64,000 bases of DNA from Tubulanus polymorphus (lineage: Eukaryota > Animalia > Nemertea). Positions 1 through 64,000 of this stretch are shown in pieces. The translations under genes and the position numbers were made by a program. The notes under the pieces were generated by a model, which worked only from the letters and a program-made list of their open reading frames with translations, ran no database searches and was not told where the DNA came from. The stretch's first letter is position 1, and every line of letters begins with the position of its first letter. The stretch lies in the NCBI RefSeq assembly GCF_964204645.1, contig NC_134034.1:5616914-5680913 (forward strand). Direction: 5' to 3'.

Positions 1-702
1 CGCATTCAGATTTAATGGATATCTATATATCTCTTTTTTACTAGCTCATATTAACCACGGAGAGAAAACTATTCAAAGTTCTGGACACAGAACTAAGCTA
101 AAATGTCGAGGAAACATTAAGGCCAAGAACTTTGGAAACGATAGCTGCCATGTGCAGTAAGTTCATCTTCGTGAAGGCCATCAAAGGAAGAAACATCATC
201 AATTCTCATATACTACACATATCTATTTCAGTCACAGAAATAGACGCTACCAACAAAAAACTTGTACCAAATGCAGAAGAAAAATGGATACATTTTGATA
301 AAGTCTGTAAGTACAAGTTGACGTTTTCATTCCATTGTAGGTACTTGATTTTGTATCCCTAGCAACATTGCACATGACTTTTTTTAGTTTGCGAGCGTAT
401 GAAAGACAAAGCAGCAGCAGAAGAATTAATTGGTACACGCGTTCATTGTTATGATTTCAGTTGTCAGTTTTTTCTCTTTTTTCAACTTGTTTCTACTTGT
501 TAGGTGTTCTTTTTAAAAATTTCATTCTTGTTGTTTCAATCGTTTTTTCTTTGTGCAATGTTCATACTTTTTTGACGCCTTATAAAACGTTACCATTATG
601 AAACCTAAACAATGTTAACCATCTAGCGTCATTTTACAAACGACAGCCGTAAATCGATGTGCAAAACGTCACAGGTCTGTGTGTACACAAACAAGCTATC
701 TG
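1..702 (+). mobile_element. Possible right end of an EnSpm/CACTA-like element with decayed spliced accessory-gene exons
   Basis: Short AG/GT-bounded exon-like pieces (~45-157, 231-307, 387-440), AACGT-rich subterminal region, and an end in agctatctgg (rc CCAGATAGCT). Confidence 0.25.
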
Positions 703-2062
703 GCAAAATATTATTGACATAGATGTAGAATGGCTTCCTGTGATTATATAATGACCTATATTTGAACGTCGAAATATTATATTGCATTGAATATCATTAG
801 AAGACGTATTGTAATAGTAAAGGATGTATGATTATATTAGAAGCGGCAGGCATAAATAGAAATGATAAGTAAATCGGATTATTCGGTTAAATGGCGGATG
901 TATACACGATTTGGAAGTCTGATATAAAAGTCAGACCCTGACGTGGGCATGCCGGTGGAATGACGAAGCTATCTACGATGTGTGTAGGGCCGGCGTGAAT
1001 TTCATCAGCGGCTACAAGCGGTCAATATGAAAATGTGTAAACATATAATTTCAATATTCAAACGTTTTAGAAAATATGTTTGATATTAGGAGTATGCAGG
1101 TTTCGTGAGATTAGCAATTTATAATAGCATAGCTGTCATATACGGCTCCGCGTCTTCTGATGGCATGTGTATTAGGCGACAATTCAATTCAATTCTTTAT
1201 TGATCCTTATTACATTGAAATTCCGGGATAAAATTCCCAAATTCAATAAATACAAATTCTAAAATAAATTAATACAACATACATGACACACGGGTAATTC
1301 ATACAGAACAACATAAGCATGTTATTTTAAATGACAATGTCTACTTCAACCCACCCAGACTCAAGACTCTAGTGACAGCCAAACCCGTGGCCCGGCCGGG
1401 CCGGCTGGCTAGGCCACACGATATGCTCGAAGTCATGATGAAGCAGACATCAGAAGAGCTCTTTCTTCAACCATGGAGGCTATGAAGTTGCAGACCAGCT
1501 TAGAGGCATAAGTAAATGAAGTCGGTCGCAAGTTCGCGATCAATTATTGAGAATTTTCAATAAAAAAATTTAAACTACTACTAGAGTCGAAGACCCGCTG
1601 TATCATCTACCCAATCGCCAGATCTCATCATTCCCCAAATTTCTTAAAACTTCGATTTCAAATTTGCAATTCCACATTAGCTTAGCCCAGAAATTCTACA
1701 TTTTTTTCGCAGGCGTCAAATAATTTTCTAAAATTAATTTTCTTGTTTACAACAGTGATTGACGAAACATTCATACATAATTTTCCCCAATATCTCCGAG
1801 ACCACAAAAACGAAAGCGCCGAATTGAAGGAAAAAGTAACAAACAAACGGAAGCAGAAAAAAGGAACACCCAAAAAAGCGTAGGTCATAGCCTTATTATT
1901 TGATGTTTTATTGTAAAAATGTTTTTTTCCTACAACCTATTTCTTCAGCGTGCCAAACATCCGTGTCCCGTTTGCAATATGCTTAAGACTCAAATGCCGC
2001 ATTACCAACAATACGGCGCATATTGATTTTCCCAGTCACCGATACGAGCGCGCTGTTCAAAG

Positions 2063-3372
2063 ATGGCTGCGCCCCGGTTACCCCGGTTACTCGCGTCGAG
2101 CGATCAGACCGATCAGTCTCCGTACAATTTACGTAACAAGAAGATCGACTTTAAACGCTTAGCTAATGGAGAAGCTGTTAGATATCAACGAGAACCACAA
2201 AGAAAGCACAGGGATATTCTAGAGGGGTGGTATATAATCAAGCGCCTGATAACATAGGCCTACAAGGAATCAACCGAGGAAGTAAGTTTCGTTAGACAAA
2301 ATTCATAAATCAACCTAACTAAACAACAACAGCCTGCCCTAGGAGCCTAAAAATGTACGTGTATCGCACCACTATCCTAATTAGGCTATCCCTCTAAAAG
2401 CTATTATATATCATTCCTACGAAAACAATACCGGTCAGCCTCTATCCATACTACACTAGGGTAGGTAGGCTTAGGCTACTTTTTACCGGGTCGAGTAGGC
2501 ATTCTGACAGAGTGTGAACCAGCTTCAGAAAAAATGTTAAATTTTGCGTTGCCGACTGTCTCAAAATGCCGGCAGAAAATGATTTTGAGATTTTGTACAT
2601 TGACAATGTAATAGGTCGGTAAGGTCGTCACGGGCCTAAATCTAGATGTCCTAAAAGCCATGTGTCTAAGACTAAGAGTCAGGTCAAGTCGGTACCTAGG
2701 CCTACTCATTTTAAATACTGTTTACAATGACCATGCATACCATTTTGACAAGAAGGGTAATTGACAATGTGACAGTCTTGAACGACTCTATTCAACCCCT
2801 CTTTTGACAAAGAGCGATAGCCTATTAGTTTCTTGTTTTTTTTTTAATTCATGCTTTGAAAAATCTTTAATTTTCAGTATCTCGTCCATTGGCAACACTA
2901 CAATCTTCACGAAAGTACATGGGAACCAAAGCACCACATACCAAAAGAAATTCTTGACAATTTTAAGAATCCTGCTGTGGACCAATCGAAAATATTAGAG
3001 GTAGCAGATGTCTTCATGTCGCATATACGCTCAAAATTATTGGAGGGCAACTTGACCATCACAATTCCATTTCCTCTGGATGTTTATCGTTCGGTGTTTT
3101 ATCATAAAGGTAACCCATGCGAAAAAGGATTTATTAGTCTCGAATTGGCTGATTTCGAGAATTTATCGTTGGATGTCAATTGGTATTATGTTTTGGACAA
3201 ACACGGGCAGGGAGTAAAACTAACATTTCCAGTGAAGATACGTCCAAGGCTTAGCTTCACTCGTCCAATATATTATGTCGAAGATGGAGAATTGAAACGT
3301 GGAAAGCAGCAACCTAAAGAAGTCATCGTATTCACTGCTGTGTCCCGTGCATGTGACAAATTAACTCTTTGA
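2063..3372 (+). pseudogene. Two-exon chromodomain protein gene (exons 2063-2281 and 2878-3372) with one in-frame stop at 2255-2257
   Basis: Phase-0 splice gag gaa|gtaagt ... ttttcag|tat gives WYIIKRLIT*AYKESTEE|YLVHWQHYNLHESTWEPKHHIPKEILDNF, a chromodomain, continuing in frame into ORF 2977-3372. Confidence 0.8.
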
Positions 3373-3498
3373 ATGACTGTTTTTACAATAATACTGTACT
3401 TTGACTGTTTTAGCTGTCTTTTTCTTTTTAGACATTCCGTTAGTTTTTATTTTTAAGTCTTTAAAGAACTAGCTGCCCATAGGAAATAATTATTTTAA

Positions 3499-3735
3499 CC
3501 CTTTCAGTGCATCTATACTGCAGTTCGGTGTATAAATTGCTGAAAGACTTAGCGAGTACACCGCAGCCCGACGTAATTTATATCTAATAAATGACTGCAG
3601 CAAACATAGTGAATATCAGTAACTAACGATACACTGCGTCGCGGTGTAGACACTCTACCCATTAGTGTTGAATTTTTGAAAAGTTTCAAATTATCTCCAG
3701 TACTTTCAGGTATTACTTATTCTGCACTGAAAGGG
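3499..3735. mobile_element. piggyBac-type MITE (237 bp)
   Basis: 13-bp perfect TIR ccctttcagtgca/tgcactgaaaggg; TTAA at 3495-3498 and 3736-3739; sits just upstream of the transposase ATG (3742). Confidence 0.9.
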
Positions 3736-3741
3736 TTAAAG

Positions 3742-6241
3742 ATGTCTGACAATTTAGTTCGTGGTAGTTACTGTGAAATTAAATTTCACCAGGCATTAGA
3801 GATTCAGTCATCAACTGTTGGATATGTCGATACAAAGCGGTGTATAAATAGTACACCTATCGCGTTTATATTGAAGTTAAGCAATGCATTTTTACGTGAA
3901 CTAAATGGGTTAAAAAGATCTCATGAAAATTTAAGTTATATTTCTATGGTTAACATTGGCTTGAAATATGCCAAAATTTCTGATTATGCATTTCGTGTTG
4001 AGAATAGATTGCACGATCTGTGCAGCAGTGTATGCTTGAAGTTTAGGAACGATAAGTTGTATAAAGGTGGAAAGAAATTTCAAAAATTTCAAGGTATAGT
4101 TCATTCTCTTGCAATTCATAGTGATGAAGTCTTAAACGTAGCACATATTAGTGAATATCTGTCAAATATAGTTTCAGAGAATCAGAACCTTGTGGAAAAG
4201 TTGTCATCACTTTCCTCAAAATTACAGGGTGTGCTGCAGAAAAATCAATATCTTGAAAACACACTAGAAAAAAAATGTGAAACTATTGACAAACTTGACA
4301 GAAATTTGAAAAACTATATACATTCAAACTATGTATCAAAAACCTAGCATTACCAATAGTGGTAAAGCGATTAAAGATTTGTCGAAGAGTCAAGTCAACA
4401 GGAAGTTGAAAATCCTCAAGGATGAAGCTGAGCGGGCCCTTTGGTTTGCAGAATCGTTTGGTTTGATTCCTGAAACTTTAACTTTTAGAGATTCTTGTGA
4501 TCAGAATCAGAAGTTTAGATTAGATTTTGATGAAGAAAGTAGTAGCAAGAAATCATTTGATAAATTATCAGATATGGATAAAAGCAGAATTCAGGATTTA
4601 TTGTACGTCTTAGATAGTTTATGTGTCAGTGATGCTGCGTATCATGAAATATCTATGCTTAACTCTGGGAGTTTACCATCTAAAAGTTTAATCGTACAAT
4701 GCCGCGAATCTCTCAACAAAATTTTCTCGATATATAGGGCTGAAGGGGGCATTCCTGGTGCATATGTTAGCTTGAAAGAGGCCATTTGCAGCAAAATTGA
4801 AAAAGAAAATTTGGATTCGAGTAAAAAGATTGAAATTCGCATTAGTGGCGATGGCGCACGTATGACAAAGACAAGTAATTTTATTACGGTGGCGTTTAAT
4901 TTCCTAAATGCAGGACTACCTGACAAGCCCATAGCACTTGGCATATTGAAAGGTTCTGAGTCGTATGAAAATTTCAAAACTGGTTTGAAACCCCTCATAG
5001 ATGAAATTAATGATTTAATATCATCAAAACAGATAGATATTAATGGGAAAACTTATGAGATTAATATACTTTTAGGTGGCGACTTGAAATTTATTCAAAT
5101 GTTTCTAGAATTAAAAGGTTCTACGGCAAAATATTCATGTCCGTGGTGTAAGGTATCACAAGATGATCGATATGATACTTCAAAAGCATGGGACTTCTAC
5201 CACAATGATTATATCGCAAGAACGCATGAAAACTTATGCGATGACGCCTTGAGATCACAATTTTGTGTGGAGAGATTACCTTTGTTTTCAGTGGATATGA
5301 AAAATCTAGTAGTTGATGAACTGCATTTACTTCTCAGGGTTGGAGATGTTCTCCTGAGAAATCTAATCTTCGATATCAAAGATGTAGACGATGAAGCATC
5401 ATTTGCCCGCGATTTAAGTGCATCAGTCATTGGTCAAAATTTGCATGGACTTGTAAGATTGATTCAAGAATGTGGTGTAGTGTTCCATATATGGGAGGTC
5501 CGTGATCCAGTCACATTGAAAGGAACTGGAAAATTAGAATGGAGCTCTTTGCAAGGGTCGGAATTTAAGAAATTGTTTAATCAACTTCCAGACAAACTAT
5601 CAACTTCTAAAATCATGCATGAAGATACAATGACTGATGTCCTTAAATTGTGGGCTGATTTTATTTCTCTGCATTCGTATATAACTAGTACCGGTGGCAC
5701 TGATATCCACAATCATCTGTCTTGTGAATTTATTTCTGTCGTTAGGCAGTAAACGCAAAGGGTATAAAAAGGCCAATGTGACGCCCTATATGCATGTACT
5801 CTTGTACCACGTTCCGTTTTTGATAAAAGAGCACGGGCCCATTAGTAGATACAGTGGTCAAAGTATTGAGAAATTAAATGACGTAGTTAAGTCAATTAAT
5901 ATGTCAAAATCAAACCGTAGTGATGGACCAAAAGATGCTCTTACAGTATTGAAGCGTATCGAGTATTTAAATAAGGAAGGTCACCAGAGAAAAAAGAGAA
6001 AATATTCTAAAGAAAATACGAAATTTTGGGACGAGGAAAAAAAAGCAGAGCTCAAAATAAAAAACGCAAAATTTTGGATGAAATCAACAGTGATACCCTT
6101 TTTAGGAAACAGGCTCCAATTCCTTCAACTGTAGAGGGTGTTAAGTCGGAGCTTCAGAAACTAGGTTTCAAAACAAATGCTAGAAACTATGACAGGCTCA
6201 AAAGTATTTTATTGATGCGGAGAGAATTGGCTGGTCAGTAG
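3742..6241 (+). pseudogene. RAG1/Transib-like (CMC-group) DDE transposase, three frameshifts, SAP-like C-terminus
   Basis: ORFs 3676-4347, 4331-5752, 5694-6134 and 6026-6241 overlap. Motifs in RAG1 order: ISGDG, GGDLK, CPWC, DELH, TPYMH..LYHVP, SGQSIEKLN. Tail TVEGVKSELQKLGFKT..RLKSIL is SAP-like. Confidence 0.85.
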
Positions 6242-6247
6242 ACCTCG

Positions 6248-6366
6248 GGGGGCCAGTTTTATAAACTTGTTTTAATTAACTTTAACCCAGGGGCTAACTG
6301 AAGTTCGTTTTCAATTGAGTTAACCCCTGGGTTAAAGCTAATATCAGTCTATAAAACCGGAGCCTG
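6248..6366. mobile_element. Short palindromic MITE; related copy at ~62362-62495
   Basis: Imperfect inverted halves (ggccagttttataaac / gtctataaaaccggagcc; tttaacccagggg / cccctgggttaaa). Confidence 0.6.
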
Positions 6367-7147
6367 ATGTAGTTTTTGTTGGTGATATTCCCAGTGAATT
6401 ATCTACATATATATATTGGAGCCTGTTTCCTAAATAGGGTATCACTGTTGATATATATAAAGCACCTATTATCCAATGCCTATGTGGTGTTATTGGTGTA
6501 TTTACACTTCATACCGTCCTAAGTACTTTGAAATGTGCAATGTAAATGTGTTCCGAATTTGTTTTTGTTAGTCTTTTTTATATATGTTATTACAGCATTG
6601 ATTTTCGTAATAAAGAATAGATTGAAAAATCTTTTAATAGATCTCAGTTTTTTATACAGTTGTCCGCAGAAAGGGATCTTTTTCTCGTTTTCTTTTCGCT
6701 GAAAAATTGGTTCTCACGGCTGAAAGCTGCTGTCGTCTTCATTCAGGATCTTTAAAAATTCAATCAAGGATACTTATCAAGGATTATCAATCAAGGCACC
6801 GCATGTCCCACCCATAGTAGCTTCAAAGATTGTTCTTAATTGTTATGGACGTACAGTAGACTCCCTCAAGTTGGATCTTTTGCCCGGGAATGTAAAAATG
6901 TGTCGACGGTGATATCCGCCGAGTTGGTACGATCCTTAAATTGTTTGTCACTAAAAAAAATATTTCAATAATCGAGCGGAGTAAACCGCAGTTTACACAT
7001 CCATGATACCCGGGATCCCGCCCGCTGTTTTGTTTTGGCTTCGCCCCGAGCCAAGGTAGCCAGAGAGCTGGTATTATGCAATAACCTGGAACAAGATTTA
7101 GAAATACAAAAAAAAGTGATAATAAATTTGGGTCAGAAGACAAGTAC

Positions 7148-7229
7148 ACGTAATGGCACAGTGGGTAGAGCGATTGGTTTCAAAGCGGGAGGTTAGTAGT
7201 TCGCGTCCGCATCGCGCTCTGATTTTTTT
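7148..7229 (+). ncRNA. Degenerate tRNA-like / Pol III promoter sequence
   Basis: A-box TGGCACAGTGG, B-box-like GTTCGCGTCC at tRNA spacing, followed by a T7 run; the cloverleaf stems pair poorly. Confidence 0.45.
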
Positions 7230-7639
7230 CTAAATTTTTCAGGGTAAAAGTGAAGGGAACTTTTTTAAAGGCACCTGCTTGTGTTTAGTACCACAGAGTA
7301 GGATTTTTCATATACTTGTACTCGTCGAAAACTTTATTTCTGTATTGATTTTCTAATTTAGCCTTGCATCTCGTGAAAACAACCCGACCACGCTTGCGCG
7401 TTACGCAATAGGCACTTTTGAACAAGATCCAAATTAAAAATTGTTTTCAAAAAGTGAAGGGATTAAATATTCTGGCAACTTAATGATATTTTTGCAGCAT
7501 ATAACTGAAGGTGTCTGGTAAATGATGTCGAAAACCGTTTATCAAAAGGAACAAACAGGAATCTAGCACAGCGATTTGAAGTTCGTTGGTCTATAGAAAC
7601 TCAGTCAGCCGTCGACTCGAGCGCGGCCTATTGTTGCGC

Positions 7640-8770
7640 GCATGAGCAGAGGTCGATGCGCCGCATTGTTGGTAATGGGAACATCTTCGAACGATGCATG
7701 AGTGGACAAGAGAAAGAGAGAGAGAGATCGAGGAACTGGGAACGCTTGAACAAAGAATCGACCGGGACCGCACCGAACATGCGCGGTAAAGTATGCGCGG
7801 TAAACGTCGGCAAATGAAAGAATGTTCTAAATGTGGCTACTATTTCAGAAAAATGCCCGCACATACACGCTGCCAGGAAGGTAATAGCACCTTTCTATGA
7901 TGAATTGGTTAACTGATATGTTATGTTGAAATATGATGTTTTTCCCTTTCGTTCACAGCTGACAAAAATGAAATCGATGAAGACGTTTCATTAGAAACAA
8001 CACATAAAGAAAACAATGAAATCGGCGAAACCGCTAGTTCTGTTTCACCAGCTAACACAGATTTAGAATCCAGCGACGAAGCTTCTGACGAGGACAGTTC
8101 TACTTCCAGTTCAGAATCGGATGAAATTGGGAAACCCCAAGGGTAAGTCCTACACATTTTGGCTCATGTCTTATATGAGCTTCAAAATGTATTCCCTATG
8201 TTCTTGCAAAATTCCGAAAAGAGTATTACAAGTGGCTTTTGCAAGCACATGATGAACGAACCGCCGCTGGTTATGTCAGGGATTCCATGAATCCTCTACG
8301 CTTCTGTAATGGGATGCTGACAGCCAAACGTGTGAATGAATGGTTTTTTTAGCAAAACATGACAAAACAGTCAGGTTCTATCAAGGCTTACATTCACACA
8401 CTAAAGAACCGGCTAATTGAATTCATCAAAGATGTGAGTATTATCACAATGAACATTTCTGTCATTAGACTGTATATATTAATAATTTTGATTTTCAGCA
8501 CGGTGTTAAAGAGTGCAAATGCACTAATCGTGAACTGAAAAGCGTGCTTAGGAAGCTTGAACGGCTCCGAACTCTTACTGAAAAAGCAATCAAAATAAGA
8601 ATAACAGAAATTCACGAAAAGCAGAAAAGTGAGTCATAACTTTCACCGTATATCTACGTATCGACCTTTTCTCGTTTCATGAAGAGTGTCTTCTCAAAAA
8701 AGACGACGTCAAAGCTATTCCTGTAGGCAAAGAAGCCAAAACAGCTGTCAAAATCATCAGAGATGATCAC
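7640..8770 (+). pseudogene. 5' exons of a multi-exon gene: zinc fingers, acidic linker, tyrosine-recombinase-like core-binding helices
   Basis: Exons ~7640-7880, 7959-8142, ~8180-8433, 8499-8628 and ~8680-8770, mostly with GT/AG ends. Peptides WEHLRTMH, CSKCGYYFRKMPAH, KFRKEYYKWLLQAHDERTAAGYVRD and SGSIKAYIHTLK; stops and frameshifts present. Confidence 0.5.
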
Positions 8771-11700
8771 CAGGAATCCGCGCTGGTGAGGGGATATGAG
8801 ATCCTCCGTCTTCAGATGTTGCATTATTCTATTCCTCACAATTTTTTCTAATAGTTTACAGACAACGCTAGTGAGACTAATTGGTCCGTAATTTGATGGA
8901 TGGTGTTTATCACCTTTATTTTTGAAGATTGCTGTAATTTGTGCCAACTTCCAGTCACCAGGGATCATGCCATTTTGCAGGGATAAGTTGAAAATAATAG
9001 ATAGTGGTAGTGATATAACTCCAGACAGCTCTTTTAAGACCCGGGGTGTATATCATCAGGTCCTGCAGATTTGTTTGCTTTTAGTTCATTCAGTAGTTTT
9101 TCTACTTCAAGTTTGCTAGTGGTTACTGTTTGGAGGTGGCTTGCGACATTCTTGTTCGGTAAGCACGGCACATCGGTGAGGTCTTCATTAGTAAATACAC
9201 TCGTGAAGTACTGGTTCAGCATATTAGCTTTCTCGTTATCAGATTCAGCACTGATACCTGATGAGTCATCAATGAACTGAGGATTACCTGAAGTTAGTTT
9301 AGTTTTGCCGCGTGCATACTGCCAAAAGCTCTTTGGATTAGTTTTTACGTTCTCGGCTATCCTTTTCTCATACGCACGGATAGCTCTTCTTATTGCTTTC
9401 TTAGACTCATTCCTGTATTTTATGTATTCATCATGATCATTATCACTTTTAGTGTTCAAATATTTCCTCCAGGCAGCACGCTTTTTTTTAACTTGTGACA
9501 AGGTATTTTGATCCATCCAGAGTGGTTTGCGTTTGTTACCACCCCGAGTGTTGTGTTTAGGGATACACTTATCAATTTCGGTCTCAAATACTGTTCTAAA
9601 AGTTGACCAGGTTGTGTTTACAATTTATCTTTCAATATCTGTTCCCAATCCTTAGACATTTCAGCCCTTAACTTAAAATAATCTCCTCGATTATAATTTC
9701 TTTCTCCGTTATAACCTTATTGGTGACTGTCGTAACATCCCAATTAAACTTGATGGTTATATGATCGCTACTTCCAAGAGGGGATAAATATCTCAGATCA
9801 CTTATGTCTTCTTCCTGTTGTGTAAGTACAAGGTCCAATATATTTGCTATTTGACCTGGTCTGTATCTAGTGCTTGTTGTCACATGTTGATGTAAATACA
9901 GGTCAGTACATGTTTCCAGGAGGTTAATCGCATGTTCATTTCTTGTACATGATCGTGATGACCAATTAATTGTAGGGTAGTTAAAATCGCCTACCACTAA
10001 CGCATTTTCCTGTTAGAAACCATTTCTTTCAGTAGTGAGACTAGCATTATTTACATCACAACTGTTAGGGCTACGATAAACACATCCAAAACGGTACTTT
10101 GTATTTCGAGTACCGGTATTTAGCTCGATCCATAATGATTTTGAAAACTTCGTGACTGGATGGATTTGAACACAGTTTAACTCATTTTCGTGTATAAAAT
10201 GATACCTCTTCCTTTATCAGTTAGGTTGCTACAGATATCATAACCATGTATTTTGACTATCGTCATAAATGCCTCTGCATCAGGTATTGATGTTTTAGGT
10301 AGGACTTCTGTCAGAGCAATTATATCGGGGTCGCATCCAAAGACGAGTTGTTTCAATTCATCAATTTTGTTTCTTAGACTATCGACATTAGCTTAGCATA
10401 GATGCACTTGAGTTTGTTCACATAGTTGGTATTTTCTCTACTGCAAGAACTGTTGTTAATATTGGGATTTTTTATCGTTACACCTTGGTAAGATTTTTCC
10501 ATATTCGTATCAATTGTTGATTTTGTCCTTTTTTTCTGATTACATAATTGTGGATTTTTACTTTGATTCAGACTTGGATCCTTAATCTTAACTCCGAAAG
10601 GACTGGACTTTTATTATTTTTCTGCCTCGAATCTTTGGACCAGTTTCTCCAAGAGCAGTGCGTTTTTCCATATCAGCTTTTAGGCTTTGAAATTCTTGAC
10701 GCTGACTTTTTGTTCTATATACTGAAATTTGTATGCCCTCAAGTGATGATTCTACATTTCTTCTGATACCTTGATAGCAGTTCATTACATTTTCTTTATC
10801 TAAGTTACTAGCAAGAATAATTTAAACCGGTCTGCACTTATCATGTATACCTTTACCTAATCTGATGACAGCTTTGGGCCTCTCAATTCCTACGTGTAAT
10901 GTCTGAGAACATAATCTGTCAAAGCTGTCCCAGTCATAGCCGATCTAGCAGATGGGTTTGCCGCATTTGATTCTACCATGCCATAAACAATTATATTATT
11001 TCTTCTACTCTCAGTTTCCCACACATCTTCTCTAATTTCGTCAATCTGATTAGAAATTTTTTCAACCATTTTATCGGAACTGTATTGGTTTTGCATTGCT
11101 TGGTGAATTCGTTCATCTATATCATTCAGGTCTAGTGTATCAACCTTTTCATTTATCAGCTTGATTTCATCATTTAGCTTCGTAATTTCCTCCTTTTCAG
11201 CATTTTTATCGAAAGCAGATAACAAGTCACAGAATAGCCTATTATTGTTATCCTTGATACTTTCTACAGTTGTTGCCAACATATCCGCAAACATGTCATG
11301 CATTTGACCAATGGTCTCAGAAACATTGACATTTTCGTTTGTAACTTTACAGTCAGGGCAATGTACCACTGAATTTATGTTGCCCTCAAAAGTTTCAGTT
11401 GATACCACCGCACAGCCATGACATATTGTTGATTTACATTGCTGACATATCAACCTTTTTGCAGTTCGAATCTCCTTGTTACATACTGGGCATGTAGGCC
11501 TACAGGTTACAGGCATGTAGGCCACAGCCTTTCTCTTAGGTCGTTTTTGGCTTCTTTGCTCCAGGGGCTTCTCTTCATCATTGGCGACTGGACCTTGTCC
11601 TTCTTGGGCTGCGTTTGTTCGAATAAGTCTCGTCACTAAACCTGGATAGGATTGTGATGCTGTTCTGAACTCATCTGTCCCATCGATATACGATGAATCA

Positions 11701-12390
11701 GAGATCTATTCAGATACGTGACGTCTGTACCGTTCCTTGATAAAGTGAATTGTTGAATCATCACTATTAACGTTGCCTACCTCTCTGTGGGTATCGTGGT
11801 GGCCCACAACAACAATGTGCGTGTGGGTATCGTCACTGGCGGATCTCAGCCTACTTGGGGCTTGAGGTTCAACATCTATCGAATCTGACAGCTGATTTGG
11901 CGTCTTTGAACTGATGATCTCTCACTGACGATTTCTCGACCTCGTTGTCACCAACAATGTCGGGTTCTTCGAAAGTGTATCTAATGACATATCAGTAACG
12001 ATTGTATGTTAAAGCTGCGTACGTGAGCGCTTTATAGGTCTTGAAACGGTTTTCTAATGTACTGGAAGTCTATGAAAATCTTTGGTTCTCTTGGCACTTT
12101 TTCGACCACGTAGAGAGATGAGGTAGCGCAGGCACGGGCGTTGCTATTTCCATTGGCAACGTAAACAAATATGTCAGCTGACTTGTTTCCAGGAAATGCC
12201 GACCAACTAAACGGTTTTCACTATTGTCAACAGATCAATAGCAGTGCCGATGCGTATGACCAGCGTATACCATCACTCAAGTTTTAGCAACAAGAAATAT
12301 TAAAACTTATTACTTATCATTAAATTACGCAAAATAGACAAAAAAACACGGAGCCAAACTGGCGACCTTTTGGCTTCCCGCGCATGCGCA
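8770..12390 (-). mobile_element. CR1/L2-group LINE, 5' end present, RT truncated at the 3' end
   Basis: ORF1 10890-11636 has a PHD-like CxxC finger, coiled coil and RRNNIIVYG. Endonuclease motifs VGDFN, ILDLV and GSSDH. NPKSFW, KSAGPDDIHP, and RT start PSNYGPISLTSVVCKLLE...HQRGF, then an abrupt break. Confidence 0.93.
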
Positions 12391-12403
12391 ATGACCCCCG
12401 CAT

Positions 12404-12975
12404 GTATGTTTATCTCCTTTTTTGCAGACCGTTACCGAAGAAGTTGACGAATCCACGGAAAATCCGATGTCGCAAGAAGTTGATAACGAAAACGACAGTG
12501 GAATATCGCAGGAAGCTTTTCCAGCCAGCCTGCCGAGATAAGTGACATCTCATTGCATCAATCATGGCTTCCTATTAACAGCACCTGCTTTAAACGTGTA
12601 TGTTTATCTCCTTTTTGCAGACCGTTACTGAAGAAGTTGACGAATCCACTGAAAATCCGATGTCGCAAGAAGTTGATAATAAAAACGACAGTGGGGAATC
12701 GCAGGAAGCTTCCAGCCAGCCTGCCGAGGTAAGTGACATCTCATTGCATCAATCATGGCTTTCTATTAACAGCACCTGCTTAAATCGTGTATGTTTATCT
12801 CCTTTTTCAGACCGTTACAACTGATAATGATCAGGAGTATAATATTGAAGCTAGTACAGAGAATGATGATTCACATGACTCGACTGTGCCCGCCAAAGTA
12901 AGTGACCTTTCATTTGATTAATGACAGCCTCCATAGCTCGTGCTTTAATCGTGTGTGTTTATCTTCTTTTTCTAG
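12404..12975 (+). repeat. Tandem exon+intron duplications (periods ~194, 191 and 164 bp)
   Basis: Units start at 12404, 12598, 12789 and ~12953, each with a pyrimidine tract and AG. Acidic exons (TVTEEVDESTENPMSQE). The donor in copy 1 is mutated to AT. Confidence 0.85.
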
Positions 12976-13171
12976 CACCACCAGTCACAAGAAAACGAAA
13001 GCGGTACCAATGATAGAGCAAAGGGTGATCAAAAAGTATTTTGACAGCTATCGTTCGGCCGAAGAGATCCGCCAGGTCGCGGAAAGACATGGACTGATCA
13101 GGAGGATCATCGCCAAGTACAGAAATGGTGTAGAGAAAATGAGGCAATTTCTCCGTAACCTGGAAAAATAA
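12976..13171 (+). pseudogene. Terminal exon of the zinc-finger/recombinase-like gene, Myb/SANT-like helical domain
   Basis: tctag acceptor; RKRKRY then a frameshift to EQRVIKKYFDSYRSAEEIRQVAE...EKMRQFLRN-stop; AATAAA signals follow. Confidence 0.45.
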
Positions 13172-13502
13172 AGTGAAATAAAAGATAAATCAAGTTTTGA
13201 AATTATAGTTGATTTTCATAATTTCTTTTACCCAAAGTTTCTCCCGTGATTTTCATGGACTTGGAACATAACAGTAGCCAGCACATAAAAGTCACGCAAA
13301 AAATCATTGGATTTTAGGATTAGAACCTAAACCTTATGGGTTAGCTGTCTTCTAAATGATAGGCCTTTGTGCACGGTTGACTTAAAAAATATCAACCAGG
13401 CACACCCTGACGACTTACGTGCATGTTTTATACATCAAAGTGTTCAGGAGAATCTTCTTTATAAGAGTAACAGCGTTTGCATCCCCTTGAAATGTTAATT
13501 AA

Positions 13503-13566
13503 TTTCGGGAATCGACCCTCATTTTCAAGGGTAAGCGGTCTCCTAACTGGCTGGCCATTGTGCTCG
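13503..13566 (-). ncRNA. Degenerate tRNA-like / Pol III promoter sequence
   Basis: Minus strand reads TGGCCAGCCAGTTAGG (A-box-like) ... GGGTCGATTCCC (B-box-like). Confidence 0.4.
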
Positions 13567-13619
13567 GTGGACTTCCCGAACGCCGACTGACGGTTTTTGT
13601 CAGACCGAGCTTAAGCTTT

Positions 13620-14729
13620 CGGTGTTGTCATATCGCGGAAAGATGGAATCGCGGAATTTTCCAAAAACGCGGAATTTCTTCATTTTTACTTTAAATAGTA
13701 AACGGGTTTCCCCACGGGGATACCCACTGTCGGACAGGGCACGGGACCGATCGATGCAACGAGATAGGTTCGAATCCCATTATTTGCAGGCAATTTTATA
13801 TGGAATTATTATATCACGATACCGTTGACTGGCTGCCACCTGTAGAAGTCAGAATCAAGTGGGGTGAAAGAGACCAGGCACCTAATGTCTATTTCTACTA
13901 GGCAAACTTCGGTCAACGAATATTATCAGATGAATATTGAGCACGTTCGCGGTGTCGGACCGTAGTTGTAGATGGTTGCAAACATGAAATCCTACGACCA
14001 AACAAGTACCGGTTCAAATTCCTTTGAAATTATAATAATTTTACGGCCGTCCAGTACCGGTAACAATAAGATTCTTTTGATCCAAATAATCAGCATAGGA
14101 ACATATATGTTATAGCAGTCACAAAGTAAACATTAAAAAACGAAACCATTTTATAATATTTCATTTCATTTAATTCTAAAAGATAAACCACATTCGCTTA
14201 TAACAACAATGTAGACACACAACACGCATGAACAATCCTAAGCCAGAATGAAATATACATAATGTCTATTTATTTTCGTCTGACATCGATCCCGTTCCAC
14301 AGTTGTGAGTTAACTCTGAGTTACTTAGTATCAATTCATTTCCAATGTTTTAAATCCAGAGACCAGAGTCAAATCTTAACTCGGAACTGAGTCCTGGAGA
14401 ATGACCCATGGTGTCATCACAAATCCCACGTTTACGTACCATCGATTTGTATTCCTTCAGATAATGCAGCGATACTCTGTATCACTGAATTCGCAAAGCA
14501 CGTATTGCCTAGGTTCTCCATTATTTGGAACAGTATCGTTAAGTTGTTGACTGGCGATATAATAAATTATCAAATACTAATTCCCGGTGTTGAAAACCTG
14601 GGTCCGGTGCCCTGTCCGACAGTGGGTATCCCCGTGGGAAAACCCGTTTACTATTTATAGTAAAAATGAAGAAATTCCGCGTTTTTGGAAAATTCCGCGA
14701 TTCCGTCTTTCCGCGATATGACAACACCG
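13620..14729. mobile_element. Non-autonomous Mutator-like element with ~128-bp TIRs
   Basis: Near-identical long TIRs (13620-~13748 and ~14602-14729); perfect 9-bp TSD ttaagcttt at 13611-13619 and 14730-14738. Confidence 0.92.
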
Positions 14730-15772
14730 TTAAGCTTTGGGGGTCTCGACGACCGAATCGATCTCGTATCCCTACAGTCCGTATCCCCGGCATAAGGGAA
14801 AACTAATTTTGTGATGTTTGTCGACTTAGAAATTGGTTTAAAGACCTCCCGAAAAGTGACTGGGGCGTTATGGAGGATTATTATGTTTACAAAGCTTCGT
14901 AATTTATGTAATCGCATATAAAATAGGTTTGCAGTGACTAACAGTTCATTTCATTTAGTCCGATGTACTTTTTAGCCAATTTGGATTTGATTGTAATTGA
15001 AACTCTGGGACTGTTATCGAGAGACAAGTAAGACAAGTGGAAAGAACACAAGTTATGCTTAATTCTCATATTAAAAATTTAATTCAAATTTATTTTATTA
15101 CATCATATTTGAAAAGCATATTGGTTCATATAGTAATTGAAATTAGGACAGAACAAATATTATTGTTGAATTTTCAAAAAGGTAATGAAGATCTATAACG
15201 AAATGAACATTATTTTTCTAATAACTAAGAGTGGATATCCCGTTTATTTGGAAACACACGTTACTAGTCGAATAGGTTAGATATTTACTCACATGTAGCA
15301 CGCATAAATAGTTTATCAGTATAGAATTTGTAATCCATAAAACCCTAAATCAACATCGGCCCGAAACCCAGACCATATCAAATCATAATTTATTGATTGA
15401 ATCTACTACAATATATGTATTTATTCAAATATTTCAATAAAAAGATTAACTCCTTAAATCTATTCCAAATCATAATACGTTCTTATCTGTAAATTTACTC
15501 AACCTATAGACTCAGCGGATTCTTAAGATGAGTTCTTTAGAACAGATCCATTTTTAAAGCGTGTTCAGTAATCATAAAATTTTAATGCCAAAATGAATGC
15601 CTGGTCGAATAAATCAATATTTCAGGGGTGGATCCAGCCCTAAGTCTAGACAGTCTTTTTGATTTGAAGGGGCACTTCATTGAAGTTGCAAAATTCTTAG
15701 CCTATATTCTTACCAGCAAGGCGCGTAGCGGTTTTGCAACGGGCTTTTTGCGCGTTGCCAATTTCACAAAAA

Positions 15773-16238
15773 CTGAAAATTCAAACGATTGAATTTATGT
15801 GTTAATACCAGTTTATTTTACGTCTTAATCAGTTGGATAGCAGGCACAGAATGTATGATAATAAGTTAACAGTATACACAGAATAGAATTAAATATCATT
15901 ACTTGGTTAATCAAACTACATCAGATCGTAACTGAGATTGTCCTAAAATTACTTTTCTTTAACTACATACTTTATACAAAGGCCTATTTCTACAAACAAA
16001 TAATCATTAGCTGTCATTTTAGGTTAAATACCTAATCTATAAAAACTCTCAGTACCAAATGTACGTGTTACATAAAGGTCTGATTTCTCAGCTAAGCCTA
16101 GGTACACATTTATGCCAAAACATATGTAAAGATTTAACTATGAAAAATTGAGGTAACTCACCTGAAAATTCAAACGATTGAATTTATGTGTTAATACCAG
16201 TATATTTTACGTCTTAATCAGTTGGATAGCAGGCACAG
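15773..16238 (+). repeat. ~77-bp direct repeat pair (about 15773-15850 and 16162-16238)
   Basis: ctgaaaattcaaacgattgaatttatgtgttaataccag...ggatagcaggcacaga occurs twice. Confidence 0.8.
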
Positions 16239-16680
16239 AGTGATCAAATCTGTGCTGCCAAAAACCAAGTTGATTAAGACACTCCCATCAAGAAATTAGT
16301 GACCAAAACTTCTAGCGATTGGTTCATCCAAATCTTAATGACATATTAAGACACTAATTACCTGATGAGAGCTAAACTAGTTGCGAGGGCAGGTGAGTTG
16401 AGTGTTGTTTATATTGTTATTACATCACTTATTCAAAAATAGTGCCAGTTCGCTGGGCAGACAAAATACTCAATAAACAAGACAGCCTACTTGAGCTGCC
16501 AAAACGGTATCCGGGTAAAAGTGACAAAGACTAAGGGTTAGATCCATTAATGGACATAGGAAAAATCTACAAATATGTTTTCTTAGCTACAAATGACCTG
16601 GCAAAATATTGATTACAATATTTAAACATAAAAACACAATCCGCAGTTCCAGATAAAAATACTCCTTGCTAAACTAACAC

Positions 16681-18171
16681 AATAGGACAGAAAATAGCTT
16701 TGCTAAATTGGTGTTAGAACCGGCGGGCAAGTTTTACATTCAACTGCCCGTATAAGATCCTGGTACCGCGCTCTCACCAGCTAGTTTTCCCCATCATGAT
16801 GAATATTCTACCACCGGCAGTCGTAGTAACTCTTCAAGAGGCTGGATACCACCATGCACCTCAGAATTGGACTATTAATGCCGAGGAAGGATGTATTAAA
16901 GTTTCACTGGCATGGACAGTCCAGTCATCGAAGCCATCGAAAGCGGTGAAATCGAAGTCGACTCTGAATCGGGACCGTAGACGCATGCAGGAATTCCTGA
17001 ACCGAAGGATGCTGAAAACAGAAGTTCCGAAGTCGACGAAATCAGATAACGCTACCATGGACACAGCGGTCATGACTGTCAACGCGACTCATGAAATAGG
17101 ATCTCAGACAGTTGAGGACGTCATAACTTTCGCTGAAATAAAGAAATTGGAAGAAACCTCGCAGAAACTTTCAGGTGAACTTGTCGATTTGAAGGTCAAT
17201 TTAGAATCAAAAGAAAGAACTATTATTGGACAACAAAAAGAAATCTTTGGACTACAATCAAAATTGGATAAATTAAAAATGCGATATTATCCGTGTCATT
17301 GCGCTAAAGATCCGAAAAACACTCAAACATGCGAAGATACATTAACTGATATCGGGGCTCTTTACGAAGCAGACCAACCGAAAATCATGGCTGCAAAACG
17401 AACAGGAATATTATATGAGGTCCGGGTGCAAGATCCAATCTCGAGTCTCGAGAAAATATGCTGATTTCTTTGTGCACTGGGGACAATCATTATCATCAGT
17501 TTTCTATGACATTTTGAACAGATACGATTTGGATATAAAATCATTCACCTATCGCGAACCAAATTCCAAAAATAAATGCTTGGACATTGATCGAAATACT
17601 TCATTGTGCTCGTTACATGAATCAGGAATCATCAAACACTTATGGGATAAAAAGGGTAGAAATATAGTTTGGTTAGGAATGAGATTTAGATTAGCTTGTG
17701 AATGATCAATACTTTTAATGTATATATAAATATTGTTCTCAAATTGATAATTCTTCATTAAATTCATTTCATCTAATTTTCGGGGACGAAAACTTTCAGA
17801 ACGTAGTGGGGGAGGATTTAACAACACTAAATATCACTGATAATTGTTATTTCATCTATATTTCGTATTTCTTTATTGTTTTATGTCTCCATCTAATTAC
17901 TCATTGCCCTCTGAGACTGTTTGTCTGTGTCAGAATGTGTTAATCGTTGTTTTTCTCTCTGTCATGTCACTACTCGTCACCTTTGTTTTTGTATCATTTT
18001 CCATGTCTCAACCTGTCTGAATCAGTGTTATGTAAATAGCTATGTGTAAAAATAAAGTCAGTCCAGTTTTGGTATTCCAAACTGATAGTTCGCTCGTTAC
18101 TCTTTCGCTCTGTTCCGGATTTCCGACGTCGACCATTCTTCGAGAATAGGACAGAAAAAAGCTTTGCTAAA
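16681..18171 (+). mobile_element. Non-autonomous LTR-type element (5' LTR remnant, PBS-like site, ORF, PPT, 355-bp 3' LTR)
   Basis: 27-bp repeat 16681-16707 = 18145-18171 (one mismatch). TGGTGTTAGAA at 16709. ttcggggacgaa hairpin and PPT agtgggggagga (17805-17816). LTR 17817-18171 contains AATAAA. Confidence 0.7.
16796..17705 (+). CDS. Uncharacterised cargo protein (~300 aa once a 1-bp frameshift near 17455 is corrected)
   Basis: Intronless ORFs 16796-17464 and 17415-17705. N-terminal LP..W.I...V.L.W..KS.ST..RD.RR module, heptad coiled coil, and a globular C-terminus. Confidence 0.6.
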
Positions 18172-19291
18172 GCGTCTCGTCCGAGCGGCCGAACGGCCGC
18201 GAGCGGGGGAGCTCGGGCGGGGGGGGTGTCCCCCATCTACGGTAAAGATTTTTTGAAATTTGGTTTCGATTTGGACGGTGCGATTTCCGCGAACTTAAAG
18301 CCACAATTTCTCCCTGTGATGCTGCTTGAATATAACCATCACTTGAATAATCCGAAGAACATTTGATTTACAACACAGTCCATAATAATCTGTATGTTAG
18401 TTTTAAGATTGTATTTTTAGGTAACATGAAGTCCGATTTTTGCGCGATAGGCCCGGGAAAATCGGTCATTAAAAAAAAATTGCGGCGACTTTGAAAAGGG
18501 CACTCAGTTTTCTAGACCGTCTTTGAAAAGACGAAAAAGACGGTCTGGATCCGCCCCTGTATTTGTTGATTGTGCGTCCACATAAGTTCGGTCTCAAAGC
18601 TGAATCACATTTGACGTTTTACACAGTGGTTGCATATTAGGTTCGAATCTGTCAATGCGTTCTATGTATCGGTATTTACATTTTCTACAGTTCCCATCAC
18701 CATGAATGGCTTTGCAGAAAACCCGTTATCGCTGCTTTGCAGCTATATTTATTATTATTATTATTTATCTGTTCCATTTGGAAATAAAAAGATCATGATG
18801 CACAAGATGAATTTGACAATGAAACTAGTTTCAAATGTGCATATTTAAATCACGGCATTGCAAATCAATGCATGATATTTGTTGGATGACATGAGTGACC
18901 TAGGGTAAAATGTTAGCACAGCACAGAACCTATTCGATGTCTGTGAATGAAAGAACCAATATAGAGTTATTCTATCTAACAAACAAGCATGCTTGCAGTA
19001 TATAAGGTTACTGAACGAATAATAAGGAACCATGCGCCTTCAACAAGTCAGTTCTTCCTAAATCAACTTCAGCATCTCTGACTATTCTAACCAATGTGAA
19101 AACAAGACAATCACATGTTATAATAATAGGGATAATTTATTGATACATTGTAAATACAGTGCATTTTTTGCAGGGCTTGTACATCTAAATACTCTCAGGG
19201 GTTTCTACTACCACGTGCACACCAGTAAACCAGCAGGGATTATGACATCCTAATGAGCCCCAAAAATCTTGGTCGAATAGAAACTACAATG

Positions 19292-20200
19292 AATTAGGGA
19301 CCCAGGGACCCCAAACCTACTAGGGAGGTGGTTTGAAATCCTCAACAATCTGACGATTCAAATATTCAATGCTCCCTGATGAACATATACAGAAACCAAT
19401 GACCTTGAAAGTCGCCGTAATCGTAGAACATGTTAGGAGCTACAATGTTGAAATCGATTGCGGTTATAAAATATGCATTAGTATCAACCAATATGAAGAT
19501 ACATAGACATTGTATACCGATTAATCATTCAACTCCCGTGATGGCAAAAATGAATAATTGGGTGATCCTAATTCCATGAGGCGATGTATCCTCTGACAGC
19601 GCAAACAATCATCAAATATCAGGACTTTAAGTTAAAAACTGTTGATATTTTCCTCAAACCTCTTTCTACCTGCGAATGAGGACTGATGACATCAAGATGG
19701 TCGCCAATTGCGTTCAAATCGACTGATCATAAAACCCATCTGTTACAATAGAGATCTTGATCTTGCCAAAGTATACCCATCACGTATTTTGATGAAAAAT
19801 AACAAATCATTAGGAAGCTACAGGTCTCAGAATTTTGTGCTAAAATGACCCTTTTGGTACAAAAAACGTCACCGGAGAGCCATCTTGTGTCTGATCGACT
19901 CAAGATTTTCCATACTGTTAGGCTACATCAAGATAATTGATTGAAGGGTCTTCGAAATCTCCCTAGAAAATGATTTCAGAACAGTAATGGTTGCCAGTCC
20001 ACAAACTTGGATCAAACTGGACCAGTTTTGGGCTGTAGATGTGTCAAATATAGATACACGTATATACCTAATATAACGACAATCCATTTAGGTGTCTTCA
20101 AATCTACCTATAATAACTTGATTCCATCAATAGTCAGAACAAATGTATGGACAGATAAAATGCAAATGCAATAGCCCGCTACACTCCAAGTGGGCTAAAA
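19292..20200 (+). mobile_element. Helentron/HINE-like non-autonomous repeat, family A (diverged copy)
   Basis: Homologous to 21169-22272; ends in the tagccc...gggcta hairpin. Confidence 0.7.
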
Positions 20201-20642
20201 GCTACCGACGTGTCCGACGATTGCACAATTCTCAACCTTACCAAATATAACTGGTTGCATAAACTCTGGTAAAAACTAGGAGAAATGTAATTTTCCCTAA
20301 CCACCTTGTCATGTTTGCGATTTAAAAAAGATCTGAGCTCGCTTGAGCAAGCTATTTTTGGACGATATGATGTATTGATCCGTAACTGCACACATGAAAA
20401 TAGTCAACAAATAAGTTGAATCTTTAGCTGGTAATCATCATCTAGAGCAGATAAATAGATAAATCCTGTTTCCACAACCATAGAAAAGTTATTCATTCCT
20501 CATTCTCCTTTTTGTCATTGAGATGTATTTAGTGGCAGGCCTAAAAAGCGATATTTGATGACAAAGCAGCAACAAAAGTGTATCAGCACACTGACATGAC
20601 AAAAATTTGCCAACTCCAATATTTTCAACTATCCATTTTCAT

Positions 20643-20736
20643 CTATTTTTGTTTGAAATTATCTTTTTCTCGCCGGACAGCAGCCATAACTGCTACAGGG
20701 TCTGATTCATTAGTGTGATCCTTCAAACCTTGCTCC
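20643..20736 (-). CDS. HAGH: Glyoxalase II last coding exon
   Basis: (Q)EQGLKDHTNESDPVAVMAAVRREKDNFKQK-stop, matching the conserved R.EKD.F C-terminus. Confidence 0.95.
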
Positions 20737-21168
20737 CTGCAAAAAAGAACGGAAAGTTAACAGATTCAAACTAGGATTGACTGCTGTAACATTCAAATTG
20801 AATGACCTGCAATATAGTATAGTATATTTATTTTTCATAACTCATACATACAATGTCACATTTGGACAGGTTTTAAGTGCACTATATGGTTATGAAGGAT
20901 CCAGTGCATATATCCTGAAAACGAGTCGGTGTTTGTGTACTTTTTTCGCTTATGCAAGCAAAAGCATCCGTTGAATATTTGAATGAATTCTCAAATTTCA
21001 TCAGGTTTCTATTTCTCGCTTCTTATTCTCAAGATAATTCAAGTAACAAAAAGTCACATTCATACATTTTAGTTGTTCATATCTGCCAGGTCATTTTATC
21101 TCCATGAGTGAGATTGAGGTACACAAAAATAGAGTAAGTGAGCACCTATGAATTTTGAAGCATTTATC

Positions 21169-22272
21169 AAAAACTAGGGGTCCAGGGACACAATGCCGAC
21201 TTGGAAAGTGGTTTTAAATGCTCAACAATCCAACAATTTCAATATTCAAGGCCCCTGGTGACTATATAAAAAAACCAATTACCTTGAAACTCACCACATT
21301 CATAGAACATGTCAGCAGCTACTATTTTGCAATTGGTTGTGATAACAATATATGCTTCGGTACCAACATAATATGGAAATACTAACTTATTCTACTATTC
21401 AACACCCCCTGTTGACCATTTGCAAACGCCAATGACTTTGAAACTCACCACGATCATAGAACATGTCATGAGCTACAATTTGTTATGGTAACAAAATATG
21501 CCTAGGTACCAATATAATAAGGAAATACTTAGTTATTCTACTATTCAATGCTCCCTGGTGACCATATAGAATAACTTATGAACTTGAAACTCACCACAAT
21601 TATAGACCATGTCATGCAACAACTTTGCAATTGATTGTGGTAGCAAAATATGCACAGGTATAATATCGAAATACTTTTTTCCACCTACGAATGAGTACTG
21701 TTGACGTCAAGATGGCTGCCAACTGCGTGATAATTGGCTGACGAAAATACATATTTTAAGTATTGAAGATCCCTTTCCAAAGAATAGCCACCACAAATTT
21801 CATTGAAAAATGGCAAACCAGTAGGAAGCTACAGGACCCAGAATTCAGGCCAGAATTGACATTTTTTTTACACAAAAAAGGTCACAGGATGGCTATTTTA
21901 AATCCGATCGACCCATTTTTTCTTATGCTGATTGGCCCTTGGGGGATACAAATACATATGAAAGATCAACATAATTGATCTAACCGTCTTCAAAATTTCC
22001 CTCAAAAACTTGAAATATGTGTAAAAGTGCTGATTTTGGCGAACAACATTGGCTCCCAGTTGGTCATCTTGAATCTGACAGGGCCAGTTTTTGGGCTGAA
22101 GATGTGTCTTGGGTAGATACATGGTTAACCCAAATATGAAGACATTACATTGAAGCGTCTTCAAAAGTTCCCAAAATAACTGGATTCCGTCTACAGACGA
22201 ATGGACAGATGTAGGACGGATGAAAAGTGAACGCAGTAGCCCGCTGGGACTAAAGTCGCAAGTGGGCTAAAA
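21169..22272 (+). mobile_element. Helentron/HINE-like repeat, family A, with ~150-bp internal tandem units
   Basis: Starts aaaactaggggtccagggacac; three ~150-bp units (ccccctggtgaccatat...ttgaaactcaccac); gacgg-like tract; terminal hairpin tagccc...gggcta; A-rich flanks. Confidence 0.8.
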
Positions 22273-22353
22273 ATTGAATGCTAAAAAATTAAGCAAGTAT
22301 ACTAGCTTGAATAGAATTTTACAAGTTTATGTAAAATTAAAAGGTGAACATAC

Positions 22354-22433
22354 TGTACTCTCATGAATGGGTTAAAGAGAAATTCCTGTTGAATCGTTGA
22401 AGGAATTGTGGGTAGATTTTTGTCTCTTTGCAT
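22354..22433 (-). CDS. HAGH: Glyoxalase II exon
   Basis: MQRDKNLPTIPSTIQQEFLFNPFMRV, containing the PST...E...NPFMR motif. Confidence 0.95.
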
Positions 22434-22712
22434 CTGAAAGTAAACCAATTATTCTCAGTTATTACATATGACACAGTATATACATAGGGTTTGTGATTAA
22501 AAATAAAATGTGAAGAACCCATTTTTGGTTCGCATGTTGATATCATTTCAATAGCTATCGTAGGGCCTACAGATATAAAAAAAGTTGGCCCCCCAGAATT
22601 TCATCTGGGTCTACCCTATATTATAGCAGTCTACAGATATTTCTACATAACCATGCACTTTTGCACAAGGCACTTATGATTCAGAGTATATACTATAGCA
22701 TACAAAACTCAC

Positions 22713-22814
22713 CTCAGCCCATTGTAATTTCTCAGTGATGTGTGCATTATGTGGTTCTACATATTTCGCAAATTTCAGATTTGAAACAGTGTATTCATGA
22801 CCACAGTAGATTCT
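22713..22814 (-). CDS. HAGH: Glyoxalase II exon
   Basis: [34 protein letters not shown], containing the CGHEYT motif. Confidence 0.96.
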
Positions 22815-23084
22815 CTGAAAAATGTTTAACTACTTTATCAAATTAGTTACTTAAGGCAAGAGTCCCTGCCATATTGGATGGATATCATGGCATGGATAGT
22901 GTCAAATTGAAAAATCATAATGCATATTTTACCAATCGAATCTATACTACCCACTCATCATATTTGAGCCATCAAAGCTGATTGTATATATACTATCAAG
23001 GCTAAATCTTAAATCTAAATACATGTACAAAAATTAATTGAACCCGAGGAAATGACTTTTGTAGACTTTTGTAGAAATACAACC

Positions 23085-24660
23085 AACTAGAATGAGGCAA
23101 AGACTCGCAATTCCCCCGGCCTGAAATTCACTGCCACATGTAAAGTTACAGGATTTGTGGTAAATGCATTAGAAAAATCGAGGCCACAAGTATCTCTATG
23201 AGAATGTGATAAGACAACATGTGTACAAAGTGTAAAAAATTTATCAACAGTTGTGGCCTGTGGGCTGTTTTCCACTGGTGGCTATAATTTGAATTGCATC
23301 GACTTAATCATTAATAGGGTTCTGCCCTACTCGTGTATGAAGTTTTAAGAAAATTGGTCAACAATTGTGGCCTCTAGATTGTTTATGTCGTTTATCATGT
23401 CGGCCCCCTGGTGGCCATAATGTGAACGGCATCAACCCGATTCCTTAAAAGGTTCTGTCCAAAGTGATACCCTAGTCATCGGTTGCCATTGTTGCCTCTA
23501 GACGTTAATGTTGTTTTCATGCCAGCCCCCTGGTCATAAATTGAAATGAATCAACCCGATTTTGAATGGGGTTCTGCCCAATGTGATACCCTAGTTGTGT
23601 ATCAAGTTTGGTGGCCAAAATTTGAATCAATTCGGCCCATTTTAAATAGGGTTCTGGCCCAGATTAAACCCTAGATATGTACTAAGTTTGAAAACAAGGC
23701 AATTTGATACTACGTATCGACGTCCCCCGCAATAGCCAGTAGGGAATGATCCTAGAACTCCAAAATCACTAAGGCATATCCTTACAGTGCAGTGCAGTGC
23801 AGTGCAGTGCAGTACAGTGCAGTGCAGTGCAGAGCAGTGCAGTGCAGTGCAGTGCAGTGCAGTGCACTGTAATTGTCCTGTTATGAATTTTTCTTCTTGA
23901 ATCGTGTATAAAAGGTTTCAAATGAATGACCTGAAGTGACCTTGACCTTTGATACTCAGACCCTGAAATCAAAAAGGCACATCCTCTCCCTAGGGGTAAT
24001 CATACAACGTATAAGCATGGTCCTCCTACCAACGGTAATTTTTGAATCATGTTTACCAGGTTTCACATGAATGACCTGTAGTGACCTTGACCTTTGATCA
24101 CCATAATCAACAGGGCACATTCTCTCCCTAGGGGCAATCATATTATGAAATAGTATTGTCCTGTTGTCAATGGTTCTTCTGGAATCGCGTTCACCAGCTT
24201 TCACATGAATGACCTGTAGTGACCTGGACCTTTGATCCTTGGACCCCAAAATCGATAGGGCACAACCTCTAGGTGTAATCATAATACGTAATATCAAAGT
24301 CCTGCAATCAACGGTTCTTCTTGAATCGCGTTCACAATATTTCTATCCTTTGATCCTTGGACCCTAAACACCAATGGGGCACATCCTCTCACTAGGGGTA
24401 ATCATAATACGTAATATCATAGTCCTGCGGTCAATGGTTCTACTTAAGGCTGTTAACATTGTTTTTCACGTCGGTCCGCTGGTTGCCATAATTTGAACCC
24501 AATTTTATATATCCAAGTGAAACCCTACTCGTGTACGAAGTTTGAAAACAATCGGTCAACAATTGTGGCCTCTATGCTGTAAACGTCACTTGCGGCGGCA
24601 TATTCAGACGCCGGTAAATCTATATCATAAAAAGGCTGCAAAGCAGCTGCACAGCCATGC
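23085..24660 (+). mobile_element. Nested HINE-like repeats (family B interrupted at ~23693-24450 by family C with a (CAGTG)n tract)
   Basis: Internal ~115-125-bp tandem units in both families; (cagtg)n at ~23785-23866; aactag/aacaag starts; terminal ggctg...cagcc hairpin. Confidence 0.6.
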
Positions 24661-25230
24661 TATGCTATTCAAAATGAAGAATATTGTCGAAAAGTTAAAT
24701 GGATTGGAACCTGACGTGACTATGTCAGCATATAACGTAATTCAGCTATGAAACAAAACTTACGCACCTATACTAAAAAGATATGAATTGATATGACCGG
24801 GCGTTTTTTTAGGCATTTAAACCTAAGGCGGTTTTTTTTATCATTAGTGCGATCACAGAACGGACCCAAATCTTTTTCAATAAAAAAGAAAATTTTATCT
24901 ATATTTTTTTCCAGCCTTTTTATTTTCTTTTAGACACCCTTTCTAAAGCAGAATTTGGGGAACTTTCTAACTAACTGACTTTAAAACGACCTTAAAGTCA
25001 GTCAACCAAATCGTAAACGACGTTTGTCTATTGAAGGTCCTAAAAATGGCCGTAAGGGTTCAAGCAAATGGGTTCAAGTATATTGGCAAAATCATTGGCG
25101 CCAAAATTCTGAAAGAGGAATTCAGCTTGAGATTCATATGAAAAGGTTATTTCAATCAAAGCAATGATACTATGACCGTCTTCTGATATCTGATTCCTTT
25201 TCATCTGAATGATATTCACATTGTATTTAC

Positions 25231-25334
25231 CGTTTCTGAAGGAAGACTTCCAAGGACTTTGACCAGTGCAGTGTACATTTCTTCTGGTTTACCTTCAAAA
25301 AATCGTCCACATCCTCCAACAAACAGAGTATCAC
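25231..25334 (-). CDS. HAGH: Glyoxalase II exon
   Basis: (G)[34 protein letters not shown]; phase-1 junction matches the exon at 52084. Confidence 0.96.
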
Positions 25335-26294
25335 CTTAAAGATAAGTGCGCGTCAATATGAGGGAAGTTCAATAAGTCAAATATGGTAAGCTATCAGCAG
25401 GGTTGCCATCAGAATTGACATTAAACCATCAATGAAAATTTTCAATGCAATAAAAGTGACAGACAATATGCATTGACAAAGGATCAATGTTATGTTAGAG
25501 TGTTTTATGTACTACACATCAACTACTTGTACAACACATTATCAGTAAATAAACAATACTGCAGTAAGTCAGTTTTCTTGTATAGAACAAGATGTGTGTT
25601 TGTTGATTCTATGTGTTTAAGCCCTCATCATCAATCGTGGCAGAATCCTACAATCAACCTCCAACCTCCAACTGTATATCTCTATGTTTGCAAAGTCTTT
25701 GGCTTGAGATCACGAGATGAGCACTGAAACCTGGCCGTAGAGCAGTAGAGTTTCGGTGAGGACGACAGCGACAGATTTAACAGATCCAGGACGAGAACTC
25801 AAATAAAGGACCAATGGTCCAGTGGCTCGCCAAACTGGTGTGAAGAAAAACTTTGTCACGTAGGCTACCGGTATGCAAAAAATCATTTCATTGAAAATTA
25901 AACAAGAAAAAAATATATAAAAAAGGACTCCATTTTGATCTGTGTGAACTTTTAATGATAACTGACTTTTAACGAGAATGAAATCTTTGAAAAGTTGATT
26001 TTTCAAAAAACAAATGTTCATATATTGTAATACATCCCTTGAATGATATAAAAGAAATAAAACTATGAGTTACCCGATAAGATACGGTACAAACTTGGTG
26101 AGAGCCTGGGTTTCATCAGAGGTTTTTCCCTTTTATCATATGGACCAATCTGGACAGAAGCTCCCAAGTTCTTCAAATTTGAGGCCAGTCAGTGCCGGTA
26201 CCTGACGAAACAAAGTTTATCGACTGACATGATTTTCAATAATTTCACGATAGGATTGGTTTAAGTAGCTTACATCTTCACTCAGACAAATCGT

Positions 26295-28260
26295 TGTTAC
26301 GCGCGACCTACACCTTGGCGCGCGTACTCTATAACTGATACATACACACAGCGAACACGAGAGTATAAGGCTATATATCATATGCCACTGTACATGACTG
26401 TTTTCAACGCGAACGCCTCACTGTGCCCCAGTTAACAAACAGGCTCCAAAAAGGATCGCTAATGCGAACGTTAATAAAATGACTTCAATTAATGATGATA
26501 AAACAAGTATTCCAGTCATGTAAATATCGGACTCATCTCTAAAAATTCGATGCTATCAGTGAATCAGCCGTGTGGCGAACCTGGAAGTAAATGAGGTAAA
26601 TAGTTTATTCACCAGTTCTATATGTATTGCCACATGTAGTGAGTCATCTGTAGTGAGTGCGCTAAAGTGAGTCATCTGCCAATCCGCTCCCAGCATCATC
26701 CGCATCTGCTCATTATCAGCCATACACAGTTTCAGAGGAGAAACCGGTGCCCGTTCTGTGCTCATCCACTCTCCGTTATGCTGTGTAAATTAACCATGGG
26801 ATTAAACGTAACAGGCTTTGTTTCAATTGCTTGAGTAGCACTCATTCTGCTAAAGCCTGCTCCAACGCCGGGTGGTGTCAAACATGGGGCAAAAAACATC
26901 ATTGGGCCATACACGAGCATGAAGATACAGCGCTGCAGCTGTCTCGAACGGAAACTAAGCAACACTGTTCGAATTCACAGCACGATGAAATCTGGAAGGA
27001 TTCGCCGAATGGGCAATCCCAATTACAGTGCACGGATGTGACAGCGCAATCGTCTGAAACAGCAACCGTTTCTTCAGTTTCAGATGACGAAACCGTGCTC
27101 CTGGAGACCGGAAATGGCCACCTATCACACTGGCATAGGCACATCACAGCCGGCTGCCTCATAGATTATGATTATGTTTACCGACACATGGCAAACATAC
27201 ACTTTTTGTAAACAGATTTGGTGGACACACCACGCGGAAAGAATACAACTGCACTTACATTAGTGTAGACACCACCAATGGTGTTAAAAAGATAGCCGTT
27301 CTGATCACCAGATCATGAAACCGATACGGCAAGAGCATTGGGCACGAATCCGGATACGATAATTAATTCAGACGGGACTACATGGACCAATTACAGTACC
27401 AGGACAGACAATATTTTGCAACCCTATCCCGGTGACTCAACCAGCCGGAGTTAAACTTGGCAATAGCAGAATCAGGCAAGTCATGCACCGTTTACAGAAA
27501 TTAGATCTTGTTGGGGAGTATGCCGGAAATATAGAAAAAGGATACTTTACAGAACAAGGAGAAGGATGTGGAGAGCTAGTCCATTCCCCACATCCCCGTC
27601 CTACGGAACAGCGCTATGATGCCAGTAAGATTTGTTTTTGATGCCAGCTGTGGGAGCCCGTCCCTCAACGAATGTCTGTACGAGGGACCCAATATGATCA
27701 GGGATCTCACAAAGTTGCTTCTGTTGTTTCGCACAAGAAAGATCGCCAGAGTCTTTTTGTGCATCAGGCTGAAACCAGACAATAGGATATTTGTGAAATT
27801 CCTATGGTACCAGAATAATGACCTTTCAAAATCTCTCGTTCCCTACTGTGCCAACACGATCATATTTGGCAACGTTTCGTCACCGTTTATGCTTGCAATC
27901 ACGTTACAGACACTCCGGGGATATGATCCGTCATTGCTTTCGATGTAATTAATAAGCTCTACGTTGATAACCTGCTGACAGGTGTCGACTCGGAGGCCGA
28001 TGCTTTGCGTTACTATCACTAATCGATGGACATTATGCAGCACCGGAGCATCACCCTACAACAATGGACCAGCAATTGTCCAACAGTCAATGACCAGGCA
28101 AGACGTGACTTGGTGCACGACCAGTCGGATTTGATTACAATTTTGGGATTGTAATGGGACCCACTCACAGACATGATTTTCTTGGCTGGAAAAAGTTTTG
28201 AGAGAGACAAAGATCTCACGAAGCGCACTGGCTTTTTGATTAATCAATTCAGTTAAGTCA
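26295..28260 (+). mobile_element. Decayed Bel/Pao LTR retrotransposon
   Basis: Probable short LTR tgtta...ttaaca (26295-26437). Gag knuckle CFNCLSSTH..KAC...CQT.GKKHH. RT motifs RFVFDAS...SLNECLYEGPN, FGNVSSPFML and LYVDNLL, then ILGL*WD. Confidence 0.88.
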
Positions 28261-29238
28261 TTTATGGTTGAAAGAACGATTAGTTTATCAGTCCCATATC
28301 GATTATCAGCAACCACCTAAACTTGAGAGAAAACATAGGCCTATTGCTGCAGCATCCAAGACTGATAGTAATGTCAATGATTATATCTCGAAAATTACTT
28401 ATTCATTCTAAAAAAAAGTCATCCATCCTGCCAGGTGGTCAGATGAAACATCGGAAACTGAACCGATTATGTTTTTTTGAAATGTTAGCTGTATTTCTCA
28501 TACTGCTTATTGGACTTGCAGTCACATCAGCGGTAGCGCTGATGGAAAGAACATATACTATTTTCTTACAAAAGAGCAAAACAACAGGGAAAATACTGGT
28601 AGTGACAAGAGTAACCAATCACCACAACGCATATCTCTTTAAAACACGCGTTCATTTGCTAAGAGAAAAACTTTTCAAAGCAGAGCGGGAAAATAACTGA
28701 CTATTATCAAATAGATTTAATCCCCATAATATCATAAAACACAATCGCACTGTATTATAATCAATTACTGCAATATTTTGTGGAATTAAACCACCATTTG
28801 TTTCAATTGTGTTCTTCATTTCCGGGGCAGCCTTCTTCTCTTTTGAAAAGGGCTTAATCAGATAAATCTGTTTTCTCCCAAGGTTGTAGGTTGGTCCATG
28901 TAGGTTCACGTAAAATATTCATATCATGCATATATCCATAAAGAAGAAATCCTTAACCTTATGGCTTAAATCAGTAACCAAATCCAACTCATTAAGCTCT
29001 GAAAGCTATGGTGGTTTATGAATTATGATTGTGTGATTAAACACCGAACTACTTGTCACTCATGTAAAATCAGTTCAGTGAGAAGATATTCAAAATTTTA
29101 GACAAAGGCTCATCCGACGTTGATTGCAAAATTAGGGAGTCCTTATTCGTTGTACCGTACCAGAGAGGACTAGTAGTTCCAAAAATGATAGTTGGGAGGG
29201 GCACACCGTCCCACAAGTCTGCTCCTTGTAATACAATG

Positions 29239-31991
29239 CGGAACGGCCCACTAGTCCGCGGGGCCACTAGTCCGCGGGTCCATTAGTCCGCGGGTCCATT
29301 AGTCCGCGGGTCATTTATCCTTGTCAATATTTTCAATCCACGCCCGATAGGCCACGCAAAATTGATTTCTTGGTTCTCATTATTTATTAAATGTACCCTC
29401 CTCACTTTCCTGAAATTTAGATAAAAAAGTTTGAACTGGTTCATATTCAAATAAAAAGACTCCTCCCCGTGGTGTCGAAAAGTGGAGTCTATACTAAAAT
29501 ATTAAAAAAGACTAGCCCTTCCTCATCAACTTTTTTCAATGTCTCTGATGAGAACCAAGCAATTAATTTTGTATGGCTCAAGGCCATATTTTATGTAACT
29601 TATAAGGAAAGTTGCCTATTGGCCATACGGTGTCTCTGGATGCCTCGATCCTATCGTGGGAAAGTGGCCTGTAATAATTTCTCACTCAGTAGTATTGTAA
29701 CACCCGGCATAAACTGATGAACAATGGCTCAGCGACCACGATTAATATGCGGAGCTCATGGAAGGGGCAAAGTCTTAATTTACGAGGGATTCAAATATCA
29801 GTACAATAAGAAACAGAGCGAAACTATGTTGTGGCGATGCTGGAGATCCGAGTGCCGGTCAAATATAAAAACCAATATATTTGATCGCCAGCAAGATAAT
29901 GCAAATATCCAAGTCATCGGACGGCCCGACGCTCATACCCACGGAACAGATGAATTAATAATCGAAAAAGGTGAATTTTCTAACGCAGTGAAAACTACAA
30001 TACGTAACGATCCAACAAAACCAGTCAAAAGGGTATATGACGAAGAAGCTGTACGTATACGCCGAGGCCAGGGTGGTGGAGACCGTGAGATTCCCTCATT
30101 CCCTTCATTGCGATCTGCTATGAAGCGCACAAAAACTCGAAATATGCCTCCCATACCGCATGACATTGAAGACGTTAACGTTGCTGGTGCATGGGCCACT
30201 GCCTGGAATGACCGTCGTTTTCTACTGCACCAGGATAATGATTGGGGCATTTTAATGTTTGCATCTGACCGTAATTTGTGAGTACTGAGAGCGTGCAAAA
30301 CATTATACATGGATGGAACTTTTCGAACGGCACCACGACCATATGTACAAGTTTTTACTGTACTTGGCGATTACCATGGGCGAGTATCGCCCCTTGTTAT
30401 CGCACTAATGGTAAATCGGGAAATTGGCCATTATCGCCAGATTCTACAGGTTCTGAAGCGCGAAGTAAGAAGAGTAAGCAACCATAGGTGGCGCCCAAGG
30501 TTGGTCGTTTGTGATTTCGAACTTGCACTGATTACAGCCGTGGAAACGGAACTACCCAATGCTAATGTCGGCGGTTGTTACTTCCATTTCAACCAAGCTC
30601 TATGGCGCCGTATCAAGACTCTTGGTCTTGTCAGACCGTATAGAGAAAGAAACAAATTTCGGAAGATAGTGCGGAAGGTGATGTCAATCGGATTCTTGCC
30701 TGTTGCGTTACTCCGAAATAACTTTTGTTTCCTTCAAAATAGAAATTCAACTGCAAGAATGATTAGACGTTATCCTGCATTAAATGACTTCTTGTTCTAT
30801 GTAGAGAATACGTACATACAGGGTCAATTTCCAATTCGACTGTTACGAAAGAAACATGTCATGTCGCACAAACAATATTGCTGAAGGTTTGTGGCTTTTT
30901 TTTATAAAATTATGAAACTAAGCTACCCCAGGGTTCTCTGATAAAATAAATTTCCAGGATCGATTTCCAATCTTTTGGGAATGTACGATAGCTGGTCCCA
31001 TAACTTCAATAATTATTCCGACCACCATATTCGCTGGGTAGGTAGTGCGGGGTGTGATCTTGGCTAGATAGAAACTTAAATATTTTCTTTTTGTTGGCAG
31101 TCATGGCAAATTTCCTGAACCCATATAAAATATAGCTCAGCAAACGTGCCCAGTTTCAAAAACCATATATTCATTATCTATAGTATTTCAGCGTTTCACA
31201 GGTCCTGGAATGATAGAGTAGAGGTGAGACACCCGAATTTATGGATTTTCATTCGACATTTGAAAGATCTGCAGGTCCAGACAACTGAAGGCATTTCCCA
31301 GATGAATCGAGGCGGGCAACCGACTGTTCGCCGTCGTAAATGGCGTAACCTCGAAAATCGCCGTAGATAACTACTGGAGGGCTGTTTATCATGCAGTTGT
31401 TGACTTCTGAAGTAATATTGATGTGACACGTTCATGTTGTTTGTTAGTTCTATACCAGTAGTTGATTTTTGTGAGAGACTTCGGAAGCAATTAAATTTGT
31501 CTCATAGTAGTTCTATACCAGTAATTGATTTTTGTGACAGACTTTGTCTCATATAGTTTTTGTTTTGGTGTACATTTTGCACCGTTTTTTGACTTTTTAT
31601 TCAATTTATCCAAGATCGAAGACCTGTTTTATGCGAGAATTATCCATCCAAATAATTTGTATGATAGGCAGACGTTTGTATAGGCAGACGTTTGTCTATC
31701 TTAACTTTTTAATTTTTATCATGGCTGAATCAGCAGTGTTTCTAATGAAAAAAAAACTCATTCTTTAGAATATTTACTCGTCTAATTTGCATAAAGTGTC
31801 AAGTTCTACCTATAAACGATCTAATTTTCTATTAAATCACACTTTGCTAGAGGAGATAATGGCTTCTATATACATTTTTCCGATTAAACGGAAATATAAT
31901 ATGAAATATGTAGAACCGTTGAGCTTGTCTACCTCTGATGTCTCTGGCCAGGCGGCAGACTAATGGACCCGCGGACTAGTGGACCGCTCCC
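29239..31991 (+). mobile_element. Mutator (MULE) DNA transposon with FLYWCH-MULE transposase pseudogene (29724-~31370)
   Basis: TIRs built from 15-bp ccactagtccgcggg units; TSD core atacaatg at 29231-29238 and 31992-31999. Motifs WRCWRSEC...H.H, MDGTF, VCDFE, GCYFHFNQALWR and HPNLWIFI; one stop at 30279 plus 3' lesions. Confidence 0.93.
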
Positions 31992-32197
31992 ATACAATGT
32001 GGTGGCATGGAGAATTTCAGTCAAGGGATAGGCTAAAGTAATTAGTAGAAGGGGGATATAGTTATTGCTAAGTTTACAGGCTTCCTTCCACTAATCATAC
32101 ACTTTATTTCAGGAGGAGATGCAATGAGTTTACTAGGAAAAGTTCTTAAAAAGTAATGTAGAGTAAAACATAAACTAAGAACATATTCTACCTTAAA

Positions 32198-34854
32198 CCC
32201 TCTAGGGCCCACTGTTGTGATATTACGACAGTATTTTGGGCACCTGGCCCATGGTCCTAATCTTCGCTGAAAAATACTAATTTTTTTGTTAAACGACCTC
32301 TAAAACTCGTAGTTGTAATATAACAACCGTATAGTGGCGCCGGTTAACGGTAGTAGCATGAACTAACCAGGAAAAGAAAGCTGGAATTTTTCACAAGCCG
32401 GTCACAGAAATTTGGACTTTTGAAGACTGGAATTTAGCAAGATAGTGGTACGTATCATAGTTTTATACCAGTTAATATTGAAATTAAATGTATAAAGAAC
32501 GTTAAGAACGTATTTACAGTAAAAAATTACGCATGACTTGTATGTGAGGGGAGGGCTAAAATCGGTGTTGTAATATTACAACAACAGGAAATTTCAAGTT
32601 CAATTCAATCAAATTTTTGGAATTGGATTTTAATATTTGTAAAGCATTGATTGGTAAATTAAACTATAGTAGTCCATGGTATCATTATTTCAGATAGCAA
32701 ATAAATCAATGAGCCTTGGAAAAATACATCAACTTGGAAAATTGACGGCGATATTGTAAAAAAAAATTTATTCATTTCAACATGTCTGGTAACACCACGA
32801 TTCATTATATTTTGCAGGATGAATATGTCTAGAAGAAGTAAATATAAATCTGTACTTGACGTCCTAGAAGCCCTTGATGATGGTAATGATAGTGAGTTAG
32901 ATGAGGAAAGTGATGATGAATATGGGCCAGAAGCGGGTTTGACACATGATCATTCAGATAGTGCTGACGACGGCGATGATGATGGGTTCGATACCTCAGA
33001 TGATGAGCCCTTGGTTAATTTAGTTCCTCAACCTGGTACCAGTACCCAATCAAAAACCAGTATCATATCGCTGGCGTAAAGGTGCAAGTCTTCAGCTGAC
33101 TGATACAACGTTCACGGATAACAATTTGACACCATCATCGGAATCTGTCGAGACACCATATGAATATTTCAGTCGGTTTATAAACATGCTGGAGGTTGTA
33201 GTGCAGTTTTCGAATGTATATAGTATCCAGAAGAATGGAACTGTAGTTAATTTGACAACCAAAGAACTTGAGCAAGTTTTAGGCATGTATTTACTGATGG
33301 GCCTGGTCAAAATGCCATCTGTCAGAATGTATTGGGAACAGGAGACTCGTTTTGGACCAGTTGCAGATGTAATGGCACGTAGTAGATTTGAGATAATCCT
33401 TCGAATTTTGCATTTTGTTGACAATGAAACTGCAAGTGATCAACAGAAAAAGGATAAAGTATGGAAAATTCGCAACTGGTTGGACGCATTACGACATAAT
33501 TGTCTAAAAGTGAAACCGGAAGAACATAATTCCGTTGATGAAATTATGGTGGCTTCAAGGGGAAATATAGCTCCATACGCCAATACATAAAGAACAAGCC
33601 ACATAAGTGGGGCATAAAGATTTGGGCCAGAACTGGCATATCTGGTATTCTCTATGACTTTGGTATATATCAGGGTGGTGGTGGCACACGTTCAGCGCTT
33701 GGCGTCGGTGGTGATGTGGTGACTAAGCTATGTAAATCACTACCAGAACATAAGAATAACAAAGTTTTCGCCGATAACTATTTCACTGGTTTGGGGCTCA
33801 TTGTTGCATTGCGTTCAATGGGTATACATTTCATTGGTACAATTCGAAAAAACAGATTACCTAATTGCCCACTGCTGTCAGAAAAAGAGATCTTGAAAAA
33901 AGGCAGGGGCTCCTATGATGAGGCTGTGGAGACAAATTCTCAGGTGGTGGTTGTGAGGTGGGCTGATAATAAGGCTGTTACATTGGTGTCATCGTATACC
34001 GGGGTAGAGCCTGTAGATGAGGTGAAACGTTGGGATAAAAGCAAAAACGACTTTGCTATGGTGAAGCGTCCGAACATTGTGATTCCGTCATGGTAGCAGC
34101 AGTCAACGCCTGGCTGCTCTATCGTAGAGACTGTCCTCTTCTTGGCATTAGTTTGAAAGAAGTGATGAATAACAGGCGATTTCAAGTGAAATTGCTAATG
34201 CTCTAATCTGGAAAAATGCGCAAAGAAAAAGAGGTAGGCTACTGGCTGATGAAAAATCCCCCAAACCAGTGAAATTGGTTCGTCGCGGTCCTGTTACCGA
34301 TGTTCAGAAAGATGGATTTGGCCACTGGCCAACAAGGCTCGAAAAAAGAGGACGGTGCGTTCTGTGTAAAAAATGCTACACCGATATTGCCTGTGAGAAA
34401 TGTAATATGCGATTGTTTTAGCAGTGCCAGGAACTGTTTCAAACTGTTTCATGTGTAATCTACTATCGGAATGTCTTGGTGAATACAGTCAACCCCCGAT
34501 ATACGTCCCGGTTGACTGTACGCAAGTTGGTATGATAGAAATCATAAACTGGCATTGAATCTTATGTTTAACAGTTTGTATGTTCCAATATAGTGTCAAC
34601 TTAGCATTTATAATAAATATTGAGGTTTGATTTCTCTGGTATTAGCCTAACAGAAAGTTTTTTAAAAAAAATTTTATTTCATTTTTGTGAACCTCAATGC
34701 CCGCTGTTGCAATTTTACAACATTGCCAAAAAGGGGGCCAAAGATTTTGTTTTTACATTTGGCTACAATTTTGTGGTTTTTGGGTCCAGATCCATCAATT
34801 AAATACCTCAAATATTTTTTTATTAGTTTAAAACTAGGTCTGGGCACTAGAGGG
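32198..34854 (+). mobile_element. piggyBac transposon with frameshifted transposase (32819-~34458)
   Basis: TIR ccctctagggccca / tgggcactagaggg; TTAA on the right and ttaaa on the left. Motifs SVDEIMV, KPHKWGIK, FADNYF, GTIRKNR and WADNKAV; C-terminal Cys-rich domain. Confidence 0.93.
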
Positions 34855-35129
34855 TTAAGAATTGTTGACTCGGTCACAATATCAAGAGCAATAAATATGA
34901 AATAGATGTATTTTGATGCAAAAAATTTAGATGTTTAAATTTGTTGCCCCGATAAATATTAAATACGATACATGTATTGCAATCATATGTAGGTTCATCA
35001 AATCCTAAACCAAATGTACTGCAGAAGAAAATAGCAGCAAGGCAATTAGCATGTGCCACGTTGTAAAAAGAACCACTGCAACAGCTTCCTCCTGAAAGAA
35101 GACATTTTGGAAATTTGTCGAAGCCTTTG

Positions 35130-38100
35130 GTCTAAATCATGGCGAGAGCGTCATTGATTTATCTAAGATTCATTGGGCAGTATGAAGAGCTATACAGTGA
35201 AAGGTGTGAGAGTATGTCAGAATGGCTGGTTGATGGCTCATGGTATTTATGCAGTGACACTGAGCGATGTTCTAGCCGTCAACAACAAAGCATCGGCTTG
35301 GTTAGAAAAATACCGGACTGAAAATGCTGAGCATGCACCCAACAAGGCTGAAGCGTGGCTTCCATCCACTACTCGGAAAGTCAACGTCTGGAAATTATAA
35401 CAGAAGGAAAGAGATCTACATAACCTGCCATACCTAAAGCGGACTTCATTCTACGAGTTATGGAAAGAATCTTGCCTAAATGTTAAAATCCGGAAGGTAT
35501 GCACAGAAGATATGTACTTTAACTATTCAAATCACTTAAAGTTAGTTATATCCATACAATTTTTTCATTGAAGTGCAAATCATTTCATTCATTTGGAAAT
35601 TCATAATTGTTGACAAATTCTATATATTTTCTAGGGAAATGCCTTCAAAAAATGTACAACTTGCGTGATTCTAAGTTGTAAGATGCAAGCAACAACGGAT
35701 CCAGGGTTGACAGATCGTACATATAACATAATGCATTTTAGGCCCATTGCCAGCTCAGTCTTTGGGGGTTGGATTTCGAGGAAAGTTTAGCTCATATGAG
35801 ATGAATATGCCATGTAAAGCTAACCCAGAAAATCGTTAAAAGATTAGATAAAACAAGGAGCAACTTTCACTGCTTCTGTCTCCAGAAAACTGCCTTGGTT
35901 TAGGTAAGTTCGAAACCTATATGAGCGAGCACTTACAAAAACTAGGGGTCCAGGGACACCATGCCAACTTGGGAAGTGGTTTCAAATGCTCAACAATCAA
36001 ACAATTTCAATATTCAACGCCTGCTGGTGACCATATACAAAACCAATGATCTTGACACTCACAACAATAATAGAACATCCCAGCAGCTACAATTTTGCAG
36101 TTGATTGTGATAACAAAATATGCCTCGTTACCAATATATTATGGAAATACTAAGTTATTCCATTATTCAACACCTCCTGGTGACCATATGCAAAACCCAA
36201 TGACTTGAAACTCACCACAATCATAGAACATGTCATGAACTACATATGCCTATGCACTGATATAATCAGGAAATACTTATTCTTCAATTCAAAACCCCCT
36301 GGTGACCATATAGAATTACTTATGACCTTAAAACTCACCACAATCATAGAACATGTAATGAGCTACAACTTTCCAATCGATTGTGGTAACAAAATATGCT
36401 TAGGTATCAATATAATGTGCTTTTTCCACCTATGCATGAGTACTGATGACACCAAGATGGCCACCAATTGCGTGATAATTGGCTGATCCAAAATACCTAT
36501 TTCAGGTATTAAAGATCCCTTTCCATAGAATAGCCACCACAAATTGCAATGAACAATGGCTAACCAGTAAGAAACTACAGGATTCAGAATTTGGGACAAC
36601 ATTGACATTTTTGACCACAAATTTTTGATCACAGGACGGCCATTGTGAGTCCCTTCGACCCAATTGTCTTAAGGCTGATGGGCCCTAGATACAAATACAT
36701 ACAGATACAAATACATACGGAAGTTCAAGATAATTGATCATAGTGTCTTCAAAATTTCCCTTGAAAACTTGAAAAAGTGCTGATTTTGGTGAACAATAAT
36801 GGCTGCCAGTAGGCTATGATGTGTCTTGGGTAGATACATGTGTAACCCAAATATAAAGCCAATACATTGAAGAGTCTGCAAAACTTCCCAAAATAACTGG
36901 ATTCTGTCTAAGGCGAAAAGTGAATGCAATAGCCTGCTGGGACTGAAGCTGGGCTAAAGTTTTCGTTAGGCTGACATCTAGAGTGGAACTTCAGGAATAG
37001 GCGAACCCCGAACCCCCTAAATACGGGCATTTCTGTTATGTCTAAGATTATTGGCAACTAGATAATTTTTCGACATTTGGTCAACAGTTCAAGACCAAAA
37101 ACATTCTTATGGTGGCTGCATGTTAAGAAGGAAAGTAGCTTTTGCAAGGCACTTTTCTTGAATTTGAGTAACTGATGCTCTGTACAGATTTTTTTCGGGA
37201 TTCAGTGATATCACTGATTGACGTCGACATTCATATTTTTCTAACGCTGCTGATTATTAAGCAATGGAATTGACTTTTACTTAGAATGGATAGACAGGCA
37301 TATCAGGTCAGAAGAAATCATGCGAAAGCTAATCCACAAGGCTACATATCATAGATTATCAATGGGATGGATCAGAAGAATACTTACATTCCTCATTTAA
37401 CCGATTCAAATCCTAAAGCAAGTTTGAAGCCAGTTTTGATTAAAGCAATGATAATATTTCGACTGTAATTCGGAAATAGGTCATGGTGATGATGAATAGT
37501 TTATGAACATTTTATAACAAAATTCCACAAAATTGGAAGCAGAGCGTAGTTATTAAAAAGTTGTCTAATAGAGCGGATTAGAGAACAGAACAGTTTATCG
37601 AATCGTTCGGATTAAGGATTATTATTTTCGAATCGGAATATTTGTACAGTAATTCGGAAATAGGTCATGGTGATGATGAATAGTTTATGAACATTTTATA
37701 ACCTTATGTCTTACGTATCTGGTTTTTGGTAGTCGAGATTAAAACGTCAAAAGTAGATAGACGTTCTTCCTTGGTAGCTGCGTTACTTTCCTTACTCTGT
37801 AACAACATTTCCAGATGAAATATACACTTTCTTTTAATGGTTAACACTATTTGCAGGAATTTAGCTCTAATGAATTGTTGAAAACTTACGTAACAGATGT
37901 CATATGCCATACCTTGCAGCAGAGATATTACTACTTAGATATCCTACAGTACCTGCATGATTCTAACATGGTGATAAATGTGTTATTGAAGACCTTGCGG
38001 AAGGAGTCATAAATGGTAAATATTGAGTCATAAGTTTTTTCTTCATCCGTCGATCCTTTGAAAGACCCAGTTATTTATTTAACTATTTCATAAATGAATA

Positions 38101-38760
38101 TCACTAGTCCTAGATTCAAAAGAATGATATCGAATGCCTATCTTTACTTCCCGATTGTCATGATTTTATTTTATAGACAAATCTATCATTTCTATCCGTC
38201 GGTCACACACACGAGGATGTTGATTGAAAGTTTTCAGTAATCGCAGGAACTTTAGGAAAGGAGGAAACTTTGGTCTATTTTTGAATGGTCTTTCTGATAT
38301 TAAGGTGTGGCTTGAGACCCATATCAGAAATATATCTGGACATTCGAAGATACAAAATTTTTGCTTCCGCAAAACAGAGGATGGCTGCAGTTAGTTTTAT
38401 AGGAAGTTAAATTCGGGCACATGGCATGTATTGAAAGGTGGATTATTGAATCCAATACCTGTCGGGTGACCAGAAATTTTGATTCAACATTATGACGACT
38501 TTTTGTCAAGCAAATATATCAGTAATTTAAACAAATGGAAAGATTTTTTGGATGATGATACGGAGAACTAGTGGAAAAGATACATTGACACCATAAAAAG
38601 ACTACAACATGACAAGAAATTTTTGGAGAACCATTCAATGGCAGGCGCATGCTGGTTTATGCCTCGTTTAAAAAAATATCAGTTGTCAGATCTTATTGAT
38701 GCAGAGCCAGAAAATCCTGCTAACCTGCTTCAACAAGTTGCAGGAACAGATAATCCAGTG
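35130..38760 (+). pseudogene. Multi-exon Sola-like (DUF7869-type) DDE transposase relic
   Basis: Exon peptides ASAWLEKY...WLPSTTRKVNVW...FYELWKE...VKIRK | NAFKKCTTC | IINGMDQKNTYIPH | YYLDILQYLHDSNMVINVL | SFLSVGHTHEDVD*KFS; multiple stops. Confidence 0.75.
35937..36958 (+). mobile_element. HINE-like repeat, family A, inserted within the Sola-like gene
   Basis: Same start, tandem units and terminal hairpin as 21169-22272. Confidence 0.8.
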
Positions 38761-39189
38761 GTATGTCCATTTCTGTTTTTGAATTATTTTTGTTGAAGTT
38801 TCAGTGAGATACCGCTTTAGCAAAAAGCTGCTTTAATGAGAGGACTATTGGCTCATCTTATCTTTTCTTTACAGATAACTGTTTGATTTCATTGAATGTG
38901 ATGAAAAGTGATTAGAATACATAGTTTTTAGTAGTGGAAAATAAGCATCTGACAGCAAAGAAAACAAATTATAGCCTAGGAATGAAGTCTCCTGTAACTA
39001 TTTTGAAATGACCTGTAAAATAACACAGACACCCTGTCTCCATAGTTAAAACAGTAAAAAAAATTATGTAAAATCGAGTCAGTCATAATAGAATTTCAAA
39101 GGACACAGTCCAACGTTATGGAAAGAAAAATAAAGTAGCGAAATATCGGTAAAGAAAGTTTTAAGTATTCTATAATGGATCTACGGATA

Positions 39190-39900
39190 GAACAATTTCC
39201 ACAAAATTGGTAGCAGAGCGTAGTTATTAAAAAGTTGTCTAATAGAGCAGATTAGAGAACAGAACAGTTTATCGAATCGTTCGGATTAAAGATTATAATT
39301 TTCAAATCGGAATATCAAATAAAGCGTTTATAGACAGAAAGGTGACATTATCATCGAAGAATGAGCAGGATTAATAGCAAAGTAATGTTGGATTACTCAT
39401 ATTAAAATCGTAAGTAGCCTAGAAATCGAATTGACAAATCGACATGGATGTGACTGAGCAGACTAATACTGAACCCATAGTTTCAATAATGGTATTAAAA
39501 AGAGTCAAACAGACTGAAAAATCGAAATTGACCAGACTTTCCAATAAATTAACGCGAGAATTGAGATCTTAGAAACCCATAACTGATGTCATATTGAAGA
39601 CCCTTGACGAAATAGAAGATCAAAAGAAAAAAACGATGAGTGTATCAACAAATTAATAGATGCGATATCAGATCACGAAAGAAATAGTAAATATGAGACT
39701 GATAAAGGATTGCTCTCTCTTCCGGTTGAATTATCACATAATTCAACGTGTTTGCTACCTTTTCTCACACACTGAGGATTATCGGCTTCCATCGAGTAAA
39801 TATGCCTTTGGATTCAACAGATAACAACTGATGAAAATCATATAATGATGAATAAGGGCGAAGCACATGAGAATAAAATGACCACATAGAACGACGCTTT
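39190..39900 (-). mobile_element. Highly decayed LINE endonuclease fragment
   Basis: Minus-strand remnants resembling APE motifs (a GDFN-like motif near 39400-39420); many stops. Confidence 0.35.
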
Positions 39901-40447
39901 AAAACGAGTCCAATTACCATATTTCTACAGTGAGGAGAGAGAGACAGACACTGATTAGAATCGATGAATGCTCAGTATGAAACCAATAACCCAGGTTGCA
40001 CATAACTTTTTCACAACGTTAGCCTGAAGTTGTAGAATAAACGTTAGCAGCAAAACGCTTTATCAACGTTACCTATTATAGGAATTAAAACATTTATGAA
40101 TTCAGTGATTTAAGAGAAATTTATATCGTCAATTATTTCTTCTAATTACTGAATTGGAAAATTGTAGTAAAATATTGAAATGTTATCCTGAAAAAAAGGG
40201 ATTCGAAACGCATCATCGTGAATTGTACTTTTAATAGCAACGTATACTGAGTAGTGCGAAATAGTGTTGACCGCGCATCTCATCAGCGTTATTACAAAAG
40301 CGAGTTCAAGATCCTATTGTGATGAACTTCATATTCTTTTGAGGTATTGTGTGTTCATTCACGTATTGTTATTAACTGGGCCTTACGGTAATGTCTAGGC
40401 TCATAACCGACTGACCACCCGCGCAATTCAATTCAATTTCTACTTAA

Positions 40448-42261
40448 AGGGGAACTGCAGTCCAAATTATTTTTCACTTACTTATTAAGTACGTATATCA
40501 AATAAAAAATACAAGCTAAAAAAAAATTTCTTTTAATTGGCGTTTTTGAAAAAAAGAGACTTTTGTTAAAGTAGTGGGTGCCGCCATCTTCCGGCTAGCA
40601 GACGCCTGTAGGCAGTTCTCGCTTGAATCGAGTGCGTGAAAACGCGAGATTGTGACGTCACTGCGGCCCATCTCGCCGCACTGTTTTATTTGTTTTACGT
40701 GTGCGAGTTCATTCAGTCTATCAAAATAGCGTTATTTAACGTTATCAAAGTGCGATATTTTCATCAGGATGCCGCACTGTAAGGCATTTGGTTGCTCTGA
40801 GCACAGTGGACGCCAGAAAAATGGAGAGGACGCCGCCGCTAAAGTAAAATTGTGGCCAAAAGATGGGTGATCAACATAGGGACTGACGTTGGCTCGCTTG
40901 AAAAGTTTCTCGACGACGTTCAGAATGATCGAAGGGGACATAAATACAGACTTTGCAGCAATCATTTTACATCCGAGATGTTTCAACGTGATATTAAGGC
41001 AGAATTACGAAGTGAGTAGAGTAGTAGACAACGGCTTCTTTATTATCTGCGGTTAATGGTAAGAGGAAAAAAATTAATGTGAGTAATGTAAGTTGGATTC
41101 TTTATAAAAGTCTATCTGTCTCGCATTGAGGCCTAATACAAAGGTTCTTTTTGTCTTACACATGCCGTTTTCATATTATAGCAATCAAGTTTAGTTCGTA
41201 CTGCCTCATCTGAAGAAAGCTATATGCAAGATAATTTGTCTGAACTGGTAAGTAGGCCTAATATTTGACTTTATTTGATATTCTATTTTAGACTAAGTTA
41301 TATTCTGTGTCACAAAATCTGGATCAGAGTTCTAATATAGGGTAGTAGGGTCGTTGGGATGGCTTTAGTTCTAATATAGGGTAGTTGGGATGGCTTTCAG
41401 AAAAATCACCAGTGTGGCCACTCTGTGTTGAGCCGAGAATTAGAAACAAAAAAAGAAATGGATCAGAAAGGATTCTGAGGCCCATAAGGCTCTCTGTAAA
41501 ATTGTCTTCGACATCTCACATCTCACTCAGTTTTGCCAGTTTTAGTCTCGAAGTATTCCACGGTTCTGTGTTAACCGAAAAAAACCAACTGAATACGCCT
41601 GATGATGGATCGGGATTTAGTCCCTGCCAGGCTTCTTCGTTAACATCGTCATCGGTCTCTGGCGCATCATTCAAACTTTCATCGGTCCCGTTCCCCACTT
41701 CTACGGCTAAAACTGCTTCGTGCTCATGTTGTGATAGTTCTGGTTCAAACATATAACCACGCGCATCCATTCTGACAAAGATGACAATGTGCGATTGTGA
41801 CTAAAATGTTGCCTATTGTACTATAGAGGTATCGAATATAAAGGCCTGACCCGGCTCTGCTCCGTAGAAGAATAAACCAAAATCAATAAATCCGCAAACA
41901 CAAAAAATGAACAAAACAGGCCAATTTGACAGGGATTATTTATTGCCAGTTAAGAATTTAGCCATCGTCAAGTTGACTACTGAATAAATATTACAAAATT
42001 CGCAATCAAATAAACTGAAATTGAAATTGAATTGAATAGAGAGAGTTGGGCCGCACTGACGTCACCGGATGTTTACAGACTTCTTCTGGCTGTACTTATC
42101 ATGGCGCTGCGCACGGTAGCAAAATTTTACGATTTTCAAGAGTTTGGCCTGCGATTTATCATATTTGTGGATGAGTAACGGGATTTTGGTTACGGGATTT
42201 CAATACAAGTATATTAAAGGTATCTTTTGACCGATTTTGTAAAATGTACTGCAGTTCCCCT
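40448..42261 (+). mobile_element. Internally deleted Kolobok transposon (THAP start on +, KolX-like start on -)
   Basis: 14-bp perfect TIR aggggaactgcagt; TTAA at 40444-40447 and 42262-42265. THAP peptides MPHCKAFGC...RLCSNHF from 40769. Convergent ORF 41770-41516 begins GYMFEP. Confidence 0.88.
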
Positions 42262-43077
42262 TTAAGATGTACTGGACATTTTACTTCCAACTTGAAAGAG
42301 GTTGCAAAAAAATTAAATATTGATAATTCTTCAAAAAGAACCTAATCAACCAGGTCATTGGTGACAAAGATACCCTGGTTTGATTGACTGTACAATTAAC
42401 GAATGTGATTTAAAACTTCAGGTGTTGTAACCGTTACAACAGTTTATCAAAGCCAGATGGCTATAGTGCGTGTGGACCTGGTTGCCACCGAGATCCCTAG
42501 TGAACTCGCGTATCATAATCGTTGATATGTGTATAATTTTGTTTTTAACTAGTTTAAGACTGTGCCTGTTCTCTCGTTTGAATATTTTTGTCCTTTTTAT
42601 AGTAACATTTTGACAGTTTGTAACATTCTCAACAGATTATAATCATAATTAGTTTCCAGCCTGATTTTGTATAAAAGCCGTAACAAATATCCTGTAAAAC
42701 CAGTTCATCTATGCAAGCCTGACTGTACACGTCTCTCCGCTAAATGAATCGCTATAGTCTGAAGAAAAGTCTGAAAGTTAGTCATTTCATAACAAAAGGA
42801 ACGGGACGACGACTTTGCCTAGCTTTGCTGCTTCAAGGGACGACGACTCTGTGTTGCTGCTTCAACCAGGGAACGTGACTCTGGTCGACCTGCTAATTTT
42901 GCCTCTGCCCGGTGACCCGCCTGGCTTTGCTTCAACCTTGACGACCCGCCTGGCTTCTGCTTCAGCCCGGCCTTTGCTTTGCCTCTGTCCGAGAACATAT
43001 ACAGTCCTCCTCGCTCGCTTCCTCACTCCCCATCGACTGTCGGTGGAGTGAGCCCGAAACCCCGTGGTGTTGGCCCG

Positions 43078-44286
43078 AGAACTCTCCCAACATCAGGAAT
43101 TGATTGATACTTGGACAAATAGTAATGTTAAACCATTTATTGAATATGTAAAAAAGCAAGCCCCTATGCTGAAATCCTGCATGATATCTGATGTGAAAGT
43201 GAACGGTGGAATGGACTATCCTCCATCAAAATTTTATACTAATATGTCGGAAAGCACTAAAGCCTGGCGCACACGGGCGACAGTTTCGAGCAATTCTCGA
43301 GCAACTGCCCGAGTTGCTCGGCGTCGAACGAAAAAAATGGCTCGTCTGCGGCAAGGGGCGACAGCGATATCTCGTTGTCGAAAGGAATTGCTCCGTGTCG
43401 CCCAATATCAAACATGTTTGATATTGGGCGACGGAAAATTGCTTGTCGCCCAGAAATTGCTCGGCGATCGCTCGGGAGTTGCCCATGTGCGGTAGCTGGA
43501 GACGCCAAGCAACGAGCACCTCATCAACCTAGCCAATGACTAAACGAATAATTATCATGTGATGCTTCCAAATACGGCATCACCCGGGTTAGTAGCGTGG
43601 CCATCTTGACAAGTTACATGATAAAAACGTTTGGCGCGAAAGATAATCGCCTCTACGTCGCCAGTGGTCACATACGGTTGCTCAAAAATCGGTCGCAGCA
43701 ACCGGCGACTGAAAATTGCCTCGTGTGCGCCAGGGTTTATGCAAAGCTCAGAAGGTGGGTCCAGGGAAGAGAAACAGGAGTGGCTGCATTTGTAAAATCA
43801 CGAGAAGAATTTGAAAATGTCTTAAATTGTCCCAATTTCTTTAAAATGAATCCGAATGGAAGACTTAGATTTTTAAACGATGCGAATTCGAAGTCAATGC
43901 ACGAGTTATATGCTTTGAGCCAAAATAACCAAACATTGACTTTCAGTCACGGCCTGTCAGTGGATGCTCTTGCAGCTAGGGATTTGTATTGTACAAAAAT
44001 CCACGAGGCAACCCTTAGGGGTATTTGGAACAAAGCATCGAAACTTTTATATTCTAGTCAAACATATATAGCCAATTCTCCTTCTCTGGATTCAAGTATA
44101 CTTAGATTTAGCGTAATTAGTGAAAGTTCACATGTAAATCACCTGGTGTCGTATAACTTGAAAAATAACCAATGTTCATGTACTTGCAAACAATATAAAT
44201 TGTATAGTTTGTGCTCGCACAGTATTAAATTTGTGTGTTTTAAAGGTTTTTCAAGTAACTTGATGTTGAGATCCATAAGTAAGTAA
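43078..44286 (+). pseudogene. C-terminal fragment of a SWIM-finger MULE transposase
   Basis: After removing the MITE the frame reads FYTNMSESTNAKLRRW (catalytic-E motif); SWIM finger CSCTCKQYKLYSLCSHSI. Confidence 0.75.
43261..43736. mobile_element. PIF/Harbinger-type MITE
   Basis: TIR agcctggcgcacacg / cgtgtgcgccagggt; flanked by TAA and TTA; GC-rich internal inverted repeats. Confidence 0.85.
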
Positions 44287-44989
44287 AGATTTAAATCGTG
44301 GTGGTGTTTTATTATGGGGCTATGGCTTATATTTTGGTTGTAGGTTATTTTCACCTTGCACTTTCTCTCTATTTCCTATTCAACTACGGTACGTATTATT
44401 TGGGACTTGAATACAGTTTATTGTTTCTGTATCAAAAAGATTCTTATACATTGTAAACTAGAGTACAATAATAATATCACAATATCTGTGATAAAAGGAT
44501 TATCATAAGAGCATAATCCCACAATAGATAAATAAATACCTAAAAAGTTAATTATTAGATATTAAAAGTATTTCTTCAGTTTCTTTCTATTAGACTGGAG
44601 AAATGCAATATTTCTTATATTTTGAATGCCCTTTTTAGCTATCAATTCATTTATTGTTGGATTTTACTCTTACTTTTGTTGGATGGGCCTTTGTATGTAC
44701 GATAATCTGAGCTTTGCTTGGTTCCTTCCAAGTCCAGATTTGTCATTCTTTTTGACTCGAAGTCCTTCCAAATTTTAATTTTATGTATTTTCGCACGCAA
44801 GTTTAAAAAAAAAAATATTTTAGGAGGTTGTTATACGCCCTATAATAAGTGTGTATACCAAATATCATCAAAATCCATCAAGATCTTGGGCCCAGGTCTG
44901 TGGGGGTCAAACATGTATACATGTAGTAACTTCAGTAAGACTTATCAGTGTGAATCCAGTCATTCATTCATTGAGCATGTCTCTACTGC

Positions 44990-47900
44990 AATCTTTAAGA
45001 AAATCCCAGTGCCTACAGTGCCAGGTCCCAGTGAAAATGATGGATCTAATAGCCAAAGAATAGAATCATTTACTGCTACACTAAGTGCAGCGACACAAGA
45101 ACTTGATACGGATATTAGTGTGCCAAATCAGCCTCACGATTTCGATTATCCATACAGACAATATGGACAAAAAAGGGTTGTGAAAAGAAGGTTCAACGTT
45201 GCTTGGTATAAAGACTATCCATGGCTACATTATATCGAGGTGCGGGATGTGGTACTCTGCTACATACGCAGGCGTGCGAAGATTGAAAATAAACTTTCCA
45301 ATGAAAAAATTGACATGGCCTTTATTGAAAAAGGATACTGTAATTGGAAGGAGGCAACGGATGTGTTGAACAAACATCAACAATCGAATTGTCACCAGGA
45401 AGCCATGGAAAGAGTGACCACTCTACCAAAATCCACGATAGATGTTGGTTAGATGCTCAGCCAGACTCACTCCAAGGAGAAAATTAAAAATCGTAGGATA
45501 ATCACAAAGATATTTGAAAATGTGCGATTTTTGTCTAGTGATAGTTGACTAGGGTTAATCAAATAATGATATAAATATTAATAATGTCTGGGAAACAAAT
45601 AACAAATAAAAATAATGATTTAATGTGAAGAGTTGGTTTTAACGAAGAAAAAAAGAAATGTAAATAGCTTAGTCTAAGGGAATAATTCAGAAAACATGAT
45701 TCAGAAAATTGGTATATAGTGTTGGTGGTTGGAAATATATTTCTAGTTGGAGAGTGGTTGATGGAGGTTGCAGATTCTGTAGAAACCATACTAAATTTGG
45801 TAGGGAGAGATCACGTGGTTGAAACTTGGTAGAGGAAGAGAGTAGTTAGGTTGGGAAACGAGAAGAGAGAAGGGAGTTCGAATTTTGGCAGCCACCAGTA
45901 CAATTGTTAGTAGATCCCATGAGATTACCTAGTTGTTAGCTTATTTTTTGGAGAAGTTCATCTTCAGAGGCAATCGATCACTAGGCAAGGTTTAGCGCTT
46001 ATAGGCCACAATGAGGAAAATGGACATTTGCTGCAATTGCTCAAATTGCACGTCAGTAATGACCAATCCATCATGAAATGGCTCGAAAAAAAGACAAATA
46101 AATACACTAGCCACGATATTCAAAGTGAGATTTTGCACATTCTGGCTATGGATATTGTGCGAAGAACCACCGAGTCTGTAAAAAAATCGCAATTCTTCAC
46201 AGTTATGATCGATGAAGCCGCAGACACCGCCAATCGGGAGCAAGTTACATTTTTTGTTCGTTGGGTTGATGCTGACTTCAGAATTAATGAAGACGTCATT
46301 GGATTTTACGAATTTGGTGACATATCATCAAATACCCTCACTGCCGTTGTTGTTGACGTTCTTCAGCGCATGAATGTAACTATTACGAAACATCGCGGGC
46401 AATGTTATGATGGTGCCAGTAACATGCGAGGAAAGAAAAGTGGCCTTGCTGCTCAGATTTTAGCCCTTGAACCGAGGGCACTGTTTAATCATTGTTATGG
46501 ACATTCGTTGAACCTGGCAGTGAACGATGCAATCAAGGAGGTACAAAACAACAAAGGATGCCCTAGGCATCACTCACGAAATTTGCAAATTGGTTAAACA
46601 TTCACCACGCAGAGAAGGCATATTCAATCAGTTAAAGCAGGAAATTGAATCAGATTCGGCTGGTTTACGAGTGCTCTGTCCTACCAGATGGACAGTACGT
46701 GCTGGATCGCTTGGTAGTGTACGCGATAATTATGATGTCCTACAACAACTGTGGGAAGCGACATATGTTAAGGAAACTGATGTCAAGGGTAATTGGGGTT
46801 CATGCGCAAATGAGGCGCAACTTTCGATTATTGTTGGGGAGTTTCGTTAGGTCGTCTGATCTTGAAACATGCCGACCTGAGTAAAAGTCTCCAAAACCCA
46901 GAATTGACAGCATCAGCTGGACAGGAATTAGCCAAATTAACAGTTAAAACGCTCGAGAAAATGCGAAACGATCGTGACTTTGATTTATTCTATGACAAAG
47001 TGTTAGGTGAAACACCTTCTCGTGACGTTGGTGATCCACAGTTACCAAGAAAAAGCAGGGCACCCGCACGCTATGAAGATGGTCTAGCTGTTCCGGAATT
47101 CCCAACCACTCCTCGTGATCTGTACCGAAGACAATATTACGATGTCACTGACCGGGTCACTGCTGCCATAAAAGGTAGATTCGACCAGGATGGTTATCAT
47201 CAGTACAGTCATCTGCAAGACCTGCTGATAGCCACATGTAATCAGAGAGATTATAAAGTTCATTTATCTGCTGTAACTGATTTTTACACGTCCGACTTTG
47301 ATAAGGATCTCCTCGAAACACAGCTTAGTACCCTAGCAGTGAAATTTGAACATGTTGTATCAGTAGTACTCGGAGAAATTATAGGTCACTTAGAGAAGTT
47401 GCAAAAATGTGAACGTGCATTCTTCTCAGAAATATGTACTGTAATTAACTTAATAAAAGTACTGCCAGCTACCAATGCGACATCAAAAAGGTCATTCCCT
47501 GCGTTGAGAAGGTTGAAAAATTATTTGAGGTCTACTACAACTCAAATGAGATTAAATGACATCATGGTCATGCATGTCCACAAGGATATTGCAGATACAA
47601 TCAACATAATCAATTGTGTGAATCAATTTGTTGGCCAGTCCGAACATCGACTCAGCGTGTTTGGGAGGAATTAAATGCAAGAAAGTAGATAAGACACTTT
47701 CCGGTCCCAGTTACTGGTCTCGTAAATATGTTTAGTTTATAATGATATTGCAATTAAAAGCAGGAATAGGATGTATATATTTATGTAAAATCATTCGTAC
47801 CGGTACGTACAGTTCGAAATCAATCAGAGAAATTGTTTAAGTTTTGACGAATGGAATACAATTATTTGAAGGCTGCAATACACGACGAGGTAGGCTTCTA

Positions 47901-48107
47901 TTTTAAGATATTGCTCTCACTAACACGCAATAATTTGTGTGGGTATGATCCTCCAGAAGCCCCCAGAAGCCATGAAAATGCATACCCCCAGACCCCCCTC
48001 TATATTGCGCGCCTTCGGCGCGCTTATCAAACGGCTTCGCCGTCGATGCGTATGGTTTTTCTTTATTTCTTAGTCGGTCCATATATTTTATGCTTCCGCT
48101 GCCCCTG
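44990..48107 (+). mobile_element. hAT transposon (ZMYM1-like transposase) with stops and frameshifts
   Basis: TTF-type finger FNVAWYKDYPWLHY, RQGLAL.GH, IDEAAD, QCYDGASNM, HCYGHSLNL, CPTRW and dimerisation PATNATSKRSF.ALRRLKNYLRST. Candidate right TIR ...ccgctgcccctg ends at 48107; left TIR not found. Confidence 0.9.
45539..45980. mobile_element. Probable solo LTR (442 bp) inside the hAT transposase
   Basis: TGAT...ATCA ends; 4-bp TSD ctag at 45535-45538 and 45981-45984; removal restores VRFLSRQGLAL. Confidence 0.8.
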
Positions 48108-48239
48108 CTCAACTCTCTACAGAAGTTTGATTGTGCAAGATGCAAAAAATAAAGGATGCCATGAGCTCATAATTTTAAGATTGCACTATATCACCAATGG
48201 TTATAATTGCACACTATCAAGAACTGATTGGGCAGCGAA

Positions 48240-49290
48240 GAAAAGTTGACTGATTTTATGTTGGGGGCAGAAACTGCTGCGGCCCTAATAAAAACTGCTG
48301 AAGTGACAATCAGTGATAGTCTTCTGGTACCAATGATTATGACAGGTTTGCCAGCAGATTATAAACCATTTATAACCATCTCAGAAGGACAAATTGTCAT
48401 TTAGCGATTTTAAAATATCATTAAAAAACATCGAAAAAAGTGTTATAACAGAACAATACAATTACGAGAGAAAAAATTACGAGAGAAATGATAAATTGCA
48501 CGTCGATTCCTCCACTACGCATGTAGTAAACAACATATCGAAGTTTGTTTGTTTTGATTATGGTTTCATCCCGCAGGACATTACTTAAGAGATGGCAGAT
48601 GGAACACAAACCAGCAACGTGGCATCGCCAAAATCTGCCTAGGTTTTTGCAGGAAGTTATTGTACAGAATGCGCTGTAGGTTCTGTCGTTTGATCAAAAC
48701 ATTCATTCAGAGCAAGTGGCTACAGAGAAAGGCGTTAATGTGTTTTTTCAGCGTGACTTAGGCGCGCTTATTATTTGATTGCATAATTAGAATAATACCG
48801 TGACCTCGATTATTGGCTTTTGAGAGGTTTCTGGCCGATGATTGACTGTATGGAACTGTGAAGAAGTTGAGAGCTGATAGAAGTGGAGAATTCATATGAA
48901 AGGATTTCATGACATTATTGATAAATAACAAATGAGTTTGAACAAGAACCATAATTCTAAATATGGACTTTCCTCAATTTACATGACCGAGCATGTTTTA
49001 TCCATAATATCCATAACTGCTAGAGTCTAAGCATTTATGATTCACAAAGATGAAAGAACTAGGTGTATTGAGTTGGTTTCTGTGTATAGAATTCAATGTA
49101 AATAATGACTGTATTCAGCTTAGTCGGAAACAGTACTTACTTAAAGTGTTAGAGAGGTTTTGCACGAGTGAATGCAAACCTATGTCCACCCTATCCGACC
49201 TGAAACTAGAATTTTATCCTGAATCTGAGCCATGTGATCAAAAGCTGTATAGACAAGCTGTTGGAAATCTCATCTACTTAACAAGGGACA
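48240..49290 (+). mobile_element. Heavily deleted Ty1/Copia relic
   Basis: Gag (GLPADYKPF), protease-like VDSSTTH, integrase KLRADRSGEF, then RT MKELGVLSWFLCIEF...YRQAVGNLIYL, in Copia order. Confidence 0.8.
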
Positions 49291-50222
49291 TGTCTGGTAA
49301 CCTGGAATGCATAATCTTGTTAGACATAAGTGCTACCAATAAGCAACAGCTACGAGGACACAGGAAAAATCAACTGGTGTGTTTACTGATTTACTGCGGA
49401 TCGAAATGCCCACAGTGCAAACAACAGTGCAGTTCTAAGCCAAGCAGTTGTTTGCAGTGGCGTTGGAACCGTAGAGACTGCAGAGGCGAAAGCCACAGCA
49501 ATAATTTACTGAATGGCATTTTTTTCATTCTATACTATGTTTTTGACGAAATTAAAGTAAATTTGCAGCGGCAATTTTTAAAACCTGCCAAAAATCGGCA
49601 ATTGGCAGCCGCATTCAAAAATTGCATCCAACGCGCCTGTGTTGTGATAAATGTGATCAATCGTAAATTGATCAAATTAATAATCTAATGGGTACATGAC
49701 TAATTTACGGCTGAGTAGAGAAACTTTTTTCGATCAGTCAGATCTCAGGTCGTCTTGTTTATACTAAAGTTTCAGCTGGTTAAGTCTATACAATTTTGGT
49801 GGCCTATGCCCTTAATTCTTACCCCATTCAAGGGACGTGAGCATGCTGACCAACCCTCCAAAAGGTTCAACTCCTATCGCGCTTCATGAATTTAATTTAT
49901 TGAATAATGATAAGTGACTCCATGATTTGACAGTTTAACAATATGTTTCCATGCCTACATACCAAACTTCAGGTGGTAACATATTGTTTAACTTTAAAAT
50001 CATATAAATAGAATTTCGAATATCATAGATAAATATAGCTGCACAGCAGCAATAACGGGTTTCGCCCTAACTGGTTCATATATCTCACTGGGAAGCGTCA
50101 TCGAAATAATTCTACAGTCCATAACATATGACTTATTTCGCAACCTGGGTCAACAATATACTGGATATGTGGATCCAGCTACATAAAAGGGGTACCATGT
50201 TAAAAGTATCCATGTACCAAAT

Positions 50223-51270
50223 CAGTGCTTCATCTAGCATTAAAAAAGGGCAGGGTGCTGATTTCAAATAGGGGCATTTTTACGCGTGATTCCATTGGAG
50301 CAAGGGCACATAATAACGCACACACGTCCGTTTTAGGGGCAACCTGCAATGTTCCCTATTGCATAGAATCGAGGTACCCCCTACTACAATTGAGGACTAG
50401 AAACTATGTTTCACTCTTGCCATGAGTGACACACTTGACCACAGTACATCCTTACACCTATGCCTGTCAATGAACAAAAATAATCAGATAGGGCTTTCAA
50501 AATTATTTGGAAAACCAGTTGCAGACAAAAAATGGCAGAAAAAAGCAATCTCAAAAAGCAAATGATACAGCGAAAAAAAGCCAGCAATAGTGTATAGGCC
50601 TACAAGAAATTGCATATTTTTAATCTTAGAAATATCAAATTAATTGATTTAAATTGATAGTGTTAGTGATTGGCGAGTGACTGTTGATAATTGGTAGGCA
50701 GCCAGCTTAAGAACACATTTTTGCTATTAGGCCACTCAAACTAAAAGTCTCTCTGTGAGTTCACCGAAAAAAGTTTTTCACCTTGTGTATATAGAATTTG
50801 TCTAATAGTCTAGATAAAAAGATCCAGAGCATCACGATGTGTTCAAAACGAAACAATCCATCGAATATACACTACCAGCTTTATAACGGCAGTCGCTAGA
50901 ATGATTGGCAGTAGTTTGGAAGGCAGCCAATTTCTTGGAAACTAAAACTAGGCCACGCGTCTGATGCACGTTTTCACACGATGCACACTGACTGCAGTAC
51001 ATTTAAATATAACCACTGATCACATGAGCTACTATCGTTGATATCATACGAGATATTTCATAGCCGTCGCACGATTCTTACTTACAGTCTTACTTACAGT
51101 GCGAAAGCTTATTTTGAAAGCCCTGACTCATTACTCGTGACTCGAGGGCGGGCCTACGGCAAGTGATGAGGGCACAAGGGAGAGCATGGGACACATCTGA
51201 AGGGCACAAGGGCGGCTATTTTAGGGGGCGGGGCGGACCGCCCCTCCATTTTTGGCTAGATGAAGCACTG
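50223..51270. mobile_element. hAT-like MITE with 5-bp TSD
   Basis: 16-bp perfect TIR cagtgcttcatctagc; TSD caaat at 50218-50222 and 51271-51275. Confidence 0.9.
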
Positions 51271-52083
51271 CAAATTGGCTGAACCGAAGATATGGTTGTT
51301 ACTAAGTCCCTGGTGGAAGTTACCCGAACTAGTCTGTCGCACATGCTCTCCTTGCACGTTTTGATCCATGATTTTGTTAATACTAGGTTGATCTACCTTT
51401 ATGCATCAATTTGTTCAGTGAGGAGTTTGCATTCAGAAATTAACAACGATTTTTAAGAAAGTTGTTTTTGTTTTCATTTATCAGTGACAAGTTTACATAT
51501 TGCACATATGTTTGAACTATAACAACTTTGAAAACAAACTTAACTACGTATACACAATGAACATCAATCTACTTCAATCACAAAGAGGGAATTATAGGTA
51601 ACAAAATTATAGCATTGTCGGGATTCGAATATGATGTGGTATCAACTGTGTCAACGTCTTTGAAGCGATTTAGGTAATGTTGAGTTCGTCTACCAAACGG
51701 AAGATGGTACAAAATGGTGGCGATAGATGAAACAGAAATGGGAAAAGACGGATCGGGACTTTACGCAATATACGCACATTCAAAATGGTCAAGCTGAGTT
51801 ATATTTCTGACAGAATTGAAAATTATTTTTATAAGCTGTTAGTAGTCGAATCTGAGAGGAGTTACATTTTACGAAAAGTTTTTGGCTGGAAAGTGGAAAA
51901 TTTATAATAATAATAATAACAATCAACAGAATTACAAGAGGGTTTCTGCGAACGCAGCAGAAACCCTGATAATATTGGTAAATACCAGAGAATCTTTCTA
52001 TTCGAGGTGTCGAACGGATCAATGAAGTCCTTTTTAAACTGCATTTCATACGCAGACATACAGTTGCATATTTTTGCACTAAC

Positions 52084-52189
52084 CTGTGAAGGCAGCAGGA
52101 TCCTCTCCGCTTTGCCCTTGTACAAAATAACAAATATGTCCTGTTGTATGACAAGGTGTAAACAAACACTGTACATCCAGATTACCAAT
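52084..52189 (-). CDS. HAGH: Glyoxalase II exon
   Basis: [35 protein letters not shown](G), containing the TPCHT.GH motif; AG/GT flanks. Confidence 0.96.
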
Positions 52190-52641
52190 CTATTCAAGAA
52201 AAATTAAAGAGATAATTTACCGACCTTTTGGCTATGCGTTATACATGTATTAAATTATGCTATATTATATCGACAGACTGTTTTTATCATTGAAAGCATT
52301 GTGTTTGGTGTTGCAATGGATCAGCTTAGTAGTAATCCTACTACTTAAAATTCTAATATCGACGAACAGTGCAACTTGTCACTATCATATCATCATTATG
52401 TATTAATTGTTATTGCCAACAATAATGTATCAACATGTATAAACAGTTCAGATTAGCCAACCTAAATCGTTCATTGCTTGCTCGTACTAGGAAAAGGGCG
52501 ATCAATTGTTGATTGTTGATTGCGGACAATTTCTAAATATCGATTTTATCGAAAACGATTACATTAACACTAGTGTCCAAAACTGAAATGCTACCCTCCA
52601 AAAAATACCTTAAAATTTGGAAAATCTGGCTTAGAACAGAC

Positions 52642-52762
52642 CTTTATTTTATCATCATGTTTCACTTTTTCAGTCAGAGCACCAATACGATCATCTCCAC
52701 CATAGACATCTACCTTACCAGGATGTAACTTAACAAGGTCTTCATTACCTCCAGCATGATCC
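52642..52762 (-). CDS. HAGH: Glyoxalase II exon
   Basis: (W)[40 protein letters not shown]; 121 bp, phase matches neighbouring exons. Confidence 0.96.
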
Positions 52763-52992
52763 CTGATAGAAAACAGTTGAAATTTCAGATTTCATTGAAT
52801 TCCATTACATAGTTTCTTATAGTATCTAAAGATCAAATACTCCTCTAAAATTTTATTTTCTTCAACTATTTGAGCTTGGTTGACCAAAAAATTCTATTCA
52901 AATAATCAATGGACCAATCTCCCAGCTACCATGTGTATTTTAACATATTTTTTAACATATCAATTCACACCAGCAACCAGATATCTCATTAA

Positions 52993-54072
52993 CCCTTCAT
53001 GTGCCGAATTGCTTAAAAACAGTTATCTCCCAGTGCCAAATTAATTTGCATAACAAAAGCCACTGAAGATAAATTGTATTTAATCAGTCACAGCACAGAT
53101 AGCATAAGAGATGGACGCTTATAGTCAATGACAGAGTGGTCCCCAAAATATGCAAAAATGTTTTTGACCCTTGACATGACCTTTTGTGGCCCTTGACCTC
53201 AAATTTGACCTCGCGACCAGAAAATGAGAAAAAATCATAGATATGTTAAGAATTTTCAGAATTAAGAACTTTATTTTTGAATATAACTGTATAAAACATG
53301 TAATACATGATAACTACAATATCTCAGCAACAAAAATTGTTTTTCATGATGAATCCAGGGAGAAACACATTAGTGATTGGAAGGTCAGAAGCAAACAGTT
53401 GGTAGCTAGGGGTCTGATCGGTAAGTGTGATCTGTGTGAAATTTTGGACAGTACTGACTACAAATTAGTAAAGTTAAATAGTTATATTGTGCCTAGAAAC
53501 CCTAAGAACTGAAATAATATGCTGAAATTCATACACAATTTCTACATTGCCAAAATATTGAGTATGGCCATTTTTGCTTTCCACTGCTTTGTGTAAATCC
53601 TGCGCATTGGCGAAACCGCGTGGAGTGGGGCCAACATGTCTAGACCCCTATTTGTACACCACCTGGATATGGAATCTCTCGAAACAGTCAACGGCGCACA
53701 TCGCCAACCCACATTGCTGACAGCAGTATTTAGTTTGTGTACTGTATCTGGCATAGGGTTACCACTTGATTTCCCCAGCCTTTTGCACAGGGACTTCAAT
53801 AAAATTTCAATAAAATCCTTGTGGCTCCATCTTAGAATCTGGATGTATTGAAGTCTCTCTTAATCTTTGAAACAACCCCACTGATGTAGGTTTTGTAGTC
53901 ACATATGATTTCAGGCTTTCTTGCTTGTGTGTAGCCAGAGGGTTCTTTTATCCCATATTTGAAAATTTTCGACATCATTCCCATGGATAGAGGAAATGAC
54001 ATTAACCTTTTTCATATCCATCCATACCACAGCTGACATTCCACCATGATACCACAAGATCAGCAGGTTTCT
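52993..54072 (-). mobile_element. piggyBac 3' fragment
   Basis: TTAA|CCCTT terminus at 52989-52997; minus-strand WMDMKKVNVISSIH, KPEIICDY and CRD TKYCCQQCGLAMCAVDCFERFH. Confidence 0.8.
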
Positions 54073-55289
54073 CTAACTGATGCGCAAGGAAACACGCATC
54101 AAGAAATATTTGAAAGAACTCTGTTTATACCAGCATTTAAACAGAATATCTTTTAGGTTCAAGCGGCAACCGGACAAGAAAGAAATTCTAAAAATGGGCT
54201 TGCTGACATGGTTGTACTGAAAGCTTGCTTGGCGGTTTTGTATTTCTGTAGTATAATTAACAGAACTTTGAACTGATTGCATACTTTTTAAAGAGCTAAG
54301 AGATCGGTGTTGTCGTACATCGTAACATGAAATGTTAAACACGTAGACTGGGAATTGGAATGGTTTTATTGTAGACGTGGACCAAGTTAGTGCAAGCTTT
54401 TGGATACTTGTTATTTGAACATTGTAGTGTCTTAACGGAATCTATCGTCATGTTGATAATTGCTAAATTACTTAACGGATTGTGTTGAAGTGATTTTTCA
54501 TAGAAAAATTTACAGCTGAAAGAGTGAAGAGAGGCAAACACGAAAATAGATAGGAGCCACGATTTTTATTTTTTAAATAATTAAAGACAAGAGAAAGTTG
54601 CATCTCCTTTAAATGACAATCCACTACGATCATCCGATTAAGTATATTGTCACCATAGACTACCACCCCCTGGCTCTTGTAGAGACAGGGAACCAGTCTT
54701 CAATTCAATTCAGAATTTAATTTACAGAAAATAGGGTTTTAAATTTTAGATATTCAAACTGAAAAACATAAATGTTCATACAGAGATTTTTCAAATGGTC
54801 GCTAACGCAAGCCCCAATGAAAGTAAAAGAAAATTAAAATAATGTTTTAAAAACATGAAAATAAATGTTTTATTGTGAAATTTTAATTGTGTTAATAAAG
54901 AATGAATTGAATTGTCGGCAGCACTATGTCGCGCATGAATACCAATTTCAATACTGATCATGCACGCTCAACCAAGGTTGGTATGCGCTGCTGAAATAAC
55001 AAAAACGATTTAACAAAATCATAAAACGACGACAACTGATATAGCCAATATACAAAAGGAACCTAGATTTTATTACTGCATTAAATGTGTGTAAATATCA
55101 GAGCTGAAGAAAGTTTCTTACGAAAGTTATCGACTCCACAAGCAAGTTATCAATCCGTGTGATAGCAATATGGGCTTGCAAGCATGCAAGCCCATAAAAA
55201 CACGAAGTTTCAATCTCACACTAGAGATCATTGTCAGATGACGATCTCTAGTGTGAGATCCAAAAACTGTGCACCAGCATAAGGTTCAA

Positions 55290-55650
55290 CCTTATACATT
55301 GTGATCTGGCAGAAACAATCAAAATAGTTGATGATAAAGGTTTTCAATACGCTTATCCTGTATGGATGATTATTCTAATGTGGATTCAGTATATCTTATT
55401 AAGAAAATGGATGCTTCACATACACTTAGAACCTTTTAAGCCGATATAGCCCCGTACAGGGAAGGTGAATGTAATTAAAATTGTAAATAGCGATAGTGTA
55501 GGAGAATTCATTTCCGATGAATTTGAATCCTTCCTCTGGTAGATAAACAGGTAATACATGAAAAGTCCGCACAACAATCACCTCACACAAAACAGTACGG
55601 CAGAGAGGCTATGGAGATCACTTTTTGAAATGGCGAGATGCCTCCTATCA
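55290..55650 (+). mobile_element. Copia integrase fragment
   Basis: SDSVGEFISDEFESF and TAERLWRSLFEMARCLL. Confidence 0.75.
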
Positions 55651-55990
55651 GGCTTAGCGTATATCGACAAATCAACTGAAGACAACTAGTTGCTATCAAG
55701 GGATTACCCGGCGCAAATCGAAAATCTAGTTACAACCGGTCAGTTGCAGCAACTGCATGGCACATGCCGATCGTCGAGATCTACAGCGCACAAATCGACA
55801 GCAACTGAGATGCGCTATCTAAATGAATTTGAATTTAATTGAATATCAAATTATGCTTACTAAATCATTTCCCAGCTGGAATCCTGTGTATCATGATTGT
55901 GGATATGTAGGATTGTGGGGATGAAAAAAAATGAACGGTTTAGGTGCACCAATTGAATTCTATTGATAATGTCAACATTAAATTCAAAGC

Positions 55991-57137
55991 AAAACTAGGC
56001 TTACCCATTTCGCCTTAAATAACCCGCGCAATACACTCTCCCCCAGGAAGCCATTATCCTTCATATATCAGCTTTGATGCAGGGGCAAAATGAAACCTTG
56101 AAACTTTGCCAAAGGATGGCTACCCTGGCAGCAATTTTGGATGGCTGAAGATCTGCATTTTAGATAGGGCTTGACAGCTTACTGGCCCCTATCGAGACAC
56201 TGAGTTAAGATATTCAAGATGGCTCCCCATATTTGATGGCCAAAAACCTAGGTTTTCAACAGCGATGGACAGCTCACCTGCCCCAATACTTACACGGAGT
56301 ATCATAAAAGTCCACCAAGAATTGTAAGCTGTATCATGCAAACGAGGAAATTCAAGAGAGCTGCCCTAGTTGGAATATTTGAAGGCTAGTGACCTAATGA
56401 CCGCCATTTCCAATGGGGCTGGATGCAAATCTCACCTGCCCCAATCCTCACACTGAACTTCATGAATATCCTTTCAGAGTTGGTGCTGGCTGTATTATAC
56501 AAACAAGAAATTCCTTGTGGCCATATCTAATTACCGATGACCTACATCTGTGATATGGGCGCACATCTCTCCTGCCAAAACTCACTCACTAAATCTTATG
56601 AAAAACCATCAAGACTGCCCTGGTGGCCATATATGATGACCAATAACCTTTTACCACTAGGGTTGGACATCTCACCTGCCTCAATAACCCCAGGGAGGAA
56701 AGAAAATAAAAAATGGTTTGTTTACAAGGTGATCTAAAATTATCACTTTTTAAATTATTCAATGCCCCCTGGTAGCCACGCTCACATGGAATATCATTTG
56801 ACCTGGAAACTTTGTGCAGGGGCTTATCATTCCACCAACTATATATCTGCACCACATCTACATTATCAAATCCGCTTCATTTATAAGTTTATCAGACATC
56901 ATCTTTACCATGAATTAAGAAAACCAATATGGCTGCAAGTTGGCCATTTGGGATCCAACCACAAAATAAAAAATAGGTGCCAACTACATATCCAGGCAAA
57001 GATACGTGTTAAGTTACAAGAACAGAGAGCCAGTAGTTTAGGAGCACTCTGAACAAGATTGTGCCAAGAACGGATGAGGGACGATTAACAACCTGACACA
57101 AACATACCCCCTACACTTCGTTGTGGGGGGAATGATT
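55991..57137 (+). mobile_element. HINE-like repeat, family D
   Basis: aaaactag start; ~140-160-bp internal units sharing ctcacctgcccc; terminal ccccc-tacacttcgttgt-gggggg hairpin. Confidence 0.6.
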
Positions 57138-57186
57138 AATTCCTTGGGCTCAACTACAATACTAATGTTATTGACATGTTACTTAC

Positions 57187-57251
57187 CAATGGTGGTGAGT
57201 AGTAAGAACTGTTGTAAGTGCTACGTCCTCTTCTTTAACTGCACGCAGGAT
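57187..57251 (-). CDS. HAGH: Glyoxalase II (hydroxyacylglutathione hydrolase) exon, most 5' exon found in window
   Basis: Encodes ILRAVKEEDVALTTVLTTHHH(W), the first half of the THHHWDH metal-binding motif. 65 bp with AG/GT splice sites. Confidence 0.95.
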
Positions 57252-57894
57252 CTGAAATTGCAGTTAACATGAGATCTGCTTCATGAAATGTGGACACCTA
57301 TTCTCCCCTCCCAAGGATTAAAATCTATTGATGGCTCATGACACTCCCATTGCATGAAACCCTAAAAGATTTGTGTACCATGGAAATATACGGTACAGTG
57401 ACATGATGGCCTACGATGACATTCTAGAATCACGTTTCTATCTCATTGTAAGTAGGTCACTACAGAATGCCATGACATTTGGAGCACCCATCAGTGTGTT
57501 TGTGGTTCGGAAACCCCTCAGTATCCACAGCGTCCTTCATCTATATATAGCAGTGACTCGGCAATGATAGTATACACAGCACTCTCACACATCGGTAGGC
57601 GCGTTTCGTCAGCCTCATACATCGTCAATTAAGACAAACTAATTGACAAATCAGTGAATTAAAATCTCCTGATGACGGGCTTCGGCTTATTGGGCGAAGC
57701 ATTAAGAAATCCATGTATTTTAGGCTAAAAAACTGCCCTCGGCTTATTGGCCAAGTCGGCTTAATCGCCAGAAAATACGGTAATTGGATTGTTTGTGGGT
57801 ATCAGGATATAACAGTGATTAATCATTGTGGAAGTTTGATCTTGAATAAGATATACTGTGTTTACTTGAAGTATGGATTGCAAAAATTGTTGTA

Positions 57895-58730
57895 GTGATG
57901 AGGAGGCCTTGCACATCAGGAGATATATCCACTGGACACCCTACAGCTAATCCCACTGACGCTGCAGTGCCAAGCCCTTCGTTGCAACTTGAACCAACTA
58001 AAAGGGAATATGGTGCCCATTTCGCTGATTTGAACCAGAAATGGTCCACAATTGCAAAAATAAGGCCACTGGCCAACGATCTGAGACACCTCCAGAGTAG
58101 AGACGCAAAAAGACGACATATCATCTGACAATTCAGATGTGTCAGAAGATGGTTTACCATCAGACGATGGTGTTGATGACCTACTGGCACCCACTGCCTC
58201 AGACATGGCTGAGACAACTAGAAGCGGCAACATTTTAGAAGTCATCAAGCTAGACCTCAATAATGAGGAGGTAGGTAGGAGCCAAAATAGATGGGAAACT
58301 GGCAAATATTGCATCAAAAAGAATCAGCCAAGGCTTGTCTAGCAACAAGTTAAAGACGTATCTTGATGCCTTCATTAAGCGGGGTAACTGCAATGACCTT
58401 GTAGTGTCACAAGTTAACCCCAAGATCTAGCCTAAGATAGGGGCATCAGCGAAAAAACAAGAACCTGAAATTAAGCCACTCACAGAAAACCCTCATTTCA
58501 GGGTCAATTGCAGTGTTAAAGCTAACAAATATTGCTTTGAACTTCAGAGAAAACTCAGAGAAGATGATCAATGAGGATTATATTTTAGGGCATAGATGCC
58601 CTTGCTCTGCTGGGCCATGCCTATCGTGAGCTTTCTCTTTGAAGGAATCTGATAAACCCCGGCTAAAAGCCAAATACTGGGGCCTGTGCTCGGGCAATGT
58701 CCTGGTCACCTACCATCTTCTTGGTTGAGT
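57895..58730 (+). mobile_element. DIRS-type YR retrotransposon gag/ORF1 relic
   Basis: Peptides NCNDLVVSQVNPKI*, DALALLGHAYRELS and LKAKYWGLCS...HLLG; no RT or YR follows. Confidence 0.7.
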
Positions 58731-59745
58731 AGACCAAACAGGACAATGACTGCAGGAACAATGTAACTGAGGTCAGGAAAAATGGCTTCACATATTCTAA
58801 GGGTTCAAAAAACTCAATTCAAAAATAGAGGTGGGACAGAAACCCCAGTCGACATGTCACACCGGTACAACAACAACTATCAGTACAATCAGTTCAGGCT
58901 AAAGTCCAATGGCTACAAAAATGGATCCACTTTCGGAACTTACAACTACGGAGGTGAGTTTATGTCTGGAATGAATCACTGGACAAAATCGATGACATCT
59001 CTACCGTTATAACTAATACATTTGAAAGGCTCAATTCAAGAACATATCTACTGCCTGAACGTCTACTTCTACTTAGTAGCCACTTGAGAACAATGAGCAA
59101 TTAACGATATCGGCAACTTTTCCAGTAGTATACATTTAAAAACAGTCACTCTGAAATGGTATTCCTTTCAATTCGGTTGGTTTTCTATAGTGGCTGTTTC
59201 GAGGAGTCTACTATTGAAAAGTGACCAATTTAAAACATCTGGATTCGATCGTGCACACTTTCAGTAGAGGTGACTGTATAACTACCCACCCGTAAACAGT
59301 GACTTTGTGATAGTAACTCCTACCATAACAGCTACTCCCTAAACACATCATTTAACTATTAACTATTAAAGTTAACTATTGAAAAGTGACCATTTTGAGA
59401 TCGCTTGCCAGATTCCCTGTTATAAATACACTGTAGAAACATATGCTTCAGAATTGCAGTGATAAGTGACAATATGACCATACTGAGAAACTATATTAAA
59501 AACTCTACTCACGCTATAGTTTGGGGTATAGTTCTATTTAGAGTGACTCAGTAAAGATCTGAAGATAACTGAAGATACTCTTTGAGGAATTGAAATATTA
59601 TGAGCGATTCCCAACTCTAACCAATAAAAGTCGAGATTGGAGTTAAATTTGTTTACAAATTGTCAATAGTTATGTAGTTTTAAGATAAATCGAAATTTCC
59701 TTCTTTTTCATGCCGATATTATTTAATGAAGAATACAATTTGAAC

Positions 59746-59829
59746 AAATGCAGCTACTTTCAAGCATAGGTCTGCATTTAAATTCTTAAATGCAGCTACT
59801 TTCAAGCATAGGTCTGCATTTAAATTCTT
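59746..59829 (+). repeat. Perfect 42-bp tandem duplication
   Basis: aaatgcagctactttcaagcataggtctgcatttaaattctt occurs twice. Confidence 0.9.
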
Positions 59830-60147
59830 AAATTATAAGCGCAATCATAAATTCAGGCTAACCTCTCATTATTGAAATGGTAGTTTATTTTCAATGGGGG
59901 CTGCGATGTCTTTGCATCTTAAATTAAGATGTGCATTTCGGAGTGTTCGAATTTCCCTGAATTCTAATTTCGCTGAATCATGGATTATTTTTAAACAAAA
60001 TATGCTATATCCATGTGGATTTTAAACATTCTAAAGAAATCATCTAAATTGAGCCCATATTTGATCGAATTTAATAGCAATCAGAAACTTTGTATGATAT
60101 TCAAGATTTCATTTGGATTACGGTAACGGCCTTTGGTGATCGTGAAA

Positions 60148-60187
60148 CCACAACGTTTCGACTTGACTAACAGCCATCATCAGGTGG
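60148..60187 (-). ncRNA. Minimal type I hammerhead ribozyme (Penelope-like)
   Basis: Minus strand: ccac CUGAUGA u ggcu..aguc GAAAC GUU gugg. An inverted partial copy lies at 60234-60259. Confidence 0.7.
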
Positions 60188-61100
60188 AAAGTAGACATTC
60201 CTAATAAAAAGGGCTTTTAGTCATATTGCTGCCAGTCAACAGCCGAAACATTGTGGTTTAGATTATTCGTTTAGAAAATTATTTACTTTTTGGCTCTGAA
60301 GGGATATACAACTGTGTCGGTTTCCCTGTATATCTGCACCTTAAATCGGTACCTTCGTTGGTTCTAGCCCGCATTCACTTCCAAATTCAAGTATTGGTAA
60401 CGTTATTCTTACTCTGAATGCACTTCTGTCATCAAATATGGGGCCACATATTAGTTTTTATTTTACGATTATTTGAGAAAAAGAGTTTAGTTGGAAAAAA
60501 CTGATAATTAACTAAGCGATTCATTGGTTCATCAATTCAGCGAAGTTCAAACATCGTACATTTTGGCGTATTATTTTATTGGCACCTTGAAATAAAGTCT
60601 TATAGAGATATTGCGGTGCTAAGTTTATTATTATCAAGAGGTAATTACTTTTGGTTCGTAGTCTTTTGGTGGTCAATGCAGTTTGTTCATTCGTTCATCA
60701 ATCACTGTCTAGTTAGCCAGTGTAATTGACCTGCTGACCGATAGCTGCTGCTGGGTTTTTGATAACGTATATAAACAATTTACTCAACAAAATAGGAGAG
60801 TATGTGAAACTAAAATTACAGCCTATTGCATTCCTTTCACATCTTAAGCCATGAGAAGTTTTCTCTATCAAATGAAATAGCTGATTTAAAAATTACTTGA
60901 ACACCTCAAAAATGCACTTTTATACGCTAATCGTGTGATCTTTTATAAGGAGTAGGTAATTTCATTTCAACCAACCTGTATAACTATGACATAAGATTTT
61001 AATTAGGGTATCACTTCTAGCAAGTAATAAAAGGATTCAACAATCATTAACGAACGCGCAGAGAACAGCATGACAAATTGAACATCACATGGATAACTTT

Positions 61101-63365
61101 ACTAGGGTCCAGGGACACCATGCCCACTAGGGAAATGGTTTCAGATGTTAAACAATCTAACAATTTCAATACTCAACGCCCCGTCCAATGACCTTGAAAA
61201 AATCAAATGACCTCGAAACTCACCACAATCATAGATCATGTCAGCAGCTACGATTTTGTAATGATTGTGGTAACAAAACATGCCTAGTTACCAATATGAT
61301 ATGGAAATACTAAGTTATTCTACTATTCAAGGCCCCCTGGTGATCATATGCGAAGCCCAATGACGTTGAAACTCACCATAATCGTAGAAAATGTTGTGAG
61401 CTACGACTTTGCGATTGATCATGGTAACAAAATATGCCTAGGTACAAAAATAATAAGGAAATTCTAAGTTATTCTACTATTCAACGCCCCCTAGTGACCA
61501 CATAGAATAACTAATGTCCTTGAAACTCACCACAAGTGTTATGCTGTAAACTAGCCACTGATAGTTGACTGAACAGATAGTGTTTCATACAGCACATGCT
61601 GATCTTTCTAGTGCAGGTGTTTGTGGAAAACAAAGTTGGCTGGAGGCACAAAGTGATGAACCAAGTAGTTTAATTTTTGTGATGTACCTTCCATTTTAGC
61701 AGGCGAATTCTAGAGGGCATTTTTAAGGCAGAAAATTGTATTTTACAAGAAGAATTTCCACCACATCTAGGTAGTGCTTACGACCCCACTGTCGCCATTG
61801 TACTAGACTGGTTGCCAGTACCACTTATCACTAACAGGTTTGAACCCGGCGGGTCAGCAATATGAAAACTTCCAAACCTTTTTAACATACTTCTGCACCA
61901 TTTTGGGGGTTGCATTCGGTCATTTCATGCGTTGAAATAATTATCATAGGTCCAAAAAATTTTGGGGTCCGGGCACCCCACCTAGATCCACCCCTGAACA
62001 AAGACTGGTGCCATAAGGTTGATTGTTCATTGTTTATGTCTTGTGTCAATGTCCCCCCCCCCCAATTTCTCAACAGATTTGCACTAATCTCAAGTGTGAT
62101 ATAAATGGTACCATGCCTGCAGAAATCTGCGGAAAATGTTCACCCCTGAACTTGGATCATGCTTAGGCCATTGATTTAGTAGAGCTTCTTAGGATGATGT
62201 AGAGTCAAAATTGTGTTCTTTAAATTCATTCTAGCTTAGCATCGATCAGCCGAATGTCAACTTGAGCGCATTTGACAGATTTCATGAGTTAACTGAAGGG
62301 TTTGATGGTACTTGCCGCCTAAACGCTGGATCCTATAGGCTGCACATTATGCAGCATTAACCAGGCCGGTTTTACAGACAGGTAATAACATTAAACTAGG
62401 GGTTAACTTAATTGAAGATGGGTTTACTCAATTGTAGATGAATTGAGTAAGCCCCTGGGTTAAAGTAAATATAAGTCTATACAATCAGGCCCAGGAGTTA
62501 TATTTCAGCAAGATTAATCCCTACCGCAGCCATGATCAGAAACTTGGGAAGTGGTTTCCAATGCTCAACAATCTAACAATTTCAATATTCAACGCCCCTG
62601 GTGACCATATACAAATACCAATGACCTTGAAACTCACTACAATCATAGAACATGTCAGCAGCTACGATTTTGTAATTGATGTGATAACAAAATATGCCCT
62701 GTTACCAATTTAATATGGAAATACTAAGTAATTCTACTATTCAACGCCCCTGGTGACCATATTCAAAAAACAATAACCTTATCACTAACCACAATCATAG
62801 AACATGTCATAAACTACAACTTTGCAATTGATCATGGTAACAAAACATGCCTAGGTACCAATCTAATACGGAAATACTTAATTATTCTACTATTCAAGCC
62901 CCCTGGTGACCATATAGAATAACTAATGTCCTTAAAACTCACCACAATCATAGAGAATGTCATGAGCTACAACTTTGCAATCGATTGTGGTAACAAAATA
63001 TGCTTAGGTATCAAAATAATGTGGAAAAACTTTTTCCCACCTACGAATGAGTACTGATGATACCAAGATGGCCGCCAATTGCGTCATAATTGGCCGATCA
63101 AAAATACCTGGCTCAGATATAAAACAGCCCTTTCCAAAGAATACCCTTCACAAATTGCAATGAGGAATGGCAAACCAGTAGGAAGCTACAGGACTCAGAA
63201 TTTGGGCCAAAATTGACATTTTGGGGCACTAAAAAGGTCATAGGACGGCCATCTTGAGTCCGATCGACCCAATTTTTCTTATGGTGATGGGCCTTGGGGG
63301 ATTCAAATATATACGAAAGATCATGGTAATTGATCTAAGCGTCTTCAAAATTTCCCTCAAAAAGT
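61101..63365 (+). mobile_element. Two partial HINE family A copies (61101-~61535 and ~62541-63365)
   Basis: Same ~150-bp units as 21169-22272; 3' hairpin absent. Confidence 0.75.
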
Positions 63366-64000
63366 TCAACTAGAAAGAAACTTTTTAATAGGACGACGAC
63401 AGAGAATAGAAATTAAAAGTGGAACTCAGGGTGAATAGGTTGGTTGCTAAGGCTTACACACTGTAGTGCTTTTCAAACACATTTGCAAGTCAGGTCCAAA
63501 CGAAGTTCCACTGTTAGACAAAGAGTTGAACATATAATGCAAGTTTAAGGTATTACAGAGATTTAAGGCAAAACGGAGCAGTTAGCATCCCTGCAAGTTT
63601 GAAAACTAGATGGAAAAAGGTCCCGAGGCTCGAAATATTGTAAGCTCGATCAACAAAATCGTTGTCGGTATGGATTGATATTGCCTTACATACAATTAGA
63701 GGGGTTGAGGAATAAAGGTATCATTTTAGCCATCGGTGCATGTTTAATCAAAGTTATACTTACCATGACCACCAGATGAAGTCTGCTCTCGGCACAATTG
63801 CCAAGAACCCATGGCATAGGCCGATGACCAGTCCATGGGGTACAAGCTTCACATCCATGTGTTAACACAGTTGTTTTGAAGCTGTTCACAGACTGAACCT
63901 AAGGCCAACTGCTAGCTGTACCCTTAGGGCCTAGAGCTAGTATAACGATCGGCCAAATGAAACAGAATGAATATTTACCAGCAGTATCATTAGAATTCTT

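Follow-up and report, generated by a model that had tools for sequence, protein, structure and literature searches.

A recently mobile two-gene transposon in Tubulanus polymorphus pairs a Chapaev-related transposase of predicted RAG1 fold with a chromodomain gene

The origin of adaptive immunity still poses the question of how RAG1 acquired its dependence on RAG2, a partner that reads chromatin. A locus of the nemertean Tubulanus polymorphus, within a 64,000-nucleotide stretch of DNA (the window), bears on it: a first-pass annotation had read there a RAG1/Transib-like transposase, with a chromodomain gene in the place of RAG2, and had proposed that the two genes form one transposon. Is this a transposon, to which lineage does its transposase belong, and what might the chromodomain gene (hereafter, the partner) do in it? 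The features concerned are the following, in window coordinates:

2000-7677, + strand: whole transposon, 5,678 bp; decayed copy, heterozygous insertion
2000-2021, + strand: left terminal inverted repeat, CATTACCAACAATACGGCGCAT, 22 bp
2063-2281, + strand: partner exon 1, N-terminal tail and first chromodomain strand (WYIIK); broken in the window copy
2282-2877, + strand: putative partner intron, phase 0, GTAAGT...TTTTCAG, from sequence reading
2878-3372, + strand: partner exon 2, remainder of the chromodomain (YLVHWQHY...TWEP) and orphan alpha/beta domain of ~130 aa
3494-3740, no strand assigned: nested piggyBac-type MITE, 247 bp, perfect 18-bp terminal inverted repeats, TTAA/CCC ends
3742-6241, + strand: transposase gene in four frame pieces; intact form 839 aa
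6275-6342, no strand assigned: hairpin repeat with 28-nt arms, just 3' of the transposase stop, belonging to a high-copy repeat
7656-7677, - strand: right terminal inverted repeat, one mismatch against the left

Positions 2000-7677 hold one copy of a DNA transposon of the cut-and-paste type, recently mobile in T. polymorphus. Its terminal inverted repeats (TIRs) begin with CATTACC, give the element 5'-CA..TG-3' termini (CAT..ATG) and bound both genes, while contigs of runs X1-X3 connect 1998 directly to 7678 without either gene. In run X1 the depth is 20 for this empty allele and 21 for the filled junction. Run X4, from another individual, contains mixed flanking sequences at both element ends, as well as two internal-deletion derivatives (2206->6949 and 2167->6957). 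From the empty allele, the additional insertion sites and the internally deleted derivatives found in the reads, we conclude that the transposon moved recently. A MITE of ~494 bp also carries termini identical to those of the transposon. Given the TIRs, the allele without the element and insertions that are polymorphic, we rejected a host gene pair or domesticated genes as explanations. The window copy itself is dead: one in-frame stop interrupts the partner gene, and three frameshifts break the transposase. Both genes are open in a copy on contig C1 (G000:C1:12221771-12227462), which is 99.07% identical to window 2000-7677 over the exact element length.

Comparison of copies, a check suggested by the first-pass annotation, defined the TIRs at 22 bp and a target site duplication (TSD) of 0-1 bp, a figure that represents one empty/filled pair. 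At this pair, the window site, 1998 meets 7678 with one common base in the empty allele: the duplication is 1 bp (G), and the 5-bp TSD of Transib and RAG is absent. No flanking repeat was visible at two insertions other than the window site; the flanks of the C1 copy (T..A) have no target duplication. The whole CATTACC..GGTAATG unit is missing from the empty allele, and for this reason we rejected a target of CATG or AT whose duplication would lie hidden within the CAT/ATG termini. Features of the RAG1-fold clade are CA..TG termini and a TSD of 2-5 bp; here CA..TG is present and the TSD, at the one testable site, is 0-1 bp.

The transposase gene runs from an ATG at 3742 to 6241, through frame pieces 3676-4347, 4331-5752, 5694-6134 and 6026-6241. 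A frameshifted protein of ~830 aa had been described here; mapped reads and the intact copy now place one frameshift of +4 bp near 4312-4315, a second of -23 bp after 5721 and a third of -1 bp after 6036, and give 839 aa for the intact form. The motifs listed in RAG1 order are all present, SGDG, GGDLK, CPWC and DELH in ORF 4331-5752, YMHVLLYHVP (listed as YMH....HVP) and QSIEKLN in ORF 5694-6134. In an alignment of 38 sequences, D369, D446, C465, C468, H527, H691, H696 and E716 are invariant or nearly so (C465, C468 and H527 invariant, H691 and H696 nearly), with motif spacings D-19-C, C-2-C, H-4-H and H-19-E. The predicted layout of the intact protein is an N-terminal alpha/beta domain with a coiled coil, a DDE core of RAG1 fold and a SAP-like tail. 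Conserved Cys or His residues are absent from the first ~230 residues of the 38-sequence alignment, where the model shows alpha/beta structure and a long coiled coil. As for the SAP-like tail, it is detected in 7 of the 38 family members (best E 7.5e-4), in all cases under the Pfam threshold; this part of the earlier description was not confirmed.

We analysed the transposase through the intact C1 copy. Its AF2 model (pLDDT 85) points clearly to the RAG1 fold: the best 49 Foldseek matches are all RAG1, HzTransib or BbRAGL (E 4e-15 to 4e-8), and RAG1 is matched at 4e-15 across ~590 columns. In sequence searches against the PDB with phmmer, single pieces gave nothing significant (best match RAG1 at E ~0.5), and a family profile was therefore needed. 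With this profile, hmmsearch matched RAG1 with E 3e-9 and the RAG1L of amphioxus with E 4.5e-8; the best 60 matches listed do not include HzTransib. The residue correspondence with RAG1 proposed earlier stands for the second D, the CxxC, both His and the E, which align to D708, C727/C730, H937/H942 and E962, whereas the first D (D369) was placed by fold and invariance rather than by sequence alignment to D600. Pfam returned only DUF1280 for the broken pieces of the window (E 0.018; 15.1 bits, below the cut-off of 25, which 0 of the 38 aligned family members pass) and RAG1 at E 0.019 for the intact copy; it holds no model for this transposase.

Chapaev and Chapaev3, of the CMC group, correspond to Pfam DUF1280 (PMC3985635). 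The nearest Atlas cluster to our transposase carries DUF1280, and hhalign against a DUF1280 sister family from the same genome, which itself passes the Pfam model at 1.6e-22, gave 99.7% and E 9e-26 (pairwise E 7e-9). Judged by sequence, the transposase thus appears much nearer to the DUF1280 family (hhalign E 9e-26) than to RAG1 (pairwise ~0.5, profile 3e-9). The motifs taken at first as RAG1/Transib markers do not distinguish these groups: the CACTA-Mirage-Chapaev-Transib clade as a whole has C(2)C and H(3-4)H in common (PMC12730594), and the hallmarks named for Chapaev include C(2)C, LH and H(4)H (PMC4079192). The label RAG1/Transib-like is therefore apt for the fold and for the catalytic and zinc motifs, but not for sequence affinity or for the TSD. 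The model and the profiles together describe a transposase of predicted RAG1/Transib fold, with a DDE triad, in a lineage related to Chapaev (DUF1280).

The partner was analysed through exon 2 alone and through natural full-length homologues. It is a protein of ~235 aa comprising an HP1-like chromodomain and an orphan alpha/beta domain of ~130 aa, encoded, as the first-pass annotation had it, by two exons separated by a GT..AG intron. The putative splice (2281/2878) is supported by homology: Mytilus has its intron at this very position (NCBI-annotated M. trossulus P0164 against L045/L052), and so does L044. Exon 2 is not covered by the contigs of runs X2 and X3, in which no splice joint is seen. 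That annotation overlooked the stop in exon 1 of the window copy, a TAG created by 6 additional bases at 2255-2260. These bases are missing from the C1 copy and from 23 of 28 reads of run X4; an intact exon 1 is found at L027:6688-6900, minus strand. Exon 2 alone scores 28.2 bits against Pfam Chromo (PF00385; cut-off 25.1, E 1.8e-6), and full-length homologues score 30-59 bits (highest 58.9). The three aromatic-cage positions, assigned by motif reading to the Y of WYIIK and to the W and the Y of YLVHWQHY, are present as claimed and are aromatic in every homologue read (L044-L047, P0164, P0174 and P0185).

The remainder of the partner matched no characterized protein in our searches. The AF2 model of exon 2 has a pLDDT of 88.7, and for the orphan domain we found no PDB match (Foldseek E >= 0.15; VIA best Z 4.4); in the ESM Atlas it matches its own cnidarian family and nothing else. 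Pfam, which offers no model for the C-terminal domain, gives full-length homologues no match except Chromo, and the chromoshadow domain of HP1/CBX proteins was not found, the C-terminal domain being a different predicted fold. A word-based search that took exon 2 of the window copy as its sole query gave zero matches, and an alignment query yielded 62 homologues.

The two genes lie on one strand with the transposase downstream, across an intergenic spacer of 369 bp (3373-3741). Most of it is the MITE at 3494-3740, which stops one base short of the transposase ATG, is also present in the C1 copy and belongs to a family with at least 874 genome matches; without it the spacer is ~125 bp, and the earlier estimates (~370 bp, or ~130 bp minus the MITE) were accurate. 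Read depth peaks over this MITE. A further peak, at 6250-6449, lies over the hairpin repeat.

Linkage of the two genes, which the first-pass annotation had suggested counting in other copies and genomes, was complete in the loci counted. The partner adjoins the transposase in 10/10 T. polymorphus loci and is linked to it in 6/6 loci of other assemblies (L044, L045, L052, L046, L047 and L053), among them Mytilus galloprovincialis (L045), M. trossulus (L052) and the octocoral Dendronephthya gigantea (L053), in tandem or convergent order. Identities of partners and transposases are correlated across 7 pairs (Mantel r 0.86, exact p 0.002), a signal that comes largely from two deep clades. The two genes thus descend together in the genomes of nemerteans, bivalves and octocorals, and their proteins diverge in step. 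The two-gene transposon proposed at the outset is borne out by TIRs that bound both genes, an empty allele lacking both, and linkage kept across phyla. No RAG2-like gene was found in the transposon; the place of RAG2 is taken, as had been noticed, by a chromodomain protein.

We propose, with a probability of roughly 70%, that this is a two-protein transposon in which a RAG1-fold, Chapaev-related transposase is tethered or licensed on marked chromatin by its chromodomain partner. The orphan domain would dock the partner onto the transposase, and the chromodomain would read methylation on a histone lysine, with marks of the H3K9me or H3K27me type as the likeliest; docking and mark reading together would tether or license the transposase there. 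Transposase dimers may then bind the 22-bp TIRs, their D369-D446-E716 site cutting at the CA/TG termini, and integration with almost no stagger would leave a target duplication of 0-1 bp. The chromatin-targeting role is suggested by analogy with the PHD finger of RAG2, which reads H3K4me3 for RAG1, and with the integrase chromodomains of chromoviruses.

Among the alternatives, the one that survives best concerns novelty: the element could be an already catalogued family of the Chapaev/Transib group, with its second ORF entered in Repbase or Dfam. The transposase lies clearly in the Chapaev/DUF1280 neighbourhood (PMC3985635), its family is large (1,888 representative proteins at E <= 0.001), and Repbase has many families undescribed in print. 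We nevertheless think this unlikely, though worth serious weight. A chromodomain gene paired with a Transib, Chapaev or RAG1-like transposon is undescribed in the full-text literature searched, and neither the transposase nor the C-terminal domain of the partner is represented by a Pfam model. The published Chapaev features of CAC..GTG ends, a 3-4 bp TSD (TWA) and an N-terminal Chapa zinc finger (PMC4079192, PMC4411706) are lacking here; the orphan domain and the near-absent target duplication do not fit published descriptions of Chapaev or Transib.

A different role for the partner can also be envisaged, in which it manages the chromatin of the element itself, either by rivalling host HP1/Polycomb readers for the sake of expression or by recruiting silencing that limits copies. 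The chromodomain is HP1-like, some homologues being auto-annotated as CBX1 or HP1-like, and conserved linkage with co-divergence would suit any essential accessory role, be it targeting or another. A pure anti-silencing factor, however, would need neither to diverge in step with the transposase nor to carry a private orphan domain found only in the present family, and we hold this reading to be quite improbable. That the gene was taken from the host and rides along without any part in transposition is very hard to sustain: DNA transposons do capture host fragments and the C-terminal domain has no known function, but the open frame and cage residues are kept where transposases are only 30-40% identical, in three phyla and two gene orders, and no stand-alone host copy was seen, all 10 own-genome partner matches lying beside a transposase.

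Two related groups in the same genome were also compared. A second subfamily, with transposases ~43-50% identical, has copies on C12, C2 and C20 that share flanks or are truncated, and no TIR was found in them (the right end of the C2 copy was left out). Clustering on C12 is uninformative on targeting because the copies of this subfamily lie within larger duplicated blocks. The Chapaev-type sister family (L048-L051), with a homologous core and multiple copies with long open frames, has a reader-type domain, a PHD-like finger borne on a coiled coil, within its transposase at the position equivalent to residues ~556-593 here. Unlike the chromodomain transposon it has one gene, with no partner seen at L048-L051; comparison of L050 with L051 gave no clear element ends.

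We suggest tentatively, as a possibility short of even odds, that RAG1-fold transposases have been coupled to histone-mark readers repeatedly and independently, and that the lineage described here also altered its strand-transfer geometry toward a near-zero duplication. If this were true, there would be three routes of coupling (a chromodomain subunit with a private docking fold, a PHD inside the catalytic core as in the sister family, and the PHD of RAG2), and reading chromatin marks would be a need that recurs in enzymes of this class, not something that vertebrates invented. The element may thus be an independent parallel to the RAG1-RAG2 pair behind antibody genes: a natural, apparently still mobile RAG1-fold relative tied to a different subunit of histone-reader type, from cnidarians to molluscs and nemerteans. 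It offers a second, independent system for studying how a transposase is coupled to a chromatin reader and, since an intact C1 copy exists, a direct test is possible of whether the partner licenses or steers transposition.

How, then, does the element compare with known systems? With Chapaev it shares animal hosts and a DDE core in which the motifs C(2)C, LH and H(4)H occur (here CPWC, DELH and YMHVLLYH), and it departs from Chapaev in its termini (CAT..ATG against CAC..GTG), its TSD (0-1 bp against 3-4 bp), the absence of a Chapa zinc finger and the additional chromodomain gene. Transib has one gene and a TSD of 5 bp; the likeness to HzTransib lies in the fold (Foldseek E 5e-11 to 4e-8) and the CA..TG termini, while here an N-terminal coiled-coil region, a SAP-like tail and a second gene are added. 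Chromoviruses (Ty3/gypsy LTR retrotransposons) are likewise mobile elements with a chromodomain, which reportedly directs integration to heterochromatin, yet they belong to another element class and have it fused to the integrase, not encoded by a separate gene. A further comparison is with RAG1-RAG2, together with ProtoRAG and TransibSU, where a RAG1-fold transposase is also obligately linked to a gene with a domain of histone-mark-reader type; one clade of the present family even has the convergent gene order of RAG1-RAG2. The partner differs, ~235 aa of chromodomain and orphan domain against the kelch propeller and PHD of RAG2, the TIRs have no RSS-like heptamer (CACAATG/CACAGTG) or nonamer, and there is no 5-bp TSD. 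Structural alignments of the transposase with RAG1 give 14-15% identity.

The window copy of the element lies at 2000-7677, on contig C10 of a 268-Mb assembly. Its alignment to a copy on contig C1 (G000:C1:12221771-12227462; L027) spans the full length at 99.07% identity, and the similarity ends exactly at both element ends. Comparing copies, as the first-pass annotation had proposed for defining termini and target duplication, fixed the element ends as 22-bp inverted repeats, CATTACCAACAATRCGGCGCAT, with one mismatch. The full repeat with zero mismatches occurs genome-wide only at these two copies; a relative with 3 mismatches is found at two more sites on C1, one of which (L041) is a MITE of ~494 bp sharing the outermost bases of the element at both ends. 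The following features lie within these borders, the partner gene being upstream of the transposase gene on the same strand:

2063-2281, partner exon 1, ending at GAA/GTAAGT
2878 (start), partner exon 2, preceded by TTTTCAG
3494-3740, MITE between the partner and transposase genes, 247 bp, perfect 18-bp inverted ends
6253-6360, stretch with a hairpin (28-nt arms), directly past the transposase stop

The MITE at 3494-3740 has ends of the piggyBac type (TTAA, then CCC...), stops 1 base short of the transposase ATG, belongs to a family with at least 874 first-look matches genome-wide, and is present in the window and C1 copies alike. Reads are stacked very deeply over the hairpin stretch (depth about 890 in sequencing run X1), which is presumably a further small, high-copy repeat inserted in the element. 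A 108-aa ORF (6823-7149, minus strand) within the 3' noncoding 1.4 kb is open in the C1 copy too (L027:1800-2126), has no recognisable features and probably reflects chance. Outside the element, some 1 kb downstream, there is an RT-like ORF (8654-8968, minus strand), from a non-LTR retrotransposon fragment.

The window copy is decayed. Six additional bases in partner exon 1 (2255-2260) create a TAG stop, and the transposase, already described as frameshifted, carries three frame-breaking indels: +4 bp near 4312-4315, -23 bp after 5721, and -1 bp after 6036. In the C1 copy the transposase (839 aa; L027:2712-5228:-) and the partner exons are open, and the majority of reads in run X4 are unbroken at three of the four lesion sites. 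Evidence of recent mobility came from several observations. Contigs from three runs contain an empty allele joining 1998 straight to 7678, with a depth in X1 nearly equal to that of the filled junction (20 vs 21); the window insertion is therefore heterozygous. Raw reads from X4, a different individual, show mixed, differing flanks at both element ends (35 reads at one, 21 at the other), as well as internal-deletion derivatives (2206->6949 and 2167->6957). Empty and filled alleles limit the target duplication at the window site to at most 1 base (G), and no longer duplication was found at the C1 copy (T..A) or the L041 MITE.

The two-exon chromodomain gene proposed from sequence is supported by homology: its predicted splice borders can be read from the sequence, and the exon junction falls at the same chromodomain position in P0164, an annotated full-length homologue from Mytilus trossulus. 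Exon 2 by itself exceeds the Pfam Chromo threshold, annotated full-length homologues score up to 59 bits, and the three cage positions noted earlier are aromatic in all homologues read. The C-terminal ~130 residues, modelled from intact-copy exon 2 and an alignment of 53 natural homologues, gave a confident fold prediction (pLDDT 88.7). This domain had no match in Pfam or by Foldseek (best E 0.15) and nothing above noise in VIA (best Z 4.4); its sole match in the ESM Atlas was its own cnidarian family.

An exhaustive HMMER search recovered 1,888 representatives of transposase relatives (E <= 0.001). Among 38 full-length members, D369, D446, C465, C468 and H527 are invariant and H691, H696 and E716 nearly so; the second D, CxxC, two His and E align to the RAG1 residues named in the first-pass annotation. 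Searched against PDB, the 38-member profile gave significant matches to RAG1 proteins only (zebrafish RAG1, 3e-9; amphioxus RAG1L, 4.5e-8). With the AF2 model (pLDDT 85), RAG1, HzTransib and BbRAGL fill the top 49 Foldseek matches (E 4e-15 to 4e-8), and the P-element transposase comes next (1e-4). Together, profile, alignment and model matches establish a RAG1 fold for the transposase. The proposed RAG1/Transib affiliation fared less well: the residues align, but the motifs are not confined to RAG1/Transib, C(2)C and H(3-4)H being common to the entire CACTA-Mirage-Chapaev-Transib clade (PMC12730594) and C(2)C, LH and H(4)H being Chapaev hallmarks (PMC4079192). A multi-copy sister family in the same genome (L048-L051; open frames of 844-923 aa) passes Pfam DUF1280 (1.6e-22), a domain equated with Chapaev transposases (PMC3985635). 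The element's transposase family matches this sister family by hhalign (99.7%, E 9e-26), and its nearest ESM Atlas cluster carries DUF1280, which places it, by sequence, in a Chapaev-related lineage rather than with RAG1/Transib.

Adjacency of the two genes was confirmed at all partner matches in the own genome and at all outside loci examined. In the own genome, 10/10 partner exon 2 matches adjoin a transposase match, upstream and on the same strand, the linked transposases forming two close subfamilies (43-100% identical). In other genomes both genes are present at every locus examined, in two arrangements:

Tandem: L044 (ENA), L045 (Mytilus galloprovincialis), L052 (M. trossulus)
Convergent, tail-to-tail: L046 and L047 (ENA), L053 (octocoral Dendronephthya gigantea)

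Partner and transposase pairwise identities are correlated (Mantel r 0.86, exact p 0.002, n=7 pairs). A captured passenger gene would not persist in such conserved linkage with correlated identities, and this explanation is very unlikely. Between the two mussels, both proteins are 99-100% identical, which suggests that the element was shared or transferred very recently. Four second-subfamily copies (L028-L031; G000:C12:9.0-11.2 Mb) and many sister-family copies sit within 2.5 Mb of the end of contig C12; since several copies have flanks in common, the region appears to be repeat-rich and segmentally duplicated, and the clustering gives no evidence for insertion preference.

The more distant transposase matches in the own genome (25-29% identity) are the sister family, and no partner gene was seen at its loci. 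These are single-gene (L048:4054-6648 on G000:C3, L049, L050 and L051), with many further copies, several at C12:6.6-10.8 Mb. In their transposase, the catalytic core is interrupted by a coiled-coil insertion bearing a PHD-like C4HC3 finger, at the position of residues ~556-593 of the element transposase. A finger within the catalytic domain suggests that enzymes of this kind acquire reader modules repeatedly.

Published Chapaev elements terminate in CAC..GTG, make a TSD of 3-4 bp and have a Chapa zinc finger at the transposase N-terminus (PMC4079192, PMC4411706). Our element has neither such ends nor such a TSD, its transposase lacks the zinc finger, and, unlike Transib, it has no 5-bp TSD or RSS-like heptamer. 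Full-text literature searches turned up no chromodomain partner described for Transib, Chapaev or RAG-like elements; the element may already be catalogued in Repbase, which these searches did not cover. Beyond the anatomy, mobility, fold and linkage of the element, a way of working can be proposed: the partner's orphan domain would bind the transposase and its chromodomain would read a methyl-lysine mark, so that both domains could jointly tether or license the transposase on marked chromatin, by analogy with the PHD finger of RAG2 and with chromovirus integrases.
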